From the IMG/VR virus record IMGVR_UViG_2737471835_000007: a stretch of 47,347 nt of DNA; one strand, given 5' to 3'. Made by a program: the position numbers and the translations under genes. This document shows positions 1 to 47,347 of the stretch, piece by piece (positions within the stretch are counted from its first letter, which is position 1; the number at the start of each line of letters is the position of its first letter). The notes under the pieces are model-generated. The model made no database searches. It worked only from the letters and a program-made list of their open reading frames with translations, and was not told the origin of the DNA. The DNA is from a virus. Taxonomy: Duplodnaviria > Heunggongvirae > Uroviricota > Caudoviricetes.

Positions 1-175
1 CTACGATAACCCACTCTTTTGTTGCCCCATTTTTGCCCCTTTTGCAGCGTTTTGCCCCATTTTTGCCACCGAAAAATGCGAGAATTTCTCAATCTGTAGC
101 CTGCAAATTGCGCCCATGAATTCTTTCCAAGAGAATCAGTTTCGGCTGGAAATCATTCAATACTCACACTAAAAC

Positions 176-210
176 AAAAAGCCCGCTTATGGTGGACTGC
201 AGGCTTTTAG
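176..210 (-). terminator. putative rho-independent terminator 3' of the adhesin gene
   Basis: On the minus strand a GC stem (GCCUGC / GCGGGC, one G-U pair) is followed by UUUUUGUUUU immediately downstream of the stop at 247. Confidence 0.45.
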
Positions 211-246
211 ATTCCGTGATTTAAAAACAATAGTTATAGAAACAAA

Positions 247-1611
247 TTACCAGCCTACAGCAATACCCCCTCCGATTACTGCTCCATCAGTATTATTCCA
301 TGAAGACGATGCACGAATATTGGTGTTTTCATTAAGTTTGTATTGAACACCAACAGCTACTGCATTACCGTTTCTATAGTTACCAACCCCAACGCCGGCA
401 CTAAATGTCTGGTTATTCACATACGGGATATTGGTCATTGCTGCTACGGAAGCAATACCTGCATTAGCTTTTTTAGCATTAGCTTCTATCTTATCATTCA
501 GCTGCTTAAATGTTGAATTTATCTTCCCATTAATTTGGTTAAATTTTGTATCAGTATATGCGAATGATTCTTGTTTTGCTGATTGTATGTTTTTATTAAT
601 AACACCGTTATTTTTCGTAACTTCCTGATCAGTGTATGCCATTGATTCGCTTTTGGCATTATTAATATTCTGATTTATCACAGCATTATTTTTGGTAACC
701 TGCTGATCTGTATATGCCAGTGATTCATTCTTAGCATTATTAATATTCTGATTTATCACAGCATTATTTTTGGTAACCTGCTGATCTGTATATGCCAGTG
801 ATTCATTCTTGGCATTATTAATATTCTGATTTATCACAGCATTATTTTTGGTAACCTGCTGATCTGTATATGCCAGTGATTCATTCTTGGCATTATTGAT
901 GTTTTGATTAATTACGGTATTATTTTTAGCTATCTCATTCCCAGTATAATCTTTCAGTTGCTTAACGTTAACACCATCAGTATCCTCAGTACCTGCGGCA
1001 ACATGGGTCAATTGTCGATTAGTATTACCCGTCCCAAAAGATACACTATACTCTCTGTCAGTTGTACTTCCCCCGCCGATGGCAACACTATTATTATGTT
1101 CAGCCACACTCTGTGAGCCTAGTGAGATGGCATTTTCTGCATTAGATGTAGCCCCTACACCAATAGCTAATGTATCTCCTGCAGTCGCCTGGGCGGAGGA
1201 ACCAAATGCAACACTGTTTTCCCCGGTTGCTTTAGACGCAGCACCTACACTTGTAGAATTAGCGACTGCCTCACTACCCGCACCATTTGCTATAGCTGAA
1301 TCACCGTTTACTTTACTAAATGAACCAATGGCTACCGAGTTATTTCCAACAACATTTGCATTTGCGCCAATAGCTGACGATGAGTTACCTTGAGATGAAG
1401 AATATGAACCAATTGCAGTATTATAGGCTCCTTCGGTTTTTGAAACAGCGCCAATTGTTGTAGAAGAAGAACCTGAAGCATTTGCATATGCACCAATAGC
1501 TGTCGCATTACTATCAGTTGCCTGGCTATTATCACCGGCATTATAAGAATTATATGCATAAGAATTTGCTGAAACTGTAAATATAACAGAGGCTACAAAT
1601 AGTTTTTTCAT
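247..1611 (-). CDS. trimeric autotransporter adhesin (YadA-like; possibly Eib-like prophage-borne adhesin)
   Basis: Signal peptide MKKLFVASVIFTVSANSYA; NSVAIG/SVAFG head repeats; neck-like RQLTHVAAG...GVNVKQL; four 26-aa stalk repeats; C-terminal YadA-type anchor ending ...GGGIAVGW. Start chosen at MKKLF (ORF extends to 1653). Confidence 0.8.
   Translation of the reverse strand: MKKLFVASVIFTVSANSYAYNSYNAGDNSQATDSNATAIGAYANASGSSSTTIGAVSKTEGAYNTAIGSYSSSQGNSSSAIGANANVVGNNSVAIGSFSKVNGDSAIANGAGSEAVANSTSVGAASKATGENSVAFGSSAQATAGDTLAIGVGATSNAENAISLGSQSVAEHNNSVAIGGGSTTDREYSVSFGTGNTNRQLTHVAAGTEDTDGVNVKQLKDYTGNEIAKNNTVINQNINNAKNESLAYTDQQVTKNNAVINQNINNAKNESLAYTDQQVTKNNAVINQNINNAKNESLAYTDQQVTKNNAVINQNINNAKSESMAYTDQEVTKNNGVINKNIQSAKQESFAYTDTKFNQINGKINSTFKQLNDKIEANAKKANAGIASVAAMTNIPYVNNQTFSAGVGVGNYRNGNAVAVGVQYKLNENTNIRASSSWNNTDGAVIGGGIAVGW
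607..918. repeat. 78-bp in-frame tandem repeat, about 4 copies, in adhesin stalk
   Basis: Near-identical 78-nt units at 685-762, 763-840, 841-918 with a diverged copy upstream; encode repeated NNAVINQNINNAKNESLAYTDQQVTK. Confidence 0.85.
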
Positions 1612-2407
1612 AGAAATGACGTATGTTAAATAGATTGAAAAGATAAGATTCAAATCAATTAAATGACGCTTTAAAAATAAGCGGCAGGATTTTATTCATC
1701 TGATAAAAATAGCGCAAGAGTTGTCTTATATGGAATATTCAGATAAGTCTTATTGAAAAAAACGGTATAACAAATACATAACATTACAGCCATTATAAAT
1801 ACATTATAAAAATTACAGAGATATTTAATTAAATCCAAAGCATTTTTTCAATATGGATTTCGAAGAACTTGTTATAGTACATTAATCAATCAATTATTGG
1901 TATTTCGCTCACTGTTCATATAGTTTTAATACATCAATGCATAAGAACATTTTCTCATTCATAAAAGCGATAAAAACTGTTGTACCTTATATTGTTAATG
2001 TTTGGTAACAAAGACAAATCCAACAAGGCATTGATCATCCCCTATGATACCCATAGAAAGAATTATCTGAAATATAATAACGATATAAAGTATATTATTG
2101 CTAATGAAACTATATGATAGCTTCACATTCAGCAATACCTGCTCAACCTTATCTCTGGAAATGAACATTGCTAACTTTCCTACTCCTTAATCGTTCTCCC
2201 AGAGCGCATCATCCACACCGACAATCCCCTCAGGCATCAGCCAGGTGACATTTTCCGCTAATGGGCTGGTTCAGAGATAAATAGTGCGTCCCCGGAAGCC
2301 AAGTCAAAGAGCATTTTTCCCCTGTGACCTTCAACGGCTACTTACTGTTTAAAAACAGCTACGATGCCAGCATAGATACTCTTGAATACGATGTACTACG
2401 TTTTTTC

Positions 2408-3138
2408 TTATTCTGGACTGAACTCCCTAACCGGCTTCAAATCCAGGAGATTGCTCAGTTCCTCTTTCATTTCACGCTGATGACGATAAATCTCATTATT
2501 GCGATCAACCTGCGCCATAGCTGCAGCCAGCTCCTCCAGTTCCGTCATCGACAGTTTCACCTGCTGATTATCAGCATCACTCCATGTCATAACGTCCCAC
2601 TGCCCTGAGTTAGCCCCTGCAGCCATTACCACCGGGTAAAGGCGGGCCAGCGAGTCGGGGCCGCCATTCCAGGTGTGTCCGTTCCATTCGAATGTGAACG
2701 GCTGCGCTTCCTGTTCTGTGCGCCACACCTCGATTTCCCGCTTTCTGGCATCCTTTCCCACGGCGATAAGTTCTGGCGTGACGGTGAACGCAGGGCTGTC
2801 CAGTGGCGCTTTTGTTTTCGTCTCGTCCATGACGGTTTTGACAGCCTTTGGCGTGGCTGCCAGTACTTCGCTGTCGTTGTCTGTATCACTACAGAGTTGC
2901 GCCAGACCTTTTTTGTCGTGGAAGCATTGCTTCCCTTCAGATCATCAACTATCCATTGCGCCTCGTCCCTGTGCTGTTTCGCGCTCTGCTGCGCCTGCAC
3001 CACAGTTTCCTGTCACCACGTCGGCAACTGTGCGCATCACACCTCTGAGGTGTTTACCCGGGATTTCAGAGTTATGTGGCATCCGTACATGGGGATGCCT
3101 GCGCCATCAATCAGCGCACCTGATATCACTACAGACAT
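2408..3138 (-). pseudogene. side tail fibre (Stf)-like remnant disrupted by frameshifts
   Basis: ATG at 3138 gives MSVVISGALIDGAGIPMYGCHITLKSRVNTSEV then a stop; the reading continues in two other frames (VVQAQQSAKQHRDEAQWIVDDLKGSNASTTKK, then after the T6 run at 2908-2913, GLAQLCSDTDNDSEVLAATPKAVKTVMDETKTKAPLDSPA...). N-terminus and the LAATPKAVK.VMDET..KAPLDSPA motif resemble lambdoid Stf as recalled. Confidence 0.5.
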
Positions 3139-3161
3139 AGTTTTTCTCGCGATAAATTAAA

Positions 3162-3707
3162 TCAGGAAGAGGCTTCCAGAGAGACGGGCCATTCAATGGC
3201 GTTGTATGAGGATTTATCAGTGATGGTGCTGAAATCCATCGCCTGCAGCGATTTCGCGTAAATGCGGTACGCTTTCAGCTTCTCCCTGTCGTCGTCACTG
3301 ATTAATCCCAGCAGCAGGTCTTTTTCCCATTCGCTGGTCATGATGCTGACCCGTTGTAACAGGGCATCGCGCTCATCTTCCGCTTTAAGTTTGTAGTCGA
3401 AGACAAATTTATCGTCGCGGTAAAACCAGTAACCAGGCACGGTAATACGGCGGTTAGCGGTAATATCAGGAACTTCAATAACACTGGCGTTACGGGGTTC
3501 AATGCCTGTCACATCCTTACCGACCCATACCACGCGCCCGTCTCCGGTGTAAACCATTTTTATGGTGTCACTGGCAAAATTTTTCAGCTCTTCATACCAG
3601 TTTTGGTCATCTTCCGAAAAAAGCCAGGTGATACCATGTTGTTTTGTCATCTGATATTGTTCTGCGGTTTTCGGATTGCCTGCAGTAATATTTTTTAAAT
3701 GCAACAT
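3162..3707 (-). CDS. tfa: tail fibre assembly protein (Tfa chaperone)
   Basis: 181 aa directly after the fibre gene; C-terminal ...KLKAYRIYAKSLQAMDFST...IEWPVS typical of Tfa. Confidence 0.8.
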   Translation of the reverse strand: MLHLKNITAGNPKTAEQYQMTKQHGITWLFSEDDQNWYEELKNFASDTIKMVYTGDGRVVWVGKDVTGIEPRNASVIEVPDITANRRITVPGYWFYRDDKFVFDYKLKAEDERDALLQRVSIMTSEWEKDLLLGLISDDDREKLKAYRIYAKSLQAMDFSTITDKSSYNAIEWPVSLEASS

Positions 3708-3709
3708 TG

Positions 3710-5263
3710 TTAAACACTCGCCACGTTATACCAGGTGCCGTTAATCAGTTTCTGAAGCGGTCGGTAATACACGCCGTTGACGTTATCCGCTGAATTTTTA
3801 CCAGTATCCGATATCGATATCCCTGACAATCCGTGTCCCGCAGGAGCGTGATATGTCCAAGAGATTACATTGCTGCCAGGTTTGTAATACATTTCGGAAC
3901 CATAGCGCACATCCTGCACGCCGCCATTTCGCTGCTGATAACGGGCATCGAAATTTCCATAGTTTGATGGGGTCATCTGTCCGTTTACAGCGAATGTGAT
4001 ACTGCCATCGGTATTTCTCTGGCTGTAAAAATGCCAGCCGGAATCATCACCAAGCTCTGCAACTACAGGTCGGGATGAATTACCCCATAAATTAAACGTT
4101 GCGTTTTTCGTGGAGTTGTTGGCGCTGGATAACGTGAATTTTTTAGCATTTCCGGCCTGAATATTTTTTAACGCTATCGCCACACCATTCTGGAAACGAA
4201 ATACATGCTGTCCATTCGCATAAACATCCAGAATGCCGTCGCCGTTTTGTTTTATACCTGTATCGTTATCCCCGAAAGCAATTGAGTTTCCGCCCAGCGC
4301 GTTCTGAACGCCGATACCCAGTGCACCATTGACCTGAGAACCACCGCCAACAGACACTTTATGCGACATGGATATCTCTCCTGTCCGCAAATTAATGGTG
4401 AGCGGACGCAGGGGACCAATATCTCCATTCTCGCCCTGACCTTCACTAGTAGGGATAAGGTGCAGGCACTCTTCAGAACGGCGAAAAATAAGGCCAAAAG
4501 CCTCGTTAAAAATCCTCAATGCATTAACACCACGTATTTTCAGCTCCCCGGTCATCAAATCACCAGATTTTTTTACATATCGCAGATCAAAATCTGAATA
4601 GATATTGCCGGGGTTTATCACACTGAAATAGCTTTTCTCGCTATCAAGAAGGCAAATCAAAGGAATACCCTTAATGATATCATTCGCTACCAGCTCGGAC
4701 TTGTTCCCCTTATAAAGTGGGAACGTACCAAGAACCTTTCCGCCTAGTGTTAGTTGAAGTGTCGCCGCGTTGGTATTGTTCTGAACGGGGAAAACTATAA
4801 TCGGGGTTCGTAGCGTCCAATCTGTACCTCCATTAACAAAAAACGTCGAGGGAAGTTCCAGCGTCAGTGCGTTTGCAGTGCCACCAGTAACACCCGCAAT
4901 ATAATGACCGCTCTGAAGCTGCGCTATCTGTACGAAATAGTTTTCCGAACCACGCGTGGCAAAGTTAGCCACAACATCATTAAGGGACCAACCTTTCGCG
5001 GTTGTTCCTTCCTGCCCACGAATGACTTTCAACACATCACCGCTTACCGATACCAAGTGACAAATCTCAAATGCAGACTCTTTATTATCGGTAAGCGTAA
5101 TTTTTGCATAGACGCGTTGCCCGTTCGATTTATTTTCAAAATCGGCAGAAAGCAATTTTGCAAATTTAGCCCCTGTACCGGGCATTACCGGAATATCAGT
5201 CTGAATCGTGGTGATATCACCAGCCAGTGCTGAAACAACGTTATTGCCGAACCCAAGAATCAT
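3710..5263 (-). CDS. tail fibre protein
   Basis: 517-aa Gly/Asn/Ser-rich protein upstream of tfa and downstream of baseplate genes. Confidence 0.7.
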   Translation of the reverse strand: MILGFGNNVVSALAGDITTIQTDIPVMPGTGAKFAKLLSADFENKSNGQRVYAKITLTDNKESAFEICHLVSVSGDVLKVIRGQEGTTAKGWSLNDVVANFATRGSENYFVQIAQLQSGHYIAGVTGGTANALTLELPSTFFVNGGTDWTLRTPIIVFPVQNNTNAATLQLTLGGKVLGTFPLYKGNKSELVANDIIKGIPLICLLDSEKSYFSVINPGNIYSDFDLRYVKKSGDLMTGELKIRGVNALRIFNEAFGLIFRRSEECLHLIPTSEGQGENGDIGPLRPLTINLRTGEISMSHKVSVGGGSQVNGALGIGVQNALGGNSIAFGDNDTGIKQNGDGILDVYANGQHVFRFQNGVAIALKNIQAGNAKKFTLSSANNSTKNATFNLWGNSSRPVVAELGDDSGWHFYSQRNTDGSITFAVNGQMTPSNYGNFDARYQQRNGGVQDVRYGSEMYYKPGSNVISWTYHAPAGHGLSGISISDTGKNSADNVNGVYYRPLQKLINGTWYNVASV

Positions 5264-5886
5264 TTTTGAATCACCGTTGTTGCATAAGAATAAATAAAAG
5301 GGAGTTTTACATATTTCTGGTCAATGGCATCTTTCAGAAAATAGCCTATACCATCACCATATTCTGGTATATGAATAGAAAAAACACTGTCCGACACAGT
5401 CACGCTCACATCAAAAGTGTGCTGCAACGGCGGGTCTATTCCGTTTTTCCCATGAATGAACCGTGCCACACGGCGCTTTAACCAGTCAATGCAGAAATGC
5501 GAACCGTCAGCCTTATAAAAATTCCAAGTTAATATTCGCTTGAAATAATCATCCGGAACATACGATGCCTGCCCCGGAACATAATTCCGCATTGCCGCAT
5601 AAGGGATTGTATTGTATTCAATGGTATCGTATGCGCCGCGTGCAATAGCCTCCTCGGAAACCTGTAGTAAAGGCCTTTCAACGCCATAAATCCCGAGAGC
5701 AATCCAGTCCAGCAATTGCCCGGTTATTGATTCCGATGTCCAGCATGGCAATGCCAGATTGTTGAGTGAATCGAGGTATTCCTGAGCAATTTCATTGTAT
5801 GCATCAAAGAACGCAACAACATTCGGATCATCTCTGTACTGCACAAACGGATAAGCAGGGAGAATTTTTTCAGTCAGATATTGCAT
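5260..5886 (-). CDS. tail/baseplate protein (gpI-like position)
   Basis: ORF in the tail operon between the J-like gene and the fibre gene; start placed at MQYLTEKILP. Confidence 0.5.
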   Translation of the reverse strand: MQYLTEKILPAYPFVQYRDDPNVVAFFDAYNEIAQEYLDSLNNLALPCWTSESITGQLLDWIALGIYGVERPLLQVSEEAIARGAYDTIEYNTIPYAAMRNYVPGQASYVPDDYFKRILTWNFYKADGSHFCIDWLKRRVARFIHGKNGIDPPLQHTFDVSVTVSDSVFSIHIPEYGDGIGYFLKDAIDQKYVKLPFIYSYATTVIQK

Positions 5887-7096
5887 ACTTGTTAACTTGA
5901 ACCTGTGATGCCACTGTCGAAAAATAGGAATAGGTATCGCCATAAACCAGGCTTGTGTCTTTTGCCGGAAGAACAATATGACCATTAATGCCAATGCTCA
6001 CACTGATTGTTGAGATCAACGTCGCATCAACCAGCAACCTGACAGAACTGGTAAAAATATCCTGGATACGCAGAAGATTTATCGGGTGTCCGACTTCAAT
6101 TGAATTGATGTAATCAGCAACGTTTTGCTGCACAGCCATAGCAATACCCGCCGGATCAACATAATCATCAGACACCGTGTTCCAGGTGATTAGCACCATG
6201 ACGTTTTGTGATGACGGGATAACGAACGGCACCTGATAAACGTCCGGCGAAACGGTTATTGAAACCGTGCGTTTTTCCACTGCCGCACCGGATGGATTGC
6301 TTACATCGTTGGTCAGTTTCGAAATATCCGGTACAGATTTGTAAATCGCATAAGCCACATCATACGGATCACCGCCACCAACAACCGCAACCCATTTCCC
6401 CAGCGACGACTGCCGGAAAGAAATCAGGTTTTCTCGCACACCGCTTACTGATTTGAGCATCGCTTTATAGCAATCCGGTGTTCCCTGCACACCAAACATA
6501 CCGGACTCCATGACTTCGGCGCGGTAAGATGCCCACGTCTGCGCCTCCTGACCTGGCATCCCTGCGGTAAGGTTCGTGCATTTTACAGGCTGGTCTTTTG
6601 GTACTGAGGTAATAACCTGCGTCACAGTCCCTTCCGGTACAGCCCATGAGCCTGACGTTGTGGCCACACAGTAGACTGGTTCAGTCTGCCCACTTTCCGG
6701 CACCACCGTATCGCGGGAAACTGCATACTGGTAGTTGCCATCACCGACAACAAATCCTTTAGGGATACCAAACCCCGGCAACGCCTCAAATACCACGTAT
6801 ACCGCCGTATTTGTACTTAATCCCTTCTGTGCTCCATAAATGTTTCCGAGTTGCATCAGTAACGGAATATTTGCGCCGTATGGGCTTACGGAGTTAATAA
6901 GGTCCACCCGCGCCTGGTCTATTAATGCCAGCGCCCCGACTGCCGTGCTGGCAAGGTCAGTAATAAGCCCCGCCGGAAGGTTGGCTGTATATCCAGGTAC
7001 TTTTTCAGCAACTCTGATGATAAGATTTGCAAGCAAATCATTGGGTGGCGTAGGCTGCGCCCCCGCACTGGTCATAGTAATTGGTATTTCTGACAT
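5870..7096 (-). CDS. baseplate J-like protein
   Basis: 408 aa, size and position typical of baseplate J/gp47-like proteins; GGAG ribosome-binding site before the ATG at 7096. Confidence 0.6.
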   Translation of the reverse strand: MSEIPITMTSAGAQPTPPNDLLANLIIRVAEKVPGYTANLPAGLITDLASTAVGALALIDQARVDLINSVSPYGANIPLLMQLGNIYGAQKGLSTNTAVYVVFEALPGFGIPKGFVVGDGNYQYAVSRDTVVPESGQTEPVYCVATTSGSWAVPEGTVTQVITSVPKDQPVKCTNLTAGMPGQEAQTWASYRAEVMESGMFGVQGTPDCYKAMLKSVSGVRENLISFRQSSLGKWVAVVGGGDPYDVAYAIYKSVPDISKLTNDVSNPSGAAVEKRTVSITVSPDVYQVPFVIPSSQNVMVLITWNTVSDDYVDPAGIAMAVQQNVADYINSIEVGHPINLLRIQDIFTSSVRLLVDATLISTISVSIGINGHIVLPAKDTSLVYGDTYSYFSTVASQVQVNKYAISD

Positions 7097-7108
7097 ATTT
7101 ACTCCATT

Positions 7109-7134
7109 AAAAAACCCGCTTTCGCGGGTTTTTT
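7109..7134. terminator. bidirectional intrinsic terminator
   Basis: AAAAACCCGC-TTTC-GCGGGTTTTTT: perfect 6-bp GC stem flanked by A-run and T-run, 3 nt downstream of the moron stop and just upstream of the J-like start. Confidence 0.7.
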
Positions 7135-7136
7135 AC

Positions 7137-8297
7137 TTATTCAACCTCTTCTAAACTGCTCACTCTGGACCCTCGGCGGAAATTATCATCATTTTTAACA
7201 TACTCGTATGAATCCAGAATCAAACCAGATATGCGAAGTATATCTTCCGGATTAGTTATATGTATCCTTTTACCATCCGTATCAAGTCGAGCTCGTCTTA
7301 TTTCATTCAACTGAACTTCACTAAGCGAAATAGGTAAAGTTATAAATGAAGATTTTTTATCATAAAATCTTAACAGCCATCTATTAGTTTTACCATTCAA
7401 TAGCACACCAAAATATGACTCAGTATCTTTATATTCTATATTATCTTCTGTTTGTATGATTTGTTTTACCCTTTCAAATAGCTCCAATTCTTTGGCTGTG
7501 GTTATTATGTTGGGGTTTTCTTCATCAACAATGGCGTTATTAACTTGTGTATCCGTTGCATCATTTTCTTTAGTTTGCTCTACCGGTTGTGTAGATAGCC
7601 CGGAAACCACCATTGCGCTAACAGCGCGCTCAACGGCCTGTTTAACTAATGGAGTCACGAACTCAAGAAATCTCTGATTAAGTTGTCTCTCAATATTTGA
7701 ACGACTAGCAACATATCGAACAAACTCCAGATCAACTTCACGAAGACTAGAACTGATTGTTTTAGTAAATGAATTCAAATAAACACTTTCTTCAGCCAGT
7801 GTCCGTAAAGCCTCTGGTTTGAATTTATCATAACGAAAACGAAATAATTGTGTAATATCGGAGTGAGTTAGAGAATCCATTCTTATTTTTAAAAACGGCG
7901 TTGAATCCATTATGTTTTTTTGTTTCAAATCCGTAAAAAAACGCCATTCAACACCATTTGTAATGGCTGATATAGTAACTTCCGGTGTTGAATTAAAATA
8001 TCTTGATAGCTGTGGGCAGTGATTATCAATTTGTTCTGAAAACGATTTCGCCTCAATGAACATCACAGGAACATCATGACAAAATAAAGCGTAATCAACC
8101 CGTTCATTAGCCTTAACCCCGGGGAAGTCAGCACTATACTCAGCTTTGACTTTTCTTGGATCATACGGAGTAAAACCAAGAATATCTAGTAATGGCATAA
8201 TGAGTGCTTGTTTTGTCGTTTCTTCAGTTGTACAAAACACCCCCATTTTTGCAACATGCTCTGTGTGTATTTTTAACTTATTTGCAAAATTTTCCAT
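7137..8297 (-). CDS. PD-(D/E)xK nuclease-domain protein (type I restriction enzyme HsdR N-terminal-like), moron in tail module
   Basis: 386 aa from MENFANK (GGAGGAG ribosome-binding site). N-terminal ...ERVDYALFCHDVPVMFIEAKS...NGVEWRFFTD matches the D...(D/E)xK core of HsdR-N-like nucleases; C-terminal ~200 aa unassigned. Locally AT-rich, with its own upstream region and terminator. Confidence 0.7.
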   Translation of the reverse strand: MENFANKLKIHTEHVAKMGVFCTTEETTKQALIMPLLDILGFTPYDPRKVKAEYSADFPGVKANERVDYALFCHDVPVMFIEAKSFSEQIDNHCPQLSRYFNSTPEVTISAITNGVEWRFFTDLKQKNIMDSTPFLKIRMDSLTHSDITQLFRFRYDKFKPEALRTLAEESVYLNSFTKTISSSLREVDLEFVRYVASRSNIERQLNQRFLEFVTPLVKQAVERAVSAMVVSGLSTQPVEQTKENDATDTQVNNAIVDEENPNIITTAKELELFERVKQIIQTEDNIEYKDTESYFGVLLNGKTNRWLLRFYDKKSSFITLPISLSEVQLNEIRRARLDTDGKRIHITNPEDILRISGLILDSYEYVKNDDNFRRGSRVSSLEEVE

Positions 8298-8312
8298 GCT
8301 TGTCTCCTCCAT

Positions 8313-8446
8313 GGTAACAATATGTATTTTGCAAATCCGAAATAATATATGTCAATATGCTCCAGCTTAGAAAATTACTCGCCCCCCTAAAATATCTCTC
8401 TACAGCACTCCAAACCAAGGTAAAAGTTTTATCATAAAACTGTGAT
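8313..8446 (-). promoter_or_regulatory. AT-rich upstream region of the moron gene, putative promoter
   Basis: 134-bp AT-rich spacer; consensus TTGACA hexamer on the minus strand at 8355-8350; no convincing -10 identified. Confidence 0.35.
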
Positions 8447-8794
8447 TCATACCGGCACCTGCGTCCGGTAACTGGTCCCATTAAAAAACACAACATCGAT
8501 GTTATAGGTGGGGTTATCTGCTCCATCTACCTTTGAAATTGCCAGTGATGCAAAATACCCAGCAAACTGTTGCTGAACCATGTTCACATAGTAGTCTGGG
8601 TAAATCTGCTGCACGATGCACTGCTGTGCAGGAATACCGTAATTCGCGTAAAACGGCGACTCCCCCAATCCCAGCTTTAACGTCTGAATGAGCGTCGTCA
8701 GCCAGCCGTAGGAGAAATCACCGTTGGCGTCAGATTCTACTGCAACCCATTTTTTGTTGCCGTTCGCGTCGGTGACGCGGCCCCATGTTCTCAT
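8447..8794 (-). CDS. putative baseplate protein (gpW/gp25-like position)
   Basis: 115-aa ORF between the spike-like and J-like genes; assignment by size and position only. Confidence 0.45.
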   Translation of the reverse strand: MRTWGRVTDANGNKKWVAVESDANGDFSYGWLTTLIQTLKLGLGESPFYANYGIPAQQCIVQQIYPDYYVNMVQQQFAGYFASLAISKVDGADNPTYNIDVVFFNGTSYRTQVPV

Positions 8795-8994
8795 CGTGCC
8801 CCCATCACTTTAACTAACTCTGTCAGTACTGGTGAAAAGGCAAATGCTAAAGCTACGAGTGCAGCGGTGTAATACATGCGTCGTAAGGTATTGCTTTTTG
8901 CCACTAATTTTAAGGCTTTCACAATCCAGTCTCCTCCGCTAAAATTAATCACGGAAGACCTCCAAACATACGTAATCATCCCTTGCGTATTCAA
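8791..8994 (-). CDS. small hypothetical protein with C-terminal hydrophobic segment
   Basis: 67-aa ORF whose stop overlaps the next start (ATGA coupling); segment YYTAALVALAFAFSPVL; true start uncertain. Confidence 0.3.
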   Translation of the reverse strand: MNTQGMITYVWRSSVINFSGGDWIVKALKLVAKSNTLRRMYYTAALVALAFAFSPVLTELVKVMGAR

Positions 8995-9003
8995 GGTGAG
9001 AAA

Positions 9004-9043
9004 CAGAAAACCCCGACTGGGCCAACAGTCGGGGTTTTCGTTT
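9004..9043. terminator. bidirectional intrinsic terminator downstream of spike gene
   Basis: CCCCGACTG-GGCCAA-CAGTCGGGG followed by TTTTCGTTTT; A-rich on the other side. Confidence 0.65.
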
Positions 9044-9076
9044 TATGGTCAGAATTTAAAGTGAAATGAACCGGTA

Positions 9077-9790
9077 TTAACCAGGATTTGGTTTCTTCGA
9101 CGTAATCGTGCTGCTGCCGCTTTGAACACCAGTCACATCGTGGCTGTGGCCGCTGACGCTCACGCCGTTGATAACTGCATCCATCTCGACATTAAGAGGA
9201 CCAATCAGCGAAGCGGTTGTATCCTTCATCTGGGCTTTGTCCTGGACGATCGGTCCATTGAGGTGAATTTTCCCGTTCAGGAAAATATCTTCGGCCTCGA
9301 GGTAAACAGCTTTCGACTTTTGCCTGATTTCTTCCAGAGCCACCATTACCGAGCTACTGCCGTCCTCTGTTTTGAGGATCGCGCCATCCGGACCGTACAA
9401 AACGATTTTTTGCGGATCTTCGTCGGACCACTCCTTGTTTGCCAATGGCACGAAAAACAGGGGAGTGAGCGACATCGAGTAAGAAAGCGTTGCCATACCG
9501 GTTCCCAATCCGGACACACCGCGCAGTGATACATCAGCGGCAATTGTTACTCCTCGATCGCCCGGCTGTATCGGGTAACGGATATACGGGAATGTGGCGA
9601 CAGGGATTGTTATCTGCGGGAAGTTGATCCCCTCCGGCAGCATATCAAACTGAACTGTCACTATTTGCCCGCAGATATCGACAACATGGCAGGGCAATTC
9701 GCGGCCTTTAAGCTCGGCTTGCTGGTTACCAGAACTGGTCATCATCTCCGACAGTGTTCGGAGAAACGGTAATTTTTGAGCGTTTGACAT
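9077..9790 (-). CDS. baseplate central spike protein (gpV-like)
   Basis: 237 aa; C-terminal VSGHSHDVTG HxH-type motif as in spike apex domains; position after hub-like gene. Confidence 0.55.
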   Translation of the reverse strand: MSNAQKLPFLRTLSEMMTSSGNQQAELKGRELPCHVVDICGQIVTVQFDMLPEGINFPQITIPVATFPYIRYPIQPGDRGVTIAADVSLRGVSGLGTGMATLSYSMSLTPLFFVPLANKEWSDEDPQKIVLYGPDGAILKTEDGSSSVMVALEEIRQKSKAVYLEAEDIFLNGKIHLNGPIVQDKAQMKDTTASLIGPLNVEMDAVINGVSVSGHSHDVTGVQSGSSTITSKKPNPG

Positions 9791-10797
9791 TACACCCTCG
9801 CCCAGTTCTCAGCATATGCCTCAAATACCGTCACCCAGGCATCGCCATCGGCTGTCAGATACGAACCAATGTGTCTGACTGATTTCACAAGAAATTTCCC
9901 GGTGAACGTGGTCGAATTTTTTGCGATAACGCTGGGTACCGTTGTATTAGCCATCACAATCGACGCAGCGCCAGAATATAGCCCCTCCGGCAGTTTAACC
10001 ACATCACCACATCTGATATCGCCTCTCATAGGGCATTTGAAACTGACGGTAAACGGCGCTATCCATGTCGGCTGCCCGACCAGTTCATGGGCATGAATTG
10101 TTTTTGGCTCACCCCACTTTGCCGATGCGTTATCGTAGATTCGTATTCTGTCGGAAAGAATACTGATGGCGATTCCGCTATACCTTTCATTACGCATCAT
10201 CGCAATAGAGGCGTTTTTTACGACCATAGCCAGCGAACCAATCTCCGTATATTTGCCCGTCCACGGCTCTGGCAAAACCAGGTTGTCGCTGACTGTGCAA
10301 TCAATAAGTTTATTGGGATATGCTTTTTGCAAAGCGCGGACTAAAACATCGCCCACCCTTTCCCCTGCTTCCCCCTGCCCCTCAATTGAAAAAGGTTTAC
10401 CGTCATCGGTTTTGCGTATGCTTGGATTTATTACCAGGTTTAAAGTCTGGTTCGTGCCGATCCAGTTGGCATAGGCCAGATAAATTTCACCATAGATTAC
10501 CTCCCCCTGTTGATCCTTATTTGCCAGTGGTAACCCCTGAACAAAGCCTGCTTTCATACGTACCAGACAACCCTGCAAACTTACGCTTTGCTTCAGCATG
10601 TCAATTGGTAATCCATAGATCGTCAGCATCGTACCCGAACAGACTACATCCAGGCCGGTTACTTCAAAGTCAAATTCAACATGCAACCCACATCCTGGTG
10701 TTTCATTGGTATCAAAAGGTCCAATGGGTTTTCCATTGCTATCCACTGGCGGCTTGCCTGTTTTAGGATTAATAATTTCCAGTCGGTAATAACGCAT
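9790..10797 (-). CDS. putative baseplate hub / tail protein
   Basis: 335-aa ORF in tail operon; start overlaps upstream stop. Confidence 0.5.
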   Translation of the reverse strand: MRYYRLEIINPKTGKPPVDSNGKPIGPFDTNETPGCGLHVEFDFEVTGLDVVCSGTMLTIYGLPIDMLKQSVSLQGCLVRMKAGFVQGLPLANKDQQGEVIYGEIYLAYANWIGTNQTLNLVINPSIRKTDDGKPFSIEGQGEAGERVGDVLVRALQKAYPNKLIDCTVSDNLVLPEPWTGKYTEIGSLAMVVKNASIAMMRNERYSGIAISILSDRIRIYDNASAKWGEPKTIHAHELVGQPTWIAPFTVSFKCPMRGDIRCGDVVKLPEGLYSGAASIVMANTTVPSVIAKNSTTFTGKFLVKSVRHIGSYLTADGDAWVTVFEAYAENWARV

Positions 10798-11063
10798 TAC
10801 GAAACCTCAAACTGATTCGTACTTTCGCGAAAAACAAGTTTCCCCGGAGAGCAAGGCAGCGCCAGATTGATGTCGTAACTGTCAGGTGACGCGATCAAAG
10901 GCATGTATACAATCACGTCGCCTGAACTGTCTTTCAGTTCCAGGTAGTAACGATTTGCATACAGATTAAACGGAACGCGGGCGAATGTTTCATATTCTCC
11001 GATTCTGGCAGTGAACTGAAATGGTCCTCGCCCGTCAGGTTTGAAAGGAATTAACGTTGTCAT
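10797..11063 (-). CDS. small tail protein
   Basis: 88-aa ORF translationally coupled within tail operon. Confidence 0.45.
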   Translation of the reverse strand: MTTLIPFKPDGRGPFQFTARIGEYETFARVPFNLYANRYYLELKDSSGDVIVYMPLIASPDSYDINLALPCSPGKLVFRESTNQFEVS

Positions 11064-11728
11064 AAGCCAAAACCAAACTCCTGCACGACCTGGTTCTTAA
11101 TACCTGACCACGATAGCGCCCCGTCTGACGGCATCCCTTTATCAAATTTATCCAGAACGCTCGCCAGCGTTTTTACCGTTTGTTCGACAGACGACAATGG
11201 TTGCTCAAACTCAATCTGCCAGGTGTGCTGAACCTGCTTGTTCTGCTCAGAGAAACCGGATGTATCGATAAACGACCGCATCAGACAGCGCGTGTAGATG
11301 AAAGATGGCGTCATTACGGTGTAACAACCGCCATACTGGTTATGCATATCGAGCGCCATTTTCAGCGCCGTGAATGTCATCCCCTTAGTGATGTAGCCAC
11401 CGTCCTCCGTTGATGCCGGACGGATCATCTGCATGACTACCCGGTTAGGCTTCTTGACGGTCGCATTCGCTGCCGTTACCTGGTTATAGAAATTCAGGTT
11501 GCAAATATCCTGCTGAACCAACGTTGTCCCCGCCATCGGGGTAAATGCCGCCATCGAGCGTGTACGAATCTCGCCATGCAGCAGACCGTTCACAATGCTT
11601 AGGCCTTCGGTCAAAACAGCAATCGGCATCACCCCGCCGGGAATTTTCGACGCTATGCCATCAACTAAAAGAATGGGCGATACTTCAAACGCCAGTTTGA
11701 AAGCTTGTCCAAAGTAATTAAGTGACAT
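11060..11728 (-). CDS. tail protein (post-tape-measure)
   Basis: 222-aa ORF immediately downstream of tape measure. Confidence 0.5.
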   Translation of the reverse strand: MSLNYFGQAFKLAFEVSPILLVDGIASKIPGGVMPIAVLTEGLSIVNGLLHGEIRTRSMAAFTPMAGTTLVQQDICNLNFYNQVTAANATVKKPNRVVMQMIRPASTEDGGYITKGMTFTALKMALDMHNQYGGCYTVMTPSFIYTRCLMRSFIDTSGFSEQNKQVQHTWQIEFEQPLSSVEQTVKTLASVLDKFDKGMPSDGALSWSGIKNQVVQEFGFGL

Positions 11729-11731
11729 GGT

Positions 11732-13810
11732 TTACCCCGGTATTTGTTGCATTCCGGCGAGTTGTGCCAGTATGTCGGAACCTGGTTTTTGTTGAACGTC
11801 GAGCCTGATTACCTGAGAAGTATTATTTGGTGAATATACGTTTCCCCGGTTCATTGCCAGCGCCCGCATCACATCATCGCCACTTACTGCACGAGCGGCG
11901 TCCCCATTTTCATGGTTAATAATGCCCTGAATTAGCTTTCTCATTATCTCAAAATTAGAACCATCGATTTTCTCCTTAACACCTAATCCGGTGTACTGAG
12001 AGAGATAGCTTTTATAGGACGATGTGTTATTTCCATCAGATGAAGGGGCATAAATATCAATAATCTGATCAATCGTATTTTTGCCGCGTTTCAGGTATAG
12101 CATTACCTGCCGATCTAAGGCAGCAATGCCTTCCAGCATCGTCGGGAAGCTGGCAAAACGGGCATTTGGCCCCGATTCCAAGGTAGCCCCTTTTTGTCCT
12201 GCGAAATTAAGATTTCCGGGATTGTTATTCCTGATCCCTCTGGATAAATATGCAGATCTGTTTACTTGATTTGAAAATCCCTGCAATCCTCCAGGCCAGA
12301 CCTTACCCGGATTGTTTTTTTGCCACTCCTGCACTTCGTTAAAATAATCAAAGTTGAAACGCCCCTCCAGCCCTTTCATTTCCTCACTGGTGGTTGGTGT
12401 GTCATTTGTAGGAATAGCCAATCCAGCTACTGTTCCGGCTGTAGCCCCAAGAAGACTTCCACCAACAACACGGGCGGCAACTCCGGTCGTTGTGGCTGCC
12501 ACAGCACCAACTCTCGATGGTCCAGCAAGTACTGCGGCCCCAAAAAGCCAGGGATGTTCAACCGCAAAACCAACAAACCCGCTAAGTGCCTTAACAACCT
12601 TTGCAACATTTTCGGCAAAATTATTCAGGTCGTTATTAAAATCCGGGCCATTTACATACTTACCAAGTTTATCCAGACCTGTTTCAACATCAGTCAAAAT
12701 TCTTTTAAAGTTCTCACCGTTAAGGAAATTTAGACCAGCATTCTTTACACCATTAGATATTCTAATTAGCTGTACAGAGTTACCCGACATTGCCCCCTGA
12801 AATCCGCTGGTAAGTTGATCCCAGTTATTTTCTAAGTTACTGGTAAGATTCTGATACTGGCTTGTATGTCCAGAGGTGAGCAACGAGTCATTCTGAGAAG
12901 CTCGCGATAAAAACTCTTTGTTGAGTTCAGGTATTTTGTCCTGATATTTGACTAACTGGTTAGCAATACCAAAATTTACCCATCCAAGGCCACGACCTCT
13001 GAGCATGCTCTGAGTAAGTCCGGTTCCCTCATACTCCTTTGCAAGAGCAGCAACTCTTTCTAACAATACAGGAAGATTTTCTGCTGCCCCTTTTTTAGGA
13101 TTTATCCCTAATCCAATTAGCCCGTTGTAAGCAGGATGCTGAGTGTCATTTTGCGCGGCTGCCAGTGTATTGAGCAAATTACCAACACCGGAAAAATAAG
13201 GCGAATAAGTGCTTTCTGCCGCCTTTAACTCTCCTGGAGTTGCCTGCAATTCATCAGCATTTTTCTGTTTCTCTACAACATTACGAGCCATCATGCCAAA
13301 GCCAAACGGCCCGGTAACGCCCATAACCGCAAGTTTTGTCCCCCACGATACGGTGGTTTTAAACAGGTTGTTTAATCTCGAAGTGGTCGTCCGTAGCGTA
13401 GAATTGATCTGCTTGTAAGTTTTCAGCGTCTGTTTGGCGTTTTTCCCCAGCCCGCTGAGGTACTTATCAAACATCGTTTCGCCGCGACCTTTATAGTTGC
13501 TCACCAGCGAATCAGGTGTTTTCCCGCTGCCAACAAAGCGCCATTTTTCATCCCTTAAACGTCCATCAGTGGAAGCAGCCAGAACTGGCGCGGGTGAAGA
13601 TGGTTTCCTGGGAGCCTGATTGGCTTCTCCGCCTGTGGTTGTCTGCCAAGAGCCACCTCCCGGACCGGTATTTGAAGGTATTTTAAGCGGCGTACCGGCA
13701 GGGCCAATCATCAGTCCGTTGCGATACTTTTCAAATATCGCCTCAAGCCGCCTGAGGTGTTCTTCATTAACATCCAGCGTCAGAACTGGCATCTGGTTAC
13801 CAGCCATCAC
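11732..13810 (-). CDS. tail tape measure protein
   Basis: 692 aa, Gly/Ala-rich central segments, located after the chaperone pair and before baseplate genes. Confidence 0.7.
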   Translation of the reverse strand: MMAGNQMPVLTLDVNEEHLRRLEAIFEKYRNGLMIGPAGTPLKIPSNTGPGGGSWQTTTGGEANQAPRKPSSPAPVLAASTDGRLRDEKWRFVGSGKTPDSLVSNYKGRGETMFDKYLSGLGKNAKQTLKTYKQINSTLRTTTSRLNNLFKTTVSWGTKLAVMGVTGPFGFGMMARNVVEKQKNADELQATPGELKAAESTYSPYFSGVGNLLNTLAAAQNDTQHPAYNGLIGLGINPKKGAAENLPVLLERVAALAKEYEGTGLTQSMLRGRGLGWVNFGIANQLVKYQDKIPELNKEFLSRASQNDSLLTSGHTSQYQNLTSNLENNWDQLTSGFQGAMSGNSVQLIRISNGVKNAGLNFLNGENFKRILTDVETGLDKLGKYVNGPDFNNDLNNFAENVAKVVKALSGFVGFAVEHPWLFGAAVLAGPSRVGAVAATTTGVAARVVGGSLLGATAGTVAGLAIPTNDTPTTSEEMKGLEGRFNFDYFNEVQEWQKNNPGKVWPGGLQGFSNQVNRSAYLSRGIRNNNPGNLNFAGQKGATLESGPNARFASFPTMLEGIAALDRQVMLYLKRGKNTIDQIIDIYAPSSDGNNTSSYKSYLSQYTGLGVKEKIDGSNFEIMRKLIQGIINHENGDAARAVSGDDVMRALAMNRGNVYSPNNTSQVIRLDVQQKPGSDILAQLAGMQQIPG

Positions 13811-14100
13811 AATACTCCTGCGGGATTTTTGAATTTGAGCAGCTCACGAAACTGAGCTGCTGTTTTTACATTTAGGCCGGAATCTGCACAGATGTCTCTG
13901 AATCCGGCTCCGGCTGAGTAGTCGAGGATGTCGCTGATGACGTGTTCGCCGTCGCGCCAGAACTGGCGGCTGATTTCAATGTCGGCAATGAAGCGATCCA
14001 TTCCGTAAGATTCAATAACGAGCATTGAGTGCTCCATACTCCATTGACCACATCCATAGTCCCCTTCGCCTGCTCCGGTGAATTTATCGACGAGACGCAT
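13807..14100 (-). CDS. -1 frame ORF overlapping chaperone, probable frameshift extension (GT-like)
   Basis: Alternative frame opens at the T8 run and ends 3 nt before the tape measure start. Confidence 0.4.
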   Translation of the reverse strand: MRLVDKFTGAGEGDYGCGQWSMEHSMLVIESYGMDRFIADIEISRQFWRDGEHVISDILDYSAGAGFRDICADSGLNVKTAAQFRELLKFKNPAGVL

Positions 14101-14501
14101 GTAAAAAAAATGAGCTCACCCGCCACTTCATCCAAATCAATGATTTCACGCTCCAGCGCCATATCGAGAGGGATTGTGTCGTAGCCTTTACCCTCCACTG
14201 AGTAAACAAGGTTTGCCAGGCGAATGACCTCATTAACAAGTGTATTACGGACCCCTTTATCACCTTCCCAGATATTAGAATCACGCGAGATCCGCTCCAG
14301 CATCAAAAAAGCAATACGCGGACCCGCAACGACGCCAAGACCTTCTGAAAAAATGGCAGAAAAAGTTTTACTCAGAATGAAGAAATGCTCTTTAAACACC
14401 TCTTTGCTGATCGGCGTGGCATGGATCCAGCCATTACCCTTTTCTGTCCGGACAGGAATAATCAGGTTTAAATTTCGCGCGATTTTCATACCAGATCCCA
14501 C
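13872..14501 (-). CDS. tail assembly chaperone (G-like)
   Basis: 209-aa ORF between tube and tape measure; contains slippery U UUU UUU at 14103-14110. Confidence 0.55.
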   Translation of the reverse strand: MGSGMKIARNLNLIIPVRTEKGNGWIHATPISKEVFKEHFFILSKTFSAIFSEGLGVVAGPRIAFLMLERISRDSNIWEGDKGVRNTLVNEVIRLANLVYSVEGKGYDTIPLDMALEREIIDLDEVAGELIFFTCVSSINSPEQAKGTMDVVNGVWSTQCSLLNLTEWIASLPTLKSAASSGATANTSSATSSTTQPEPDSETSVQIPA

Positions 14502-14929
14502 ATTTCAGAGTTGATGTAATACGTACCAGTAATGGTGATGGCCACACCCGGCTCGCCCCCGGCGAAGGTCATATCCTGCACGTTGGTGATCGCCGTGTTA
14601 TAGATATCGAAGTCACCGAACACCGTGCTGTCGCTATACACTTTTGCGTCGCCGATCGTGGCATTCTTTTCCCATTGCGCCTTGAATTGTTTTCCCAGCG
14701 CCTGGCTACGCAGCAGATGAACACGCGCCTGTAAAATCATGTATGGCTGCGGCGACTGCACGGCTCCCGTCATAGCGGGTAAAAACTCCGTGATATTGCC
14801 CTGAAAGGACAATTCGACGCCTTCTTTTGCCAGAAATGAGGCGGACACATTCAGTTCAGAATGGGAGGTGAATTTAACGCTGGCGCGAACCCGGTTAAGG
14901 GTGCCAACGGGGATCATTGGATTAGGCAC
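14486..14929 (-). CDS. tail tube protein
   Basis: 147 aa directly downstream of sheath-like gene. Confidence 0.55.
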   Translation of the reverse strand: MPNPMIPVGTLNRVRASVKFTSHSELNVSASFLAKEGVELSFQGNITEFLPAMTGAVQSPQPYMILQARVHLLRSQALGKQFKAQWEKNATIGDAKVYSDSTVFGDFDIYNTAITNVQDMTFAGGEPGVAITITGTYYINSEMWDLV

Positions 14930-14940
14930 GGTTCAGTCCC

Positions 14941-16278
14941 TCACGAAAGCTGCATTGTCACATTGATGTTAAAAATGATTTCGACAAATCCGCGCATCGG
15001 CGTATAGGAGGCCGAAAGGCCTGCATAACGCCCGATACCGTAATCATTGGGATTAGTGTTGATATACTGGCGGAAAGGCACTGCATCGACGACAGGCTGA
15101 CCGTTGACCAGGCCGTAAGATACGCCCGTATTGAACACCGCCTGTGCGACCTGCTGTAGACGGTCGATCCCGTCCTGGTTGTAGTAAAGCGGGTTAATTG
15201 AGTTATTGCTGCCGTTGATCACCGTGTTGGCGAGCTGCATATCGACATTAATCTGCACCCAGTCCACGGAATACCAGTACGTCATATCGTTACCGTCACT
15301 GGTAACGCCTTTCACCAGAATCGTGTTGGAAATTCCCCCCTCAGCCCCCGTGTCGACGTAGTTAATATTCTGCTTCGTCATCGTGACCAGAATTGAATTT
15401 TTGCCCGTGTGGGCGTTTACCGCCTGTAGATAGCGAAATGCCATCGGCGGCACCTTGTTGATTTCTGAAGGTGATGCGGAAACATAGTTCCACATTACGG
15501 CTGCTGCCGCGTTTGTCGCCGGGTACGTATCATCCGCCGTTGCAATAACCGACTTAATACCGGCATAAGGCGAAACGTAATTCGTGTCGTCCGGCGTTTT
15601 CGTCAGCACGAAGAAATACTGCATCGCTTCGTTGGCGGTGTGGAGTTTTGCCAGACTGATAAACTCTGCGTCACCATCCCACGGCTGCGGCACCAGATAC
15701 GCATAAAAACGCAGGAGCGGATCTTCCATATAAGCTTTCAGTGCAGCGATTTCCTTACTGACTCCACCTTTCTGTACTCCCAGCTCCAGCAGGTAAATCC
15801 CAACTGAATTTCCCTGGGCAAAAAACGTGTTTACTGCCGTCACCAGATTTTCACTGCCAACAATGGAAAACTGCCCCAGTGTCACTGGCGAACCGGAAAG
15901 CTGAGAATCAGCAATCGTCCAAGTCAGTGTTTTTTCATCCGTGACGGTAGCAGTATATTCGCCATTCCACGCGTCGGGCGAACACCCGGAAACAACAATT
16001 TTCACCTCAGAACTGTTTTCGCGTCGGATGTTGCTCCCTTCCGGAAGCGTCATCGTAACGGTGACGTTTGCCGCAGATTTTCCTGCAGCAGCCGCCGACA
16101 ACGCAGCAATCGGATTTCTTACCAGATCGTTAATATCCTGATTACGGGTGAGTAATACAGGCTTTCCCGGCTCATGAGTCGTGGAGCCAAACGAGAGAAC
16201 AGCGGACATCTGCTGCGAATTCGAGGGAATGGCCCCGATGGTCTGGGACACATTCACCGTGACGATATTAAACCCCAT
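14941..16278 (-). CDS. tail sheath protein
   Basis: 445 aa, position before tube and chaperone; consistent with a contractile tail. Confidence 0.6.
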   Translation of the reverse strand: MGFNIVTVNVSQTIGAIPSNSQQMSAVLSFGSTTHEPGKPVLLTRNQDINDLVRNPIAALSAAAAGKSAANVTVTMTLPEGSNIRRENSSEVKIVVSGCSPDAWNGEYTATVTDEKTLTWTIADSQLSGSPVTLGQFSIVGSENLVTAVNTFFAQGNSVGIYLLELGVQKGGVSKEIAALKAYMEDPLLRFYAYLVPQPWDGDAEFISLAKLHTANEAMQYFFVLTKTPDDTNYVSPYAGIKSVIATADDTYPATNAAAAVMWNYVSASPSEINKVPPMAFRYLQAVNAHTGKNSILVTMTKQNINYVDTGAEGGISNTILVKGVTSDGNDMTYWYSVDWVQINVDMQLANTVINGSNNSINPLYYNQDGIDRLQQVAQAVFNTGVSYGLVNGQPVVDAVPFRQYINTNPNDYGIGRYAGLSASYTPMRGFVEIIFNINVTMQLS

Positions 16279-17222
16279 TATTTAACCTCATATTTACAAA
16301 TGACTTTTTCAATCAACTGCCGGGATATTTCCCGGGCGGTGCTCTGGTAGTAATTCACGTCAAAATCGACAATCTTTTTCTTCGCCAGAGCGTTGATTTC
16401 AACCTGTCCCGACTTTGCGTCCTGAACCACCGGAATATTGGTTACACCAAACTTTTCCTCCTCCAGCGCCCTGTTCACCACCGAGTCGACAAGATCCAGC
16501 GCCATTTTATTGCTGAATCCGTAAAGCGTCAGGCGAACCGAATCCTGGACGAGCTGGAATCGCTCACCACCGAAAACAACGGGAGCCACCTGCAACGGAA
16601 TACTGTTGCGAACATCCACCGCGATATACGGAGGGCGAAGGTTCTGCGGTACCAAGTAAGACGGATACACGGTCGCGGCATCTTTCATTTGCAGCCAGAT
16701 CGGGATGCTGTTGGATATGATCTGCTCGTCGCTGATATCCTCCTCGCAGTCGATAATCTGGGAACGCATGGTTGGCAAAATCGCCATGCCGCGATAATGA
16801 AAAATACCCGACTGCTGATAGCGGCTCTCCATTCGAGAAAAAGCGAACTGGACGCCGCCGTACTCACCGAGATAGATCGCATCGGGATTTTCCACATTAA
16901 AATCATCAACCTGCTGAACAGGCGTGAAAATAATGTTGTTCACATCCTTCGAGACAGACTCGTCCTGAATCGCAATAACCTGACGATGCAGGCTGCCTTT
17001 GATTTTCAGACGAGTTGGTGACTCAATATTCAGACGACACAGTTCATCGCAACTGATGATTTCCGCATTAACCCAATAGACAAAGCCATCCAGCGGCAGA
17101 ACCTGCCGGACATAGAGCCTGAACGTGATTTCCTGGTCTGACGAGATGGTTTCAACTGCTGATTTAAGAACGGACGAGAGCTGCGAACTGTGCTGTTCGG
17201 CTAATTCTTCAAGACTCGGCAT
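16278..17222 (-). CDS. structural protein (head-tail joining region)
   Basis: 314-aa ORF between capsid and sheath genes. Confidence 0.5.
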   Translation of the reverse strand: MPSLEELAEQHSSQLSSVLKSAVETISSDQEITFRLYVRQVLPLDGFVYWVNAEIISCDELCRLNIESPTRLKIKGSLHRQVIAIQDESVSKDVNNIIFTPVQQVDDFNVENPDAIYLGEYGGVQFAFSRMESRYQQSGIFHYRGMAILPTMRSQIIDCEEDISDEQIISNSIPIWLQMKDAATVYPSYLVPQNLRPPYIAVDVRNSIPLQVAPVVFGGERFQLVQDSVRLTLYGFSNKMALDLVDSVVNRALEEEKFGVTNIPVVQDAKSGQVEINALAKKKIVDFDVNYYQSTAREISRQLIEKVICKYEVK

Positions 17223-17664
17223 TGTTATCTATCCACGCTATAAAGCTGCCCTTAAACAGGCCGCCATCTATGAATGACGGGCGCCGCTCCCCGGTATATT
17301 TGTCCTTAAGCCTTGAGTTAACACCCTGTAACGCAGCCTGGGTTGGGACCTGATTTCCGTTGATCGTCATTCCGGCCATTTCTTCGGTTTCAAGAAATAT
17401 ATGGAAAATCTTCCCGGTCCCTTCCAGAAAATGCTCGCCAGGTAGCGGAGCCTTATACTTGAAGTGATTGACCAACTGGTACGCCAGTTCAGTACCTGCC
17501 TCCTGGATAATCTCGTCCTTATGCAATTCCCAGAAGTGCGTAAAAATTTCGTATCGCTCCTCGAGGTCACAGGCCACGTCAAACGTGGTTTTTCCCAGTT
17601 CGTCGCCGTAGTCATACGGCTGGTCGATAACCCCAAAACAAAGTTTCATGGCGTGTAACCCCAT
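17209..17664 (-). CDS. structural protein (head-tail joining region)
   Basis: 151-aa ORF, overlapping starts and stops in operon. Confidence 0.5.
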   Translation of the reverse strand: MGLHAMKLCFGVIDQPYDYGDELGKTTFDVACDLEERYEIFTHFWELHKDEIIQEAGTELAYQLVNHFKYKAPLPGEHFLEGTGKIFHIFLETEEMAGMTINGNQVPTQAALQGVNSRLKDKYTGERRPSFIDGGLFKGSFIAWIDNNAES

Positions 17665-18086
17665 ACCGTGCCCATCTGCATCAGCACCGCAACAACCTGT
17701 CGTCCATACGGATCCTGTAACATCTGCAAATCCAGCAAAGACAGATTACTCAGCGCGTCGCTGATGGTGATCGAACCAGATGTCCCCTGGTCTGCTGCCG
17801 CGCTGACAAGCCCGGTAGCCAGTTTCCCAAGGTTGAGTTTTTTTCTCAGGTCGGCAAACCACGAGCCGGGAGCGAAATTCAGGAGAAATGAGGCGGCAGC
17901 GTTATAAACCGTTCGCACATAGATGATGGGTAAACGCTCCAGCCCCTGATCATGAGGGATTAGCTCCATCGCAGACTGAAAGCAACATTCCAGCGTCGGA
18001 TCATCGTCAGCAATAGCATGAACCGGTACTTTCATGTCGTCACGAACAAAGCGAATAAATCCCTCCAGTGACGGACGCAAGGTCAT
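17646..18086 (-). CDS. structural protein (head completion/connector region)
   Basis: 146-aa ORF. Confidence 0.5.
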   Translation of the reverse strand: MTLRPSLEGFIRFVRDDMKVPVHAIADDDPTLECCFQSAMELIPHDQGLERLPIIYVRTVYNAAASFLLNFAPGSWFADLRKKLNLGKLATGLVSAAADQGTSGSITISDALSNLSLLDLQMLQDPYGRQVVAVLMQMGTVWGYTP

Positions 18087-18556
18087 TATTTTTTAACCTT
18101 AATATTTCGCTTTGTGCTGGGCGGATTTTCCTGTTCAGTGTTAATCGCTTCCCCGGTGATTTCCATTTCAATACCACCCGGTTGAGGTTTTTCGCCACTC
18201 TGAATCACTGCCTGATCCACTGCGTTATTCAGCGATACGGCGCTGGCTGCGAGAATTTCTTCTGACAGGGATTCCAGATTTTCCGTTTTCTGCTCCGCGC
18301 AATCCTCAATGCGACCGACGCTCACAGGTTTATCGATGGAATAGCAGATACCGGAAAAATTCTTGTCCACCTTGTCACAACGCTGGAATCCGTAAGGCTC
18401 ATGCTGTCGGATGATGTGGTCGATAATATCGGACTGATTTTCGATCATATGCTGACGTCCGGACGGAATTGTCACACCGAACGACTGCGTTTTTTCGGGG
18501 AGTTTGTAGTTGAACGTGTGCGGCTGACGTGAGCAGTTAGCGATGTAGAGCTTCAT
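18086..18556 (-). CDS. hypothetical head-associated protein
   Basis: Start set at MKLYIANCSR, 157 aa. Confidence 0.45.
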   Translation of the reverse strand: MKLYIANCSRQPHTFNYKLPEKTQSFGVTIPSGRQHMIENQSDIIDHIIRQHEPYGFQRCDKVDKNFSGICYSIDKPVSVGRIEDCAEQKTENLESLSEEILAASAVSLNNAVDQAVIQSGEKPQPGGIEMEITGEAINTEQENPPSTKRNIKVKK

Positions 18557-18613
18557 AAATTTTTCCCACAAAAAAGGGGAGCATTTAGCTCCCCGCATTA
18601 TCAGATTGAACGT

Positions 18614-19642
18614 TTATGCGTATTTGGCAGACAATAGGGTGATCCCCTCAGGGCGGAAGTTCCAGCCCGGCGTCGCGCGCATCGTATACAACGTGGTCAG
18701 GCCGCCATCCGGCATAGGGGACGGAATTTCCGTCGGCGCTGCCATATCACAGAACATCACGTTGACGGCCTGCTGGTTAGGTACCAGCGTGGAGAAAATA
18801 TTGGTGTTAATGGTGTGACGCGCTTCCGGAACCTCAATCGTCGGGTTCGTAACGATGATCAGGTCATTACCACCAGCGCCTTTACCGATCAGCGTGTCAT
18901 CCTGGCAGAAAATGATGTCGTCGCCTGTCGCCTTATCGGCGACGTCTTTAACCATCGTTCCCACCGTTCCGGTACCACCACCAGGACGCTGGTAACTGGT
19001 CAGCTCAACAATTCCTGTCCACTCCAGCGCCTTCATGAATCGCTGTGGGCTCAGAATAACAGTCGTTAATGGCTGCCCCAGCAGCAACATGCGGGTTTTC
19101 TGGTCAGCAATCAGGCCAAGCATAAATTTAGCCATCTCACCGGAATCCCAAGTGGTATATGAATCATTCCCTTTGCTGTCGTTGCCCAGATTCAGCGTCA
19201 CTGCGTTCGGGGAGTTGGTGATCCCCTCGTTATTAGCTGCATTCACGCCATACAGCAGCATATTACGCAACATTTGAGCGTGTCCCTGACGGTTAGCCAG
19301 GCGCAGGCCTTCAATCAGAGAATAGCCCCAGCGATCTGCTGCATCAGTATCGAGATAGCTGTATTGCGAGCGGGAAGAAATTCGGTAAGTCATCATTCCG
19401 TCATAGCCGCCAGAGATACTGGAAGACGGTAACTGACCCGGCAGAGACTGGCTGACCTGCGCCTGCGAGGTCATGCGCAGATATTTCTGATAGACCATCA
19501 AATCACTGGAACTGATTTTTACCGCTGGAGCACCACCAGCCAGGACTTCAAACGCCCCGGAAGCCATGCTCTGTTGCACGATCATTTCCGGCAGCACCAT
19601 TGACGGCGACACAATAGTAGTCGCAGGAGTAAATGCGCTCAT
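18614..19642 (-). CDS. major capsid protein
   Basis: 342 aa, downstream of scaffold-like gene in a portal/scaffold/capsid module. Confidence 0.7.
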   Translation of the reverse strand: MSAFTPATTIVSPSMVLPEMIVQQSMASGAFEVLAGGAPAVKISSSDLMVYQKYLRMTSQAQVSQSLPGQLPSSSISGGYDGMMTYRISSRSQYSYLDTDAADRWGYSLIEGLRLANRQGHAQMLRNMLLYGVNAANNEGITNSPNAVTLNLGNDSKGNDSYTTWDSGEMAKFMLGLIADQKTRMLLLGQPLTTVILSPQRFMKALEWTGIVELTSYQRPGGGTGTVGTMVKDVADKATGDDIIFCQDDTLIGKGAGGNDLIIVTNPTIEVPEARHTINTNIFSTLVPNQQAVNVMFCDMAAPTEIPSPMPDGGLTTLYTMRATPGWNFRPEGITLLSAKYA

Positions 19643-19656
19643 TAATTAATATCCCC

Positions 19657-20274
19657 TTAAATTAAAAACAGGCCGCACGGTTTGCCGATTTCCCAGACAA
19701 CGTTACCGCCATCCTCTTTTTTCACCGTCAGGTTTCCGTCAACTGAAACCATCAGCAGCTTAATATCCACTTTCGGATTAGCGCCGGGTGATCCCGAATA
19801 AACATCAACCATGTTTTTCGTCAGATCCCACACAAAACCACTGGCAGCAACGGTGTTATTTCCATCAGCCAGCGCAACAACTTCTGCACTGACAGGGAGA
19901 GGAATGCGGGCACCTGAGCCAACGCGGTAATAGTGAACAAAGCCACCCGCGAGATATAACGGCACCGGATTATCCGGCGTGGTAATGCCATGAAATGCCT
20001 GATTAAAGACAGTAAAGGCGTTACAGGCGTCCTTCGTGGCTTGTTTAATTACCGCGCCGTTAACGCTGTCTTTCGCGGGAGCAATGCACTCCATAACTCC
20101 AACGCCACCCCATACCGGTTCAGTGATTTTGCTGTCCAGTCGACCGGAGCAAAGTTGCAGACGAATTGCCGGATCATCCTGCGCATCCCCCTGCATCAGC
20201 CCACGGGATTCGACGTTAAAAAGGCCACCAAATGCTCCACGGTTTTTAAACGGATGAAAGTTAATATCAGCCAT
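19657..20274 (-). CDS. head protein (decoration/structural)
   Basis: 205-aa ORF between scaffold and capsid genes. Confidence 0.5.
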   Translation of the reverse strand: MADINFHPFKNRGAFGGLFNVESRGLMQGDAQDDPAIRLQLCSGRLDSKITEPVWGGVGVMECIAPAKDSVNGAVIKQATKDACNAFTVFNQAFHGITTPDNPVPLYLAGGFVHYYRVGSGARIPLPVSAEVVALADGNNTVAASGFVWDLTKNMVDVYSGSPGANPKVDIKLLMVSVDGNLTVKKEDGGNVVWEIGKPCGLFLI

Positions 20275-21589
20275 TGTTCAGGCTCCCTTGAGTGTTAATT
20301 TTTGCCAGACGACGCCCCGGAATTTTGAAAGCACTCAGCCAGACGTTCGGATCGCCCTGATATTCAGTAATGCGACGTCCGGCTTCATCGTTGCGGATAC
20401 GTTTATGCAGTTGCCCCTGCGTACTCATCATTTCTTTTTCGATGGACTGACGGGCGGCACTGAAAATTGCGTCCTCAAGCACAGCCAGCGTTGCAGAATC
20501 CGCAATCGCGCGAATATTGACGTCCTTATGTGCCGGAGAGTGTTTCTGCATAGCGATTAGCGCACGCTTGCGGTAGTCCAGCGCATTTTCACCAGAAAAC
20601 GGTGCTGGCGCGTTTTTACCGCAGGCACTGAATGCGGAGTCGGCTTTTGCCTGTGCTTCTGCCAGGGCTGAGTCATTGCGTTCTTTTTCTGCCTCCTCGG
20701 CAGCCTTACGCTGTTCTTCCGCTTCGGAATCAGCCTTTGCTTTCTCCTCAGCGTCTTTAGCTGCCGCCTCGTCAGCTTTGGCTTTTTCTTCCGCCTCCTT
20801 TGCCGCAGCTTCATCAGCTTTACGTTGTTCCTCTGCGGCTTCATCGGCTTTGGCCTTTTCTTCGGCCTCTTTTTTCGCCTGTTCTTCGGCATCCGCCCGC
20901 GCTTTGTCCCGCTGCTCCAGTGAGTCCATGCGCGTAACGACACCATCGATTTTCTGATTAATGCCTTGCAGGGCATCGCTCACAACCCCCTGTAACAGGG
21001 CCTGGAGTTCTTCTTTTTCCATCTCGATTTCACCTGTGTTTGTCACTTCAACCCCTGCGGGGATCCGGTCTTTATCCCACACACCCAGCGAGCCGTGGGC
21101 TTTCGTCACCAGGGCGATGTGATCAACCAGGAAAGGAACGCCCTCGATTAAAAAATTGGTGTCACCTTCCTGTACTTCCACATTTCCTGATGTGCTGTTG
21201 AACACCACCGACGGACTTGTCGAAACATCCCCCTCAGTGATTTCTTCAACAATGCTCTGGAGGTAAACGCGGCACACCGCCCATACCTCATCACCCCGGA
21301 TATACGGCAGCATGACGCTACCGACGATCCGCGATTTAAAATCCTCCTCCGTCAGAACTGCGTCGTCAGGATGGTTTGTGATAACCGGAAGGCCATTGCA
21401 TCGCCTTAAAAACTCCTCGTTCAGATAGAGCTTTGGATCACGCCAGACGTGCTCTTTCAGCCCGGCGCGATAGGCAAGCCCGGTTCCGGTTATGCGCAAA
21501 TTCACCAACCACATGTTGGAGAATTTCACCGGAGACGGTACGGTTCCGTCCCTGATGCGTTCTGCCACTTCAAGCTCGGTTAAACTCAC
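20267..21589 (-). CDS. scaffolding-like protein (DUF2213-type)
   Basis: 440 aa with central low-complexity EEKAKADEAAAK repeats; position after head morphogenesis gene. Confidence 0.6.
   Translation of the reverse strand: MSLTELEVAERIRDGTVPSPVKFSNMWLVNLRITGTGLAYRAGLKEHVWRDPKLYLNEEFLRRCNGLPVITNHPDDAVLTEEDFKSRIVGSVMLPYIRGDEVWAVCRVYLQSIVEEITEGDVSTSPSVVFNSTSGNVEVQEGDTNFLIEGVPFLVDHIALVTKAHGSLGVWDKDRIPAGVEVTNTGEIEMEKEELQALLQGVVSDALQGINQKIDGVVTRMDSLEQRDKARADAEEQAKKEAEEKAKADEAAEEQRKADEAAAKEAEEKAKADEAAAKDAEEKAKADSEAEEQRKAAEEAEKERNDSALAEAQAKADSAFSACGKNAPAPFSGENALDYRKRALIAMQKHSPAHKDVNIRAIADSATLAVLEDAIFSAARQSIEKEMMSTQGQLHKRIRNDEAGRRITEYQGDPNVWLSAFKIPGRRLAKINTQGSLNNG
20690..20910. repeat. imperfect tandem codon repeats in scaffold gene
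   Basis: Repeated GCC TTT GCT TTC TCC TCA GC-like units encoding A/E/K-rich coiled-coil. Confidence 0.6.
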
Positions 21590-22403
21590 GTTTGCCCTTC
21601 TCCGTTAAAAATTCGTCGGGTAGTTTCTGAGGGGCGTAGATCGGCAGAGCATCGCAACTGCAATAAACCTCCTCCCCGGCAGCAGTGATTTCGTCATAAA
21701 AACCATATACGGGCTTAATAAGCCCCTGCTCCAGCGCCCACGAATCGCGGAGGAGATAAATTTTCTCGTCGCGCTCTTTGTGGTCCTGTCGGTATTTGTA
21801 GCCCGGACGCCGCCAGTTAGAATGCCAGCGCAGAGCAATCGCACCACTCTGAACAGCCAGCAGATACTTAACGTTGCTCGCCAGCTTATGTCCCTGGTCA
21901 ATTGCCACCCGGCGACTGATAAAATCCATATCCTTCACGGACTTCTGAAAACCGGACTTCACTTCCCGGCGATCAATTTCGCTCACCCCGTCAGGCGGAA
22001 TGGACGTAACCCATCCCTGAAAACGCTGTATGGTTTTCTCGATAGCCTGTTCGCGGTTGAGTTTTATCAGGTTGGCACTGGCGAAAATTCGCCTGTCGAG
22101 TTCCTTGCGAAACTCAGGTTTCAGTTTTTCAACAGTGATTTTTTTAGGGCCGTCAGGAGGCTGATCCCGTAATGCCCCGCCGTCGATGACAAGACGGCTG
22201 TAGATAGCGGTGAGATGTTTTCTGGCTACGGTATCATCAGGGGTTTCTCGCTGAGCGGCTACACGGAGTTTCCGGCACCATTCGAGCAATGATTTTTCGC
22301 TATCCCACCCGTGATTTACGTAGTAGTTAACGGCATCCGTCAGAACCTCATACAGCGTCCTGATCCGTTTCTTCTTCCTCCCCGCCCGGCTGGAAATTGC
22401 CAT
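21570..22403 (-). CDS. head morphogenesis / minor head protein
   Basis: ORF following portal; start set at MAISSRAG with AGGAG ribosome-binding site; overlaps portal 3' end. Confidence 0.5.
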   Translation of the reverse strand: MAISSRAGRKKKRIRTLYEVLTDAVNYYVNHGWDSEKSLLEWCRKLRVAAQRETPDDTVARKHLTAIYSRLVIDGGALRDQPPDGPKKITVEKLKPEFRKELDRRIFASANLIKLNREQAIEKTIQRFQGWVTSIPPDGVSEIDRREVKSGFQKSVKDMDFISRRVAIDQGHKLASNVKYLLAVQSGAIALRWHSNWRRPGYKYRQDHKERDEKIYLLRDSWALEQGLIKPVYGFYDEITAAGEEVYCSCDALPIYAPQKLPDEFLTEKGKREFNRA

Positions 22404-23787
22404 CAGGCGTCTCCTGCTTCGGTGGTTCATAATTCGCCAGGGCGTCCACATCAATGATGAGTGGAGCTTCGCCATAGGTCTGCGTGGCATTAACAAGGCT
22501 TGCCAGCCATTCAGTGACGGCGGCACGGTTTTCAGGATCAACCTGTAGCGACACGGCAGAGAAAAGTGCTATCGCCTGTTGAATCACTTTACTGTCGCTT
22601 TCCCGGCGTTTGTCCGGCGACTCCTCCACCAGCTCCTGCCACGTCGCGGTAAACTCGCGCCGCCACTGGTAAAACGTGGTTTTATAGTCCTCGGTTATGA
22701 TGTCCGGGTAATCATTTTTCAGCGACTGATAAAATTCCTCGTTCCAGGCGATGTACTGCACCAGGCGTTCGAAATAATCCATCACAGGTTCAATCTGCTG
22801 GCGTACACCATCGATATACTGGCTGATGGCTTTCGAGTCCTCGGTTCCTTCACCGAAACCATTCGAGAAAGCCTCCTCCTTGATGAGAATCGCGGGAACA
22901 TCGCTACCTGATGCAATATCGGAAATAATGTTGTCGCGGGCGGCATTTAGCGCGCCATCGATGTTTTGTAAATTCAGCGAGGTAACGTCCTCATCCTTCC
23001 CGATACTAAGCACACCTTTATTTTTTGCCTCTTTGACATTTTCCCTTTTTCGTCCCGTGGCGGCAGCCATGATCCCGTCAAGTTTCGAACCATACTGCAC
23101 AACTTTAGCCACCAGCACGCCAGCCTTCTGGCTGACGAGATCATTCGCCTCCATCGTATTGATATAGGATTTCAGGGAATAAAGAACGCGCTGAAACACG
23201 CTTCGCCCGGTGAATCCGAACGATGAACTCTGAAACTCCAGATAAATCGGTGTGCCATTGAAAATTTTCAGTGTGCGTGACGGATGCCAGTCTTTTCCGC
23301 CAATCTTCAGCTTTTTATTGGCTTCCTGGAAAAACGGGCTGTTTGGGTTCTGGTCAGTCACCATCGAACCAGAAGCGTTCAACGGGTCCCACGCGTTGAT
23401 ATACACATCATCTTCTGTCAGTCCGAATGTCGGAAGCGGCTCACGACATGGAACACTGTCGGTGCCCACGCCGATCGCTGCGGCACCGTAGCAACGAGAC
23501 AGAAAAAACAGATTTTTAATCTTCTCGTTAACCTTCATACGTTCCCATACCTCCTGGAAACGCCGCACAACCCGCTCGTCAGGGTCTGTCTCCACGTTGT
23601 ACTGACGCGGCTTACACATCGCCATAAGTATGGGTTTTTCGACAAGTTTTCCGCCCAGAGGATGGAATTGCCACAGCTGCTTACACAATTCATAGCCAAT
23701 GTCGGTTCCCGGCTGAATTTCTTCAGCCTCAAGAATATGCATCAGTGCTGAACCGAGGCCGCCAGTAATCTCGATCTCTGCCATCAA
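22348..23787 (-). CDS. portal protein
   Basis: 479 aa directly after terminase large subunit, acidic C-terminus. Confidence 0.75.
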   Translation of the reverse strand: MMAEIEITGGLGSALMHILEAEEIQPGTDIGYELCKQLWQFHPLGGKLVEKPILMAMCKPRQYNVETDPDERVVRRFQEVWERMKVNEKIKNLFFLSRCYGAAAIGVGTDSVPCREPLPTFGLTEDDVYINAWDPLNASGSMVTDQNPNSPFFQEANKKLKIGGKDWHPSRTLKIFNGTPIYLEFQSSSFGFTGRSVFQRVLYSLKSYINTMEANDLVSQKAGVLVAKVVQYGSKLDGIMAAATGRKRENVKEAKNKGVLSIGKDEDVTSLNLQNIDGALNAARDNIISDIASGSDVPAILIKEEAFSNGFGEGTEDSKAISQYIDGVRQQIEPVMDYFERLVQYIAWNEEFYQSLKNDYPDIITEDYKTTFYQWRREFTATWQELVEESPDKRRESDSKVIQQAIALFSAVSLQVDPENRAAVTEWLASLVNATQTYGEAPLIIDVDALANYEPPKQETPDGNFQPGGEEEETDQDAV

Positions 23788-23801
23788 AAATATCCTGATT
23801 T

Positions 23802-25130
23802 TTACAACTCCGCGTAATTACCGTGCGCGATGATCAATCCATAGGTGTAACAATCGAAAAGGTCATCAGCACGTTTATGCGCGTCTTTATCCGCCAGGTG
23901 GAATCCGGCGATTTGTTTTATGAGGTGGTTTGCGGTGGTGCGCTTGAATGAAACGGTCTTGTCGTAAGCCTCCCGGACGATTTTGCACATCCCCTGATAG
24001 TGGTAGCTGGATGCCATCACCGCCCGTTCGTCTTTGCCCTTGCTGGTTAGTGCCGATTTAATCGGCGTCATATCCCAGCCTTCGGTTTCCGCCTTCTGGT
24101 TGAGGATTGCCCCCATCGCGGCGTCTTCCATAAAAATTCCCTGGCTGCCCAGACGCGGACGGCATAATTTCGCGAGGCGCTCAAGGTTGTCATAAACGCC
24201 GGGGATATATTCAGGAAGCAATGACGCTTTAATTTGCGTAACATCCCAGTCAATAATCGTCAGTTTTGGCTCTTCCGAATACGTTGACTCATAAGCGAAA
24301 TACAACACGCCAGTACCATCATTTTCGGTCCCGCCTTTCAGCGCCGTATCCATCACTGCGAAAATCATGTCGCAGTACGGCGGCATCTCAATCGGCTGAC
24401 CGTCCACCAGCAGCTTATCGACATCGAGTAACGCGTCTTTGGACCAGTCCACGAACTCGGCAAGATATTCCTGCTGCCAGACGCGCGGATCGGATTTCTT
24501 CTCCGTTTCCTCCAGTTCTTCTTTCGGAATATACGGATTCGATGAAGTTGGCGCATGGTGCATGACAAATCCCAGGGATTCATCGTGGCATATCGCGTAG
24601 AAAAAATTGCTCTCGTCGATACCGTTTGGTGTGGAAAATACCCACGCACAGCCGCGGTAATCGACAAGCGTCGGGCGTATAGCTCGGGGCCAGATTTCCT
24701 CGAGCATTTCCGGCGATTTAGTGAATGCTGCCTCATCAATCAGCACAGCGTGATATTTACGCCCACGCCCGGCCAGTTTGTTATTGTCCGTTACCCAAAA
24801 GTCGATGCGCCCCCCATTACGGAGAATAATGCGCTTTTCATTTTTTGACTGGCTGAGGATCAGCGGTTGCAGAACGGCGCTAATTTCATCCCAGATTTCC
24901 TGGTACTGGCGGTATTGTGCGGTAAAAATCCCCACCCTACCCGCGATAAGTTGCCCGGTGGTAGGAACGGCAAATTTCCGCGTAGCGAAACTGGTAGCGA
25001 TGTTTACCAGCATCACCGTTTTACCCCAGCGACGACCACAGCATACCGCGTGGAAGCGTTCCTCTATTGCCGCCGTCCATGCAGCTATTTGCCCCTCATG
25101 AGGTTTTGGGAGGTAGATTTCAATCGACAT
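23802..25130 (-). CDS. terminase large subunit
   Basis: Walker A-like CCGRRWGKT and Walker B-like AVLIDEAAF; 442 aa. Confidence 0.85.
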   Translation of the reverse strand: MSIEIYLPKPHEGQIAAWTAAIEERFHAVCCGRRWGKTVMLVNIATSFATRKFAVPTTGQLIAGRVGIFTAQYRQYQEIWDEISAVLQPLILSQSKNEKRIILRNGGRIDFWVTDNNKLAGRGRKYHAVLIDEAAFTKSPEMLEEIWPRAIRPTLVDYRGCAWVFSTPNGIDESNFFYAICHDESLGFVMHHAPTSSNPYIPKEELEETEKKSDPRVWQQEYLAEFVDWSKDALLDVDKLLVDGQPIEMPPYCDMIFAVMDTALKGGTENDGTGVLYFAYESTYSEEPKLTIIDWDVTQIKASLLPEYIPGVYDNLERLAKLCRPRLGSQGIFMEDAAMGAILNQKAETEGWDMTPIKSALTSKGKDERAVMASSYHYQGMCKIVREAYDKTVSFKRTTANHLIKQIAGFHLADKDAHKRADDLFDCYTYGLIIAHGNYAEL

Positions 25131-26211
25131 TATCCACTCCCGGCATCGGCAGAGAGTTGTGGATAATTATTTCGTTATTCTCACCACCCACGCCTTTTTT
25201 GAGGTTTTCAATCTCAGTGCGCAGCTTTTCGTTGCGAAGCCTCAGTCCTTCAAGCTCCAGATCATTGCGACTGTCAGTTGCACCACCAGCAGAACTTCCT
25301 TTCGTCGCCATTATCAGCTTGATAAGTTCGCGCCGGGCGGCAGCCTTATCCTCCAGCAGGATCTCAACACCAAATTTCCCGAGCTTTGCCCCTGCATATA
25401 ATTGTCGCGCATCCCCATCAAGCAGAGTGGTATCAGCCATATAAAGCTGTCCCGTTCCCTCACCGCAGCACTTCGGACAATCCGGATTGGGTATGGCGTT
25501 ATCAACAAAGCCGAGGCCTCCATATTCCGGCTCGGGTTTGCCATCTCTGGAGGCCTGTGCCGCTGCCTTATCGAATTCTGCAATATCACGCCACTGGTAG
25601 AGATGATTCTCGCCCCAGCAATAACGGCAGTTAACACGGCGAAATTGTGCCAACTGATTGGGGTCGGCCTGGACAATAGCCATCAACTGACTCACCAGTA
25701 AATCCAGGTCTGCGGTATAGCGTTTCTGATACTGATTGCGGAAGTAGCTGATAGCACGATAAACCCTGGCATTTCTAAGCATACGGCTGGCGTTGCTGTT
25801 AGCTGTCGCACCTTGCCCCTCATAACCAGCCAGTCGGTATGCCTCTGTCGGCTTTTTCCCCTGAGCAACAAGCATCGCAAACTTAGCCTGCTGGTCAGAA
25901 ATGCCGAATTCATCGGGGCAGAACGAAAATTCCTCCGCGTCGCCCTCATTCAGGCACGCATCGGATACTGGCTTTTTTTTCTGAGATTTTCCGTTCCGCT
26001 TTTGCGCAGTCTGCGCAGATTTTTTCTGCGCACTTTGTTGCGCAGTTTTGCGCATTTCTGTCTGCGCATTTTTCGGAGGTTTTTTGATGTAACGACGGGC
26101 TGTTGCGTAATTCAGTCCCCTTGCCTCACACCATGCCACCGGAGATACACCGGAGCGGGTGTATTCAGCAATATATTCCTGCTGCAACGCCCCCCAGTCC
26201 GGTCTGCTCAT
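25120..26211 (-). CDS. terminase small subunit
   Basis: N-terminal HTH; MLVAQGKKPTEAYRLAGYEG...SRMLRN motif of small terminase family; Cys-rich zinc-ribbon-like segment. Confidence 0.6.
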   Translation of the reverse strand: MSRPDWGALQQEYIAEYTRSGVSPVAWCEARGLNYATARRYIKKPPKNAQTEMRKTAQQSAQKKSAQTAQKRNGKSQKKKPVSDACLNEGDAEEFSFCPDEFGISDQQAKFAMLVAQGKKPTEAYRLAGYEGQGATANSNASRMLRNARVYRAISYFRNQYQKRYTADLDLLVSQLMAIVQADPNQLAQFRRVNCRYCWGENHLYQWRDIAEFDKAAAQASRDGKPEPEYGGLGFVDNAIPNPDCPKCCGEGTGQLYMADTTLLDGDARQLYAGAKLGKFGVEILLEDKAAARRELIKLIMATKGSSAGGATDSRNDLELEGLRLRNEKLRTEIENLKKGVGGENNEIIIHNSLPMPGVDNVD

Positions 26212-26214
26212 TAG

Positions 26215-26424
26215 TTAGTCCTGATTTTTATCCACCCTGAGTAGTTCACGCAGGGCAAAGGCATCCCCTTTTCTGGCAAGCTTAAACAATGCCGCCCGTA
26301 GTTCGGCTTCACCTTTCGCTCTGCCCTTACGGATGGATGCGTAAAAATCTGTCATTGCTTCCCGATTTTCTTTCAGTCGGTTCAGATCAACATCCAGAAC
26401 GTCAGCGATTTGTTGTGCAGTCAT
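26215..26424 (-). CDS. small putative DNA-binding protein
   Basis: About 70-83 aa ORF between DxD enzyme gene and small terminase; start uncertain. Confidence 0.4.
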   Translation of the reverse strand: MTAQQIADVLDVDLNRLKENREAMTDFYASIRKGRAKGEAELRAALFKLARKGDAFALRELLRVDKNQD

Positions 26425-27334
26425 CCGGCACGCTGCCAGAGACTCGACTTTCGAATACGGAATCATTTGTCACCCCCATTGATATGCAGGGTGTCTTCTT
26501 CCTGTATTTTTCGTGAAGGATTTTTACTGCAGCGTTGTTCCAAGTGACCTGATGGTGAATGCGTTTATGGCTGGCCCCCATCAGTGAGATTTTTACGCAC
26601 GAGGGCGCATACATGACGGAGTAAAAACTTTTAACGTAGGTTCCGGAATCCAGATACAGCTCGGTCATTCCGCCGCTGTTTTTCTGCGTCTGTTTCTGCC
26701 CTAACTGGACAGCACCGATCGTCATAAACAATTCACCACAGCGACCGAGATTCGTGTACGTATTCACATCCTCGTTAATGCGCCCCATGAATGAGAACGG
26801 TCGATCAACCGAACAGATAAAGCTGTTCATTGCCTTGCGTTTCACCCACGAAGCATGGCCGCCATTGTCACCAAGAAAATCCCCGCCCTGCGACATAGCG
26901 ATGGAAAGCGCAGGTATTGATTCGTAGTACGCCAGCATTTCAGAAAGGATCGCATCCAGTTTTCTTATCGGGAAATAGGCCTGGTCATAGTTGCGATCCA
27001 CCCGAAACTGGAACTCGTGATAATCATCATCGAGCTGAATGAAGTATTTACACCCGACCAGTTTTGCCAGGTCGAAACAGGCATTACGGGCGTAAAAAAT
27101 TGAGCGGCGATCACCGAAATTATCGGCTTCGTCAAAACGACTGGCTATATCGGCTTTGGAAAACACCAGCACCTGTTCACCAAATTCAACTATGTACTGA
27201 TGCCGTGTCTTATCTTCATCATCAACAACGATAAAAATTTTCCCGGTATAGCCAGCACGACGCAACGTCCGGTAAGTCAGAACTTTGTCCGGTCGCCCGT
27301 GAGTCAGAATAAAGGCGCAAAAATCATCACGCAT
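26402..27334 (-). CDS. hypothetical enzyme with DxD-like motif (possible nucleotide-sugar transferase fold)
   Basis: Start at MRDDFCAF with GGAGGAGG ribosome-binding site; motif FIQLDDDYHEF; translationally coupled to the ParB-like gene. Confidence 0.55.
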   Translation of the reverse strand: MRDDFCAFILTHGRPDKVLTYRTLRRAGYTGKIFIVVDDEDKTRHQYIVEFGEQVLVFSKADIASRFDEADNFGDRRSIFYARNACFDLAKLVGCKYFIQLDDDYHEFQFRVDRNYDQAYFPIRKLDAILSEMLAYYESIPALSIAMSQGGDFLGDNGGHASWVKRKAMNSFICSVDRPFSFMGRINEDVNTYTNLGRCGELFMTIGAVQLGQKQTQKNSGGMTELYLDSGTYVKSFYSVMYAPSCVKISLMGASHKRIHHQVTWNNAAVKILHEKYRKKTPCISMGVTNDSVFESRVSGSVPDDCTTNR

Positions 27335-28115
27335 ATTCCTCCTCCCCGCCATGCATGATCTCCACCATGTGCTGCGTCATCCGGACAAATCCATTTTCAA
27401 TAGCCTGCTGATAATCAATGATCACCAGCGCCGACTCCTCAAAAAGGCGCTGAATTTCAGCGGGGGCGTGAGCGTAATAATCCGCAATTCTGCTGAAATT
27501 AAACACCGTGTGGCGTTCTGCCGCGCACAGGAGGAATTTTTCGATATCAGGCTCAAGGGACGCCGAACGTATCCGGCTGATCAGCTCCTGAGTTTTCGTA
27601 TCGTCGTACAGTTCACTGATATCCGGTTTATCGCCCGACGGCTCATAAACAGGCGTATCAATTTTCGTCGTATACTGCTCCTCCTCATTTCCGGTACCTG
27701 GCAAAACTTCCATCAACAGTTCATCAATTTCTGTTGGGCTGAATCCTGTCAGGGAGATATCAAAATCAGCATTGATTAGCTCCGACAGTTCCACCCGTAA
27801 CAGTTCTTCATCCCAGCCAGCGTTGAGCGGCAGGCGATTATCTGCCAGGCGGTACGCCTTTTTCTGATCATCCGTCAGGCCAGACAGAACAATGACCGGA
27901 ACAGAATCCATTTTGAGCACCTCAGCCGCCATCACGCGACCGTGACCAGCAATAATTTCGCCCTTTTCGTCAATCAGCACCGGATTGGTCCAGCCGAATT
28001 GCTTAATGCTTTCTACCAGTTGTGCCACCTGCTCAGGGCTGTGTGTCCTGGCGTTGTGCGCATACGGAGACAGTTTTTGCAACGGGCGATAGACGATCTT
28101 CAATTTCTCGCTCAT
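27327..28115 (-). CDS. ParB-like nuclease domain protein
   Basis: N-terminal ...LSPYAHNARTHSPEQVAQLVESIKQFGWTNPVLIDE...IIAGHGR matches ParB/Srx-type N-terminal domain. Confidence 0.75.
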   Translation of the reverse strand: MSEKLKIVYRPLQKLSPYAHNARTHSPEQVAQLVESIKQFGWTNPVLIDEKGEIIAGHGRVMAAEVLKMDSVPVIVLSGLTDDQKKAYRLADNRLPLNAGWDEELLRVELSELINADFDISLTGFSPTEIDELLMEVLPGTGNEEEQYTTKIDTPVYEPSGDKPDISELYDDTKTQELISRIRSASLEPDIEKFLLCAAERHTVFNFSRIADYYAHAPAEIQRLFEESALVIIDYQQAIENGFVRMTQHMVEIMHGGEEEYA

Positions 28116-28238
28116 ACAGCCTCGCTTTATGAATAAAAAAGCCCGCTATCGGCCAGTGCGCTGGGTGCGCGGCGGGTGCTGATAACGAGCTTTGACATTA
28201 TCGCAGCCCCTCACACTGAAGGGCTGCTGTAATGCCTG

Positions 28239-28538
28239 TTACTCAGTAACAACTGCGCCTTCCGGTAATTTCATACCGGCAAATACCGGACAACCAGGAT
28301 GACAATCATCTTCTGTTGCTTCCAGCATTGACTCACCAAACCACTCCGTCGTGGCGCGACCATCAGCTGCTTTGTAGTGGATCAAGTACTGGTTTTCGCC
28401 ATCCGCATACTGCGCGCGGGCTTTAACCTCCCCCCATTCATCACTGATGCGCATCTCCACCAGTTGAGACAACTCAAACTTAAACGGAGCAGCATCAGCA
28501 CCAATTACAATCGGTTTGTTTTTTGTTTTTTCCATCAT
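28239..28538 (-). CDS. hypothetical protein
   Basis: 99-aa ORF with AGGAG ribosome-binding site; start MMEKTKNKP. Confidence 0.5.
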   Translation of the reverse strand: MMEKTKNKPIVIGADAAPFKFELSQLVEMRISDEWGEVKARAQYADGENQYLIHYKAADGRATTEWFGESMLEATEDDCHPGCPVFAGMKLPEGAVVTE

Positions 28539-28673
28539 CGTCTCCTGATATCGAAGCCCGCCGCCGCACCGGGCGCTGATCAACATTTGAGTATTCGCAG
28601 CGAAAGAAAGAATTTATTTTATTGAGTAGCCACAAACACAGAATTTCGTGCTTTCCAGACGATGGCGCATCCT

Positions 28674-28844
28674 TCATTTTTCAGCAAAATATTCTGCTCT
28701 TACAGGCGATAAGTTCTGCAGACACTGCCGAACACCGTCAACAATTTCGCAGACCTGAGAAGCCGTATCGAAAAGCTGGCGCGCCTTATCCAGGCTAACG
28801 CATCCCACCAGGAAAAAGGCACCAGTATCGCTACCAGTGCCCAT
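28674..28844 (-). CDS. small Cys-containing ORF embedded in another frame (possible o-spanin-like)
   Basis: Overlaps 28700-28891 in a different frame; contains LVGC lipobox-like motif but no convincing signal peptide. Confidence 0.2.
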   Translation of the reverse strand: MGTGSDTGAFFLVGCVSLDKARQLFDTASQVCEIVDGVRQCLQNLSPVRAEYFAEK

Positions 28845-28891
28845 TTCGCCGCCGTTCGCGGCATTCTGTGTGTCCAGTGTTTTCTGCTCAT
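28700..28891 (-). CDS. small membrane protein (possible i-spanin-like)
   Basis: 63 aa, ATG with AGGTG ribosome-binding site 7 nt after endolysin stop; N-terminal TM segment AAKWALVAILVPFSWW. Confidence 0.3.
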   Translation of the reverse strand: MSRKHWTHRMPRTAAKWALVAILVPFSWWDALAWIRRASFSIRLLRSAKLLTVFGSVCRTYRL

Positions 28892-28905
28892 AACACACCT
28901 GGTTA

Positions 28906-29289
28906 TCAGCGTTTCAACTGAAAGTGAGGCCCGTCTTTCAGTGTTTTCCAGTCCCCGCCCCATTCGATGGCAGTTCCCAGCTCTGCGGCAGCCTTCTTAA
29001 ATGCCTGCGCGATTTTCTCGTACAGAGGCCAGTCCCATGACACCTGGCTGCCAACCCAGGCAACAACATCCACCGCATCACCGGTCAGGTGGCGGCTGTT
29101 CATGGTCTGGCTTTTCCCTTCCGCGACCAGCTGTTTCTGGCGTTCTTTCGTGCGCAGCCCTTCCGTAATACCGAAATCAACCTCCGTCAGCTCCAGCGCA
29201 CGGCGAACGACAGCAACCAGCTGTGGTTTAACGCCCTCCAGATTTTTTTCACTGCGACGGCTGAATCTGAATTTACCCGACATATTCAC
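28906..29289 (-). CDS. endolysin (L-alanyl-D-glutamate peptidase, M15-like)
   Basis: 127 aa with ...SRHLTGDAVDVVAW...GGDW...GPHFQL typical of small M15 peptidase endolysins. Confidence 0.8.
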   Translation of the reverse strand: MNMSGKFRFSRRSEKNLEGVKPQLVAVVRRALELTEVDFGITEGLRTKERQKQLVAEGKSQTMNSRHLTGDAVDVVAWVGSQVSWDWPLYEKIAQAFKKAAAELGTAIEWGGDWKTLKDGPHFQLKR

Positions 29290-29561
29290 CTCAACAATGG
29301 AAAGATTTTTGTGACGTTCCCGCGTGCGCGTATCACCAGCACGCAGAACAGCAGGTTAAAAAACACTTCCAGCCAGCCCGTTGCTAACGGGCGACCACAC
29401 AGATAGCTGAGGGGCGCAAAGGCATACAGCAGCATCAGCAGCCACGCCAGCCATGACATCAGCGGTTTATGTCTGGAATCACGGCGACGATAAAAAAAGA
29501 GCGTCAGCACGATAACCGTGCATAACGCTACATTCAGCAATCCGGGAAGGTTACTTAACAT
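29286..29561 (-). CDS. holin-like membrane protein
   Basis: About 91 aa, multiple TM segments, coupled to endolysin. Confidence 0.55.
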   Translation of the reverse strand: MLSNLPGLLNVALCTVIVLTLFFYRRRDSRHKPLMSWLAWLLMLLYAFAPLSYLCGRPLATGWLEVFFNLLFCVLVIRARGNVTKIFPLLR

Positions 29562-29943
29562 TGCCGCCTCCTCCACCCCGCAGACGGGAGAACAGGCCGG
29601 ACACCAGTGATGCAATATCCTGCTGGTGGATGAACGAGAGAATCTTCACCGACACCACTGACACCAGCACTGCACACAGTGCGTCGACAGGCGCACCGTC
29701 AAACCCTGTATGCTTTACCAGCCAGGATGCCAGAACCTCTGCGCCCAGCACGCCGATAATGAACGACACCAGAAAATGCGCCGCCACACGCCAGGCTGAA
29801 AGCGCCTGCGGCATCGTTGCCACAAATAACGCCCCGGCGAACGCACCAAACACAATCCCGAAATCCGTTCCGGTAAACAGCCCGAATACCGTCGCCCCGC
29901 CGAGCGCCACAGCCGTACCGGAACCGGATAAGGGTTCAGACAT
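29551..29943 (-). CDS. holin-like membrane protein
   Basis: About 130 aa from MSEPLSGSG with GGGAGG ribosome-binding site; Gly/Ala-rich TM segments. Confidence 0.55.
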   Translation of the reverse strand: MSEPLSGSGTAVALGGATVFGLFTGTDFGIVFGAFAGALFVATMPQALSAWRVAAHFLVSFIIGVLGAEVLASWLVKHTGFDGAPVDALCAVLVSVVSVKILSFIHQQDIASLVSGLFSRLRGGGGGNVK

Positions 29944-30118
29944 GCTTTTTCCTCCCACAAATAAAAAAGGGCCTCCAGCGGCCCGTAAAAACACCCTGTC
30001 AAAGGCACCCGCAGATGCCTTTTGTGTGGTGTTATCTGATGTGATGTGCGCCGGGCGCGGCGCGGATATGAAAAAGGCCCGCCGCAGCGAGCCTGTTTTC
30101 AATGAGTGCAAAATTCAA

Positions 30119-30862
30119 TTATTCTTGAGTAACACTTAAACTCATCTCATTGAATGCAGCCATCCTGTAACCTGCCGGTGTAACACCAAAATAACTCCTG
30201 AATACGCTGATAAAATAAGATGTAAAATTATAGCCGCACTGAGCAGCGATTCTGTTGATGGCGCAACGAGATTGATTCAACAGCATTGCTGCCATTCTCA
30301 TTCTCTCTGTAAGCAACAACTCACTGAAACAGGTGCCTTCTTCTTTCAGTCTTTTTTTTAACAAACTTTCACTGATACATAACCGCGAAGACACATCTCT
30401 CAGAGTCCAGTTTGCTGCAATGTCCGTACGAAACAATGCACTAAGCCTGTCACTAATATTGCTAATACACGCGGTCAGAAACGACGAAAACATCTTCTCT
30501 GATGAGAAAAACGCCAGACACGAAAAGGAAAGCATTTCCGCTAAATTGTCCGTATGAATCTTTTCCTCACAAAGATAATCAATCAGGATGCCCATCAATT
30601 CTGCCTTCGGAAAACTCACGCAAAGATATCGTGGTATTTGCCGGACTAAAACTACATCCTGTTTTTCGTCTCCACACAACAGGTAACGGCTAATTGTCGA
30701 TTCACTGAGACTTATTCGCCGAAAACATTCCGAAAAGGGCAATAACGATCCAGCTCCCCCCCTGACAAGAAGTGCACTACCACTTTCAAGAGAGAGCTCT
30801 TTTCCTTCAAAGAGCACAACAAACGGGGAATGAACAAAAACAACAGAACAGGCTTCATTCAT
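30119..30862 (-). CDS. AraC-family transcriptional regulator, AppY-like
   Basis: 247 aa from MNEACSVVF; C-terminal AraC HTH ...WTLRDVSSRLCISESLLKKRLKEEGTCFSELLLTERMRMAAMLL...QCGYNFTSYFISVFRSYFGVTP resembles AppY as recalled. Confidence 0.8.
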   Translation of the reverse strand: MNEACSVVFVHSPFVVLFEGKELSLESGSALLVRGGAGSLLPFSECFRRISLSESTISRYLLCGDEKQDVVLVRQIPRYLCVSFPKAELMGILIDYLCEEKIHTDNLAEMLSFSCLAFFSSEKMFSSFLTACISNISDRLSALFRTDIAANWTLRDVSSRLCISESLLKKRLKEEGTCFSELLLTERMRMAAMLLNQSRCAINRIAAQCGYNFTSYFISVFRSYFGVTPAGYRMAAFNEMSLSVTQE

Positions 30863-30982
30863 ATCAATTGCCCTGACATTACTGGTCACAAGATAAGTAT
30901 ATATCGATTTACAAAAATACAAGCCGAAAGACCAGTATTCGCAACCACCAGCACGTTTTATGTTCTCTGCCGTTTTTCGGAC

Positions 30983-31008
30983 ATAAAAAACCCGCTCAAT
31001 GGCGGGTT
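30983..31008 (-). terminator. tR'-like intrinsic terminator downstream of Q
   Basis: Minus strand AACCCGC-CATTGA-GCGGGTT followed by TTTTTAT, between Q-like gene and the AppY-like gene. Confidence 0.6.
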
Positions 31009-31091
31009 GTATCAAAGTTCATGCGCTTGGTTCACCTCGCGATACAGCTTTGCGAAGCTTAGCAAAATTGAAGCGGTTTATGCGTAAAAAA

Positions 31092-31634
31092 TCAAGCCGT
31101 TTTTTGAGCGAATGATTCTCGCATAGGAATGTATAGCGCATACTCAGCAACGGCCAACCAATTAGCAATTCGCTTTTCGCATGTGCTAAAACACCACTCT
31201 GGGTGTGCATCATTTAGCAATTCAGCCATTTTGCGTTTGGTCATCCCCCGCCCCTCATACCGTTGACGAAGGACGCTAATCAATCCTGGATGCTCTGCCA
31301 GCACCTCACTTATGACCCGATCAATACATAACGCCTCTGCATCAGTACAATGCGCCAGCCAGCTCTTTTGCTTACCGTTAATCATATCCCGCAAAAAAGC
31401 CTCAAGTTCAGACTTGTTCAGACCTGCTTTTTTCATCCTCCGGAGCGCCTCGTTAATTGCCGTTTTTGTCAGCTTTTTAGAGGCCAACAACTGGTTGAAC
31501 ATATTCCCCGTCTTACCGCCGCCAATATACGACCAGCGCCCCCACATGCGCAGTTTTCCCTGAATCCAGACACTTTCCAGCGTGGTGAGACGAAGGTGTT
31601 CCCCGCTTTTGCCTGTATTTGTTGGGTAAATCAT
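31092..31634 (-). CDS. putative late antiterminator Q
   Basis: About 180 aa from MIYPTNTG; position at end of nin-like cluster and upstream of terminator and lysis genes. Confidence 0.5.
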   Translation of the reverse strand: MIYPTNTGKSGEHLRLTTLESVWIQGKLRMWGRWSYIGGGKTGNMFNQLLASKKLTKTAINEALRRMKKAGLNKSELEAFLRDMINGKQKSWLAHCTDAEALCIDRVISEVLAEHPGLISVLRQRYEGRGMTKRKMAELLNDAHPEWCFSTCEKRIANWLAVAEYALYIPMRESFAQKTA

Positions 31635-31921
31635 AAATAACCTTCCTTTCTCCAGATTTCTTGCGTGCGAAAAACACCTTCTGCATGCATCAGGCGTAAT
31701 TCTTCTTTGGTGTAATCGCTTGTTTTTACCCGCCCGTCGATTAAATCGTGGCACGAGCTACAGGCAATCGCTGCCTGCATATCGTGTGGCTTTATCGCCG
31801 TTCCGCACGTTCCCGCCAACCTGTAATGCGCCAGCACAGAAGTTTCGGGATTGTGATTGCAGTAGCCAGGGATTCTGACCTGGCACATCTGGCCCCGCGC
31901 CGCTTTACGTAAATCCACCAT
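31631..31921 (-). CDS. DUF1364-like protein (YbcO-like)
   Basis: 96 aa, Cys/His-rich (CQVRIPGYCNHNPETSVLAHYR...CSSCHD); typical nin-region gene. Confidence 0.55.
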   Translation of the reverse strand: MVDLRKAARGQMCQVRIPGYCNHNPETSVLAHYRLAGTCGTAIKPHDMQAAIACSSCHDLIDGRVKTSDYTKEELRLMHAEGVFRTQEIWRKEGYL

Positions 31922-32520
31922 TACGCAAACTCCAGTAGCTGCGCGGCCACATTTTCGACTTGTTCCGGAGAGGAAAATTTACGGAACAGAATCCAGTTCC
32001 ACAGCACATTCAGTACAGATTTATAAACCTGCTGAAACTCGGTTTCGTCCATATTCGCAAACGCGATGGATTTCGCCCGACGCCCACGACTACCGTCCGG
32101 ATAAATATGCTCGGTGTAAAATCCGGCCTGAATGGTTACCCACTCGCGGAAAGCCTCAAACGACTTTAGCAATGCCGTATCACGGGTTCTGTGTGTCGCA
32201 ACTGTATTCAGATATTGCTCTGCGGCTTCGCTCAGAGCTGGCGTATGTTCCCGGCCTACTGATTCACACAGGTAATCAACGAAACCGGACACCAGTTTTC
32301 GTTCGCGAGGCGTGATCGCCCCACCGACCGGAGTCCAGTAATCGAAACCCAGTTGCAGGAGTTTGAAAAAACGCTTGTGGAATGCGTAGTTACGCACACG
32401 CTTAAAGTCTGCGTGTATCCACTCACCTATTTTGATTTGATGCAGAAAATCGCAACTCTCCGGCGTCGCCGGGAGAAGTAAACCAGAAGAAGTTTGTTTG
32501 ACCAGTTGTATAAGCGCCAT
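31921..32520 (-). CDS. nin-region protein (DUF1367-like)
   Basis: 199-aa ORF upstream of the YbcO-like gene; family assignment from memory. Confidence 0.5.
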   Translation of the reverse strand: MALIQLVKQTSSGLLLPATPESCDFLHQIKIGEWIHADFKRVRNYAFHKRFFKLLQLGFDYWTPVGGAITPRERKLVSGFVDYLCESVGREHTPALSEAAEQYLNTVATHRTRDTALLKSFEAFREWVTIQAGFYTEHIYPDGSRGRRAKSIAFANMDETEFQQVYKSVLNVLWNWILFRKFSSPEQVENVAAQLLEFA

Positions 32521-32793
32521 TTCTCAATCTCTCGATGGCGCAGTGCAGCAGATGCCAGTTGTTCAGGCTGACGAATGAAGTATAAATAAACTGGCTCCAG
32601 TGTAAAGCCCCCACATTGATGGAATAAAAACCAAACAACAGATTGCTGGGATAAAAACAACGCTTATTATTAAAAGCGGTTAAACAAATTAAATTTTAAT
32701 GTTATGCAAATCTACCAGATCACCATAATATCTCATTTGAAAACCACTGAAATAACAACCCTATCAGGATTAATCATATTAAGGTGAGTAAAT

Positions 32794-32880
32794 ATGGAAA
32801 ACAACAAATCTGCACATTACGCTCCTTTTTTATCTGTAATACTTTTTGTTTTATGCTGTGCGTGGGCATTATTTTTATAA
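32794..32880 (+). CDS. small hydrophobic peptide (28 aa)
   Basis: AAGGTGAG ribosome-binding site 7 nt before ATG; MENNKSAHYAPFLSVILFVLCCAWALFL; convergent with hok. Confidence 0.35.
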   Translation: MENNKSAHYAPFLSVILFVLCCAWALFL

Positions 32881-32986
32881 AAATATTTACAGATAAAATA
32901 AACCCGCCAAAGCTGGTTAAGTGTGGGTGCGTTGAGGATGCATAATACATCAGAGGTGGCGAGGGATTTCTCCCTCGCCCGGTCTC

Positions 32987-33142
32987 TTACTCCTCAGGTT
33001 CGTAAGCTGTGAAGACAGCGACCTCCGTCTGCCCGGTTCGGATTCGTACCTCACAGAGGTCTTTCCTCGTTACCAGTGCCGTCACTATGACGGTTAAACA
33101 GATGACGATCAGGGCGATTAACATCGCCTTTTGCTGCTTCAT
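32987..33142 (-). CDS. hokD: Hok/Gef family type I toxin (HokD/RelF-like)
   Basis: 51 aa MKQQKAMLIALIVICLTVIVTALVTRKDLCEVRIRTGQTEVAVFTAYEPEE; short upstream mok-like ORF ending in CTATGA overlap. Confidence 0.85.
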   Translation of the reverse strand: MKQQKAMLIALIVICLTVIVTALVTRKDLCEVRIRTGQTEVAVFTAYEPEE

Positions 33143-33190
33143 AGCCTGCTTCTCCTTGACCTTTCGGTCCGTAAGAGGCTAATCTCTATG

Positions 33191-33260
33191 TGTCGCATAG
33201 ATATGGCCTCAGATTAATGTTAAACGTCTTGCAGGACGCGTAATGTTAACTGGGGCTTTT
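33191..33260 (+). ncRNA. putative Sok-like antisense RNA
   Basis: Plus-strand TTGACC (33156-33161) and TAATCT (33180-33185), 18-nt spacer, directing transcription antisense to the hok leader; 3' end not defined. Confidence 0.3.
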
Positions 33261-33664
33261 CTCTATCTACCTTTGGTGATCATGCCCGAGGCAGATAGCC
33301 TCAAGCACCCACAGCAATTCTAACTATCCAATACATCACTGCCAACACTTTAAACTCTTACCCTTTAAAACAAGAACAAAATTCAACCAATCAGCATTGG
33401 GCGTATACTCATATCCTAGAGAAAACAACTCTTTCTGTACTATTTATATCCATATGATTTATAAGCATTTGCCACTTGCCATAGCCGCACAATGACAGTT
33501 TGCCATTTGATGTCAATAGATAAAAATGATCGTTTTCAATGAGTTACATACTTGCAAGGCGTTGCACATCAGGCCCGATTACGTCAGTATCAAAAGATTA
33601 CAGATGGTGCATTACTGCCACCTCGCCTTAATGTTCCAGAACTCTCCAACTTGAGGAATTTTCA

Positions 33665-34438
33665 ATGACATCCTTTCAATTATCTTTGATTTCTCGTGAA
33701 ATTGACGGCGAAATAATACATTTACGTGCCAAAGATGGTTACATAAACGCCACATCAATGTGTAGAACTGCGGGCAAACTGCTCTCTGATTACACTAGAC
33801 TCAAAACTACTCAAGAGTTTTTTGACGAATTATCACGCGATATGGGAATTCCCATATCGGAGTTAATTCAATCATTTAAAGGTGGAAGACCTGAAAACCA
33901 AGGGACATGGGTGCATCCTGACATCGCTATTAATCTAGCGCAGTGGCTATCGCCCAAATTTGCAGTCCAGGTTTCAAGATGGGTTCGTGAATGGATGTCA
34001 GGGGAAAGAACTACAGCAGAAATGCCTGTACATTTAAAACGGTACATGGTTAATCGTAGTAGAATTCCTCACACGCACTTTTCTATTCTTAATGAACTGA
34101 CATTCAACTTGGTTGCACCTCTTGAACAAGCAGGGTACACACTCCCAGAAAAAATGGTTCCTGACATTTCACAAGGAAGAGTATTTTCACAATGGTTAAG
34201 AGATAATAGAAACGTAGAACCCAAAACATTCCCTACCTATGACCATGAATATCCCGATGGTCGCGTATACCCTGCAAGGCTGTACCCAAATGAATATTTA
34301 GCAGATTTCAAAGAACATTTTAACAATATTTGGTTGCCGCAATATGCCCCGAAATACTTCGCTGACCGGGACAAAAAGGCTCTCGCCTTGATTGAAAAAA
34401 TTATGCTACCTAACCTCGATGGCAATGAACAGTTCTAA
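33665..34438 (+). CDS. KilA-N domain protein
   Basis: N-terminal ...LRAKDGYINATSMCRTAGKLLSDYTRLKTTQEFFDEL...WVHPDIAINLAQWLSPKFAVQVSRWV is a KilA-N/APSES-type domain. Confidence 0.8.
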   Translation: MTSFQLSLISREIDGEIIHLRAKDGYINATSMCRTAGKLLSDYTRLKTTQEFFDELSRDMGIPISELIQSFKGGRPENQGTWVHPDIAINLAQWLSPKFAVQVSRWVREWMSGERTTAEMPVHLKRYMVNRSRIPHTHFSILNELTFNLVAPLEQAGYTLPEKMVPDISQGRVFSQWLRDNRNVEPKTFPTYDHEYPDGRVYPARLYPNEYLADFKEHFNNIWLPQYAPKYFADRDKKALALIEKIMLPNLDGNEQF

Positions 34439-34445
34439 ATGATTA

Positions 34446-34476
34446 GCCAGCCCCATAAGGGCTGGTTATTTAGTAT
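34446..34476 (+). terminator. putative terminator after KilA-N gene
   Basis: CCAGCCC-CATAA-GGGCTGG followed by TTATTT. Confidence 0.45.
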
Positions 34477-34478
34477 TA

Positions 34479-34562
34479 TCAACCCCAGCGGCAAATCGAA
34501 TACACCACCAGCGCCACCGCCATCGCAATTCCTACCGTTGTGAATGCTTCAGACCAGGTCAT
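34479..34562 (-). CDS. small hydrophobic peptide (27 aa), translationally coupled
   Basis: ATGA overlap with upstream stop; MTWSEAFTTVGIAMAVALVVYSICRWG. Confidence 0.25.
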   Translation of the reverse strand: MTWSEAFTTVGIAMAVALVVYSICRWG

Positions 34563-35062
34563 CGTAAAACATCCTCCACGCTTATAAGTCCGCTTCGCTC
34601 CAGGTAGTCCATCACTTTATCCGGCAATTTGCAGCCCGGTTTCGCTTTCTTAAGTTGACTAACCAATTGTTTAACCAGCATTGTCAATTCGCGAACTTGT
34701 TTCCCGGGCTCCCCTTTGCCCTGAAGCAGGGCAGCGCGGCAAGCGTTCCATCCCTCAGCATATGTTTCAGTTACACCATCGAGATGGCATGTAAGCAAAT
34801 CCATTTCTTCCGGCACTACGGGCGCTGGAAAAACGGCATAGGATGGCGTCCATTTTGGCGCTTTATCTCCAGCCGAACGCTGATACCAGTCATCCGGTTT
34901 GTATTCATAAAAATCACCAACTGGCTCTGCTTCCAGAGATGCCAGAGCAATTTTGAATAATTCGCCCTCTACCCATGCCATCCCTGAATTGGGGTGGCAT
35001 TTCTCAATCGCTATTTTTAATTTAGCTTCTTCGATTAATTGCTTTTTGGTTAATTCAGTCAT
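34559..35062 (-). CDS. hypothetical protein
   Basis: 167-aa ORF. Confidence 0.55.
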   Translation of the reverse strand: MTELTKKQLIEEAKLKIAIEKCHPNSGMAWVEGELFKIALASLEAEPVGDFYEYKPDDWYQRSAGDKAPKWTPSYAVFPAPVVPEEMDLLTCHLDGVTETYAEGWNACRAALLQGKGEPGKQVRELTMLVKQLVSQLKKAKPGCKLPDKVMDYLERSGLISVEDVLR

Positions 35063-35222
35063 TTTTCATTACCGCCCTTTCGGGCCGCCTCCTAATATTT
35101 TGAGGGTGCAGCCCCCCCTCCGGTTAAGGATTAAATTTTATTTACAGTGCTAAATTTAATTATTCAGATTTGGATTATGATTTCTCTTTCAGTTCACGCA
35201 GTTCCCTGATTGTTAATTTGGC

Positions 35223-35645
35223 TCACAACAGCACATCCTGAAAATTACCCTGATAGAACGCCAGTACACGCTGCATGACTTCGCTCTTCCGGCACTCGCG
35301 ACAGATTATATTCAGACGCCTGTCATAGCGGCGTATTTCTCCGTCTGGTAATGACCAGATAAGGTCCGGATCAACTACAGCAGGTTTCTTCACCTTTGCC
35401 CTCGATAGTTTTTTGCGGGCGTTTTGCCAGTCCTTACGAGCCTGTTCAGAGGGAAATAGCCCGTAGCCGGAGTTATATACATCGCCACTGGCAACCAGCT
35501 CTCTGGCGAGAACGCTCATTAAATATCTTGTCGCACCTGTCTTAGCTTCAAGTTGTCGTAACGTCTCGCGCCCATTCTGGCGCACGAGTTCAACAACCTG
35601 CCCCTTAATTTTTTCCCGCTCTTCTTGTGTAAATACTTTTGCCAT
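35223..35645 (-). CDS. hypothetical protein
   Basis: 140 aa from MAKVFTQ with GGAGG ribosome-binding site. Confidence 0.55.
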   Translation of the reverse strand: MAKVFTQEEREKIKGQVVELVRQNGRETLRQLEAKTGATRYLMSVLARELVASGDVYNSGYGLFPSEQARKDWQNARKKLSRAKVKKPAVVDPDLIWSLPDGEIRRYDRRLNIICRECRKSEVMQRVLAFYQGNFQDVLL

Positions 35646-35660
35646 AAGCGCCTCCGGCAA

Positions 35661-36422
35661 TCACTTTTCCGATACAACACAGCGGGAAGAATCAGTAATC
35701 TGGCGAACAATATCCCGGTGCTTGTTCAACTCCCGCAGCGCGGCGCAGACACGCTCCCACTTCTGGACATGGCTTTTCGCCCGACGCAGTTTGCGGTTTG
35801 CCAGATGCAGCGATGGCAAAATCAAATCATCCGCCCGCGTTTCGGTAAACGATGGCAACGACTGCACAATGTTCGCTACAGTATCTGTTTTAATTTCTTC
35901 CTGTGTTGCAGCCTCCTGTACTGGTAACGCAACACCTGCGGGCTGAGGAAAAGCCTTACCATCAGTTTCCGCTACCGATGCTGCTTTCGGCTCTGCTGGT
36001 AAATTATCGCCCGGTATGCAGTAACGAAATTTACCGCCCTGATTTACGCGAATCAGACGACCTTTGCTGATTGCCATTGCCAGTGTTGAAGCCACTTTGC
36101 GTGATGTGGTACCAAACAATGTAGCCAGCTCATCAGCCGTTTGTGGTCCGCGTTGTTCAATCGTCGCGGTTAAATCGCACTCTGAGATTTTCGCTACTGT
36201 TGCTGTGGTGGTTTCTTCCGGCAGTTCTGCCTGCTCTGGCTGTTCCTGCTGAACGTTGTTATCAGCCACACGCCAGGTGTATACGCTTTTATCAACGAAA
36301 CCAGCCTTTTTCAGTTCCCACAGCTCGTTCAGTACCTCTTCACGACTGATATCAAGTCGCGCAGCGAGTTCTACCGACGTGGCTTTTCCCATTGCTTTCA
36401 GTGCGTCAAAAACAGTCTCCAT
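35661..36422 (-). CDS. winged-helix protein (DUF1627-like)
   Basis: 253 aa; N-terminal ...[30 protein letters not shown] winged-helix-like. Confidence 0.55.
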
Positions 36423-36455
36423 TAAAATTTGCTCCCGGTAAAATTACTTATCAAC

Positions 36456-37121
36456 TCAAACAAAACCAGCCGCTTTCCGGCGTTCATATTCCTGTTTCAG
36501 CAACTCAATTGGTGTTGGCCCCGACGGGCGTTCTGGTGCTGCCAGTTGCCGCCGTACGGGCGGAACGCTGAAGCCGTCACCAACATGCTTTGCCCATTTC
36601 GCCAGTTGCCGTTCTGCAAGTCGTTTTAACTCCCCTTCGGTCATCTGGCGCTCAATCCCCTTTGAACGCATCTCGAGGCAAATGTGATACAGCACAGGCT
36701 GAGACCACGGGTATTTATCGCTTCCGTCGTATCGCCAGGACTCGTTGCGCCAGCGTCGGTACTCCTCCATCACAGCATCCACCGTCAGACCGAATGGATT
36801 GGCCCCGCTTTCCGAAATCAGCGCCACAAACTCAGCCAGGTCCGGAGGCCATGTTTCACCCGTCCGGCAGCGGTCCATGCACTGGCGGCAGACCTGTCGG
36901 ATTTGCTGCTCAGTCATCGCACCAATCTGTGCAATCCAGAGCTTCGAAGGTGCGGCCCCGTTCTTCTGGGTCCAGCGGTTCGAATAAACCTCCCCCATGA
37001 GTTCCCACAACTTCCAGGCCGTTTCCGTCGCTGATAAATCCGTTTTCACGTTCCCACTGCTCACGTGCTGCCCGAATTTCCTGAACTGCCCGTGATGCGG
37101 TGCCACCTGGTGCTGCTGCAT
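36456..37121 (-). CDS. replication protein P-like (helicase loader)
   Basis: Central/C-terminal region aligns by eye to lambda P as recalled (MTEQQIRQV..., [23 protein letters not shown]); true start uncertain. Confidence 0.6.
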
Positions 37122-38034
37122 GGTTCACCCCCTTGCTGACTGGTTTAACCTGCGCCCTGACGTGATTTACGTGACGGGCGAATTTCTGCTCCCACTGAAC
37201 CTGCGTGAAAACTTTCCCCTCCGCTGCCCAGTAGTCCCGGAAGGCGGCAAGTTCAGCTGGTGTAAATTCCGGCTCCGGCAGAGCCACTCCCCACAGAGCT
37301 GCCCGCCGTCGAAAATCCAGCGACGGATGCCAGCCATCAGTCATCGGAAATTTCCCGATGGGTTCGTTCAGGCCTTCCAGGTAATCAGGTTCCGCTGTCT
37401 GCAACGGCACGCCATTTGCCTCACTGGCCGGAGCACTCTCGCGCACGCGCGCGTTATGTGTGGGGTTTATATATCTGTTATCTGTTATCTGGATACCGCA
37501 TGACAAAGCGTTAGCCTTATCCTTAGGCTTATCCTCAGGCAAAGGGATTGCCTTATCGAATGCCATCCCCAAAGCCTCAGAAACCCCATAGGACGCGGCT
37601 CTCAGCGATTCCCTGGCCTCCCATTTGAGAGGACAATCAGGAATTAAAGCGAATGCCTTTGCCCAGGATTTAATGACATTTATCGAGTTTGGCGGATTGT
37701 GTTTCGCAGCATTCGGGAGCCAAAAAACTCTGGCTTTGATATCTGCTTTCACCATGCCAAGATTCATGGCTTCGCCTAAGGCTAAGTCAAAGGCTTCGAT
37801 ATCCCACCCCAACTCTTCAGCCATTGCTGCCCGCCCGGCTTTAAACAACCCAGGAATAATCCCGGTAAATGGACTGGTCAGCAGATAAATAAACAAACTC
37901 TGTCCACTTGGAGGCAGAGGAGATAACGCCCTAAATTTGGGATCATCCCATATCGTTATTTTTACCTTGCGATAAGGCTCATTGTTTGCCTTAGTTTTTG
38001 GCATGGGATTTGGCATATTTTTAGCCTTAACCAT
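36910..38034 (-). CDS. replication initiation protein (O-like), ori embedded
   Basis: 375-aa ORF upstream of P-like gene containing iteron-like repeats and AT-rich tract; first ATG start at MVKAKNM. Confidence 0.5.
37460..37565. other. putative origin of replication (iterons plus AT-rich tract)
   Basis: GCCTTATCC-type motif three times at 37512-37560 and CTGTTAT direct repeats in AT-rich tract 37466-37492. Confidence 0.4.
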
Positions 38035-38113
38035 AATTGCCTCATCTGGTGTCGAACCTTCCTCCGGATATAATCTGTGATTCCCCAATCAACAGAACCA
38101 AAGGAGGTTCGAC

Positions 38114-38366
38114 ATGTCTTTTACATTTGATAATGTCTGCTCCATTCCCCCAAAAATTTTGGGTGGACAGTATTACTGGAACCGAGTCAAAAATTTTTAG
38201 CACCTCAGGAATGCTCAATCGCGGAGGAGTAAAAATACTTGCCCAGGAATTCCACACACAGGAGCTAAATTACGGGGCTTATCACAAACTAGAGTTGATA
38301 ATGGATGCAACCCAAATTGATGAACTGATCGTTGCCCTACAAAAGCTAAAAGAAAAGATGTCATAA
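38114..38366 (+). pseudogene. small gene apparently split by a frameshift at an A5T5 run
   Basis: AAAGGAGG ribosome-binding site and ATG at 38114 open a 28-codon frame that stops after the A5T5 run; the other frame continues to 38366. Confidence 0.3.
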
Positions 38367-38669
38367 TCACCCCCTAAAAATTACGTGGCGCAGCGGTTGA
38401 GCTTTGCTGTAGTCGATCTCATCGCCATACTCAATATCAAGAGCTTGTCCCTGCGCCAGTTCCATCCACCGAATGTGTTCTGCGGCTTTTTCTTTATCTT
38501 TGATATTGATGAACAACAGCGTTGACGAGGGATACCCGTTAACAAGATGGCGATGCAGAGAGAGTCGTATGGCATACCAGGCAACATTTCGGGCTATACG
38601 CTGAAGCAATGTTTCGCCTTCCAGTGTTTTAAGTCGGTATTTTTTCAGTTCATATTTTTCCATCACCAC
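38367..38669 (-). CDS. hypothetical protein
   Basis: 100-aa ORF downstream of ydaT-like gene. Confidence 0.45.
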   Translation of the reverse strand: MVMEKYELKKYRLKTLEGETLLQRIARNVAWYAIRLSLHRHLVNGYPSSTLLFINIKDKEKAAEHIRWMELAQGQALDIEYGDEIDYSKAQPLRHVIFRG

Positions 38670-38675
38670 ATCACC

Positions 38676-39098
38676 TTAATGAACAACAACAGAATCGCCG
38701 GACGAACCACCGCCGCTGAAATGCGCTTTCCGGTAAACGGCCTGGACTGCATCATCATGCGCATCAATTGCCGTACTTAACGCTTCCTGCGCCGCCAGTA
38801 ATGCACGGCGTTCCAGGGTATCGAAGATGCAGAGTCGGTGACGCAACTCGCGCGGAAGGATTGCCAGAATTGCTGGGATCAGCTTCTGAATTTTTTCTCT
38901 TTGCGTTTTCGTTTCACCTTTCAACCAACGGTGATAGATATTCTGCTGATTGTTCCAGTCCTTGCCTGGAACCAGGGGCAATTCGCCGCCCCCCTGGCGC
39001 AGATATTCTTCAGTAATTGCATTGGCTACCCATGCCTGCCCTTTTTCGGCTGCCAGGGCAAACAACACTGATTCGATGTGCTCATGCTTGATTTTCAT
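38676..39098 (-). CDS. ydaT: YdaT-like protein (Rac immunity-region toxin partner)
   Basis: 140 aa downstream of the YdaS-like gene and divergent from the RacR-like repressor, as in Rac. Confidence 0.7.
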   Translation of the reverse strand: MKIKHEHIESVLFALAAEKGQAWVANAITEEYLRQGGGELPLVPGKDWNNQQNIYHRWLKGETKTQREKIQKLIPAILAILPRELRHRLCIFDTLERRALLAAQEALSTAIDAHDDAVQAVYRKAHFSGGGSSGDSVVVH

Positions 39099-39120
39099 GA
39101 ATCATTTGCCTCTTGATGTT

Positions 39121-39417
39121 TCAGGTATGATCAAATGAGGATTTGTTACTGTCATTTAGTTGCTTCACTGACATATTCTGCGAACAACATGCCGAACGTC
39201 GTAAATATGACCAGTCAATATCAGGACGAAGCTCTTCGCACAGAACCTCACCTCTTGTTGCTCGTTCAATTGCTGGACATCTCTCGGCAGGCAATTGACG
39301 TACCCCTTTGATCCATTGATTTACGCTTGGAGGTGATACACCTAAAAGCCTAGCCATTGCTGATTGCCCACCAACAACAGCACAAGCTTGCTTGAATGAA
39401 TAGTTCTCTTTTTTCAT
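39121..39417 (-). CDS. ydaS: YdaS-like Cro/HTH protein
   Basis: 98 aa with HTH ...SAMARLLGVSPPSVNQWIKG; divergent from the repressor-like gene. Confidence 0.75.
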   Translation of the reverse strand: MKKENYSFKQACAVVGGQSAMARLLGVSPPSVNQWIKGVRQLPAERCPAIERATRGEVLCEELRPDIDWSYLRRSACCSQNMSVKQLNDSNKSSFDHT

Positions 39418-39540
39418 CGAATGAACTCCAAAAACACACAGAAATATTAGGCGACGCCTAACATAAATGTCAATAGGCTATGCCTAATGCGATAAAGGTA
39501 GGGATTGCCTAATGCAATGAGCATAGGAGAATATTAAGCA
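39418..39540. promoter_or_regulatory. divergent promoter/operator region with TTAGGC-type repeats
   Basis: Near-palindrome ATTAGGCGACGCCTAA plus further GCCTAATGC repeats between divergent genes; related TAGGCAT motifs again at about 40100-40160. Confidence 0.5.
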
Positions 39541-40017
39541 ATGCTTAGTGGTAAAGACTTAGGCCGAGCGATAGAGCAGGCCATTAACAAAAAAATCGCA
39601 TCGGGATCCGTCAAATCAAAGGCGGAGGTCGCACGCCACTTCAAAATCCAACCACCATCAATTTATGACTGGATTAAGAAAGGCTCCATAAGTAAAGATA
39701 AACTTCCAGAATTATGGCGTTTCTTTTCTGATGTTGTTGGTCCAGAGCATTGGGGGCTTAACGAATACCCCATACCAACCCCCACCAATTCAGATACAAA
39801 AAGTGAACTTTTAGATATAAACAACCTTTATCAAGCAGCCTCTGATGAAATAAGAGCGATTGTAGCTTTCCTGTTATCTGGAAATGCTACAGAACCAGAT
39901 TGGGTTGACCACGATGTTCGCGCCTACATAGCAGCGATGGAAATGAAAGTGGGTAAGTATCTGAAAGCTCTAGAATCTGAACGGAAAAGCCAGAACATCA
40001 CAAAAACTGGAACTTAA
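39541..40017 (+). CDS. racR: RacR-like prophage repressor
   Basis: 158 aa, N-terminal HTH; divergent from the ydaS/ydaT-like pair. Confidence 0.65.
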   Translation: MLSGKDLGRAIEQAINKKIASGSVKSKAEVARHFKIQPPSIYDWIKKGSISKDKLPELWRFFSDVVGPEHWGLNEYPIPTPTNSDTKSELLDINNLYQAASDEIRAIVAFLLSGNATEPDWVDHDVRAYIAAMEMKVGKYLKALESERKSQNITKTGT

Positions 40018-40324
40018 ACTTATATGGTCTGACGGAAAACTCCTGGATTCCGTTATTTAACCCCCCATCACTTTCTCCTGTCGCCATCACCTATTAGGTT
40101 ACACCCAAAACATTAGGCATAGCCTATTGACAATCAATTAGGCATTACCTATAGTTCCAGCATACCACCCACCCCGCCCCACAGAACGCCGGGCAATACT
40201 TCGAGTTACCAGGCAGTGGTAAGGGGTTAAGTAGCCAGCCCGAGGCGTATGAACATGACGGCGGGATTCAAATTTTGCAGTGCAGCAGTTAGTTCCGCCA
40301 CCCGGCGTTAAGGGGAGAGATAAG

Positions 40325-40459
40325 ATGGTGCATTACGAAGTAGTTCAGTATTTGATGGATTGTTGCGATATCACTTACAGCCAGGCTGTACAGGCTCTAC
40401 GCAGCAACGACTGGGATCTCTGGCAGGCAGAAGCCTCTATCCGCAACAACAAAATGTGA
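40325..40459 (+). CDS. small protein (YdaF-like)
   Basis: 44-aa ORF MVHYEVVQYLMDCCDITYSQAVQALRSNDWDLWQAEASIRNNKM; below the ORF-track length cutoff. Confidence 0.4.
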   Translation: MVHYEVVQYLMDCCDITYSQAVQALRSNDWDLWQAEASIRNNKM

Positions 40460-40469
40460 GGTGCGAAAA

Positions 40470-40622
40470 ATGCAAAAAATCGACCTCGGCAATAACGAAT
40501 CCCTGGTGTGCGGCGTGTTCCCCAACCAGGATGGAACGTTCACCGCCATGACGTATACCAAAAGCAAGACATTCAAAACTGAAACGGGCGCACGTCGCTG
40601 GCTTGCCAGAAATACTTGCTAA
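40470..40622 (+). CDS. small protein (YdaG-like)
   Basis: 50-aa ORF MQKIDLGNNESLVCGVFPNQDGTFTAMTYTKSKTFKTETGARRWLARNTC. Confidence 0.4.
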   Translation: MQKIDLGNNESLVCGVFPNQDGTFTAMTYTKSKTFKTETGARRWLARNTC

Positions 40623-41042
40623 TCCATTATTTGGATTAATTCAATATTCTCGCTGTAGGGGTATAGCAGAAACCACCAAAGCCCGGAGGTGGTGAAATAA
40701 AACCGGGCACAACACGAAGTCGCATTTCCGATATCCATAAAGAGTCGGTCTTGTCTGTTAAATTTAAATGGTGGGAGTGCGCCTCCGGTTGTGGATAACA
40801 ACACTGCTGTGTGTAGTCTTGGCGGCATCAGTTTTTTCTTGAAGTTCGACTGATGTCCGCCCTTTTTAAAGTGAATTTTGTGATGCGGTGAATGCGGCTA
40901 AGCGCACGCGGCACAGTTAAAAGTCATGTTAGTCCTTATTGGTTTGGGTGGGAAAGCCGACTGTAATTGTTAACTGGTTGCAGTCACCTGGAGGCACTAG
41001 GCACCGCATCAACAAAGTTCATTTGTAAAAATGGAGATAATT

Positions 41043-41264
41043 ATGATTGCACATCACTTCGGAACTGATGAAATACCACGTCAGTGTGTGACTCCTGGTG
41101 ACTATATTCTTCATGAAGGCCGGACATATATTGCCTCGGCAAACAATATTAAAAAGCGAAAACTTTATATTCGTAACCTGACTACAAAAACATGCATTAC
41201 TGACTGCATGATTAAAGTCTTCCTCGGTCGTGATGGTTTACCTGTAAAGGCGGAGTCATGGTGA
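41043..41264 (+). CDS. kilR: KilR-like cell division inhibitor
   Basis: 73 aa from [16 protein letters not shown]; position upstream of racC/recET as in Rac. Confidence 0.65.
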
Positions 41265-41434
41265 TGACTAAGAAAATAAAATGTGCTTACCACCTTTGCA
41301 ATAAAGAAATTGAAGAAAGCAAAAGTATTAAAAGACCACTTCATTTCATGCGTGGAGTTATCCCAACGACGGAAATGAAAAAATATTGTAGTGAAAGTTG
41401 TGCCGAAAAAGACCAGATGGCACACGAACTTTAA
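41264..41434 (+). CDS. zinc-ribbon small protein (YdaE-like)
   Basis: 56 aa with two Cys pairs (CAYHLC ... CSESC); start overlaps the kilR stop. Confidence 0.45.
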   Translation: MTKKIKCAYHLCNKEIEESKSIKRPLHFMRGVIPTTEMKKYCSESCAEKDQMAHEL

Positions 41435-41508
41435 TTAACTGACTATTCGAAACTGAATTTATGCCAGCAATGGCAGGGATTCGCTCAACCTTAATTAAGG
41501 AGAAAAAC

Positions 41509-41784
41509 ATGATTACCAATTATGAAGCCACTGTTGTAACTACCGATGACATTGTTCACGAGGTTAATCTGGAAGGAAAGCGTATTGGCTACGTGATTAA
41601 AACAGAAAATAAAGAAACCCCATTCACTGTGGTTGATATCGACGGTCCATCAGGCAACGTAAAAACACTTGATGAAGGTGTCACAAAAATGTGCCTGGTT
41701 CACATCGGAAAGAATCTGCCCGCAGAAAAAAAAGCCGGATTTCTGGCAACTCTGATTGCAATGAAATTAGGCGGTGAAATCTGA
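41509..41784 (+). CDS. racC: RacC-like protein
   Basis: 91 aa from MITNYEATVV with AAGGAG ribosome-binding site; immediately upstream of recE. Confidence 0.6.
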   Translation: MITNYEATVVTTDDIVHEVNLEGKRIGYVIKTENKETPFTVVDIDGPSGNVKTLDEGVTKMCLVHIGKNLPAEKKAGFLATLIAMKLGGEI

Positions 41785-41885
41785 AAGAAATAGCCTGCGC
41801 CATACGCAGGCTATGAACAGTGTGTATCCGGCAAGATCATTCACTGAACAAAACGAATTTTAATCTGAGTTGAGGTTAAAAAACA

Positions 41886-44537
41886 ATGAGCACAAAACCA
41901 CTCTTCCTGTTACGGAAAGCGAAAAAATCATCCGGTGAACCTGACGTCGTCCTGTGGGCAAGCGACGATTTTGAATCGACCTGTGCCACTCTGGACTACC
42001 TGCTCGTTAAGTCAGGTAAAAAACTGAGCAGCTATTTTAAACCTGTTGCCACGAATTTTCCTGTCGTTAATGACCTTCCCCCTGAAGGTGAGATCGATTT
42101 TACCTGGAGTGAACGCTATCAACTCAGCAAAGACTCAATGACCTGGGAACTAAAACCGGGAGCAGCGCCAGACGACGTTCACCACCAGGATAATGCTCAA
42201 GAAACCAAAGAACTGGCGGGAGGCCAGGAAGAAAACGCGCAGGCAGACGCCCACGAGGATTGCCAGGATTGCGAAGTCTCTGTAGCCACTTTGCGGTTCA
42301 CACAGCGTCTTCTGCACATTTTTACGTATGCAGCCGGGGATCGGAAATACCTGCATCATGCCACCCGTGAACAACGCAAACACATTACTGCTCTTGAGAT
42401 GGATCAGGAAAACAGCTATGTCCAGAATCTGCTGTTGGCCATACGCAGCATGGCAGAACCGACAACTCTGGATAATGCCGCCCTGCTCCGCCTGACTGAT
42501 GCAATTAAGGCAGTGTTCTCTATCACGAAAAAACATCAGCCCTATGAATTTAAGAATTTCATTTCAGCCTGGCTGGATACCGAACACATTGATCGCGATC
42601 TTCTGACAAAAGAATGGCGAAAAGGAAATCGTGTTTCACGCATCACGCGCACGGCTTCCGGCGCTAATGCTGGCGGCGGGAACCTCACCGATCGCGGCGA
42701 AGGTTTCGTTCACGATCTGACGTCACTGGCGCGCGACGTAGCCACTGGCGTACTGGCTCGTTCAATGGACGTGGACATTTATAACCTTCATCCGGCACAC
42801 GCTAAACGTGTCGAGGAAATTATCGCTGAAAATAAACCACCCTTTTCTGTTTTCCGCGACAAATTCATCACCATGCCTGGTGGGCTGGATTATTCCCGCG
42901 CCATCGTGGTTGCGTCCGTAAAAGAAGCACCAATTGGGATCGAGGTCATCCCCGCACACGTCACTGAATATCTGAACAAAGTACTGACTGAAACCGATCA
43001 TGCCAACCCTGATCCGGAAATCGTGGATATTGCCTGCGGTCGCTCCTCGGCCCCGATGCCGCAGCGAGTAACAGAAGAAGGAAAACAGGACGATGAAGAA
43101 AAACCACAACCATCTGGCGCAATGGCAGATGAACAGGCAACGGCTGAAACAGTGGAACCGAATGCAACTGAACATCATCAGAACACGCAGCCGCTGGATG
43201 CTCAGTCACAGGTAAATTCTGTTGATGCGAAATATCAGGAACTGCGGGCAGAACTCCAGGAAGCCCGGAAAAACATTCCATCAAAAAATCCTGTCGATGC
43301 CGATAAATTGCTTGCTGCATCACGTGGTGAATTTGTTGACGGAATTAGCGACCCGAACGATCCGAAATGGGTTAAGGGGATCCAGACTCGCGATTCTGTG
43401 TACCAGAACCAGCCAGAAACGGAAAAAATCAGCCCGGATGCGAAACAACCTGAGCCAGTAGTGCAACAGGAACCGGAAATAGTCTGCAATGCCTGCGGTC
43501 AGACTGGCGGGGATAACTGCCCTGACTGTGGTGCGGTGATGGGCGACGCAACATACCAGGAAACATTCGGTGAAGAGAATCAGGTTGAAGCTAAGGAAAA
43601 AGATCCGGAGGAAATGGAAGGCGCTGAACATCCGCACAATGAGAATGCTGGCAGCGATCCGCATCGCGATTGCAGTGATGAAACTGGCGAAGTCGCAGAT
43701 CCCGTAATCGTAGAAGACATAGAGCCAGGTATTTATTACGGAATTTCGAATGAGAATTACCACGCGGGTCCCGGTGTCAGTAAGTCTCAGCTCGATGACA
43801 TTGCTGATACTCCGGCACTGTATTTGTGGCGTAAAAATGCCCCCGTGGACACTACAAAGACAAAAACGCTCGATTTAGGAACCGCTTTCCACTGCCGGGT
43901 ACTTGAACCGGAAGAATTCAGTAACCGCTTTATCGTAGCACCTGAATTTAACCGCCGTACAAACGCCGGAAAAGAAGAAGAGAAAGCGTTTCTGATGGAA
44001 TGCGCAAGCACAGGAAAAACGGTTATCACTGCGGAAGAAGGCCGGAAAATTGAACTCATGTATCAAAGCGTTATGGCTTTGCCGCTGGGGCAATGGCTTG
44101 TTGAAAGCGCCGGACACGCTGAATCATCAATTTACTGGGAAGATCCGGAAACAGGAATTTTGTGTCGGTGCCGTCCGGACAAAATTATTCCTGAATTTCA
44201 CTGGATCATGGACGTGAAAACCACAGCGGATATTCAACGATTCAAAACGGCTTATTACGACTACCGCTATCACGTTCAGGATGCATTCTACAGTGACGGT
44301 TATGAAGCACAGTTTGGTGTGCAGCCAACTTTCGTTTTTCTGGTTGCCAGCACAACTGTTGAATGCGGACGTTATCCGGTTGAGATTTTCATGATGGGCG
44401 AAGAAGCAAAACTGGCAGGCCAGCAGGAATATCACCGCAATCTGCGGACCCTGGCTGACTGCCTAAATACCGATGAATGGCCAGCTATTAAGACGTTATC
44501 ACTGCCCCGCTGGGCTAAGGAGTATGCAAATGACTAA
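41886..44537 (+). CDS. recE: exonuclease VIII RecE
   Basis: 883 aa; C-terminal PD-(D/E)xK exonuclease-type region; 8-nt overlap with recT start, the canonical recET arrangement. Confidence 0.85.
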
Positions 44538-45363
44538 GCAACCACCTATCGCAAAAGCCGATCTGCAAAAAACTCAGGGAAACCGTGCACCAGCAGCAGT
44601 TAACGATAAGGATGTGCTGTGCGTGATTAACAGCCCGGCAATGAAAGCGCAACTGGCAGCAGCTCTGCCACGTCACATGACAGCGGAACGCATGATCCGC
44701 ATTGCTACAACAGAAATCCGTAAAGTACCGGAACTAAGAAACTGTGACTCGACGAGTTTTATCGGTGCCATCGTACAGTGTTCACAGCTCGGACTTGAGC
44801 CAGGTAGCGCCCTCGGTCATGCATATCTGCTACCGTTCGGCAACGGAAAAGCAAAAAACGGTAAGAAGAACGTACAGCTGATCATCGGTTATCGCGGCAT
44901 GATCGACCTTGCCCGTCGATCAGGTCAAATCATCAGTCTGTCAGCTCGTGTTGTCCGTGAATGTGATGAATTCAGCTATGAACTTGGCCTTGATGAAAAA
45001 CTGGTTCATCGTCCCGGTGAAAACGAAGATGCCCCTATAACCCATGTCTATGCTGTTGCAAAACTGAAAGACGGAGGAGTGCAGTTTGAAGTCATGACCC
45101 GCAAACAGGTAGAAAAAGTTCGCGACACACACAGCAAGGCGGCAAAAAACGCAGCGTCAAAAGGGGCGTCGTCCATCTGGGATGAACACTTTGAAGACAT
45201 GGCCAAAAAGACAGTGATACGAAAACTGTTCAAGTATCTGCCGGTATCTATTGAAATCCAGCGTGCAGTATCGATGGATGGAAAAGAGGTGGAAACAATT
45301 AATCCAGACGACATATCGGTTATAGCCGGGGAATACAGTGTAATCGATAATCCAGAAGAATAA
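44530..45363 (+). CDS. recT: recombinase RecT
   Basis: Start [13 protein letters not shown]; RecT-family motifs ...[15 protein letters not shown]...[15 protein letters not shown]... Confidence 0.9.
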
Positions 45364-45407
45364 TCCAGCCCGGCGGTGTAATGCACCGCCAACGTGAGAT
45401 AGTTTTT

Positions 45408-45614
45408 ATGACAAAAACTTTGAGATATGACGATGTTAAACCATGTCCGTTTTGTGGTTGTCCATCAGTAACGGTGAAAGACATTTCAGGATATTACCGG
45501 GCAAAATGCAACGGATGCGAATCCCGAACTGGCTATGGTGGAAGTGAAAAAGAAGCGCTCGAAAGATGGAATAAACGAACCACTGAAAATATTAATGGAG
45601 GCGTTCATGTATAA
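45408..45614 (+). CDS. ralR: restriction alleviation protein Lar/RalR-like
   Basis: 68 aa from MTKTLRYDDVKPCPFCG; Cys-rich small protein directly after recT as in Rac. Confidence 0.65.
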   Translation: MTKTLRYDDVKPCPFCGCPSVTVKDISGYYRAKCNGCESRTGYGGSEKEALERWNKRTTENINGGVHV

Positions 45615-45795
45615 AATTACCGCTACAATTGAAAAGGAAGGTGGCACTCCTACTAACTGGACAAGATATTCAAAATCTAAACTAACGAAATCAGAATGCG
45701 AAAAAATGCTCTCAGGTAAAAAAGAAGCAGGCGTTTCCAGAGAGCAGAAAGTAAAACTGATAAATTTTAATTGCGAGAAACTTCAGTCCTCGTGA
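45607..45795 (+). CDS. small hypothetical protein (YdaC-like position)
   Basis: 62 aa from MYKITATIEK with GGAGG ribosome-binding site. Confidence 0.4.
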   Translation: MYKITATIEKEGGTPTNWTRYSKSKLTKSECEKMLSGKKEAGVSREQKVKLINFNCEKLQSS

Positions 45796-45894
45796 ATTGC
45801 ATTGTATTCAAATTAAAACTTCATAGCTGATTATAAATAATCAACATCAGGCGTCAATTTCAGTCTAACATTGGCGCCTGCCAGAGGTGATGCG

Positions 45895-46110
45895 ATGGCA
45901 CAAGTAATCTTTAATGAAGAGTGGATGGTTGAATACGGCCTGATGCTTCGCACTGGTCTGGGGGCCAGACAAATTGAAGCATATCGCCAGAACTGTTGGG
46001 TGGAGGGCTTCCACTTCAAACGAGTATCTCCTTTAGGTAAGCCAGACAGCAAACGAGGGATTATCTGGTACAACTATCCAAAGATAAATCAGTTTATCAA
46101 AGACTCATGA
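45895..46110 (+). CDS. xisR: excisionase
   Basis: 71 aa from [21 protein letters not shown]; immediately upstream of integrase. Confidence 0.65.
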
Positions 46111-46111
46111 T

Positions 46112-47347
46112 ATGTCTAAATTACCAACAGGTGTCGAGATTAGAGGTAGAAACATTCGCATCTGGTTCATGTTTCGAGGAAAACGATGTCGGGAAACATT
46201 AAAAGGCTGGGAGATTACAAACAGTAATATTAAAAAGGCCGGAAATTTAAGAGCGCTGATAGTTCATGAAATAAACTCCGGTGAATTTGAGTATTTAAGA
46301 CGTTTTCCCCAGTCCAGCACTGGGGCAAAAATGGTGACAACGAGAGTCATAAAAACGTTCGGGGAGCTTTGTGATATCTGGACAAAAATTAAAGAGACAG
46401 AGTTAACAACAAACACAATGAAGAAAACGAAATCACAATTAAAAACACTCAGAATAATAATTTGTGAAAGTACCCCGATATCATATATTCGTTATAGCGA
46501 TATCTTAAACTACCGGAATGAACTGCTGCATGGAGAAACGCTTTACCTGGATAATCCAAGATCCAACAAAAAAGGAAGAACCGTGCGCACAGTTGATAAC
46601 TATATCGCCCTGCTCTGTTCGCTGTTACGTTTTGCGTATCAGTCGGGATTTATATCAACCAAACCATTTGAAGGAGTAAAAAAATTACAGCGAAACAGAA
46701 TAAAGCCTGACCCGTTATCTAAAACAGAATTCAATGCATTAATGGAAAGTGAAAAAGGACAGAGCCAAAACTTGTGGAAATTTGCCGTTTACTCCGGGCT
46801 TCGTCACGGGGAACTGGCAGCTCTGGCGTGGGAGGATGTGGATTTCGAGAAGGGAATTGTGAATGTCAGAAGAAACCTGACGATACTTGATATGTTCGGT
46901 CCCCCAAAAACAAATGCCGGGATCCGGACGGTAACATTACTGCAGCCTGCTCTTGAAGCACTGAAGGAGCAATACAAACTGACCGGGCATCATCGCAAAA
47001 GCGAAATCACCTTTTATCATCGGGAGTACGGCAGAACCGAAAAGCAAAAACTGCATTTTGTTTTCATGCCAAGGGTGTGTAACGGAAAACAGAAACCTTA
47101 TTACTCGGTAAGCAGTTTGGGGGCAAGGTGGAATGCAGCAGTAAAACGTGCTGGTATTCGCCGCCGTAATCCGTACCATACGCGGCATACTTTTGCCTGC
47201 TGGCTGTTGACGGCAGGAGCGAACCCGGCATTTATAGCCAGCCAAATGGGGCATGAAACTGCGCAGATGGTGTATGAAATTTACGGTATGTGGATTGATG
47301 ACATGAACGACGAACAGATAGCCATGTTGAATGCGCGGTTATCGTAG
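46112..47347 (+). CDS. intR: tyrosine integrase (Rac IntR-like)
   Basis: 411 aa; C-terminal catalytic region with ...HTRHTFACWLLTAG...GHETAQMVYEIY; terminal gene of the prophage. Confidence 0.9.
   Translation: MSKLPTGVEIRGRNIRIWFMFRGKRCRETLKGWEITNSNIKKAGNLRALIVHEINSGEFEYLRRFPQSSTGAKMVTTRVIKTFGELCDIWTKIKETELTTNTMKKTKSQLKTLRIIICESTPISYIRYSDILNYRNELLHGETLYLDNPRSNKKGRTVRTVDNYIALLCSLLRFAYQSGFISTKPFEGVKKLQRNRIKPDPLSKTEFNALMESEKGQSQNLWKFAVYSGLRHGELAALAWEDVDFEKGIVNVRRNLTILDMFGPPKTNAGIRTVTLLQPALEALKEQYKLTGHHRKSEITFYHREYGRTEKQKLHFVFMPRVCNGKQKPYYSVSSLGARWNAAVKRAGIRRRNPYHTRHTFACWLLTAGANPAFIASQMGHETAQMVYEIYGMWIDDMNDEQIAMLNARLS

What the first reader, a model, noticed from the sequence alone, without database searches (positions are those of the whole stretch)
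247..2407. Prophage-borne trimeric autotransporter adhesin with 78-bp tandem repeats and a long AT-rich upstream region
At the left end, beyond the fibre genes, a YadA-like adhesin carries four near-identical 78-bp in-frame repeats (607-918), a substrate for copy-number variation, and is preceded by about 750 bp of AT-rich non-coding DNA (1654-2407) typical of H-NS-silenced horizontally acquired virulence genes. The architecture is reminiscent of prophage-encoded Eib immunoglobulin-binding adhesins.
Basis: partly seen in the sequence, partly recalled or inferred. Interest (0 to 1): 0.6.

Follow-up and report, generated by a model that had tools for sequence, protein, structure and literature searches.

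The report
Prophage-borne YadA-like adhesin with repeat stalk
The last gene of a complete Rac-type prophage of E. coli encodes an ordinary trimeric autotransporter adhesin whose stalk length varies between strains in 26-residue steps. It belongs to the Saa/'Yal' group rather than the antibody-binding Eib family, and its function has not been tested.

Summary
The core observation holds. Window 247-1611 (-) encodes a 454-aa trimeric autotransporter adhesin (TAA): Sec signal peptide, twelve-turn YadA-type beta-roll head, neck, coiled-coil stalk and four-strand YadA_anchor.

The stalk holds four near-identical 78-bp in-frame units (616-927) plus a fifth, degenerate one (538-615). Otherwise identical alleles in other complete E. 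coli genomes carry 4, 3 or 2 units, so the repeats are real and their number varies.

The gene is the last one before attR of an intact Rac-family prophage inserted in ttcA. It lies behind decayed tail-fibre remnants.

Two corrections:
- Only about 560 bp upstream (1612-2170, 27% GC) is AT-rich. Positions 2171-2407 are 46% GC and hold a tail-fibre-assembly pseudogene remnant.
- The protein is not an Eib. It is 26% identical to EibE, lacks the Eib N-terminal domain and saddle, and has a Saa/Hia-type anchor. Only the locus layout (DUF4376 ORF, AT-rich spacer, TAA) resembles P-EibE.

Its nearest named relatives are the pKY178 'YalA' protein (38%) and Saa (29%). The same gene sits in strain JNEC-KY180, sequenced for the 2026 study that named the function-unknown 'Yal' clades. 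H-NS silencing is untested.

Verdict: an ordinary, uncharacterised member of a known kind.

The parts
247..1611 (-). CDS of the trimeric autotransporter adhesin (454 aa; stop codon 247-249). An alternative upstream TTG start at 1653 would give 468 aa.
   Evidence: ORF list. PGAP start and product name in strain A17. Pfam YadA_head and YadA_anchor. PDB sequence hits to YadA, BpaC, SadA, AtaA and Hia.
1555..1611 (-). Sec signal peptide, aa 1-19 (MKK / LFVASVIFTVSA / NSYA, predicted cleavage before Y20). There is no ESPR extension.
   Evidence: Read directly from the translation. AF2 pLDDT is below 50 for residues 1-13. No signal-peptide predictor was available.
1027..1551 (-). Head: about 12 turns of a 14-residue left-handed parallel beta-roll (aa 21-195) carrying NSVAIGxxS-type motifs.
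   Evidence: Hydropathy autocorrelation peaks at lag 14. AF2 shows strands every 14 residues with pLDDT above 95. Foldseek matches the YadA, BpaC and BoaA heads, TM-score (target-normalised) up to 0.85. Sequence hit to 1p9h at 1e-21.
946..1026 (-). Neck, aa 196-222 (NTNRQLTHVAAGTEDTDGVNVKQLKDY).
   Evidence: Aligns residue for residue with the YadA neck in 1p9h and the SadA necks in 2yo0.
616..927 (-). Four near-identical 78-bp (26-aa) in-frame stalk repeats, KNN[AT]VINQNINNAK[NS]ES[LM]AYTDQ[QE]VT. This is the part whose copy number varies.
   Evidence: Tandem Repeats Finder. Unit-by-unit identities. Alleles lacking exactly 1 or 2 units.
538..615 (-). Fifth, degenerate repeat unit (KNNGVINKNIQSAKQESFAYTDTKFN).
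   Evidence: 16/26 aa and 51-52/78 nt identical to the other units.
433..537 (-). Last coiled-coil segment of the stalk, leading into the barrel (aa 359-393).
   Evidence: AF2 helix 363-393. Aligns with the AtaA and YadA pre-anchor helices.
250..432 (-). Membrane anchor: four beta-strands per chain, ending ...GGGIAVGW. It is the Saa/Hia-type anchor.
   Evidence: Pfam PF03895. AF2 strands 403-452. Foldseek matches to the Hia, AtaA and YadA anchors, TM-score (target-normalised) 0.74-0.86. Comparison of C-termini.
171..208 (-). Candidate intrinsic terminator: 10-bp stem, 12-nt loop, then UGUUUU.
   Evidence: RNA fold -17.2 kcal/mol, z-score -1.8. The consensus scan missed it because of the long loop. 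Evidence is weak.
1612..2170 (.). AT-rich upstream spacer (27% GC). The part 1612-2031 travels with the gene into a different, lambdoid prophage. The promoter is presumed to lie here but has not been mapped.
   Evidence: GC values. blastn homology with RM11911 covers 246-2031 at 91%. No Rfam match. Promoter-like sites are not above chance.
2171..3160 (-). Mosaic of decayed tail-fibre genes between the working fibre/Tfa pair and the adhesin cassette: Tfa pseudogene remnant 2226-2335, chimeric DUF4376 ORF 2408-2905, and a 33-aa Stf N-terminal ORF 3037-3138.
   Evidence: PGAP annotation of the identical locus. Pfam DUF4376. PHROGs tail-fibre families match separate halves of the ORF.

Best explanation
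The gene is a lysogenic-conversion ('moron') cassette at the attR end of an intact Rac-family prophage. It encodes a short, YadA-architecture trimeric autotransporter adhesin of the Saa/'Yal' lineage.

Inferred from established type Vc biology: the protein is exported by Sec. Three chains each contribute four strands to a 12-strand outer-membrane barrel. The passenger is threaded out and forms a lollipop of beta-roll head, neck and trimeric coiled-coil stalk.

Shown here: the stalk is built from 26-residue units with a 26/7 = 3.71-residue hydrophobic periodicity, the signature of a right-handed coiled coil. Unit number varies between strains.

Inferred: each unit should add about 3.9 nm. Unequal recombination or slippage between the near-identical 78-bp units changes how far the head projects.

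Most likely role, by analogy with Saa, YadA and the Eib/Cla proteins: adhesion or autoaggregation, possibly serum resistance, for the lysogen. The gene would be transcribed from its own promoter in the AT-rich spacer, independently of the phage late genes. Immunoglobulin binding is unlikely.
For: TAA identity:
- Pfam head and anchor.
- PDB sequence hits.
- AF2 model, pLDDT 82, with beta-roll, long helix and 4 strands.
- Foldseek top hits are all TAA heads and anchors.

Stalk: 26-aa units and a 3.72 periodicity.

Copy-number variation:
- The A2 allele lacks one unit and the C41/ZYB62 allele lacks two, in otherwise identical proteins at the same prophage site.
- The MB31/STEC309 allele has one unit fewer than the otherwise very similar STEC711 allele in the island context.
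- IMG/VR prophage contigs carry match lengths fitting 4-, 3- and 2-unit alleles.

Prophage cargo:
- Rac genes (intR, xisR, ralR, recT/recE, kilR, racR, ydaS/T) plus a full morphogenesis module.
- The TAA is the last gene before uspF.
- The duplicated ttcA-end att core lies about 90 bp beyond window position 1.

Independent, mobile cassette:
- GC is 38% for the gene and 27% upstream, against 48% for the prophage.
- The same gene occurs at the end of a lambdoid prophage (homology 246-2031), in an IS-rich island, and at 83% aa identity on IncF plasmids.

Lineage:
- Bit scores are 258 to the pKY178 TAA, 108 to Saa and 69 to EibE, and the anchor is Saa-type.
- The gene is 99.8% identical in JNEC-KY180, a strain of the study that defined the Yal clades.
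Against: - No function has been tested for this protein or for any Yal protein (PMC13534694).
- At least 7 of the 29 complete genomes carrying the gene have it disrupted: a +1 frameshift at about codon 51 in the five-genome RM11911 group, and an 11-bp shorter span in two GPEC strains that PGAP annotates as two separate ORFs. Selection for it may be weak or conditional.
- No promoter stands out above chance, and there is no obvious Shine-Dalgarno sequence before the ATG at 1611.
- The AF2 monomer has a low-confidence break at residues 324-361. I read this as a monomer fold-back artefact, because that segment is homologous to the helical units, but I could not run a trimer model.
- The link to 'YalA' is indirect, because the paper's tree figure is not available.
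Confidence: 0.8

Rival explanations
1. It is a member of the Eib family: a prophage-encoded TAA that binds IgG/IgA Fc non-immunologically.
For: The locus layout resembles P-EibE: a DUF4376 ORF, an AT-rich spacer, then the TAA. Both are prophage cargo next to tail-fibre genes. EibD 2xqh is a weak hit, 3e-5 by sequence and 9e-7 by Foldseek.
Against: - 26% identity to EibE, limited to generic head and anchor.
- A stalk-only query does not find the EibD stalk structures at E<=10.
- No N-terminal domain and no Gly/Pro saddle; the stalk 216-393 has 0 Pro and 4 Gly.
- The anchor type differs.
- Kotaka et al. excluded ClaA/ClaB from the Eib family partly because they share under 50% pairwise similarity with Eib proteins, and showed that Cla proteins lacking the conserved Asp do not bind IgG.
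Confidence: 0.06
2. It is a phage structural protein: a tail-associated fibre whose TAA-like C-terminus acts in the virion, as annotated for some virulent phages.
For: tblastn finds 'tail protein' or 'agglutinating adhesin' genes in Proteus, Cronobacter, Salmonella and Erwinia phages that are 35-43% identical to residues ~320-442. PHROGs files two matching families under 'tail'. The gene lies next to tail-fibre genes.
Against: - It has a Sec signal peptide and a complete barrel anchor ending in an aromatic residue.
- It is separated from the fibre/Tfa pair by about 1.5 kb of decayed remnants and AT-rich spacer.
- Its GC content is deviant.
- The same gene sits on IncF plasmids and in an IS island with no phage genes nearby.
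Confidence: 0.03
3. It is silent or decaying cargo: a horizontally acquired gene kept off (for example by H-NS) and drifting towards loss, with repeat variation that is neutral.
For: At least 7 of 29 genomes carry disrupted alleles. The gene is rare, present in 29 of 5426 complete genomes. The upstream DNA is very AT-rich. H-NS is reported to repress another E. coli TAA, UpaG.
Against: The 22 remaining alleles keep an intact frame through a repeat array. All unit-number changes are exact multiples of 78 bp. The head and anchor are nearly invariant across contexts with 90-100% nt identity. The cassette has spread to four kinds of genetic context.
Confidence: 0.1
4. The repeat array is an assembly artefact.
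For: Short-read assemblers can collapse or expand 78-bp repeats. The window's own sequencing method is unknown.
Against: The identical 4-unit array is found in ten independent complete genomes. The 2- and 3-unit alleles each recur in independent assemblies and in IMG/VR contigs. The units carry distinguishing substitutions in a fixed order.
Confidence: 0.01

Closest known systems
'Yal' (function-unknown adhesin-like) TAAs of LEE-negative STEC; YalA of plasmid pKY178 (Kotaka et al., Nat Commun 2026, PMC13534694)
   Same: - Same build: signal peptide, head directly after it (no N-terminal domain), neck, tandem-repeat stalk without a saddle, Saa-type anchor.
- 38% identity over the full length, E = 5e-86.
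- The window gene is 99.8% identical to a gene on the chromosome of JNEC-KY180, where the paper reports a chromosomal YalA.
- It also occurs on both plasmids and chromosomes.
   Different: - The pKY178 protein has different repeat units, 26 residues here against roughly 30 there as read off the alignment, and a shorter head.
- No close copy of the pKY178 gene exists on any chromosome in the complete-genome set.
- Whether the paper labels this exact gene YalA or another Yal could not be checked, because the figure is not held.
Saa, the STEC autoagglutinating adhesin of plasmid pO113
   Same: - Short TAA on a mobile element.
- Stalk made of tandem in-frame repeats; strain-to-strain variation in Saa repeat number is recalled from Paton et al. 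2001, not checked here.
- Same anchor type..AM(T)xIP...GW.
   Different: - Only 29% identity over 365 aa.
- Saa has a ~190-aa non-beta-roll N-terminal region and a single Pfam head repeat.
- Its repeat unit is 37 aa (counted from the translation), against 26 aa here.
- It is plasmid-borne, not prophage-borne.
Eib proteins (EibA, C, D, E, F, G) of E. coli prophages
   Same: - Prophage cargo next to tail-fibre genes, preceded by a DUF4376 ORF and an AT-rich spacer.
- YadA-type head, neck, coiled-coil stalk and barrel anchor.
   Different: - 26% identity to EibE.
- No N-terminal domain and no saddle.
- YadA/Eib-type anchor (LFQPY...NFEF) is absent.
- No match to the EibD stalk that carries the Ig-binding sites.
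YadA of Yersinia
   Same: - Best PDB sequence match, 1p9h at 1e-21.
- NSVAIGxxS head motifs, the same neck, and the lollipop architecture.
- A stalk periodicity above 3.63, implying right-handed supercoiling, as I recall for the 15-residue repeats of the YadA stalk (for this protein).
   Different: - NCBIfam YadA model scores 114 bits against a cut-off of 750.
- The anchor type differs.
- YadA is on the pYV plasmid, not a prophage.
- The repeat unit differs: 26 aa here, 15 aa in YadA (from memory).

Membership tests
Trimeric autotransporter adhesin (type Vc secretion) | C-terminal YadA-like anchor: four beta-strands per chain, ending in an aromatic residue | tested here: met
   PF03895 scores 32 bits against a cut-off of 22.7. 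AF2 shows strands 403-452. Foldseek matches Hia, AtaA and YadA anchors with TM-score (target-normalised) 0.74-0.86. The protein ends ...AVGW.
Trimeric autotransporter adhesin (type Vc secretion) | N-terminal Sec signal peptide | tested here: met
   MKK, then a 12-residue hydrophobic core, then SYA before the predicted cleavage site, read from the translation. No predictor was run.
Trimeric autotransporter adhesin (type Vc secretion) | Passenger made of head, neck and coiled-coil stalk modules | tested here: met
   PF05658 at 60 bits. The neck aligns to YadA and SadA. Helix 216-326 and 363-393 in the model, and a 3.72 periodicity.
Trimeric autotransporter adhesin (type Vc secretion) | Forms a heat-stable surface trimer | not testable with these tools
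   Needs SDS-PAGE of outer membranes or a multimer model. Only a monomer prediction was available.
Eib immunoglobulin-binding proteins | Non-immune binding of IgG/IgA Fc | not testable with these tools
   Biochemical assay required.
Eib immunoglobulin-binding proteins | Sequence relatedness to EibA-H (the 2026 study excluded ClaA/ClaB from the family partly for sharing under 50% pairwise similarity with Eib proteins) | tested here: not met
   26% identity and 69 bits to EibE. EibD 2xqh matches only the head and neck at 3e-5.
Eib immunoglobulin-binding proteins | N-terminal domain before the head, and a saddle between right- and left-handed coiled coils carrying the Ig-binding stalk | tested here: not met
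   The head starts at residue 21. The stalk has no Pro and 4 Gly, whereas EibE has a Gly/Pro segment at 334-366 and a ~120-aa N-terminal domain. A stalk-only PDB search finds no EibD chain. Caveat: the AF2 monomer is uncertain at 324-361.
Eib immunoglobulin-binding proteins | Prophage location beside tail-fibre-related ORFs | tested here: met
   A DUF4376 ORF lies upstream both here and in P-EibE. The gene is inside the Rac-type prophage.
Saa (orthologue) | High identity to Saa, 37-aa repeat unit, Saa N-terminal region | tested here: not met
   29% identity. The repeat unit is 26 aa against 37 aa. The Saa N-terminal 190 residues have no counterpart.
Yal clades (Kotaka et al. 2026) | Falls in the Saa-proximal clades of the EibG-like tree; no N-terminal domain, no saddle; function unknown | tested here: inconclusive
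   The architecture fits. Bit scores rank pKY178 YalA above Saa above EibE. The gene is present in JNEC-KY180. The tree and its labels (Fig. 4A) are not held, so the name could not be confirmed.
YadA (orthologue) | NCBIfam NF033478 above its cut-off | tested here: not met
   114 bits against a cut-off of 750.
H-NS-silenced horizontally acquired gene | AT-rich relative to the host, and bound and repressed by H-NS | tested here: inconclusive
   GC is 27% upstream and 38% in the gene, against 47.5% for the window. The high-affinity motif TCGATAAATT is not enriched, with one 2-mismatch site in 1612-2170. Binding and repression are not testable here.

The most novel reading that the evidence does not exclude
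The adhesin could be a true lysogenic-conversion factor whose stalk length is tuned by selection. Changing the number of 26-residue units would move the head in about 3.9-nm steps relative to LPS or capsule. That could switch adhesion or autoaggregation on and off, or shield outer-membrane receptors from superinfecting phages. It would give an intact Rac-type prophage a variable surface phenotype that spreads between prophages, islands and plasmids.
Probability: 0.1. Interest if true: 0.5.

Novelty: new member of a known kind. Interest (0 to 1): 0.2.

Why it matters
The practical value is modest. The gene adds a well-delimited example of an adhesin cassette (gene plus about 420 bp of AT-rich upstream DNA) that moves between a Rac-type prophage, a lambdoid prophage, an IS island and IncF plasmids. 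Natural 2-, 3- and 4-unit alleles make a ready-made series for testing how stalk length affects TAA function.

It also matters for annotation. Prophage-borne YadA-like genes next to tail fibres should not be called Eib, or assumed to bind immunoglobulin, by position alone.

Nothing here changes current understanding of TAAs or of prophage cargo.

Tried and rejected
1. The large protein search returned no close E. coli relatives. The best hit was a Proteus penneri protein, 55% identical over 62% of the query, probably because low-complexity words swamped the candidate list. Exact look-ups of the 454- and 468-aa forms and of four alleles found nothing. Prevalence therefore rests on the 5426 complete E. 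coli genomes and on IMG/VR.
2. Rfam at a permissive threshold found no RNA family in 1-3500.
3. The promoter and terminator consensus scan was no better than shuffles, 11 sites against 9.5 expected. The promoter remains unmapped.
4. The H-NS motif search showed no enrichment.
5. I tested whether the gene equals the pKY178 'YalA'. It does not (38% identity), and that plasmid gene has no close chromosomal copy. The YalA label for this gene remains an inference.
6. The small ORFs in the spacer (1692-1838 and 1995-2168, minus strand) were judged non-coding. The first is cut by a 39-bp indel and many substitutions in the RM11911 homologue. The second lies across the homology boundary.
7. Supplementary files of the 2026 paper are not held.
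Full report
**What is in the sequence**

The minus strand of 247-1653 is one open frame. PGAP annotation of an identical locus in E. coli A17 starts it at the ATG at 1611 and calls it 'YadA-like family protein', WP_077784021.1, 454 aa.

The translation begins with a typical Sec signal peptide: MKK, a 12-residue hydrophobic core, then SYA before the predicted cleavage site. This is my reading.

Several lines of evidence agree on the family:
- Pfam gives YadA_head (2e-16) and YadA_anchor (1e-7), both above their gathering scores.
- NCBIfam models for YadA, BimA, Ata and EmaA all match, but far below their cut-offs. YadA scores 114 bits against 750. The protein is therefore a TAA but not an orthologue of a named one.
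- The best solved-structure match is the YadA head and neck, 1p9h at 1e-21, followed by BpaC, SadA, BoaA, AtaA and the YadA anchor. EibD 2xqh scores only 3e-5.
- An AlphaFold2 monomer (pLDDT 82) shows a strand every 14 residues from 21 to 195 with pLDDT above 95. It then has a long helix at 216-326 and 363-393, and four strands at 403-452.
- Every significant Foldseek hit in the PDB is a TAA head or anchor.

**The repeats**

Tandem Repeats Finder reports period 78, 4.1 copies, 608-927, 92% matches and no indels. In codon register there are five 26-residue units:

| Unit | Window coordinates |
|---|---|
| 1 | 850-927 |
| 2 | 772-849 |
| 3 | 694-771 |
| 4 | 616-693 |
| 5 (degenerate) | 538-615 |

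Units 2 and 3 differ at one base in 78. Unit 5 matches the others at 16/26 aa.

The hydropathy spectrum of the stalk peaks at 3.72 residues, which equals 26/7. From established coiled-coil theory this is the signature of a right-handed supercoil. I recall the same for the 15-residue repeats of the YadA stalk, which I did not check here. By inference, each unit is seven helical turns, about 3.9 nm.

**Copy number really varies**

The gene occurs in 29 of 5426 complete E. coli genomes.
- Ten genomes carry the same 4-unit allele at 99.6-99.9% identity.
- Strain A2 lacks exactly 78 bp, and strains C41 and ZYB62 lack exactly 156 bp. Their proteins are otherwise 100% identical, and the gene sits at the same chromosomal site.
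- In a different context, MB31 and STEC309 have one unit fewer than STEC711.
- Five IMG/VR prophage contigs show match lengths that fit 4, 3 and 2 units, with the gene at the contig end.

The gene is also often broken. The five-genome RM11911 group has a +1 frameshift at about codon 51 that removes the signal peptide. In two GPEC strains the matching span is 11 bp shorter, and PGAP annotates two separate ORFs there.

**Where it sits**

The window is almost exactly one prophage. In strain A17 the same DNA runs from ttcA through intR, xisR, ralR, recT/recE, kilR, racR and ydaS/T. It continues through lysis, terminase, head, tail and baseplate genes to the tail fibre (window 3710-5263) and its assembly protein (3162-3707). 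The TAA comes last, followed by uspF, ompN and nifJ. This is a full-length member of the Rac prophage family at the Rac site.

A duplicated stretch of the ttcA end, the att core, lies about 90 bp beyond window position 1. The adhesin is therefore the last gene inside the prophage.

Between the working fibre/Tfa pair and the adhesin lie only remnants:
- a 33-aa Stf N-terminal ORF at 3037-3138;
- a chimeric DUF4376 ORF at 2408-2905, whose two halves match different tail-fibre PHROGs;
- a Tfa pseudogene fragment at 2226-2335.

**The upstream region**

GC content by segment:

| Segment | GC |
|---|---|
| 1612-2170 | 27.4% |
| 2171-2407 | 46.4% |
| The TAA gene | 38% |
| Rest of the window | 48% |

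The AT-rich spacer is therefore about 560 bp, not 750 bp. The remaining 240 bp is fibre debris.

Homology with other contexts shows how much DNA travels with the gene:
- The RM11911 lambdoid prophage shares 246-2031, that is the gene plus about 420 bp of spacer.
- The STEC711 island shares 229-1704.
- The IncF plasmid allele shares only 244-1546.

On the downstream side, homology stops essentially at the stop codon in all three.

I could not map a promoter. Consensus sites are at chance level, no Rfam family matches, and there is no clear Shine-Dalgarno sequence. A 10-bp hairpin followed by a U-run at 171-208 is a plausible terminator, with a z-score of only -1.8.

H-NS silencing is plausible by analogy, since H-NS is reported to repress the TAA UpaG (PMC5012682). 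Here it rests on base composition alone, and the high-affinity H-NS motif is not enriched.

**Is it an Eib?**

I retrieved eibE from the P-EibE record AF151676.

The locus layout is similar. A DUF4376 ORF (orf-191E, 36% identical to the window's) is followed by a 358-bp spacer of 32% GC, then the TAA.

The protein is not similar:
- 26% identity, confined to head and anchor.
- EibE has a ~120-residue N-terminal domain and a Gly/Pro-containing saddle at 334-366. The window protein starts its head at residue 21 and has no proline between neck and anchor.
- A stalk-only query finds no EibD structure at E<=10.
- The anchors belong to different types. EibE and an 88%-identical gene in phage PhiR12_3 end ...LFQPY...NFEF, like YadA. 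The window protein, Saa, the pKY178 protein and the Proteus and Klebsiella relatives have ...AM(T/S)xIPYV...GW.

**What it is closest to**

Bit scores rank the relatives as follows:

| Relative | Bits | Identity |
|---|---|---|
| IncF plasmid allele | 692 | 83% |
| Proteus penneri stalk and anchor | 315 | 55% |
| pKY178 TAA | 258 | 38% |
| Klebsiella aerogenes protein | 210 | 37% |
| Saa | 108 | 29% |
| EibE | 69 | 26% |

Kotaka et al. (Nat Commun 2026, PMC13534694) sequenced 13 LEE-negative STEC strains, collected their EibG-like proteins, and named two Saa-proximal clades 'Yal (function unknown adhesin-like)'. They describe Yal proteins as lacking both the N-terminal domain and the saddle. 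They report YalA on the plasmid of JNEC-KY178 and on the chromosome of JNEC-KY180.

The window gene is 99.8% identical to a gene on the KY180 chromosome, in the same prophage context. The single TAA of pKY178 has no close chromosomal copy anywhere in the complete-genome set. The simplest reading is that the KY180 copy of this gene is the paper's chromosomal YalA, or another Yal. I could not see the tree, so this remains an inference.

**Mechanism and rivals**

I take the gene to be a lysogenic-conversion cassette. It would make a short YadA-architecture surface trimer that promotes adhesion or autoaggregation, with a stalk length that recombination between the 78-bp units changes in 26-residue steps.

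What is shown:
- the domain architecture;
- the repeat variation;
- the position at the prophage end;
- the mobility of the cassette.

What is inferred:
- trimer formation and secretion;
- the adhesive role;
- expression from an independent promoter.

The rivals and my estimates are:
- Eib-type Ig binding, 0.06.
- A virion structural role, 0.03. This is suggested by TAA-like C-termini in tail proteins of virulent phages. It is contradicted by the signal peptide, the complete barrel anchor and the plasmid and island copies.
- Silent, decaying cargo, 0.1. This is supported by the broken alleles.
- An assembly artefact, 0.01.

**Verdict**

It is wrong about the Eib family and untested on H-NS.

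This is an uncharacterised member of a known kind. It is already annotated in RefSeq and very probably already listed among the 'Yal' proteins. Interest is low, 0.2.

Noticed in passing
window 22-67 (and L015 432-455 at the attL side of strain A17): There are four to five tandem copies, 10-11 bp apart, of AAA(A)TGGGGCAAA between the adhesin terminator and attR. Two copies of the same motif lie between the att core and intR at the other prophage end. The position and spacing fit arm-type binding sites of the Rac integrase.
   Followed up: partly
window 7137-8312 (-): A 391-aa ORF with a type I restriction enzyme R-subunit N-terminal (HSDR_N) nuclease domain matches phrog_4225 'endonuclease' at 5e-149. 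It sits between baseplate genes and looks like a cargo or defence gene inside the tail module.
   Followed up: partly
window 2171-3160: This is a graveyard of tail-fibre pieces behind the working fibre/Tfa pair: a 33-aa Stf N-terminal ORF, a chimeric DUF4376 ORF whose two halves match different tail-fibre PHROGs, and a Tfa fragment. It suggests repeated recombination at this prophage end.
   Followed up: partly
phage records (e.g. Salmonella phage FSL SP-058 11876-12136, Cronobacter phage vB_CsaP_009 35618-35971, Proteus phage Privateer 82596-82919): Tail proteins of virulent phages carry a C-terminal stretch 35-43% identical to the adhesin's last stalk segment and anchor (residues ~320-442). 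What a TAA-like anchor does in a virion protein was not examined.
   Followed up: no
L014 (Escherichia phage PhiR12_3, PV340552) 5557-7050: A sequenced phage from ECOR13 carries a TAA 88% identical to EibE between two sets of tail-fibre genes. It is annotated only as hypothetical, 'putative adhesin/invasin'.
   Followed up: partly
L002 (RM11911) 8238-8400; H55/H56 (GPEC349-628, GPEC1176): The adhesin gene is inactivated in at least 7 of the 29 complete genomes that carry it. Five have a +1 G insertion at about codon 51. In two GPEC strains the matching span is 11 bp shorter and the gene is annotated as two ORFs.
   Followed up: yes
window 22347-23783 (-): PGAP labels the 478-aa ORF just after the terminase genes, where a portal gene would be expected, as 'anti-CBASS protein Acb1 family protein' in the identical prophage of strain A17. 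The label was not checked.
   Followed up: no

What the first reader, a model, noticed from the sequence alone, without database searches (positions are those of the whole stretch)
13807..14501. Candidate programmed -1 ribosomal frameshift in the tail assembly chaperone
The minus-strand mRNA has the heptamer U UUU UUU (plus-strand A8 at 14103-14110) inside the chaperone ORF. A -1 slip enters a frame open to 13807, 3 nt before the tape measure start, as in lambda G/GT. Unusually, the zero frame also stays open for 75 more codons to 13872, so two long alternative C-termini are possible.
Basis: partly seen in the sequence, partly recalled or inferred. Interest (0 to 1): 0.5.

Follow-up and report, generated by a model that had tools for sequence, protein, structure and literature searches.

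The report
Mid-gene frameshift in tail chaperone
A prophage tail-assembly gene carries a conserved seven-U slippery site two-thirds of the way along, so a minority of ribosomes probably slip back one base and make a second protein with a different C-terminal domain; the mechanism is well known, but the gene family is unannotated and the shift sits unusually far from the gene's end.

Summary
On the minus strand, a 205-aa ORF (14489-13872) lies between the sheath/tube genes and the tape measure gene. It contains U UUU UUU (14109-14103) in the correct X XXY YYZ phase. The -1 frame opens one codon upstream of the run and stays open for 98 codons, to a TGA (13809-13807) that overlaps the tape measure start.

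Comparative data strongly support the frameshift reading.
- About 130 related loci were checked, down to roughly 27-35% protein identity, including cultured Klebsiella, Yersinia and Pantoea myophages.
- All but two keep the heptamer in phase. Both Phe codons are always TTT, and the preceding codon always ends in T although its amino acid varies.
- All keep a -1 ORF that ends at the tape measure start, and the first -1 codon is invariably Tyr.
- A quarter of the relatives have no possible start codon for an independent downstream gene.

The zero-frame extension is homologous across the whole family. Residues 130-170 belong to the confidently predicted fold, and a conserved C-terminal motif follows. 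G and GT therefore share only 129 residues, and 53-77 codons are dual-coding, against 6-7 in lambda and P2.

No database annotates this family as a chaperone or marks the slippage. I class it as a new variant of a known kind, of moderate interest.

The parts
13872..14489 (-). Zero-frame gene 'G' (205 aa, stop included), a candidate tail assembly chaperone. Residues 1-170 are predicted to fold. Residues 171-205 are disordered and Ser/Thr-rich, ending in a conserved [IVL]-P-x C-terminus.
   Evidence: The translation is and the match to phrog_11810 (unknown function). There are 684 family members at 50% clustering, and these align to residues 1 to about 185. The AF2 model has pLDDT 86.7, with values above 90 up to about residue 170.
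14103..14109 (-). Slippery heptamer U UUU UUU in X XXY YYZ phase. The P-site and A-site codons are Phe128 and Phe129. It is part of the T8 run at 14103-14110 and is followed by an invariant A.
   Evidence: The sequence is. The heptamer is conserved in all 72 close loci, in 77 of 78 distant loci and in cultured phages. At this site TTT is used 126 times out of 126, against TTT 152: TTC 165 elsewhere in the same genes. The preceding codon is NNT in 62 of 63 genes, although it encodes V, A, C, T or I.
13807..14103 (-). The -1 frame segment 'T' (98 codons plus TGA). It consists of a variable linker of about 22 residues followed by a conserved helical domain (ESYGMDRFIADIE..RQFWRDGEHVISDILDY..GF...AAQFRELL). 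Base 14103 is read twice in the fusion, giving GT = 129 + 98 = 227 aa.
   Evidence: The translation is and the match to phrog_14324. With the zero-frame protein held fixed, the -1 frame stays open in only 0.5% of synonymous resamplings. pN/pS is 0.30-0.53 in the distal half. In the GT model the T domain has pLDDT of about 90. Natural fused 227-aa proteins P0001-P0003 exist.
13875..14102 (-). Dual-coding zone of 76 codons read in both frames. In the proximal ~20 codons the zero frame is the constrained one, in the middle ~20 codons both frames are constrained, and in the distal ~36 codons the -1 frame is the constrained one.
   Evidence: Wobble-position entropy is 0.48 in both frames, against 1.07 and 0.77 in the single-coding flanks. 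The structured and disordered segments alternate between the two frames.
11732..13810 (-). Tape measure gene with a C-terminal lytic transglycosylase domain. Its start (GTG 13810 or ATG 13807) overlaps the stop of the -1 frame.
   Evidence: The ORF is listed. It matches phrog_7694 and phrog_2276 (tail length tape measure). Relatives annotate it as an SLT-domain protein.
14486..14929 (-). Upstream 147-aa gene, presumed tail tube by its position. Its TGA overlaps the ATG of G (ATGA).
   Evidence: The ORF and junction are. It matches phrog_6566 (unknown function). The tube function is inferred from position only.
14941..16278 (-). Tail sheath gene (445 aa).
   Evidence: It matches phrog_205 'tail sheath' with E = 4.7e-53.
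14098..14100 (-). ATG in the -1 frame, two codons after the shift. It is conserved only in the close clade. Gene callers sometimes use it to call a separate 97-aa ORF.
   Evidence: The ORF appears. Distant relatives lack this ATG and read YVN, YCQ, YCG, YCR or YLG instead.

Best explanation

Most ribosomes read the zero frame and make G (205 aa). A small fraction undergo tandem -1 slippage while the two tRNA-Phe occupy UUU UUU (14108-14103). They re-pair on U UUU UU and continue in the -1 frame to a stop that abuts the tape measure start, making GT (227 aa).

Unlike lambda and P2, the shift occurs at residue 129 of 205. GT is therefore not G plus an extension. It keeps the N-terminal 129 residues and replaces the last ~40 folded residues and the disordered tail of G with a linker and a helical T domain.

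By analogy with lambda, G and GT together coat the tape measure protein and recruit the tube, and neither ends up in the virion.

Shown here:
- the signal and its phase;
- conservation of both frames;
- frozen synonymous sites at the heptamer;
- the end of the -1 ORF at the tape measure start;
- confident predicted folds for both products.

Inferred, not shown:
- that slippage happens at all;
- that it is ribosomal;
- its efficiency (U7 alone gave about 0.3% in E. coli reporters);
- the roles of the two products.
For: 1. Position. The gene order is sheath, tube-like gene, this gene, tape measure.

2. Signal. U UUU UUU is in phase.
- It is present in all 72 close loci, in 77 of 78 distant environmental loci, in 5 of 6 complete loci fetched for individual distant homologues, the sixth carrying an in-frame T6 (G UUU UUU), and in Yersinia, Pantoea and Klebsiella phages.
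- Both Phe codons are TTT in 126 of 126 cases, against 48% TTT elsewhere in the same genes.
- The codon before them ends in T in 62 of 63 genes, although its amino acid varies.
- UUUUUUU is strongly avoided in E. coli genes (z = -15.6), yet it is a working -1 motif there: 0.33% without a stimulator and 10% with a pseudoknot (PMC4066793).

3. The -1 ORF.
- Resampling synonymous codons of the zero-frame protein leaves the -1 frame open in only 0.5% of trials.
- Its stop lies within -23 to +31 nt of the tape measure start in 62 distant loci.
- The first -1 codon is always Tyr.
- The T domain is conserved and folds with pLDDT of about 90.

4. No own start. Of 60 distinct relatives, 16 have no ATG, GTG or TTG between the run and the conserved YG motif, and only 14 have a start codon with an SD-like sequence. 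Only 38 proteins in 5.8 billion match the T profile, against hundreds for G.

5. The zero frame is real. Distant homologues align to residues 1 to about 185. W152, S167 and L168 are invariant or nearly invariant, and a C-terminal [IVL]P[SHT] motif is conserved. pLDDT is above 90 up to about residue 170, including three secondary-structure elements encoded after the slip site.

6. Both wobble positions are constrained in the overlap.
Against: - There are no experimental data for this family. No paper found mentions a frameshift or a chaperone in these phages.
- There is no conserved downstream RNA structure (0 predicted pairs; z = +0.57). A bare U7 gives only about 0.3% in reporters.
- A U7/U8 run could also support RNA polymerase slippage, which would give the same protein.
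- Openness of the zero frame is by itself weak evidence (31% expected given the -1 protein).
Confidence: 0.75

Rival explanations
1. Transcriptional slippage. RNA polymerase stutters on the T7/T8 run and adds one U (or drops two) in a fraction of transcripts. Standard translation of those transcripts then gives the same GT fusion.
For: The site is a pure homopolymer, and rU:dA hybrids are the most slippage-prone. UUUUUUU is under-represented in all three frames of E. coli genes, which the authors attribute partly to transcriptional slippage (PMC4066793). A DNA T9 variant gives exactly the fused 227-aa protein (L022; P0001-P0003). There is no downstream ribosomal stimulator.
Against: The conserved core is exactly 7 nt and exactly in X XXY YYZ phase. 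There are 31 T7 and 46 T8 runs and none longer among the 78 distant loci (63 unique genes). From my own knowledge, known bacterial transcriptional recoding uses runs of 9 or more. The homologous systems in lambda, P2 and Mu are translational (annotations; review). An SD-like GAGGTG about 14 nt upstream in 70% of distant relatives would act on ribosomes, not on the polymerase.
Confidence: 0.12
2. Two separate genes. The -1 ORF is translated on its own, from ATG 14100 or an internal start, as a stand-alone protein of about 75-97 aa. No fusion is made.
For: The ATG at 14100-14098 is kept in the whole close clade, even where the zero-frame residue changes (ACA, TCA, ATA). PHROGs holds a 97-aa family for it (phrog_14324). 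Gene callers occasionally-107-aa products. The position 8 or 10 codons before the YG motif is ATG, GTG or TTG in 40 of 60 relatives.
Against: The ATG is absent in distant relatives. Of 60 relatives, 16 have no possible start codon before the conserved domain, and only 14 have one with an SD-like sequence. The Tyr codon directly after the run is invariant, whereas the next ~20 residues vary. The nearest SD-like sequence in the window (GGTGAG) is 14 nt from the ATG. The spacing from the run to the YG motif is fixed at 31-32 codons (34 in one relative).
Confidence: 0.05
3. DNA-level phase variation or error. The homopolymer changes length by replication slippage, so that individual genomes encode either G or GT. 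The T8 state is then just one phase, or a sequencing artefact of a single 227-aa gene.
For: T9 variants exist: L022 and L074 among 74 loci and P0001-P0003 among 419 proteins. Homopolymers are prone to mutation and sequencing error.
Against: More than 95% of independent assemblies, including complete genomes and cultured phages, have T7 or T8 with the zero frame intact. The zero-frame C-terminus is a conserved, folded part of the protein. By analogy with lambda, both products are needed in the same cell.
Confidence: 0.04
4. No recoding at all. The -1 ORF is a by-product of composition, and only G is made.
For: The locus is annotated this way everywhere: as a hypothetical protein with no join.
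Against: The -1 frame stays open in 0.5% of resamplings. It is kept open for 93-117 codons (up to 156 in the separately fetched homologues) in about 130 loci and ends at the tape measure start. pN/pS is 0.30 in its conserved domain. The domain folds confidently. About 64 nt between the G stop and the tape measure start would otherwise be non-coding in a tightly packed operon.
Confidence: 0.02

Closest known systems
Phage lambda G/GT programmed -1 frameshift (tail assembly chaperones; Levin et al. 1993; Xu et al. 2004, 2013, 2014, as summarised in PMC5009743)
   Same: The gene lies directly upstream of the tape measure gene. A heptameric slippery site is the only conserved signal, with no required RNA structure. 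The -1 ORF has no start of its own and ends at the tape measure start. There are two products with a shared N-terminus.
   Different: In lambda the G and T ORFs overlap by 19 nt, about 6 codons, so GT contains essentially all of G. Here the overlap is 76 codons, and GT lacks the last ~40 folded residues and the tail of G. The motif is U UUU UUU rather than G GGA AAG. No sequence or fold similarity was detectable. Lambda has a non-contractile tail, whereas this prophage has a contractile one.
Phage P2 E / E+E' -1 frameshift (myovirus)
   Same: It is a contractile-tail phage with the gene order sheath (FI), tube (FII), E/E+E', T (tape measure). The slippery run is T-rich (TTTTTTG from my own knowledge; the annotated site is 19685). 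The end of E' overlaps the start of T.
   Different: The P2 shift is 20 nt, about 7 codons, before the E stop, and E is only 91 aa. P2 E belongs to Pfam families that do not match this protein.
Phage Mu gp41/gp41-42 tail assembly chaperone (-2 frameshift)
   Same: It is a temperate myovirus with the order sheath, tube, chaperone, tape measure, and a frameshift-derived longer product.
   Different: Mu uses a -2 shift, and its short extension of about 45 residues lies near the end of the gene. There is no homology.
Long dual-coding overlaps reached by frameshifting in RNA viruses and IS elements (general class; PMC5009743)
   Same: There is a long region under selection in two frames. Order in one frame is mostly paired with disorder in the other.
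   Different: Those cases usually carry a stimulatory structure and different biology. Here the setting is a dsDNA phage morphogenetic operon.

Membership tests
G/GT-type tail assembly chaperone frameshift | The gene lies between the major tail/tube gene and the tape measure gene. | tested here: met
   The order is sheath (phrog_205), 147-aa gene, this gene, tape measure (phrog_2276/7694). The same order is seen in relatives.
G/GT-type tail assembly chaperone frameshift | A conserved slippery heptamer X XXY YYZ lies in the zero-frame phase inside the upstream ORF. | tested here: met
   The heptamer is U UUU UUU at 14109-14103. It is kept in about 99% of relatives, with frozen synonymous sites.
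G/GT-type tail assembly chaperone frameshift | The -1 ORF has no initiation signal of its own, begins at the slip site and ends at the tape measure start. | tested here: met
   The -1 frame has a stop two codons upstream of the heptamer (three upstream of the first Phe codon). In 62 loci the -1 stop lies -23 to +31 nt from the tape measure start. Of 60 relatives, 16 have no start codon at all.
G/GT-type tail assembly chaperone frameshift | The shift occurs near the 3' end of G, so that GT is the whole of G plus T. | tested here: not met
   The shift is at residue 129 of 205, with 76 zero-frame codons downstream (53-77 in relatives). The figure is about 6 in lambda and about 7 in P2. The residues GT omits include folded elements H138-152, E155-157 and H161-167.
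G/GT-type tail assembly chaperone frameshift | Both products are made at a fixed low ratio, both are required for tail assembly, and neither is in the virion. | not testable with these tools
   This needs proteomics and genetics. No published data were found for this phage group.
Known chaperone protein families (Pfam Phage_TAC_*, P2 gpE, Mu gp41; HK97 gp10-like spiral fold) | Sequence or fold similarity to a described chaperone family. | tested here: not met
Bacterial transcriptional-slippage recoding sites | A homopolymer run long enough for efficient polymerase slippage (usually 9 or more, from my own knowledge), with its phase irrelevant. | tested here: not met
   Runs are T7 (31 loci), T8 (46) or T6 (1) and never longer in intact genes. 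The conserved core is the in-phase heptamer.
Independently translated overlapping gene | A conserved start codon with a ribosome-binding site. | tested here: not met
   ATG 14100 is conserved only in the close clade. Of 60 relatives, 16 lack any start codon and 14 have a start with an SD-like sequence.

The most novel reading that the evidence does not exclude
The frameshift works as a C-terminal domain switch rather than an extension. G-specific residues 130-205 comprise two helices, a strand, a helix, and a disordered Ser/Thr tail ending in a conserved [IVL]-P-x tip. They would carry a function that GT must lack, such as self-assembly along the tape measure or a docking peptide. The T domain takes their place on the same N-terminal scaffold. 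About 20 codons would encode folded segments in both frames, maintained across a family of several hundred clusters. That would make this one of the longest selected dual-coding stretches known in a dsDNA phage structural operon, and a distinct architectural class of tail chaperone.
Probability: 0.5. Interest if true: 0.55.

Novelty: new variant of a known kind. Interest (0 to 1): 0.42.

Why it matters
**Annotation.** This family has 684 clusters at 50% identity. It occurs in 93 of 5426 complete E. coli genomes and in cultured Klebsiella, Yersinia, Pantoea and Shewanella phages, including a recently proposed new phage order. It is labelled 'hypothetical protein' everywhere, the second product is missing, and about 64 nt are left apparently non-coding. 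It can now be annotated as a tail assembly chaperone with ribosomal slippage.

**Biology.** It shows that the G/GT strategy does not require GT to contain all of G. This bears on how the two chaperone forms bind the tape measure and the tube.

**Evolution.** It is a clean, deeply conserved natural example of 53-77 codons selected in two frames. Order in one frame is mostly laid over disorder in the other, which makes it useful for studying dual-coding constraints and for benchmarking frameshift predictors that assume short overlaps.

Tried and rejected
- **Downstream stimulatory RNA.** Folding 113 nt after the site gave z = +0.57. RNAalifold on 28 diverse sequences gave 0 pairs. The mean z of 60 relatives was -0.8. 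I found no conserved structure.
- **Openness of the zero frame as proof of coding.** Resampling showed 31% would stay open by chance given the -1 protein, because the risky codons (CTA, ATA, GTA) are rare anyway. I dropped this argument in favour of family-wide homology and the structure model.
- **The conserved position of the zero-frame stop.** It follows almost automatically from a conserved Leu/Ile codon followed by an A in the -1 frame, and a second stop lies two codons on. It is not informative.
- **Loci of distant relatives.** The whole-family alignment and two single distant proteins failed as queries. A 7-sequence sub-alignment worked.
- **GT structure from conceptual fusions.** I replaced it with a mixed alignment of database proteins.
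- **AFDB fold library.** It was unavailable.
- **Literature.** Xu et al. 2004 is not held. I found no paper describing a long-overlap chaperone frameshift or this family.
- **Other 8-base homopolymers in the window.** None sits at a junction of two same-strand frames.
Full report
**1. What is in the sequence**

All features are on the minus strand.

- A tail sheath gene (14941-16278; phrog_205, E = 5e-53) and a 147-aa gene (14486-14929) are followed by an ORF whose probable start is ATG 14489. This ATG forms an ATGA overlap with the upstream stop.
- The ORF runs to TAA 13874-13872 and encodes 205 aa.
- Next comes a 691-aa tape measure gene with a lytic transglycosylase domain (11732-13810; phrog_7694 and phrog_2276).
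- Inside the 205-aa ORF the codons read CTC ATT TTT TTT ACA. The T8 run is therefore 14110-14103, and the heptamer U UUU UUU (14109-14103) is in X XXY YYZ phase.
- A -1 slip reads UAC next and stays open for 98 codons, to TGA 13809-13807. That stop shares bases with the tape measure start, GTG 13810 or ATG 13807.
- The -1 frame is closed by TGA 14118-14116 just upstream of the run.
- The zero frame continues for 76 sense codons past the heptamer.

A T7 run alone is not significant: 19 occur in the window against 26 expected. But among the four 8-base homopolymers in the window, only this one lies where a second long same-strand frame opens.

**2. Conservation in close relatives**

- The locus is a prophage region found in 93 of 5426 complete E. 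coli genomes. It also occurs in the phage records Rac-SA53 and vB_Apl-pPE4. All of them annotate only the 205-aa ORF, as 'hypothetical protein'.
- 72 IMG/VR loci have 65-100% identity in the N-terminal part. All carry the run in the same phase (T8; T7 followed by C in L068). All have a zero-frame extension of exactly 76 codons and a -1 extension of 94-101 codons ending at the tape measure start.
- Two loci carry T9 (L022, L074), which fuses the frames. The protein database also holds three fused 226/227-aa proteins (P0001-P0003).

**3. Which frames are under selection**

I used 43 unique indel-free sequences.

- Third-position entropy is 1.07 in the single-coding N-terminal region and 0.77 in the -1-only tail. 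In the overlap it is 0.48 for the third position of either frame.
- Nei-Gojobori pN/pS is 0.20 upstream, and 1.7-2.0 in the off-frame controls of that region.
- In the overlap it is 0.73 for the zero frame, 0.60 for the -1 frame and 1.23 for the +1 control.
- The pattern crosses over along the overlap:

| Part of overlap | Zero frame | -1 frame |
|---|---|---|
| First 20 codons | 0.51 | 0.91 |
| Middle 20 codons | 0.78 | 0.75 |
| Next 18 codons | 0.93 | 0.30 |

- Holding the zero-frame protein fixed and resampling synonymous codons leaves the -1 frame open in only 0.5% of trials.
- The converse test leaves the zero frame open in 31% of trials, so its openness alone is weak evidence.

**4. The zero-frame extension is real**

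- An exhaustive HMMER search found 684 family members at 50% clustering, 531 of them below 1e-10. Members at 33-45% identity are 180-230 aa long and align to residues 1 to about 185 of the query.
- In alignment A1, F129, W152 and L168 are invariant, and F128 and S167 nearly so. Most members end in [SV][IVL]P[SHT].
- AlphaFold2 on this alignment gives pLDDT 86.7 and pTM 0.78, with values above 90 up to about residue 170. Helix 119-135 runs straight through the slip site.
- H138-152, E155-157 and H161-167 are all encoded after the slip site. Residues 171-205 are disordered.

**5. The frameshift signal across the family**

- DNA was fetched for eight individual distant homologues; of the six informative loci, five carry an in-phase T7/T8 and one an in-frame T6 (G UUU UUU), the seventh had no T run and the eighth ends at the contig edge. 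DNA for 80 environmental viral contigs came from a sub-alignment query.
- 77 of 78 analysable loci carry T TTT TTT in phase at the conserved Phe-Phe. There are 31 T7, 46 T8 and one T6. The zero-frame extension is 53-77 codons and the -1 extension 93-117 codons.
- In 63 unique genes both Phe codons are TTT in 126 of 126 cases, although TTT:TTC is 152:165 elsewhere in the same genes.
- The preceding codon is NNT in 62 of 63, while it encodes V, A, C, T or I.
- The following codon is always A[CT]N, which makes the first -1 codon an invariant Tyr.
- The -1 stop lies within -23 to +31 nt of the start of the next long ORF in all 62 loci tested.
- Two exceptions keep the -1 ORF but retain only a U_UUU tetramer: L099 (GTA TAT TTT ACA) and L118 (GTG TCT TTT ATT).
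- Cultured myophages show the same arrangement, again unannotated: Yersinia vB_YenM_21.09, Pantoea PdC23 and Klebsiella Chronis.

**6. The T segment**

- The first ~22 -1 residues are variable. A conserved domain follows, with consensus ELYGVRxFLADIDxxREFWRDG...LDWxAxxGF...AxEFRQRHL.
- The spacing from the slip site to the YG motif is fixed at 31-32 codons. This fits a zero frame that tolerates no indels there.
- A model of the natural fusion P0001, built on a mixed alignment, has pLDDT 89.8 and pTM 0.83. The N domain is intact to residue 135, a low-confidence linker spans 136-151, and a helical T domain spans 152-218.
- Ordered segments in one frame therefore lie mostly over disordered segments in the other. 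About 20 codons (roughly residues 152-170) appear ordered in both.

**7. Rivals**

- *Independent initiation.* ATG 14100 is conserved only in the close clade. Of 60 distinct relatives, 16 have no ATG, GTG or TTG before the conserved domain, and only 14 have one with an SD-like sequence. Only 38 proteins in 5.8 billion match the T profile.
- *Transcriptional slippage.* It cannot be excluded, because it gives the same protein. But the conserved element is exactly the in-phase heptamer and is never longer than 8.
- *DNA-level phase variation or sequencing error.* This conflicts with the conserved, folded zero-frame C-terminus and with the rarity of T9.

**8. Stimulators and efficiency**

- No conserved downstream structure exists.
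- About 70% of distant relatives have an SD-like GAGGTG some 14 nt upstream of the heptamer. The Glu codon there is GAG 46: GAA 9, against 530:484 elsewhere. That spacing is within the 6-17 nt range used for SD stimulators in PMC4066793.
- The window itself has GAA GTG at that position. Its only SD-like sequence is GGTGAG, 6 nt upstream.
- In E. coli reporters UUUUUUU gave 0.33% -1 frameshifting with no stimulator, 0.45% with the IS911 stimulators and 10.2% with the IS3 pseudoknot. It is also the most avoided heptamer in E. coli genes, at z = -15.6.
- The likely efficiency is therefore low, of the order of 0.3% to a few percent. This is an inference.

**9. Comparison with known systems**

- Reviews place the lambda shift 'near the 3' end' of g (PMC5009743). 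PMC12846349 says the same for chaperones in general.
- In the deposited records, lambda G and T overlap by 19 nt. The P2 shift is 20 nt before the E stop. Mu has a short -2 extension.
- Here the shift is 76 codons before the stop, and GT omits folded parts of G.
- The locus works like G/GT, but it fails the 'near the 3' end, GT = G + T' feature and has no detectable homology to known chaperones.

**10. Verdict**

- This is a previously unannotated, widespread tail-chaperone family with a conserved U7 -1 frameshift site placed mid-gene and a 53-77-codon dual-coding region.
- It is a new variant of a known kind, of moderate interest.
- The existence of the shift, its ribosomal nature and its efficiency remain to be shown experimentally.

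Noticed in passing
Protein P0004 (NCBI, E. coli, 4.8-Mb contig); it corresponds to window ~13960-13975 (-): This 227-aa database protein follows the zero frame well past the U7 site (...SLPTLKSAAS) and only then switches to the -1 frame (FWRDGEH...). The indel is therefore at a different place. It could be a sequencing error or a mutated prophage that makes a different G-T hybrid.
   Followed up: no
L022 and L074 (IMG/VR), at the position equivalent to window 14103-14110: Two of 74 loci have T9 instead of T8. In L022 this fuses G and T into a single 227-aa ORF at the DNA level; L074 carries a second frame change upstream and its zero frame stops after 76 aa. The fused proteins P0001-P0003 may come from similar T-run length variants. 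It is unclear whether these are real variants or homopolymer sequencing errors.
   Followed up: partly
L099:1880-1912 and L118:1880-1912: Two distant relatives have lost the heptamer (GTA TAT TTT ACA and GTG TCT TTT ATT) but keep a 105-106-codon -1 ORF with the conserved T domain. Only a U_UUU tetramer remains, which suggests single-tRNA slippage or a lower shift rate.
   Followed up: partly
Distant loci L085-L164, 14-21 nt upstream of the heptamer; window 14115-14120: About 70% of distant relatives have an SD-like GAGGTG about 14 nt upstream of the slippery site. The codon choice there is biased (GAG 46: GAA 9, against 530:484 elsewhere). The window lacks it and has only GGTGAG, 6 nt upstream. 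This may be a dnaX/IS911-type upstream stimulator, but the conserved E-V residues confound the signal.
   Followed up: partly
Window 13875-13890 (-) and the C-termini of family members (alignment A1): The disordered Ser/Thr/Pro/acidic tail of the zero-frame protein ends in a conserved hydrophobic-Pro-x tip (QIPA here; SVPH, SLPS, SIPT and FIPS elsewhere). It looks like a docking peptide; its function is unknown.
   Followed up: no
L001 (PP818812.1, 'Actinobacillus phage vB_Apl-pPE4'): This record, attributed to Actinobacillus pleuropneumoniae, is 92.5% identical at the DNA level to this E. coli prophage region over 1.3 kb. That is odd for such distant hosts and suggests a mis-assigned host or contamination.
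   Followed up: no
L075:738-2471 versus window 11732-13810 and L077:3336-5096: The tape measure proteins of this phage group carry different cell-wall hydrolase domains at the same locus. The window and L077 have an SLT lytic transglycosylase, while L075 has a VanY-type peptidase.
   Followed up: no
L077:1-394: A GIY-YIG/NUMOD3 homing-endonuclease-like gene sits just upstream of the sheath gene in one distant relative.
   Followed up: no
L165:12304-12901 (E. coli EC11 prophage, downstream of the baseplate genes): A type I restriction endonuclease gene is annotated a short distance after the baseplate genes of the near-identical prophage. It may be a defence cargo gene.
   Followed up: no
Window 25973-25980 (+), 30352-30359 (+), 41726-41733 (-): There are three other 8-base A/T homopolymer runs. 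None lies at a junction of two long same-strand frames, so none looks like a recoding site.
   Followed up: yes

Follow-up and report, generated by a model that had tools for sequence, protein, structure and literature searches.

Two overlapping late genes of a Rac-like (Rac-type lambdoid) prophage of E. coli, which encode a ParB-like protein and a putative glycosyltransferase, raise the question of what such a pair would glycosylate. The genes were analysed in a window of 47,347 nucleotides, the whole stretch of DNA under study, and compared with their homologues in other phages. The reading that we prefer, and to which we give about an even chance of being right, is that the pair forms a two-subunit, late-expressed phage DNA glycosyltransferase. 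Protein glycosylation, possibly of the ParB-like protein itself, is its main rival.

Gene junction and genomic position

The upstream gene (27327..28115, minus strand) encodes a ParB_N protein of 262 aa (PF02195; phrog_620), called the partner below. The downstream gene (26402..27334, minus strand) encodes the glycosyltransferase (GT), a 310-aa protein assigned to the TAGT family by PF20691, phrog_842 and its AF2 model. A preliminary description of this DNA had reported a 262-aa ParB_N protein and a 310-aa protein at these positions; both are confirmed, on the minus strand, with profile E-values far beyond chance. The coupling junction (27327..27347, minus strand) comprises a strong Shine-Dalgarno sequence, GGGGAGGAGGA, at 27337-27347 ahead of the GT start, the GT start codon at 27334-27332 and the partner stop codon TGA at 27329-27327. 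The genes share 8 nt, ATGCGTGA, which are preceded by GGAGGAGG, and the junction reads GGGGAGGAGGAAT-ATG-CGT-GA. The length of 310 aa is counted from the second ATG, the same choice as in RefSeq; the open frame from 27352 would give 316 aa. The overlap together with the Shine-Dalgarno sequence makes translational coupling plausible, as had been proposed along with the strong ribosome-binding site, and because the genes overlap both proteins are probably made together.

The pair lies within the late operon, after the lysis genes. A moron promoter for expression from the prophage was looked for, and no sigma-70-like promoter belonging to the pair itself was found. The earlier placement just upstream of the terminase is right as to position, but an 83-aa ORF (26215..26466, minus strand; 69 aa in RefSeq) intervenes before terS (25120..26211, minus strand). 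The latter gene and terL (23802..25130, minus strand) were assigned by Pfam/PHROG profile matches. The 83-aa ORF is the sole one between the GT and terS/terL, and the last ~25 residues of the GT form a lineage-specific tail that overlaps it. As a third component of the system it was rejected: its homologues are confined to enterobacterial relatives that share the terminase, and it resembles the HTH part of the small terminase subunit (phrog_309, E 1.7e-22). Judged by its sequence, it is part of the packaging module and not of the GT/partner pair.

In every scorable locus the GT directly follows a homologue of the partner; the ~60 loci represent an archaeal virus and more than 10 bacterial phyla, with Gram-negative and Gram-positive hosts alike. 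The synteny search thereby bore out the expected co-occurrence, with the partner ORF abutting the GT in 54 of 54 diverse loci, in 51 of them as one intact ORF. In loci from different phyla the stop/start overlap is usually 11 nt (27 loci) or 8 nt (18 loci). Fusions of ParB and GT were not present among the 150 best family representatives. Long forms of the GT do occur, as GT with methyltransferase, GT with GT, P-loop-kinase-like with GT and GT with sulfotransferase-like combinations, the last assignments being made by eye from the sequences. The strict adjacency indicates that the partner is the obligate companion of this GT clade. Of 5426 complete E. coli genomes, 867 (about one in six) harbour prophages with the pair; E. 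coli K-12 is without it. The strains E. coli W, KO11FL, LY180, APEC O1 and 042 have the pair at 97% identity. Searches of the literature for YnaK, for TAGT with ParB and for 'glucosyl-HMC-alpha' with ParB returned nothing on this pair, and no experiment on this GT clade was found in the literature searched.

The same data bear on the idea of two unrelated accessory genes, a ParB-type partition or nuclease protein next to a glycosyltransferase that would act on the envelope (seroconversion) or be a defensive enzyme expressed from the prophage. The O-antigen is often modified by prophage glycosyltransferases, and the database names 'chromosome (plasmid) partitioning protein' and 'ParB-like nuclease' suggest such a division. 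Prophage-encoded GTs have also been raised as possible anti-phage factors, in the bioRxiv paper on glycosyltransferases cited below. However, the strict adjacency in every scorable locus and the conserved overlap contradict this reading. In addition, the partner lacks an HTH, a ParA-type ATPase was not among the Pfam matches in the window, and the pair is embedded in the late operon, where a promoter belonging to it was not found. We consider this explanation extremely improbable.

The glycosyltransferase and its partner

The 310-aa protein is the predicted catalytic subunit, a DxD-type enzyme with a GT-A fold from the TAGT family, which was reportedly defined by Iyer et al. in 2013. It matches the Pfam TAGT profile PF20691 over positions 4-205 of 205 (E 2.4e-34; 119.5 bits, cut-off 27.5) and phrog_842 with E 2e-102. 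The AF2 model has a GT-A fold (pLDDT 77, pTM 0.77), and Foldseek searches with it returned GT-A enzymes from the PDB and models of viral TAGT proteins, the latter with E 1e-27 and TM 0.77-0.85; searching PDB sequences with the profile of the GT gave nothing meaningful. The LDDDY sequence (residues 101-105; 27020..27034, minus strand), which aligns as the DxD metal and nucleotide-sugar motif, had earlier been taken as a sign of a nucleotide-diphospho-sugar transferase-like fold, and the profile and structure searches agree with this by specifying GT-A and TAGT. Across 58 GT homologues R14, DDEDK (38-42), D102-D104 and E188-D189 are conserved, with D102 present in 98% and D103 and D104 in 100%. 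The GT also has a loop, residues 218-232, that is conserved and disordered. The R, DDD and ED motifs of the TAGT family are all intact in the GT, and R...DDD...ED(Y/F) is the active-site pattern of phage GT-A DNA glycosyltransferases (bioRxiv 10.1101/2023.12.21.572611). RefSeq names the GT gene 'GREB1-related protein'. Matches to the GT come from 1327 clusters (50% identity), and for 489 of these E is <=1e-30. Homologues share 46-60% identity across host phyla and one archaeal virus, which argues for a universal acceptor and not for a host-specific protein.

Alignment and column counts assign partner residues 1-135 (27711..28115, minus strand) to a ParB/Srx NTP-binding domain (NBD) with a helix-helix segment. 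The RefSeq label of the partner is ynaK, ParB/Srx family N-terminal domain-containing protein, and it matches PF02195 (ParB_N) with E 1.3e-6 and 28.8 bits (cut-off 26.3) and phrog_620 with E 8e-88; the score against TIGR00180 is 36.7, under the cut-off of 58.45. The AF2 model of the N-domain matches Noc, ParB, PadC and KorB (Foldseek, E 2e-6 to 1e-5). Key residues are N21, R23, the GxxR P-motif G57-H58-G59-R60 and D92-N93. Both asparagines, N21 and N93, occur in all NBD-bearing sequences, G57 in 46 of 47, R23 in 41 of 46 and R60 in 40 of 47. The AGHGR segment of the partner aligns with AGERR of Mx and Hp ParB, the catalytic Glu of GERR being replaced by His; 46 of 47 partner sequences have either His or Asn there. 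From these residues NTP binding by the domain is plausible and NTP hydrolysis doubtful. The 'nuclease' function named in the preliminary description finds no support: neither protein matched a nuclease family in Pfam, PHROG and further profile searches, the fold matched is that of ParB/Srx NTP-binding domains only, and the label is a historical one on ParB-like proteins. The partner has a net charge of -23 and a pI of 4.6; Pfam detected neither an HTH nor a ParB C-terminal dimerisation domain in it, and no recognisable DNA-binding domain was found.

The first 141 residues of the partner match the N-terminus of ParB-DNA methyltransferase fusions, with 45-59% identity to annotated phage DNA methylases in tblastn. 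Profile matches were obtained to phrog_498, which represents ParB_N-DNA methyltransferase fusions (E 1.9e-51), and, for residues 8-146, to PADLOC MTase_II (E 4.6e-38). Residues 142-262 had no methyltransferase match in Pfam or PADLOC. The ynaK gene of E. coli K-12, an 87-aa remnant, corresponds to just the first ~85 residues of the partner; ydaY of the same strain was considered as a GT remnant and rejected, since it shows no similarity.

Residues 136-165 of the partner (27621..27710, minus strand) are a linker that is predicted to be disordered, with AF2 pLDDT below 50 at residues 136-160, and that carries a family-wide motif, Y148-T/S149-x-K151-x3-P155-x-Y157-x-P159...P164. All 55 partner sequences share Y148, P155 and Y157, and this holds also for those proteins that comprise nothing but the C-terminal part. 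The remaining residues, 166-262 (27330..27620, minus strand), form an acidic helical C-terminal domain, delimited by stand-alone homologues and by conservation, in which R201, Y214, E226 and D234 never vary. The C-terminal part also exists as separate proteins of 112-142 aa, with more than 400 such homologues. The six that were examined all lie directly upstream of a TAGT, and so does that of Vibrio phage pv27, a 139-aa protein limited to the C-terminal part (E 7e-44 over profile positions 136-247). Over 45 loci the identity is 49% for the C-terminal domain, 53% for the GT and 30% for the ParB domain, and divergence tracks that of the GT with a Spearman coefficient of 0.45 for the C-terminal domain versus 0.18 for the ParB domain. 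The pattern of conservation identifies the linker motif and the acidic helical C-terminal domain, not the ParB domain, as the core of the partner; the ParB domain is its dispensable part.

A nucleotide-binding fold next to a glycosyltransferase could also mean that the pair glycosylates a non-DNA nucleotide, a small molecule or RNA for anti-defence, the target being for instance a cofactor or a signal made of a nucleoside or nucleotide, with the ParB fold as the nucleotide-binding part. ParB folds bind CTP, ATP or GTP (PMC12704722), the NTP-contacting residues N21, N93, R23 and R60 are mostly retained, and the top PDB structural match of the GT is AvpGT with Ara-A, a nucleoside glycosyltransferase. 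However, the TM of this match is only 0.46, which reflects no more than a general likeness among GT-A enzymes. Many pairs are without the ParB domain, and therefore nucleotide binding by it cannot be essential to the chemistry. PADLOC models for either protein gave no match besides the methyltransferase N-domain. A small-molecule or RNA target is in our view very unlikely.

The acceptor

If the pair is a DNA glycosyltransferase, the GT would use a host nucleotide-sugar to glycosylate replicated phage DNA shortly before packaging, and the sugar-modified DNA would be shielded from host nucleases. The partner would activate the GT or position it on double-stranded DNA, an activation analogous to that by the ParB-like protein without DNA-binding domain that serves phage thymine dioxygenases. 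DNA is the substrate of characterised TAGT-type enzymes, namely phage 5hmC GT-A enzymes, the T6 enzyme and JGT, and a ParB-like protein with NBD and C-terminal domain (CTD) and without DNA-binding domain activates a DNA-modifying enzyme on dsDNA (PMC13229309). We infer further support for a DNA target from the ParB domain type, which on sequence comparison is otherwise fused to phage DNA methyltransferases, from the late-operon timing, and from sugar-supply and tailoring genes beside the pair in other phages. An NDP-sugar epimerase/dehydratase and a nucleotidyltransferase adjoin the pair in one locus (L103), and a second TAGT, GT4 enzymes, a PIG-L deacetylase and SAM methyltransferases are found beside it elsewhere; some stand-alone pairs are located in replication modules and beside DNA methylases. 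The DNA-modification module suggested in the preliminary description is in this sense the best-supported reading, given the TAGT members and the methyltransferase-type ParB domain. Against it count the strong acidity of the partner (about -23), in which no DNA-binding domain is recognisable, the activity of GREB1, a TAGT-domain protein, on protein rather than on DNA, and the outcome of the search for an enzyme that would make a hydroxymethyl-pyrimidine acceptor, none being found in the window, the flanks listed and the annotation of phi jlb1.

This search bears directly on the possibility that the GT acts on 5hmC or 5hmU like other TAGTs, in which case the enzyme making the hydroxymethyl base would be encoded elsewhere or be too divergent. 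Such a TET/hydroxymethylase pathway is what the name of the family and every characterised member from phages suggest, in locus L136 a stand-alone pair has a C5 cytosine methyltransferase two genes upstream, and thousands of 5mYOX-like sequences without TET/JBP Pfam annotation have been reported (PMC13229309). However, in the prophage of the window, covered by the scan from its integrase to its tail genes, the other ~50 window ORFs gave no Pfam match to TET/JBP, a thymidylate-synthase-like hydroxymethylase or a DNA methyltransferase, for one half among 25 of the 26 matched families. Acceptor-making enzymes were likewise absent among the Pfam families listed for 246 flanking ORFs of ~47 diverse loci (the first 25 families per set) and from 9 distinct neighbourhoods (11 loci) whose Pfam matches were listed in full. 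The annotation of phi jlb1 (complete, 38 kb), which carries the pair, contains none either, and its unnamed non-structural ORFs are all shorter than 120 aa. Neighbours of stand-alone pairs were considered as hidden dioxygenases and rejected, since relaxed thresholds gave a DUF1376-like protein, a radical-SAM enzyme or no match. In the 191-kb genome of Vibrio phage pv27 a thymidylate-synthase homologue is annotated, away from its GT. The conventional pathway appears quite unlikely.

To our knowledge, the bases of ordinary DNA carry no hydroxyl group. The pair could still glycosylate DNA that has no hydroxymethyl-pyrimidine, at a canonical or host-methylated base, at the backbone or at DNA ends, with the small acidic subunit of the enzyme supplying part of the acceptor site, a new chemistry of DNA glycosylation; we hold this for unlikely. 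If it were the case, the virion DNA of Rac-like E. coli prophages would be sugar-modified unnoticed, and so would that of many phages of Bacteroidota, Firmicutes, Actinobacteria and haloarchaea.

The main rival is a protein acceptor. The most economical choice would be the partner itself, modified by the GT at Y148, T/S149 and Y157 of the linker in a reaction like that of glycogenin or like O-GlcNAc transfer; a different protein of the phage or the host is a possible target as well. The partner is the sole constant companion of the GT, and two tyrosines in its predicted disordered region are among its most invariant residues. GREB1, with its TAGT domain, is a protein O-GlcNAc transferase, and peptide and protein GT-A enzymes are among the structural neighbours of the GT model in the PDB, which include GalNAc-T2, the S-glycosyltransferases SunS and ThuS, ColGalT1 and glycogenin. 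That a DNA acceptor pathway was not found in the window, the flanks listed or the phi jlb1 annotation is also consistent with a protein target. However, the 17-residue proline-rich pattern of the linker resembles a docking motif more than an acceptor site, and DNA is the target of most characterised family members. The fusion to a ParB domain of the DNA-methyltransferase type and the location among replication genes and DNA methylases would be left unexplained. Glycosylation of the partner or another protein is considered rather unlikely.

Sugar-modified phage DNA is known in T-even phages and in metagenomic methyltransferase/TET/GT clusters. In all cases that we know of, a hydroxylated base is first made by an enzyme. 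What is new here is a large TAGT clade that was not found beside a hydroxylating enzyme and that always occurs with a small partner. The pair is present in ordinary temperate phages. If DNA is modified, it would provide lambdoid-type phages with an unrecognised anti-restriction layer and would involve new acceptor chemistry; if protein is modified, it would be a new phage protein-glycosylation system related to GREB1. This compact two-gene system is directly testable in E. coli K-12, which does not have the pair. The analysis also corrects the misleading database names 'partitioning protein', 'beta-glucosyl-HMC-alpha-glucosyltransferase' and 'ynaK partial'.

Relation to known systems

The partner shares the ParB-CTPase fold, the conserved GxxR arginine and the Box-III asparagine with partition ParB, Noc and KorB. 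Unlike these proteins, it is without HTH or ParA, has His or Asn in place of the GERR Glu, and is strongly acidic. Kinetoplastid JGT and the GT domain of vertebrate GREB1 belong with the GT to the TAGT/GT-A superfamily, but neither has a ParB-like partner. JGT requires 5hmU produced by JBP, and GREB1 is a multidomain cytoplasmic protein of 1949 aa that O-GlcNAcylates ER-alpha.

With the phage TAGT DNA glycosyltransferases, known from the MT/5mYOX/GT clusters and the T2/T6 enzyme, the GT has in common the family PF20691, the GT-A fold and the R...DDD...ED pattern. Like them, the present clade is phage-encoded and sometimes accompanied by second GTs, epimerases and methyltransferases. Unlike them, it had neither a TET/JBP dioxygenase nor a thymidylate-synthase homologue as a neighbour in the loci examined, and it has its own obligate partner protein. 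The T-even enzymes were not retrieved with the GT by tblastn at E 1e-5 and are a distant structural match only (rank 23); the product name of phrog_842 should therefore not be transferred to the GT. The function given by that label, T2/T6 beta-glucosyl-HMC-alpha-glucosyltransferase, was rejected, the prophage in the window having no Pfam match for dCMP hydroxymethylase or alpha/beta-GT.

In the ParB_N-DNA methyltransferase fusions (phrog_498, PADLOC MTase_II) the N-terminal ~140 residues are of the same subfamily as those of the partner. The 'DNA methylase' of Psychrobacter phage pOW20-A, a fusion of ParB_N and N6_N4_Mtase, occupies the same slot before terS/terL. In contrast to these fusions, the partner has no methyltransferase domain; its ParB domain is fused to a GT-associated domain and the catalytic protein is separate.

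The ParB-dependent thymine dioxygenases of phages, represented by 5mYOX176/ParB176, offer a further comparison (O'Toole et al., PNAS 2026, PMC13229309). According to its published description ParB176 consists, like the partner, of an NBD, a helix-helix segment, an unstructured linker and a CTD, without DNA-binding domain. In these pairs, as here, the ParB-like gene adjoins the gene of its enzyme, and the clusters are often near terminase genes (PMC13229309). The enzyme of 5mYOX176/ParB176 is a dioxygenase, whereas the enzyme here is predicted to be a GT-A glycosyltransferase, and in contrast to ParB176 the partner has its C-terminal part as the conserved core, which also occurs without a ParB domain.

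Locus of the gene pair in the prophage

An E. coli prophage, Rac-type and lambdoid, carries the two genes on the minus strand. Several complete genomes contain the 1.9-kb stretch with the pair at 100% identity, and one of these genomes matches positions 6215-33346 of the window at 99.4% identity. The partner, a 262-aa ParB-domain protein, is encoded at 27327-28115 (minus) and the glycosyltransferase (GT) at 26402-27334 (minus), the latter having 310 aa when counted from the second ATG, which is also the RefSeq start. At the junction, GGGGAGGAGGAAT-ATG-CGT-GA, the GT starts 8 nt ahead of the partner's end and is preceded by a strong ribosome-binding site, as in the layout of two coupled genes given by the preliminary description. 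The placement just upstream of terminase holds in that terS and terL follow on the 3' side, but an 83-aa ORF intervenes. On the 5' side are lysis genes and a Q-type antiterminator region. No sigma-70-like promoter was found ahead of the pair, which therefore reads as a member of the late operon.

RefSeq treats the partner gene as a pseudogene, labelled partial ('ynaK ... incomplete; missing C-terminus'; window 27858-28115, 21644-21901 in comparison locus L001), in a genome that is 100% identical to the window at this place, where the window carries an intact 262-aa ORF. The label seems to derive from the 87-aa YnaK of K-12, which is an N-terminal remnant of the partner only. K-12 has no GT, and ydaY, the neighbour of ynaK, was considered as a GT relative and is unrelated. 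The E. coli GT ends in a C-terminal tail of about 25 residues (KTPCISMGVTNDSVFESRVSGSVPDDCTTNR; window 26402-26480) found in none of the other lineages in the alignment. The tail, for which disorder is predicted, runs into the beginning of the following ORF.

The 479-aa ORF that immediately follows terL and occupies the portal position (22348-23787, minus) is called 'anti-CBASS protein Acb1 family protein' in RefSeq, and one ORF in the same half of the window matches Pfam Phage_portal_3; the Acb1 name is possibly an annotation error, or the ORF possibly encodes a fusion protein. Amid the baseplate and tail genes is a 391-aa ORF (7137-8312, minus) whose equivalent CDS is a 'type I restriction endonuclease' in RefSeq; an HSDR_N domain is found in one ORF of that half of the window, and the 391-aa ORF is possibly an insertion of a defence or accessory gene into the tail module. 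At the left edge, in AT-rich DNA (GC 0.36), is the gene (247-1653, minus) for a YadA-type trimeric autotransporter adhesin of 468 aa, with YadA_head repeats and YadA_anchor. A stretch of lower GC (0.43) between the region of the late-gene regulator and the holin genes holds a 298-aa ORF (30119-31015, minus). RefSeq names the equivalent CDS a helix-turn-helix protein, and AraC-type HTH families of Pfam are matched by one ORF in this part of the window.

Fold and domains of the two proteins

The GT matches the Pfam family TAGT (PF20691, TET-associated glycosyltransferase) with E 2.4e-34 and 119.5 bits (cut-off 27.5), and phrog_842 with E 2e-102. Its AlphaFold2 model (pLDDT 77, pTM 0.77) has a GT-A fold. 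The best PDB matches of the model are the GT-A enzymes AvpGT, chondroitin polymerase, ColGalT1, GalNAc-T2, SunS/ThuS and SpsA, and among viral proteins it is closest to ones with a TAGT domain (E 1e-27, TM 0.77-0.85). The LDDDY sequence is the DxD motif, and R14 and E188-D189 complete the R...DDD...ED pattern of phage GT-A DNA glycosyltransferases (bioRxiv 10.1101/2023.12.21.572611). Profile and model thus show a GT-A/TAGT enzyme with an intact active site, in agreement with the earlier guess of a nucleotide-diphospho-sugar transferase-like protein.

The partner is composed of a ParB/Srx N-terminal domain, a helix-helix segment, a linker with predicted disorder and a helical C-terminal domain (CTD) modelled by AlphaFold2 at low confidence; its net charge is about -23. 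The N-terminal domain, already recognized in the preliminary description, scores above threshold for PF02195 and has Foldseek matches to Noc, ParB, PadC and KorB. It keeps the arginine of GxxR and the asparagine of Box III, but the catalytic Glu of GERR is His in the partner and His or Asn in relatives. Neither an HTH nor a nuclease domain was matched in the partner, so the label 'ParB-like nuclease' has no support. A Pfam scan of the window found no ParA.

Distribution and conserved core of the partner

At least 8000 GT relatives are present in databases. The GT matches 1327 clusters at 50% identity, 489 of them with E <=1e-30. Proteins 46-60% identical occur in genomes and MAGs assigned to Bacteroidota, Firmicutes, Actinobacteria, Desulfobacterota, Planctomycetes, Chlorobi, Ignavibacteria and Saccharibacteria, and the GT is likewise carried by cultured phages of Lactobacillus, Nocardia, Vibrio and Porphyromonas and by the haloarchaeal virus HHTV-2. 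The full pair is carried by 867 of 5426 complete E. coli genomes. Co-occurrence, which the preliminary description proposed to check by synteny, was borne out at 54 diverse loci, where a partner homologue lies directly 5' of the GT on the same strand (split into two ORF fragments in 3; the GT ORF is cut by the contig end at one). It is hardly credible that these are two unrelated genes. Comparison of the loci shows the partner to be an obligate, co-evolving companion of the GT, probably co-translated with it. Stop and start codons overlap by 11 nt in 27 loci and by 8 nt in 18, as explained by the conserved GT N-terminus MRDD, in whose codons the partner's frame reads TGA. Nearly all overlaps (L002-L136) are 8, 11, 14 or 17 nt, which puts the GT consistently at +1 with respect to the partner's frame; the MRDD codons account for this too. 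Across diverse loci the pair is followed by terS and terL of at least five unrelated TerL families; it is therefore a mobile cassette heading packaging operons.

In Vibrio phage pv27, the 139-aa ORF ahead of the GT corresponds to no more of the partner profile than positions 136-247 (E 7e-44). A search with partner residues 145-262 gave more than 400 proteins, and most among the matches listed are stand-alone partners of 112-142 aa that have no ParB domain. Such proteins lie directly upstream of a TAGT in all six cases looked up, with a radical-SAM gene intervening in one. Across 55 sequences the invariant partner residues are Y148, P155, Y157, R201, Y214, E226 and D234; in the ParB domain, conservation reaches 93% or more only at N21, G57, N93 and D102. 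Mean pairwise identity over 45 loci is 53% for the GT, 49% for linker plus CTD and 30% for the ParB domain, and divergence follows that of the GT with a Spearman coefficient of 0.45 for the CTD and a much weaker 0.18 for the ParB domain. Given the stand-alone partners beside TAGT and the CTD conservation that tracks the GT, the functional core is the GT with a small acidic subunit, and the ParB domain is not the conserved part of the partner. Among the temperate phages and prophages examined, many have the version with an added ParB domain.

The ParB domain is a clamp-forming fold. Two of the six stand-alone pairs adjoin a phage DNA polymerase III beta sliding-clamp gene (L134 9478-10563; L135 5891-6988). 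One may speculate that the partner-TAGT module needs some DNA clamp.

Possible function and relation to known ParB-associated enzymes

We suggest, with about even confidence, that the GT-partner complex would transfer sugar from a host nucleotide-sugar to replicated phage DNA before packaging. The partner would activate or position the GT, and its ParB domain would provide NTP-controlled engagement with DNA. That the GT is highly conserved from one host phylum to another speaks for an acceptor that is universal, as DNA is. Counting against DNA glycosylation are the very acidic partner and the lack of provision for a hydroxylated base. The main rival, rather unlikely in our view, is glycosylation of protein, possibly of the partner's own invariant tyrosines, for which GREB1 is a precedent. 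A nucleotide or small-molecule target of the pair is highly improbable.

With respect to the acceptor base, no TET/JBP dioxygenase, thymidylate-synthase homologue (ThyS) or DNA methyltransferase was among the Pfam matches listed for the other ~50 ORFs of the window, and neither TET/JBP nor ThyS was among the Pfam families listed near the pair in other loci, the lists of the two large scans giving the first 25 families. The annotation of the complete 38-kb Lactobacillus phage phi jlb1, where the pair also precedes terS/terL, contains neither. These absences refer to Pfam-level detection and deposited annotation; in phi jlb1 every unnamed non-structural ORF is shorter than 120 aa. A conventional pathway with an undetected hydroxylase is quite improbable. 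About 65% of phage GT contigs have neither a TET/JBP-type 5-methylpyrimidine dioxygenase nor a ThyS neighbour, and ParB annotations co-occur statistically with phage GT-A genes (bioRxiv 10.1101/2023.12.21.572611). Both gene families are already known and named. We found no published description of a constant partner for this TAGT clade, of a non-ParB partner core with an invariant linker motif, or of the clade's lack of TET or ThyS association.

Accessory genes adjoining the pair in other phages include an NDP-sugar epimerase/dehydratase and a sugar-phosphate nucleotidyltransferase on a Virgibacillus plasmid (L103), a TAGT-methyltransferase fusion with a second TAGT (L124), two TAGTs with a phosphatase/cytidylyltransferase (L135), two GT4 enzymes with a PIG-L deacetylase and a methyltransferase (L137), and DNA methylases (L136, L138). 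They fit a polymer on which a tailored glycan is assembled. In the lytic-type phage contig L134 (7001-9203), the gene between stand-alone partner and TAGT encodes a 338-aa radical-SAM enzyme, which could be an alternative route for acceptor making or sugar tailoring. Long GT-family members (P0270, P0309, P0318, P0286, P0248, P0251, P0268) are fusions as assigned by eye only, the types being P-loop (Walker A) kinase-like plus TAGT, and TAGT plus a sulfotransferase-like domain, a SAM methyltransferase or a second GT.

Residues 1-141 of the partner match the N-terminus of ParB-DNA-methyltransferase fusions (PADLOC MTase_II, E 4.6e-38), and the N-terminal region matches phrog_498 (E 1.9e-51). Identity of the ParB domain to annotated DNA methylases from phages of Psychrobacter, Ruminococcus, Gardnerella, Pseudomonas and Streptococcus is 45-59%. 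By these similarities the domain is shown to be of the DNA-methyltransferase-associated type. Escherichia phage vB_EcoM-613R2 has two other ParB-domain genes ahead of terminase (L141 646-2642; 3935-5076): a 196-aa protein, 63% identical to the partner's ParB domain, is followed by a 183-aa ORF of no known identity, and a 207-aa ParB-annotated protein by a 457-aa ParB_N plus class-I methyltransferase protein annotated 'nuclease'. Several pairings of a ParB domain with an enzyme are thus found in the slot ahead of terminase.

Fusion to a methyltransferase is frequent among phage proteins with the ParB fold, which can bind CTP, ATP or GTP (PMC12704722). ParB-dependence has been demonstrated for a dioxygenase, not for a GT: a phage thymine dioxygenase acting on dsDNA requires a ParB-like protein with a nucleotide-binding domain and a CTD but no DNA-binding domain (PMC13229309). 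In Psychrobacter phage pOW20-A, a ParB_N plus N6_N4_Mtase fusion lies directly ahead of terS/terL, the same slot that is occupied by the pair.

Follow-up and report, generated by a model that had tools for sequence, protein, structure and literature searches.

A predicted AraC/XylS-family regulator as exchangeable cargo between the Q-like gene and the lysis genes of a lambdoid Escherichia coli prophage

In Stx phages the stx genes occupy the slot between Q and S and are expressed by Q-dependent read-through of the terminator tR'. The viral genome analyzed here (IMG/VR record IMGVR_UViG_2737471835_000007, 47,347 nucleotides, in the following called the window) carries a putative transcription factor gene at the corresponding place. 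This raises the question of what a regulator would do in this slot, when it would be made and which of its relatives is the best guide to its function. The reading that we favor, with somewhat more confidence than doubt, is that of an AraC-type cargo factor of the Q-to-lysis slot, which is expressed from a weak promoter of its own as well as by Q-dependent read-through and acts as an activator within the acid-resistance network of the host.

The regulator gene and the cassette around it

The coding sequence of the regulator is located on the minus strand at 30862..30119 and encodes 247 amino acids with the N-terminus MNEACSVV...; an identical gene has been annotated in the same way by PGAP (WP_001405091.1). 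A longer open reading frame of 298 amino acids with a TTG start (31015..30119) was rejected as an artefact, since it crosses the terminator hairpin described below and since both PGAP and the subfamily alignment put the start at 30862. In this alignment, the x-x-x-x-CSV at the start of the regulator is common to YdeO, GadW, AppY, PatE and PsrA. The first-pass annotation had assigned the region 30119-31092 to an AraC-family regulator, and such a gene is indeed present there; the coding sequence is confined to 30862..30119 and the remainder (30863-31092) is non-coding.

[quoted passage not shown] Here, the regulator reaches 50.3 bits with the Pfam model HTH_18 and 49.1 bits with HTH_AraC, exceeding the respective cut-offs of 33.6 and 26.6; the two matches lie in the C-terminal 80 residues. 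It also matches phrog_1450 over the full length (1e-56). The AlphaFold2 model (pLDDT 87.5) displays an N-terminal beta-rich domain, a helical linker and a C-terminal double helix-turn-helix, with seven helices within residues 136-245. Judged by its sequence, the regulator is a two-domain transcription factor of the AraC/XylS family.

The neighboring genes, all encoded on the minus strand, agree with the claimed placement after a Q-like gene and a tR'-like terminator and before the holins. Upstream lies the gene of a Q-like late antiterminator of 180 amino acids (31092..31634; PGAP WP_000640136.1), which belongs to the DUF1133 family (356.5 bits), narrowly passes the Phage_antitermQ model (26.7 bits, cut-off 26) and matches phrog_753 'anti-termination protein Q-like' with an E-value of 9.8e-80; in phage records it is named 'antitermination protein Q'. 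It is followed by a tR'-like intrinsic terminator (30983..31008, minus strand), in which a stem at 31008-30989 of 7 bp, including 5 G-C pairs, precedes UUUUUU (-11.2 kcal/mol, z -2.5). A leader of 120 nt (30863..30982, minus strand) separates this hairpin from the regulator. Directly past the stop codon, a second terminator-like hairpin with a U-tract forms the 3' end (30070..30094, minus strand; stem 30094-30075 with 8 pairs, 6 of them G-C; -19.3 kcal/mol, z -3.85, equaled by none of 200 shuffles), and a third one, consisting of 5 G-C pairs and UUUUUU (-11.6 kcal/mol), is present directly upstream of the first holin (29969..29984, minus strand). Overall, terminator-like sites are enriched in 29800-31400, with 8 observed and 1.8 +/- 1.2 in shuffled sequences. 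The lysis cassette (28906..29943, minus strand), identified by Pfam and by the PGAP annotation of an identical locus, comprises a Phage_holin_8 holin (29943..29551), a Phage_holin_3_7 holin (29561..29286) and an M15 endolysin with a Peptidase_M15_4 domain (29283..28906).

Terminator, 120-nt leader, coding sequence and terminator together constitute a cassette, and the comparison with other prophages defines this cargo unit cleanly and shows its exchange between numerous Q and lysis modules. Prophage L018 agrees with the window in Q, in the holins and in the M15 endolysin, and its cargo consists instead of tRNA-Thr/Gly, TerB and DUF3927. Where prophages share Q and differ in their cargo, homology extends as far as 30987, and for L018 it resumes at 30093-30035; in prophages with the same regulator and another Q, homology begins at about 31011. 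The unit of hairpin, leader, coding sequence and hairpin is kept behind three unrelated Q genes, and the 3' hairpin is kept in all alleles, with the flanks diverging beyond it. One further locus (L030) has a hairpin of unlike sequence at the tR' position. Among the 45 IMG/VR loci of the regulator clade, Q precedes the regulator in the same orientation in 42 and a holin follows it in 40, and at least six Q types are represented.

Cargo genes of this type, so-called morons, are optional insertions among conserved phage genes, deviate in base composition and are followed by a terminator of their own. A further hallmark is a promoter of their own, for which the leader offers the candidate described below. 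The regulator shows the first three of these features, with a G+C content of 41.9% compared to 48.4% for Q and 58.8% for the holin (flanks 48-59%). The regulator is a swappable moron of a lambdoid E. coli prophage in the Q-to-lysis slot. Other cargo of sister prophages in this slot includes tRNAs, TerB, DUF3927, methyltransferases and blc-ybgA. Since close prophages with the same Q, the same holins and the same endolysin lack the regulator, it is dispensable for lytic growth.

The first-pass annotation had further pointed out that this is the slot in which Stx phages carry their toxin. This is borne out by phiSTEC1575-Stx2k, where a PsrA-like homologue is found in the slot just upstream of tRNAs and stx2k. 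Position and strand of the regulator match those of stx: a hairpin follows at a distance of about 85 nt from Q, and the lysis genes lie further downstream. The cargo differs, being a transcription factor instead of a toxin, and its Q-dependence is presumed by analogy. No stx linkage of the regulator clade was found in the two STEC loci examined, which carry methyltransferase or TerB cargo downstream.

Possible routes of expression

For expression of the regulator, the first-pass annotation had suggested late read-through or an own promoter, and these are still the two sensible options. A candidate pR'-like late promoter (TTGATT-17 nt-TTCAAT; 31067..31095, minus strand) was read from the sequence; it overlaps the stop codon of Q and agrees with the consensus in 8 of 12 positions, which is under the threshold of the promoter scan. 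Together with the tR'-like hairpin it would yield an RNA of about 80 nt. Within the leader, a 34-nt conserved core (30923-30890) contains a -10-like TATACT (30901-30896) and, at a spacing of 15 nt, a poor -35 element TTGTAT (30922-30917). Here, 31 of the 34 columns are invariant in an alignment of five alleles encoding proteins of 76-100% identity. Over the whole 65 nt upstream of the gene, the sequence is conserved to roughly the same degree as the coding sequence, and the leader overall is not better conserved. A scan of 29800-31400 for the sigma-70 consensus revealed no promoter site, the leader included.

Likewise, neither the leader nor the pR'-tR' unit matched a known RNA family in an Rfam search of 29500-31800 at E <= 1, which gave just two sub-threshold chance matches, one to rsmX with 22 bits (gathering score 56) and one to Trp_leader with 20 bits (gathering score 41). 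The prophage sRNA HnrS was considered as the identity of hairpin and leader and set aside: its reported locations are Sp9, Sp10 and Sp12 (PMC13502914), and Sp4, which carries the shared element described below, is not among them.

In the lysogen, constitutive transcription from the late promoter would end at the hairpin 31008-30983, and the regulator would be made only from a putative weak leader promoter around TATACT, which is probably silenced by H-NS, dependent on stationary phase, or both. Upon induction, Q-modified polymerase would pass all three hairpins and the regulator would become the first late gene, like stx in Stx phages.

The hairpin directly upstream could also leave the regulator essentially silent in lysogens. 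An alternative is that it is a first late gene of the lytic cycle only, which would have no role in the lysogen and would act on promoters of the phage or on functions that the host requires during the last minutes before lysis. Such a gene would fit a terminator hairpin that travels directly 5' with the cassette, an orientation that is always the same as that of Q and the holins, and a leader in which the scan detects no consensus promoter. This explanation appears unlikely, since the near-identical prophages lacking the regulator argue for its dispensability and since the carriers differ in Q, in the lysis genes and in the co-cargo, so that the regulator is left without a constant partner gene or target module. 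Furthermore, the leader contains the conserved -10-like core, and PsrA, which shares the slot, has phenotypes in uninduced lysogens (PMC10877973).

Subfamily placement and likely function

The favored reading, in which the regulator is also made in the lysogen and acts on host promoters, depends on its relatives. A single-sequence, word-seeded protein search gave only 16 of these, and profile as well as exhaustive searches were needed to obtain the whole subfamily, which comprises about 25 full-length clusters. The YdeO/GadW/AppY/PatE/PsrA subfamily is delimited by similarity over the full length including the N-terminal domain, a size of about 240-255 amino acids and the N-terminal x4-CSV, all of which are found in the regulator. 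BLASTP gave full-length matches to this subfamily of 1e-35 to 1e-51. The closest characterized relative is PatE (39% identity over 234 residues, 157 bits), and GadW (36%, 150 bits) and YdeO (36.5%, 145 bits), both over the full length, as well as PsrA (36.5%, 129 bits) are also close. Among the curated NCBIfam models, YdeO matches best, followed by GadX. Both equivalog scores are below the cut-off, namely 148.3 bits over residues 2-230 for YdeO (NF007407, cut-off 348) and 98.5 bits in the C-terminal half only for GadX (NF007432, cut-off 500). In a neighbor-joining tree the regulator groups with the prophage proteins PatE and PsrA. By these comparisons, it is a separate narrow clade within the subfamily.

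The two halves of the protein differ in their conservation. In the recognition helix SESLLKKRLKE, 7-9 of 11 positions are common to all characterized members, and in the recognition helix TSYFISVFRSYFG this applies to 8-9 of 13 positions. The N-terminal domain shares 22-31% identity with all characterized members (AppY 22%, PsrA/PsrB 28-30%), and because of this low identity the signal input and the partners of the regulator may differ from those of its relatives.

All characterized members of the subfamily, AppY included, act on gadE/AR2 (PMC10057817, PMC10877973). PsrA/PsrB and PatE activate gadE and hdeA (PMC10877973, PMC8565820), and AppY directly activates gadE and acid resistance (PMC10057817). 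Sites bound by PatE and PsrB are the hdeA fragment from -132 to -45 and the gadE promoter. As a further precedent, the gene of the YdeO-like relative P0014 adjoins a gene of the hdeA family. Since this holds for every characterized member, a role of the regulator in the acid response is plausible, and its likely function is that of an activator feeding the gadE/hdeA acid-resistance network. Mechanistically, it would bind AT-rich sites via two recognition helices that are near-identical to those of YdeO, GadW, PatE and PsrA, and would most likely activate acid-fitness promoters of the host that are repressed by H-NS, such as gadE and hdeAB. As an outcome, acid resistance would increase and, in LEE-positive strains, type III secretion would decrease. 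This regulon is extrapolated from relatives that are just 30-39% identical.

The prophage-encoded relatives illustrate how far such an extrapolation may reach. PsrA and PsrB of O157:H7 (z1789/z2104) are likewise short AraC/XylS regulators of about 240 amino acids of this subfamily, found only in lambdoid prophages and equipped with similar recognition helices. In strain Sakai, psrA is ecs1087 of prophage Sp4 (locus tag from PMC13502914), where the gene order is Q, CAAX protease, a small ORF, PsrA and then tRNAs. Slot and orientation are thus the same as for the regulator. At its 5' end, the cargo of Sp4 and of the Stx2k phage also shares the hairpin and the first ~85 nt of the leader; there, they lie 5' of a TrmB-like gene, which is followed by PsrA. 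In contrast, the regulator follows directly behind the hairpin without the TrmB-like small ORF, and it forms a separate clade whose carriers are mostly non-O157 strains from cattle, sheep and pig. Regulation of gadE/yhiF and of type III secretion has been demonstrated for PsrA/PsrB and would apply to the regulator by analogy. PatE (z0321/ECs0287, CP-933H/Sp1), an AraC-like activator likewise encoded by a prophage, consists of 247 amino acids just as the regulator does. It differs in position, since PatE as well as the copies of it in phages (ev099, mEp332) are not placed after Q and are located between tail-fibre assembly genes and the integrase, beside an IS3 fragment, and its targets (hdeA, gadE and others) have been tested for PatE only. 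YdeO, GadW and GadX belong to the acid fitness island or the EvgAS regulon, whereas the regulator is prophage-borne.

Structural comparison points to a second group of regulators. In Foldseek searches with the model, the best full-length matches were Rns, CsvR and ToxT (E 5e-12 to 6e-8), which share the two-domain layout of N-terminal beta-sandwich, helical linker and double helix-turn-helix predicted for the regulator. The DNA-binding domain of GadX (3MKL) fits the C-terminal domain with an rmsd of 0.9-1.1 Å at 42-44% identity, and the domains of MarA, SoxS and AraC superpose on the model at 2-2.7 Å. One could therefore consider the regulator to be of the Rns/CfaD/AggR/ToxT type, controlling fimbrial or colonization genes in livestock ETEC and STEC and possibly responding to fatty acids. 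An allele of about 91% identity limited to porcine ETEC and O139:H1 strains, as well as one carrier prophage that also encodes the Paa adhesin, would fit such a virulence function. Nevertheless, identity to these proteins is only about 20%, the TM-score to Rns is just 0.42 and the modeled domain orientation of the regulator is unlike theirs. The sequence match to Rns covers only residues 88-231 (E 7e-18), compared to full-length matches of 1e-40 to 1e-51 for PatE, GadW and YdeO, and the carriers of the alleles with at least 97% identity are mostly ordinary bovine or environmental isolates. Taken as a whole, we regard this explanation as quite improbable.

The first-pass annotation had named the protein AppY-like, and this label turned out to be just loosely right. 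AppY is prophage-borne as well (DLP12 of E. coli K-12), belongs to the same subfamily, carries the CSV motif and similar recognition helices and has a similar length (249 compared to 247 amino acids). On these grounds, the regulator might be seen as its functional equivalent, activating hya, cbdAB-appA and other targets of anaerobiosis and phosphate starvation. We consider this very unlikely, because AppY ranks 14th of 15 comparators (30.5% identity, 117 bits, with the N-terminal domain at 22%), and PatE, GadW, YdeO and PsrA are nearer. Furthermore, AppY pairs with GadW in the neighbor-joining tree and not with the prophage group of PatE and PsrA. AppY itself lies after tfaX at the end of DLP12, and AppY-type genes (the 30% group) are generally found at the tail-fibre/attachment end of prophages, not behind Q. 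Orthology was rejected on the basis of identity rank and this unlike position, and since the label fails, the AppY-specific regulon (hya, cbdAB-appA) should not be transferred to the regulator.

Distribution, selection and wider reading

Of 5426 complete E. coli genomes, 65 carry the regulator clade in intact form, and most of these are from strains of cattle, sheep and pig; natural lysogens include E. coli 1303 and A17. Compared to the 91%-identical allele, dN/dS is 0.25-0.31 at a dS of 0.22-0.25, which indicates a real gene under purifying selection and not a chance reading frame. A decaying remnant or a mis-called ORF without function, as the few truncated database copies (P0006-P0011, 131-191 amino acids) and the split ORFs annotated in two bovine genomes (C3, C7) might suggest, is effectively refuted by this ratio, by the confident predicted fold and by the number of intact full-length copies in these 65 genomes and in 45 IMG/VR loci, so that the pseudogene reading was ruled out.

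The favored reading of an acid-network activator describes an ordinary kind of lysogenic-conversion gene, not a new system, and no new mechanism is revealed. Kind and placement of the regulator both have known precedents, since the Q-to-lysis slot also harbors PsrA of O157 Sakai as well as several further clades. The clade itself is new, a livestock-associated cousin of PsrA, PsrB, PatE and AppY, and the set of prophage AraC-like regulators tied to acid resistance and virulence is thereby widened by an uncharacterized clade. It reaches livestock commensals, STEC and porcine ETEC, for which survival of the passage through stomach or abomasum would be a plausible selective advantage. If the regulator raises acid resistance, it would represent a mobile determinant of fitness or food safety.

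A more far-reaching interpretation is that the slot has been colonized independently by several subfamily clades, that the coupling to Q has itself been selected and that the regulator is an induction-coupled factor reprogramming the host. The clades concerned could be that of the window, PsrA/PsrB, Lambda_ev245/WP8 and P0012, each directly behind a terminator hairpin. If this were true, a spontaneously induced subpopulation would switch on acid-stress or anti-silencing programs before lysis, in parallel to the release of Stx, and the clade of the window would represent an adaptation of this factor to ruminants and pigs as hosts. We offer this tentatively and hold it to be rather doubtful.

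Locus anatomy from Q to the lysis genes

Every gene in this part of the window lies on the minus strand. Here, the Q-like gene (31634..31092) scores 356 bits with DUF1133 and 26.7 bits with Phage_antitermQ (cut-off 26), and it matches phrog_753 'anti-termination protein Q-like' at 1e-79. Directly after its stop codon follows a spacer of 85 nt, and then a terminator hairpin (31008-30983) consisting of a G+C-rich stem and six U, with a fold energy of -11.2 kcal/mol. A leader of 120 nt separates this hairpin from the regulator ORF of 744 nt (30862..30119). Downstream of the ORF a second terminator-like hairpin (30094-30075; -19.3 kcal/mol, with none of 200 shuffles folding as well) and a third one (29984-29969) are present, followed by two holins and an M15 endolysin. 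The first-pass annotation had described an AraC-type gene between the Q/hairpin region and the lysis genes, which is correct, since the ORF scores above the Pfam cut-offs for both AraC-type helix-turn-helix domains. The interval assigned to it, 30119-31092, contains the CDS but also the upstream non-coding region.

The regulator starts with the ATG at 30862, as in the PGAP annotation of an identical genome (WP_001405091.1), and its N-terminus MNEACSVV fits the x4-CSV start common to YdeO, GadW, AppY, PatE and PsrA. A longer ORF of 298 aa starting from a TTG at 31015 was rejected, as it runs across the terminator.

The regulator as exchangeable cargo

The regulator is exchangeable cargo. Its CDS and leader have a G+C content of 41.9 and 41.5%, respectively, compared with 48.4% for Q and 58.8% for the first holin. 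In a prophage of the porcine strain ETEC4085 (L018), Q is 98.5% identical and the holins and M15 endolysin are 90% identical to those of the window; homology ends at 30987 and restarts at about 30093-30035, and the place of the regulator is taken by tRNA-Thr, tRNA-Gly, a TerB-family gene and DUF3927. A further locus (L017) encodes a Q protein identical to that of the window, with tRNAs and an EssD/RrrD lysis cassette coming after it. The whole unit, from the upstream hairpin through leader and CDS to the first downstream hairpin, recurs behind three Q contexts, namely a DUF1133 Q, an 822-nt 'antitermination protein' and, at a distance of ~1.7 kb, a 366-nt Q-family gene, with or without tRNAs, methyltransferases or TerB downstream. 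Among the 45 IMG/VR loci of the regulator clade (at least 75% identity), a Q-type gene lies upstream on the same strand in 42 and a holin downstream in 40, and at least six Q types are represented. Between the two main alleles dN/dS is 0.25-0.31 at a dS of 0.22-0.25.

The upstream hairpin moves together with the cassette. On the metagenome contig L030, which encodes the most divergent allele (P0005), a hairpin of unrelated sequence, AAACCTGTC-TGAC-GACAGGTTTTTTT, is present at the equivalent position (~60-90). The retention of a hairpin despite its different sequence argues that the structure itself matters.

The placement of the regulator is already known, as are the cargo slot and the class of prophage AraC-like regulators. 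Only the comparison adds a mildly new point, in that the Q-to-lysis slot is occupied by at least four clades of a single subfamily, each time behind a terminator hairpin. In prophage Sp4 of O157:H7 Sakai, PsrA (identified as ecs1087 via PMC13502914) has the Q gene on one side and the ileZ-argN-argO tRNAs on the other, and phage phiSTEC1575-Stx2k carries a PsrA-like gene at the corresponding place, directly upstream of tRNAs and stx2k. A third clade (Lambda_ev245 and about ten sister phages; strain WP8) is located between blc-ybgA cargo and a class II holin, and a fourth (P0012) directly 3' of an Antiterm-type Q. In contrast, PatE (also in its ev099 and mEp332 phage copies) and AppY are found at the second classical cargo site, which is flanked by the tail-fibre genes and the attachment end. 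The members of a 30%-identity group in IMG/VR are located at contig ends.

Furthermore, the hairpin and the first ~85 nt of leader (30920-31008, minus strand) are ~75-86% identical to segments of Sakai Sp4 (L015, 10199-10285), phiSTEC1575-Stx2k (L008, 3511-3603) and strain 41 (L016, 3-92). In all three the segment precedes a small TrmB-family ORF, after which PsrA (Sp4) or the PsrA-like gene (Stx2k phage) follows. The segment constitutes a 5' edge common to late-region cargo.

The subfamily also occurs beyond lambdoid phages, since the P1-like Punavirus vB_EcoM-Ro157c2YLVW from an STEC O157 carries a member of 33% identity adjoining bof and darB (L012, 2577-3299).

A survey of 5426 complete E. 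coli genomes showed the regulator gene in 65, each time on the chromosome. The allele of at least 97% identity comes mainly from cattle, buffalo, sheep-meat, farm and wildlife isolates, several of which are STEC, while the ~91% allele is found in porcine ETEC and O139:H1 strains. Homo sapiens is given as host for only 6 of the 60 listed carrier genomes.

Affiliation and likely targets

In BLASTP comparisons the regulator is closest to PatE (ECs0287; 39% identity, 157 bits), followed by GadW (36%, 150 bits), YdeO (36.5%, 145 bits), full-length PsrA (ECs1087; 36.5%, 129 bits) and AppY (30.5%, 117 bits), whereas GadX aligns over the C-terminal half only (40%, 94 bits). The best NCBI curated models are YdeO (148 bits, cut-off 348) and GadX (98.5 bits, cut-off 500). 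In a neighbour-joining tree the regulator groups loosely with the prophage-borne PatE/PsrA group, while AppY pairs with GadW. Owing to these three results, the earlier description as 'AppY-like' holds at subfamily level only; slot and family had been recognized rightly, the AppY label was too specific, and an orthologue of AppY, YdeO or GadX is rejected. The regulator forms its own narrow clade. Among 1.84 billion cluster representatives searched exhaustively, only one cluster was above 50% identity and no more than eight were at E <= 1e-30, and a profile search returned essentially only E. coli and a few other Enterobacteriaceae.

In an AlphaFold2 model (59 homologues, mean pLDDT 87.5), a beta-rich N-terminal domain is joined by a helical linker to a C-terminal domain of seven helices. 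Foldseek matched full-length Rns, CsvR and ToxT structures (E 5e-12 to 6e-8, TM ~0.42), and for the C-terminal domain it gave a superposition on the DNA-binding domain of GadX at 0.9-1.1 A. The predicted recognition helices, SESLLKKRLKE and TSYFISVFRSYFG, share 7-9 of 11 and 8-9 of 13 positions, respectively, with every characterised member; the N-terminal domain is just 22-31% identical to theirs.

[quoted passage not shown] PsrB and PatE bind the hdeA and gadE promoters (PMC10877973, PMC8565820), and AppY directly activates gadE (PMC10057817). Because the recognition helices are near-identical to those of the characterised relatives, the acid-fitness network would be the most likely target, an assignment we make tentatively and with slightly less than even confidence. 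Other inputs and other regulons are conceivable, given the divergent N-terminal domain and an Rns/ToxT-like fold.

Also counted towards this target is a YdeO-like relative on another contig (L024, 4578-7094; P0014, 39% identity). A 64-aa ORF precedes it, in an arrangement that recalls safA-ydeO, and an HdeA-family gene follows ~1.1 kb downstream on the opposite strand. This contig also carries ProQ and LysR-family genes.

Probable expression of the regulator and further features of the prophage

The order of Q, hairpins, leader, CDS and lysis genes is directly visible, and from it we infer how the locus would work. In the lysogen, a short unit from a weak TTGATT-17-TTCAAT promoter-like motif (31095-31067) to the hairpin at 31008-30983 would yield an RNA of ~80 nt, similar to lambda 6S RNA and the StxS sRNA of Stx phages at a comparable position, and would insulate the regulator from constitutive late-promoter activity. 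No Rfam match was obtained for 30983-31095 (minus strand), from the Q stop codon to the hairpin.

A 34-nt core of the leader (30923-30890) has 31 invariant columns across five alleles and includes TATACT, which we take to resemble a sigma-S/sigma-70 -10 element. An own promoter is plausible but unproven, since the -35 is poor, a consensus promoter scan found no site in the leader and the whole leader is no better conserved than the CDS. Upon induction, Q-modified polymerase should transcribe past all three hairpins, and the regulator would be expressed before the holins. As a whole, a Q-to-lysis cargo regulator expressed in this way in lysogeny and induction and acting on the acid network seems a reasonably probable explanation.

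The window is a single nearly complete prophage in reverse reading. Its early/attachment end is marked by 41886-47347 (plus strand), because a RecE-like exonuclease VIII (883 aa), RecT and an integrase running off the right end are located there. Between the lysis genes and the terminase small subunit, a ParB_N/Srx-like gene (28115..27327, minus strand) immediately precedes a TET-associated glycosyltransferase family gene (27352..26402, minus strand; PF20691, E 2.4e-34). The pair may form a DNA-modification module, but around 26402-28115 no TET/JBP gene turned up. A very AT-rich gap at 32550-33150 (33-37% G+C) contains a hokD-type toxin ORF (33142..32987); a KilA-N gene (33665..34438) comes next, on the opposite strand. 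At the left window end, beyond the tail genes, a 468-aa ORF (247-1653, minus strand) displays YadA head repeats and a YadA membrane-anchor domain. Either a cargo adhesin of trimeric-autotransporter-like type or a tail-fibre-like protein could be encoded here.

Follow-up and report, generated by a model that had tools for sequence, protein, structure and literature searches.

The 47,347-nucleotide stretch of viral DNA analysed here (IMG/VR record IMGVR_UViG_2737471835_000007; hereafter the window) carries on its minus strand, from about 33345 to 32897, what is, with a probability of roughly 0.88, a complete canonical type I toxin-antitoxin cassette of the hok/sok family. A hok/sok-type type I locus had been proposed at this place in an earlier note made from the sequence alone, and the proposal is borne out by a Hok/Gef toxin, an Rfam match of the leader, a mok frame, an antisense promoter, tac and fbi elements, and the refolding of the predicted mRNA. 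The sequence elements, their conservation, the covariation and the in-silico refolding are what the analysis itself demonstrates. The hok/sok family has already been thoroughly characterised, and the window copy is an ordinary member of it, whose protein-level annotation (hokD) is already public.

The toxin gene and its prophage setting

The hok coding sequence (32987..33142, minus strand) comprises 51 codons plus a stop, and is preceded by the Shine-Dalgarno (SD) sequence AGGAG (33152..33156, minus strand, read from the sequence). Its product covers the full 42-position profile of PF01848 (HOK_GEF) with a score of 82.9 bits against a cutoff of 22, is identical to HokD/RelF of E. coli K-12, and is named hokD by RefSeq in E. 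coli A17, confirming the 51-aa Hok/Gef toxin that had been read at this position. RefSeq labels only the hok coding sequence at this locus; mok, Sok and the mRNA elements carry no annotation. Codon 47 of the window hok is Tyr (UAC-GAA). Toxicity of the HokD coding sequence has been reported. For the homologous hokW-sokW system of the Stx2 phage 933W and the Sakai prophage Sp5, both the toxicity of HokW and its neutralisation by sokW have been shown experimentally (PMC8621323).

Positions 32700-33700 of the window are 100% identical to E. coli A17, in whose annotated record the host element is a full-length Rac-type lambdoid prophage integrated at ttcA. From high to low window coordinates, the A17 gene order is intR, xisR, ralR, recT, a recE pseudogene, kilR, racR, ydaS/ydaT, replication protein P, DUF1627, DUF977 and KilA-N; on the low-coordinate side of hokD, A17 has DUF1367, DUF1364/YbcO, a Q-like DUF1133 protein, lysis genes and terminase. 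Pfam agrees with the A17 annotation of the hok neighbours. In this Rac-type prophage the hok gene therefore falls into the interval from replication protein P to the Q-like antiterminator, in keeping with the proposed placement in the nin region.

What 137 related loci share with the window almost always extends between about 33322 and about 32900, with flanks that vary. Since homology stops sharply at these two points and the flanks differ between phages, the hok/sok unit is a discrete cassette of about 420 bp. The high-coordinate edge of the conserved cassette falls between the -35 and -10 hexamers of the hok promoter, so that the -35 hexamer sits in the variable flank, just outside the cassette. 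The left boundary given in the earlier note, 32794, is too far out, as the cassette stops near 32897; an unrelated 28-aa ORF (32794..32880) has its ATG there, comes with its own SD, lies in an AT-rich segment and has no Pfam match. This ORF was considered as a part of the hok locus or as a second toxin, and was rejected as such, being kept together with its SD in phages without a nearby hok. The idea that 32521-32900 is strain-specific DNA was likewise rejected: it is present in 1161 complete E. coli genomes, among which the AT-rich segment with the 28-aa ORF is usually not beside hok, and only its direct adjacency to hok is rare.

The hok mRNA and its predicted refolding

A promoter scan identified a hok promoter TTGGCA-17-TAGAAT on the minus strand (-35 at 33340..33345, -10 at 33317..33322) with 10 of 12 consensus matches, and transcription is predicted to start near 33310. 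From E. coli through to Photorhabdus and Erwinia, a -10 hexamer of the TAnnnT type is kept at this place. The predicted full-length hok mRNA of about 414 nt (32897..33310, minus strand) is based on the position of the -10 hexamer, the start of an Rfam match and the conserved GGGYGCUUGAG; 33310 is also the exact starting point of the Rfam match and of the conserved GGGYGCUUGAGRCU. The match is to RF01794 (33140-33310, minus strand; 101 bits with a gathering score of 59; E = 7.5e-22; model positions 1-157 of 157), and a permissive Rfam scan of 32500-33700 gave nothing beyond it, the remaining matches being far under their gathering scores. RF01794 is named 'sok', and its match was considered as evidence for the antisense RNA itself. 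This was rejected, because the match lies on the hok-sense strand and ends at the hok AUG, indicating that the family models the hok mRNA leader and not Sok. Of the covariance-model search for Sok and for the fold-back elements of the hok mRNA, which the earlier note had put forward as a check, the outcome is thus a match of the hok leader and not of Sok. The 3' end of the mRNA is uncertain, because the putative terminator, aligned with relatives as a hairpin CCAGC-UUUG-GCGGG followed by a U tract (32903..32916, minus strand), differs from the relatives' consensus CCCGC-UUCG-GCGGG-UUUUU by a C-to-A change that creates an A.G mismatch, and a terminator scan made no call at this hairpin.

The predicted 414-nt transcript (33310-32897) has a fold z-score of -6.06. 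Its full-length minimum-free-energy fold is closed by a long-range helix between the 5'-terminal tac element GGGUGCUUGAG (33300..33310, minus strand) and the fbi element CUCAACGCACCC (32925..32936, minus strand). Within the fold, the ucb or anti-SD box AGCCCC (33252..33257, minus strand) is bound to the region of the mok SD. The hok start region, AGGCU-AUGAAGCAGC (33148-33134, from about 5 nt upstream of the AUG), is buried in helix 8, the other strand of which comes from the 3' portion of the coding sequence of hok; the hok SD is situated just upstream of helix 8 and is weakly paired in the folds. A 3' stem-loop GGCGAGGGAGAAAUCCCUCGCC (32958..32979, minus strand) is present in both the full-length and the truncated fold and, by analogy with the R1 data in PMC9841398, would be expected to form the 3' terminus of the mRNA in its processed, active state.

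When the transcript is truncated at its 3' end (33310..32950), a stem between tac and AGCCCC forms, and the mok SD moves to a weak pairing with the dcb box GCCUC (33175..33179, minus strand), which lies within the invariant AGCCUCUUAC. The pairing of dcb with the mok SD is found in the minimum-free-energy fold of the truncated mRNA and is absent from the centroid, and is for this reason regarded as weak. Refolding of tac onto the anti-SD box after 3' truncation is the model described for plasmid R1 (PMC9841398), and the refolding predicted in silico for the truncated window mRNA follows it.

The fold was projected on an alignment of 79 non-redundant relatives, whose range extends from phages of E. 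coli as far as Kluyvera, Photorhabdus and Erwinia, with two kinds of controls, namely partners slid by 1-3 columns and 500 shuffles. In the 79 relatives 90.1% of cells were paired, compared to 38-43% in the slid controls, and 48 pairs had changed on both sides, compared to 19-31; none of the 500 shuffles reached the observed covariation values. Helix 1 (tac/fbi) is 94.5% paired, with a compensatory U-A to C-G exchange in 11 sequences (78 distinct sequences), helix 8 is 94.4% paired across relatives, and helices 15 and 16, which form the 3' stem-loop, are 98% paired with five pairs changed on both sides.

Sok, mok and comparison with known hok loci

A promoter TTGACC-18-TAATCT, antisense to the hok leader, had been pointed out as a possible source of a Sok-like RNA. 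It is present on the plus strand (-35 at 33156..33161, -10 at 33180..33185) and is conserved, together with the mok SD and the mok ATG, in 109 unique leader-bearing loci; all 109 have TTGACC or TTGCCT as the -35, and 85 have TAAYCT as the -10, the others carrying related hexamers. A generic sigma-70 promoter scan did not call it, as the -10 hexamer matches the consensus at 3 of 6 positions; it was nevertheless judged to be more than a coincidence and was retained on account of its conservation and the annotation of the homologue, and not of its consensus score. The annotated 5' end of sokW in 933W corresponds to window position 33192, 7 nt past the -10 hexamer, and in the hokW-sokW system a mutation of the sokW -10 abolished protection against HokW (PMC8621323).

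With coordinates transferred from the annotated sokW, a Sok-like antisense RNA of 69 nt (33192..33260, plus strand) is predicted at the level of sequence. It is antisense to nt 51-119 of the hok mRNA, which include the mok SD and AUG. Its predicted fold (-26 kcal/mol, z = -4.2) consists of a 13-nt unpaired 5' tail, a long hairpin and a terminal UUUU; the tail is complementary to the mok AUG, and the 5' arm of the hairpin covers the mok SD.

The only ORF with an SD in the hok leader of the window, as judged from three-frame translation, is a minimal mok, i.e. the 19-codon upstream ORF (uORF) MRHIEISLLRTERSRRSRL (33139..33198, minus strand). Its ATG at 33198 is aligned with the annotated starts of mokW (933W) and of mok in Rac-SA53, and lies 8 nt downstream of the SD sequence GAGG (33207..33210, minus strand), which is invariant in the 79-sequence alignment. 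Its stop codon UGA (33141-33139) overlaps the hok AUG by 4 nt (AUGA). What had been described as a short mok-like overlapping frame is hence correct as to a short frame with its own SD, but the overlap with hok amounts to just these 4 nt and is not extensive. None of the three translated frames contains a long mok that overlaps hok in the manner of R1 or 933W; the +1 frame has no start codon, and an in-frame extension is blocked by a TAG at 33181-33179. Compared to 933W, the window has a 2-nt deletion right after ATGC and a 1-nt insertion farther on. Owing to the 2-nt deletion, both the Sok 5' tail and the loop of the hairpin targeted by Sok are shorter than in 933W.

The reading of mok varies among the 137 related loci. 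It is in frame with hok in 100 loci, an AUGA-coupled 19-codon uORF in 17, a long out-of-frame (+1) overlap in 9, and in frame but stopping early in 1; another 9 loci, including the K-12-type truncated ones, have no SD-ATG upstream, and a single locus in which the hok start is not ATG was left unclassified. The 17 uORF loci form three groups with unrelated peptides, i.e. a window-type clade of hokD/W phages, chromosomal loci of E. ruysiae and E. whittamii, and loci of Erwinia and Kalamiella. The exact 68-nt mok-hok junction of the window occurs in at least 120 viral contigs, and the short mok is therefore neither a sequencing error nor a private lesion. A large survey of Hok proteins skipped mok, as its frame is hard to call (bioRxiv 10.1101/2025.08.07.668861), so that the present tally is a small addition to it.

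In R1, mok has to be translated as far as the hok start region but can be dispensed with beyond it, and 19 mok codons precede the hok AUG (PMC9841398), the same number as in the window. The short mok of the window fits the finding that translation to the hok start suffices, and from the layout of SD, ATG and AUGA a translational coupling of mok to hok would be predicted. A further suggestion is that the AUGA-ending uORF is not a neutral frameshift but a distinct and selected form of termination-reinitiation coupling that avoids a Mok-Hok fusion; we consider this improbable, at about one chance in five.

The closest characterised relative is hokW-sokW, with about 90% nucleotide identity to the window over the whole cassette. 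Each of mokW, hokW and sokW, as annotated in 933W, has its counterpart among the window elements, and the two loci, both phage-borne, share the promoter, tac, the anti-SD box, the mok SD and ATG, the Sok promoter, the Sok hairpin and fbi. They differ in the C-terminus of Hok (VDYESEK versus TAYEPEE in the window-hokW comparison), and in mok, as mokW is a 70-codon N-terminal extension in frame with hokW whereas the window has the 19-codon uORF ending in AUGA. In addition, the 933W locus is located outside the nin region, close to the right end of the genome, whereas the window locus lies within that region.

Two Rac-type phages, Rac-SA53 (KU052037) and phage Rac (MN652886), contain mok/hok with 91-92% identity to the window and in the same slot, in which hok is followed by DUF1367 (irsA), ybcO and Q. 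In both, rem lies between hok and DUF1367, whereas the window has the AT-rich segment with the 28-aa ORF at that position. Their mok genes differ from the minimal uORF of the window and from each other: Rac-SA53, like 933W, has a 70-codon product in frame with hok, and phage Rac (the 442/2 copy) a long +1 frame of 68 codons.

The hokD (relF) gene of the cryptic prophage Qin of E. coli K-12 encodes a Hok protein identical to that of the window, and its coding sequence, fbi and terminator are 96% identical; both genes are found in lambdoid prophages or their remnants, upstream of a Q-like region. The K-12 locus is homologous to the window only up to a point some 15 nt upstream of the ATG; beyond it, relB-relE take the place of the promoter, tac, mok and sok, which implies that K-12 hokD is without antisense control and that the window represents the intact ancestral form of this locus. 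The K-12-type arrangement, with relB-relE directly upstream of hok, was not encountered in the window, which has a full leader and KilA-N upstream. As this leader is retained, the RefSeq name 'hokD' suits the protein only, and not the organisation of the locus.

With hok/sok of R1, the window shares the tac/fbi lock, the ucb anti-SD box, dcb and, as predicted, the coupling of mok to hok and a Sok directed against the mok start (PMC9841398). The Hok protein of R1 is about 44% identical to this Hok lineage, a value determined for HokW (PMC8621323). The R1 system is plasmid-borne, with proven post-segregational killing and a 70-codon overlapping mok, whereas the window system is prophage-borne with a minimal mok.

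Proposed mechanism and role

Transcription, processing, RNA half-lives and toxicity of the window cassette are expected by analogy with R1 hok/sok and hokW-sokW, leading to the following model. Transcription from the minus-strand promoter (33345-33317) would yield the hok mRNA of about 414 nt, which in its full-length form would be inert, with tac locked to fbi, the mok SD held by the anti-SD box and the hok start region enclosed in a helix. Slow trimming of the 3' end would remove fbi, upon which tac would capture the anti-SD box and the mok SD would be freed. Ribosomes translating the 19 codons of mok would then unwind the hok start region and stop at the UGA over the hok AUG, allowing reinitiation on hok. 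As long as the constitutive, short-lived Sok of about 69 nt is made, it would pair with the region of the mok SD and AUG and block translation of mok, and hence of hok, and the duplex of Sok and hok mRNA would be marked for RNase III. Once Sok synthesis ends, the stable mRNA pool would be translated, and Hok would enter the inner membrane and cause death or lysis.

Most likely, such a circuit would serve to release Hok upon prophage induction, helping lysis and phage release, as proposed by analogy with hokW-sokW of Sp5. In that system sokW is gone after treatment with mitomycin C, HokW appears in a RecA-dependent manner and reaches the inner membrane, and deletion of hokW-sokW halves phage release (PMC8621323); what was demonstrated there is thus help in lysis, and not the addiction or phage exclusion that the earlier note had named. 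The phage from which this role is carried over (Sp5/933W) is a different one, and its homologous locus is sited elsewhere in the genome. The circuit could in addition act against cells that lose the prophage, or make infection abortive when a phage turns off the transcription of the host.

That prophage addiction is the main role, with Sok being lost first and residual stable mRNA yielding Hok in cells cured of the prophage, is to our minds doubtful, although of the alternatives it is the one to be taken most seriously. Post-segregational killing is the canonical function of hok/sok on plasmid R1 (PMC9841398), the architecture of a stable mRNA with a labile antisense RNA appears from the sequence to be fully present in the window, and the annotators of 933W called the homologue 'prophage maintenance'. 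Yet no prophage hok is known from experiment to act in this way, the sole study of a prophage copy found assistance to lysis on induction (PMC8621323), and the prophage of the window already has the toxin modules ralR/RalA and ydaS/ydaT. Somewhat less probable is a main role in exclusion by abortive infection, in which a lytic phage would stop host transcription, Sok would decay and Hok would kill the cell early. Defence genes are common in prophages, and hok/sok of R1 on a high-copy plasmid lowered the plating efficiency of T4 by 42% and plaque size by about 85%, as cited in PMC8621323. The effect on T4 is modest, however, and was obtained with a high-copy plasmid and the R1 system rather than with a single-copy system of the hokD/hokW type; moreover, hok genes, which are enriched in prophages (23% versus 5% expected), are not enriched beside defence systems (bioRxiv 10.1101/2025.08.07.668861).

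The cassette might also be structurally intact but functionally silent, i.e. a decaying or domesticated relic like the chromosomal hok loci of K-12, from which Hok would never be released in meaningful quantity. The native chromosomal hokA, hokB and hokC have been reported to give neither post-segregational killing nor activation by rifampicin, and intact architecture is for this reason no guarantee of activity. The window mok is frameshifted relative to 933W and out of frame relative to the best-studied homologues, the terminator contains a mismatch, and full toxicity may depend on editing of the Tyr at codon 47 of Hok (UAC-GAA) to Cys by TadA. Against this, none of the regulatory elements is missing and all are conserved under covariation, which makes a silent relic less likely, and the exact short-mok allele recurs among viral contigs, at least 120 of which carry it. 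Mutagenesis of R1 showed mok beyond the hok start to be dispensable (PMC9841398), and hokW-sokW, which is 90% identical, shows activity at its native locus (PMC8621323). Finally, a truly degraded form, such as K-12 hokD with relBE replacing the leader, looks quite unlike the window. Taken with the evidence on both sides, a silent cassette is the most improbable of these readings, and we continue to favour a cassette that would release Hok on prophage induction.

Beyond correct annotation, the significance of the locus is slight. It provides an example of an intact hokD-type cassette, contrasting with the truncated relBE-hokD of K-12, and would constitute a second RNA-regulated toxin module in its Rac-type prophage, besides ralR/RalA. 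The distribution of mok forms lends support from natural variation to the view that translation need only proceed as far as the hok start, and the mok of the window, as a naturally minimal form, may be a clean model for the coupling of mok to hok. If the three mok forms differ in coupling efficiency, or in the production of an N-terminally extended Hok, they would tune toxin output.

Sequence changes in the hok transcript and the Sok pairing region

The window carries a 2-nt deletion directly after the ATGC that opens mok, the short upstream reading frame of hok. As a consequence of this deletion the predicted Sok RNA has a 5' tail of 13 nt (33192-33204, plus strand), which is 2 nt shorter than the 15 nt in the homologous locus of the Stx2 phage 933W, and the loop of the mok-AUG hairpin (33187-33201, minus strand) is cut to CGACA. 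The CUGA or CUAG loop sequence of relatives is thereby absent from the hairpin of the window. A YUNR U-turn loop is used in the recognition of Sok of plasmid R1.

The Rfam family RF01794 ("sok antitoxin", a model of 157 positions) matches the window at 33140-33310 on the minus strand, i.e. in the sense of hok, and covers the hok mRNA from its 5' end as far as the hok AUG. The reverse complement of approximately the middle of this match (hok mRNA nt 51-119) corresponds to Sok itself, and a match to the family does not tell from which of the two strands the antitoxin is transcribed.

In codon 47 of hok (Tyr47; 33002-33004, minus strand), UAC is followed by GAA, creating a UACG motif. Such a motif has been described as a site of A-to-I editing by TadA, through which the Tyr codon of hokC, hokD and hokE is read as Cys (bioRxiv 10.1101/2025.08.07.668861). 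All 79 aligned loci share the surrounding UUACGAA without variation. These bases lie directly 3' of the helix in which the start region of hok is sequestered, and in part inside it, and this conservation may therefore have a second cause besides the editing motif.

The stem of the hok terminator (32903-32916, minus strand) contains a C-to-A change (CCAGC, compared to the consensus CCCGC) that introduces an A.G mismatch, and that the window has in common with two related loci (L056 and L080). The hok transcript may read through into the AT-rich segment downstream, antisense to a 28-residue ORF; on this strand, terminator-like sites next occur at 32678-32661 and 32609-32593.

Distribution of hok cassettes and of the leaderless form

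A truncation of the K-12 type, in which homology to the window starts about 15 nt upstream of the hok ATG, was found in six loci (L037, L041, L082, L089, L091 and L126). As three of these (L037, L041 and L082) are IMG/VR viral contigs, their sequences indicate that leaderless hokD is not restricted to the Qin prophage of K-12. The presence of relBE upstream of leaderless hokD was examined in the K-12 locus only.

Cassettes with 88–93% DNA identity to that of the window, encoding Hok proteins with 96–100% identity, also occur in four unexpected database records (L100, L105, L138 and H41). These window-like cassettes are found in a 275-bp contig labelled Acinetobacter idrijaensis, a 431-bp contig labelled Xanthomonas pisi, the end of a 2995-bp contig of a "Candidatus Scatousia" MAG, and "Actinobacillus phage vB_Apl-pPE4". 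Their presence there probably reflects contamination by E. coli or coliphage DNA, or mislabelled records, rather than true host range.

Other genes of the prophage

The unannotated 28-residue ORF (32794-32880, plus strand) lies outside the hok cassette, encodes a hydrophobic peptide (MENNKSAHYAPFLSVILFVLCCAWALFL) and is preceded by a good Shine-Dalgarno sequence, AAGGTGA. Its frame, start, stop and Shine-Dalgarno sequence are all preserved in four phage records without a nearby hok, with 75–82% amino-acid identity, while the DNA around the ORF is divergent. A Pfam search gave no matches, and we propose the ORF as a candidate gene for a small membrane protein.

Among its genes for head morphogenesis, the prophage also has one that RefSeq annotates as "anti-CBASS protein Acb1 family protein" (about 22346-23782, minus strand; 9647-11083 in the database record L001).

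A full-length match to Rfam family RF02694 (218 bits, versus a gathering score of 170) identifies the RalA sRNA at 45613-45791 on the minus strand. RalA is the sRNA antitoxin to the DNase toxin RalR, and ralR is annotated at about 46083-46277 on the plus strand. Together, match and annotation indicate that the prophage carries a second predicted RNA-regulated toxin module, ralR/RalA, beside hok/sok.

Follow-up and report, generated by a model that had tools for sequence, protein, structure and literature searches.

A conserved 28-codon reading frame on an AT-rich cassette of Escherichia prophages: a probable small membrane protein gene missing from annotations

INTRODUCTION

Both prophages and chromosomes are well known to encode small single-helix peptides. 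Among them are type I toxins such as ShoB, TisB, ZorO, and DinQ, which are small hydrophobic peptides; in the ShoB/OhsC, ZorO/OrzO, and TisB/IstR-1 pairs, the antitoxin sRNA acts on the 5' untranslated region (UTR). Other single-helix peptides of fewer than 50 aa (i.e., MgtS, PmrR, AcrZ, and YohP, as well as DicB and YdfD of the Qin prophage) bind larger membrane proteins. Prophages also carry morons, of which bor and lom of lambda and gp15 of HK97 are known examples.

Here, we describe a 28-codon open reading frame (ORF) in a 47,347-nt sequence of a tailed virus (IMG/VR record IMGVR_UViG_2737471835_000007). This whole stretch is referred to below as the window, and all positions and strands are those of the window. 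The locus resembles ShoB/OhsC, ZorO/OrzO, and TisB/IstR-1 in the size and form of its peptide (26 to 29 residues, mostly one hydrophobic helix), in a long predicted 5' UTR, and in a possible opposite-strand RNA over or near that UTR, for which there is a candidate here. Moreover, the peptide and ShoB both end in ...LLFL. However, it shares neither sequence similarity nor a family match with ShoB, ZorO, or TisB, its Shine-Dalgarno (SD) sequence is not masked above chance level, and it lies on a prophage cassette rather than at a fixed chromosomal locus. As with Hok/Sok, the gene would be a prophage-borne gene for a small membrane peptide, located in the same cargo region; Hok, in contrast, has approximately 50 aa and an RNA architecture (mok/sok/fbi) recognized by Rfam, which the ORF cassette does not contain.

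Like phage morons, the cassette is a discrete insert of deviant composition between conserved phage genes, is present in some relatives and absent from others, and carries a gene oriented against the flanking phage operon. It differs from them in being much smaller and in its outward-facing promoter-like site, in addition to a putative promoter and terminator of its own. A conserved face of the predicted helix is compatible with the binding of a partner, as in the small inner-membrane regulators, although there is no homology to these regulators. The family appears to be new, and the kind does not.

RESULTS

The ORF, its peptide, and its absence from annotations

The following features define the ORF and its immediate start region.

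32794..32880, plus strand: 28-codon ORF followed by TAA (ATG, 32794-32796; stop, 32878-32880)
32781..32788, plus strand: SD sequence AAGGTGAG, 5 nt before the ATG, as read from the sequence

The ORF translates (28 sense codons) into MENNKSAHYAPFLSVILFVLCCAWALFL, and the window sequence contains no upstream in-frame start for it. Residues 1 to 10 of the peptide are polar (MENNxxAH), while residues from approximately P11 to L28 form a C-terminal hydrophobic helix. Given that residues 11 to 28 are all hydrophobic, the peptide has the form expected of a type I toxin (i.e., fewer than 60 aa with a single transmembrane helix). An earlier note, made from this sequence without database searches, had described a 28-aa hydrophobic ORF at this position, in AT-rich surroundings and convergent with hok. 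The coordinates proved to be exact, the GC content over 32625-32924 is 29 to 31% compared with approximately 50% in the flanks, and hokD is encoded on the minus strand downstream. The ribosome-binding site had been called strong. Its core, AGGTGA, ends 6 nt before the ATG and can pair over all six nucleotides with the 16S rRNA 3' end, and TAAGGTG is kept in both deep clades of the locus (clades A and B; see below). The description thus holds for most alleles and fails for one large subclade, in which the site is weakened to TAAAGTGAG, or, in four loci, to TAAAGCGAG.

On the basis of base composition, 28 open codons after a given ATG have a roughly 10% chance of occurring at 30% GC. The window sequence by itself is insufficient to exclude a chance ORF, which the comparison of related sequences presented below does exclude. 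Two ORFs of 53 and 58 aa in other frames overlap the 28-codon ORF and are longer. Neither was retained as a gene: both extend past the cassette boundary, and neither is conserved from one context to another.

The 281 bp around the ORF were found in 1,188 of 5,426 complete Escherichia coli genomes (approximately 22%), mostly at one copy per genome. The identity of these copies to the window fell into bands (≥99%, 95 to 99%, 90 to 95%, and approximately 74%). Among the species representatives searched, Escherichia ruysiae and Shigella flexneri also contained the ORF, and it was further detected in four induced E. coli phages and in many IMG/VR prophage contigs. No homologue was found beyond Escherichia and Shigella among the species representatives, phages, and plasmids; tblastn against phages and plasmids returned E. 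coli copies only.

The earlier description of the ORF as unassigned was borne out. None of the RefSeq E. coli genome records containing the locus has an annotation at the ORF position, and no family for the peptide was detected in Pfam, NCBIfam, PHROGs, or PADLOC. With an E value threshold of ≤10, Pfam and NCBIfam yielded only chance-level, signal-peptide-like matches, such that the mismatch to known type I toxins, which the note had stated, also stands for the families in these two databases. Rfam detected no family within the cassette, and an exact look-up of six alleles in a collection of 15 billion proteins gave no match. Peptide strings gave no match in the searchable full-text literature, and the peptide was not found in the accessible parts of the supplements of the Sakai sORF paper and the Enterobacteriaceae smORF paper. 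Our literature searches on IteS (a neighbor of some copies; see below) and on hotspots returned nothing relevant. In K-12, there is no orthologue in Qin; ylcH of DLP12 was considered as a K-12 counterpart and rejected as a different kind of gene that is co-oriented with ybcN. Because the cassette is absent from K-12, the ORF is invisible to small-protein surveys of that strain. Including its stop, the ORF is 87 bp long, just under the 90-bp minimum gene length of common gene callers, which would explain its blanket omission from annotations. We think that the gene has been systematically missed because of this length.

Prophage setting and cassette boundaries

In E. coli strain A17, a Rac-type prophage carrying intR, xisR, ralR, recT, kilR, racR, and ydaS/ydaT is 100% identical to the window over the 721-bp region searched. 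E. coli 042 also carries the cassette, with its match at 1547140-1547861 of NC_017626.1. The cassette is hosted by Escherichia and Shigella prophages of the Rac and lambdoid types. In the window, the early and late phage genes are on the minus strand, in the order replication genes, hokD, DUF1367-DUF1364-DUF1133, and then holins and an M15 peptidase (presumably the endolysin), while the ORF is on the opposite strand. Because DUF1133 precedes the lysis genes, we read it as a putative Q-type antiterminator. The boundaries of the cassette and its right-hand side involve the following features.

32570..32898, no strand assigned: AT-rich cassette of 329 bp carrying the ORF and its upstream region, present or absent as a unit
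32828..32898, plus strand: inverted repeat with 20-nt arms (85% complementary), in which ORF codons 12 to 18 pair with the 3' UTR
32900..32920, no strand assigned: hairpin AACCCGCCAAAGCTGGTT at the 3' end of the hok module, with a T-run on the minus strand, abutting the cassette
32987..33142, minus strand: hokD, the convergent neighbor outside the cassette (ORF list and RefSeq)

In an O157:H7 prophage that shares the DUF1367 operon, the homology to the window extends up to 32569 and is followed by a 37-nt spacer and then a hok-type hairpin; this prophage therefore lacks precisely 32570-32898. In Qin of K-12, which lacks the cassette, the hok module is homologous from 32900 onward. These two junctions place the ORF on a 329-bp, AT-rich, moron-like presence/absence cassette. 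As in morons, the insert is discrete and lies between conserved genes that occur without it in the O157:H7 prophage and Qin, and its composition is deviant (29 to 35% GC versus approximately 50% in the flanks).

The hok/sok leader of hokD matches Rfam RF01794 (33140-33310; E = 1.9e-23). We read hairpin AACCCGCCAAAGCTGGTT as the terminator of the hok mRNA because of the T-run on the minus strand. On its own terminator side, the ORF would either borrow this hok hairpin or, in the IteS context, use a strong hairpin that follows it. The inverted repeat at 32828..32898 is found only where hok is the right-hand neighbor and is absent with other downstream DNA.

The left-hand operons of the cassette are of two kinds, i.e., DUF1367 (87 loci) and a 92-aa gene with DUF968 (41 loci). 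The right-hand neighbor varies, with hok in 76 loci and DUF1971 in 41 loci, and clade B always occurs with DUF1971 (41 of 41 loci). Other right-hand cargo (varied cargo was seen in loci L005, L064, L118, L042, L047, and L002 to L004) includes the S8 "anti-phage peptidase" IteS, a 752-aa protein that we read as NTPase-like, a pair of genes encoding 398 and 177 aa, and IS elements. The cassette is thus separable from hok, being found also beside DUF1971, IteS, and other cargo. From these comparisons, the position downstream of the ORF appears to behave as a cargo and defense hotspot, the edge of which is marked by the cassette.

In locus L118, an IS2 copy (InsC and InsD; positions 1520 to 2793 of that locus) lies approximately 160 nt upstream of the ORF ATG. 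This copy stands between the ORF and the DUF1367 operon, and the conserved upstream block, the UTR, and the ORF are all intact. The left flank of L118 was considered as a new module junction and is explained by this insertion. A KilA-N gene located two genes rightward of the ORF in the window (33665-34438, plus strand) was assigned by PADLOC to the BstA abortive-infection family (PDLC02356; E = 3.2e-21); its product is named merely "KilA-N domain-containing protein" in RefSeq. This gene shares its strand with the small ORF and is likewise opposed to the phage operons.

Constraint on the reading frame

Exactly 28 codons were present in all 130 loci that were selected by peptide (10 variants). 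Since such a sample is biased toward intact copies, a second sample was drawn with a DNA pattern from the conserved upstream block. Among the 120 loci anchored on this upstream DNA, all 118 that were evaluable contained an intact 28-codon ORF, with at least 14 peptide variants. The start and stop codons were invariant in every evaluable locus, and none of the loci compared had an indel changing the frame or the stop, whereas the flanks contained several indels. The earlier note had looked to frame conservation and dN/dS across related prophages, and had regarded a frame that decays in homologous regions, combined with a missing translation signal, as evidence against the ORF; no such decay was seen in the evaluable DNA-anchored loci, and the dN/dS values given below are low.

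Much of this apparent conservation comes from closely related prophages, and there are two deep clades only (A and B), between which the DNA of the module is approximately 74% identical. On a tree of 53 haplotypes, parsimony assigned 0.18, 0.29, and 0.64 changes per site to codon positions 1, 2, and 3, respectively, and 0.74 to 0.96 changes per site to the 5' UTR. Position 3 took 18 of the 31 changes in the ORF (P = 0.004). Between clades A and B, dN was 0.11 to 0.20 and dS was 0.39 to 0.86 (NG86), resulting in dN/dS ratios of 0.16 to 0.42; the divergence of the 5' UTR between these clades was 0.40 (JC corrected), with many gaps. Two types within clade A differed at 2 of 84 ORF sites versus 18% of the UTR. 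The homology between clades A and B stops directly after the stop codon. In a tree-based neutral simulation, the synonymous excess (P = 0.12) and the lack of stops (P = 0.17) were jointly significant at a P value of 0.026. This simulation supports coding only modestly and is weaker than the simpler tests.

The variable positions of the peptide (15, 19, 20, 22, 23, and 26) occupy a single face of the helix (R = 0.63; exact P = 0.029), and replacements in the hydrophobic segment remain hydrophobic or small. Such a one-face pattern would arise if the side facing the lipid lay opposite a conserved packing side, and would not arise from constraint at the DNA or RNA level. Weighing frame integrity, codon periodicity, dN/dS, the helix-face pattern, and the end of the homology as a whole, we consider it quite likely, from these sequence comparisons, that the ORF is a translated gene. 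The suggestion in the earlier note of an ORF encoding a peptide with a single predicted transmembrane helix thus gained support as a real gene from the codon periodicity, the dN/dS ratios, the intact loci, and the helix-face pattern. At the level of sequence comparison, the ORF is conserved with the constraint acting on the protein, the cassette is discrete, and its right-hand neighbors are variable.

Candidate expression signals in the upstream region

Upstream of the ORF, the cassette contains the following candidate signals.

32681..32708, plus strand: candidate ORF promoter TAAACA-16 nt-TGtTATGCA (extended -10 type), predicted from the sequence
32579..32606, minus strand: promoter-like site TTTACA-16-TATACT (sigma-70-like; 10 of 12 consensus matches)
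32612-32631 and 32639-32658, no strand assigned: two 20-nt direct repeats, CACATTGATGGAATAAAAAC and CAGATTGCTGGGATAAAAAC (85% identical, 27 nt apart)

The candidate ORF promoter is within the most conserved noncoding block (32663-32709), which has 0.48 changes per site compared with 0.74 to 0.96 in the 5' UTR, and TTTTAATGTTATG is invariant across 12 representative haplotypes. The predicted 5' UTR is approximately 80 nt long, and the plus-strand 5' end would be expected near 32714. A consensus scan of the cassette called no plus-strand promoter for the ORF; the scan misses the candidate because its -10 hexamer is without the final T. An inverted repeat, ATGTTATG ... CATAAYAT (32699-32731), overlaps the candidate -10. 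This repeat is conserved in both deep clades, with a perfect 8-bp stem in clade B, and may serve as an operator or form a 5' hairpin. A 27-codon ORF, MQIYQITIISHLKTTEITTLSGLIILR (32704-32787, plus strand), also occupies the predicted 5' UTR, and its stop falls within the SD of the 28-codon ORF. Having only 11 codons in clade B, it is probably no gene.

The TTTACA-16-TATACT site faces out of the cassette and into the DUF1367-DUF1364-DUF1133 operon. The block around it is well conserved (0.36 changes per site), and the site is absent from prophages without the cassette. If it is active, carriers of the cassette would gain an additional route to late-regulator expression. The direct repeats stand between the two promoter-like sites, with a related pair in the divergent clade B, and could be a protein-binding site.

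Alternative explanations

Two further elements bear on whether the locus is a type I toxin-antitoxin module.

32773..32800, minus strand: candidate antisense promoter TTTCCA-16-TATGAT over the start codon (9 of 12 consensus matches)
32651..32678, minus strand: weak hairpin CGCTT/AAGCG with a T-run, possibly the 3' end of an antisense RNA (sequence scan)

The ORF might encode the membrane-depolarizing toxin of a new type I module, in which an antisense RNA of approximately 110 nt, beginning at the minus-strand promoter that overlaps the ORF start codon, pairs with the 5' UTR. Such an RNA would run from about 32766 to 32652. The small and hydrophobic peptide is in the size class of ShoB, TisB, ZorO, and DinQ, its predicted 5' UTR is long (approximately 80 nt) and diverges rapidly while the ORF is kept, and its neighbors are hok/sok and the BstA-like gene. 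In addition, TTTCCA-16-TATGAT would yield an RNA complementary to the 5' UTR, and the clade B substitutions in the CGCTT/AAGCG hairpin keep the pairing (by G-U or double change) on the minus strand only. However, a stem of only 5 bp makes a poor terminator, and the antisense -10 reads TATGAT, CATAAT, or TATTCT in clade A and is poor in clade B. The number of promoter-like sites in the region also does not exceed that in shuffles (three found, 2.1 ± 1.6 expected). The translationally inert mRNA of a type I toxin, with its SD and start sequestered by structure, was not recovered here: in five haplotypes, the unpaired probabilities of the SD and AUG were not below those of 150 dinucleotide-shuffled UTRs. 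The consensus RNA structure was weak on both strands (about -6 kcal/mol), the fold of the antisense RNA was not significant (z = -1.4), and an mRNA fold z-score of -2.1 was discarded as a signal because it came mostly from the hok-context-specific hairpin. Searches against Pfam and NCBIfam, as well as PADLOC, gave no match to a type I toxin family, and those against Rfam gave no antitoxin in the cassette. There is no direct repeat giving partial complementarity to a divergent trans-acting sRNA, and the locus is usually present as a single copy per genome. Given this balance, we regard a type I module as unlikely. Of the earlier proposal that the ORF may encode a small membrane toxin or regulator, the specifics of a type I toxin are thus not supported.

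We consider it more improbable still that the ORF is untranslated and that the conserved DNA is regulatory, i.e., a promoter/operator or a noncoding transcript opposing the phage early operon and controlling DUF1367-DUF1364-DUF1133, with the frame persisting by accident. An ORF of 28 codons is expected by chance in DNA of 30% GC (our own estimate), the promoter-like sites, the direct repeats, and the inverted repeat ATGTTATG/CATAAYAT are as conserved as the ORF, and the tree-based tests are only modestly significant. Five patterns contradict this explanation, being unexpected of an element that functions purely as DNA or RNA: the third-position excess (P = 0.004), the dN/dS ratios of 0.16 to 0.42, the helical-face pattern of the variable residues, the start and stop that are invariant in all evaluable loci, and the clade homology that ends right at the stop codon. 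A leader peptide involved in attenuation, or a signal peptide left over from a lipoprotein or spanin-like gene that was truncated, is very improbable. The hints in this direction are a weak match to Rfam Phe_leader (22 bits, against a cut-off of 55 bits), weak matches to the signal regions of lipoproteins and Rz-like spanins (E = 0.009 to 0.08), and one allele with the lipobox-like LFAGC. A lipobox has the form [LVI][ASTVI][GAS]C. In most alleles, the -1 position is occupied by L, F, or C (FVLC, FVFC, and FACC), which this rule disallows, and the rare LFAGC allele alone fits, loosely. Moreover, there is no downstream gene on the same strand, the next gene being either the convergent hok or unrelated cargo approximately 420 to 500 nt away; the length and stop are fixed across contexts; and the constraint extends over the entire peptide. 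The lipoprotein or leader-peptide reading was rejected on the lipobox and on the missing co-oriented downstream gene.

Proposed nature and role of the peptide

We consider a genuine and so far unannotated protein-coding gene, encoding a small inner-membrane protein on a prophage moron, to be the probable explanation of the sequence patterns. Such a gene would yield a 28-residue peptide with a short polar N terminus and one C-terminal transmembrane helix, and it would travel on a self-contained 329-bp cassette that has the leader of the DUF1367-DUF1364-DUF1133 operon on one side and the hok terminator, or other cargo, on the other. Since the gene is opposed to phage early and late transcription, expression from its own promoter in the lysogen would be possible, after which the peptide would be predicted to insert into the inner membrane. 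The conserved helix face, which comprises F12, L13, S14, I16, L17, F18, C21, W24, and A25, might then act by self-association or by binding a membrane protein of the host or phage, and the peptide may serve as a prophage accessory factor in exclusion, defense, or membrane modulation. By analogy with known small membrane proteins, the conserved face and the polar N terminus point to a specific interaction, either self-association or contact with a membrane partner. Judging from its location, the gene may act in exclusion, defense, or lysis control. A new family composed of a self-contained prophage toxin with a cis-antisense RNA, or a one-peptide exclusion or abortive-infection factor, is conceivable, and we hold it to be doubtful.

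If the ORF is translated, a widespread E. coli prophage gene would be missing from all the annotations and family databases checked, providing a concrete case of length cut-offs hiding small membrane proteins. The gene is widely distributed and, so far, mechanistically unsurprising. Its site at the edge of the cargo and defense region, directly before the operon of a putative late regulator, makes it a reasonable candidate for exclusion, lysogen fitness, or lysis control. With an ORF of 87 bp, natural allelic variants, and prophages that naturally lack the cassette, the locus offers a cheap test system.

Other features of the window

As a whole, the window represents a Rac-type prophage whose structural genes are myovirus-like. 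Its recE (approximately 41884-44955) is a pseudogene with an internal stop in RefSeq. A gene annotated as a "type I restriction endonuclease" is found among the baseplate genes (approximately 7136-8296), and the gene directly following the terminase genes, where the portal gene would be expected (approximately 22346-23782), is annotated as "anti-CBASS Acb1 family."
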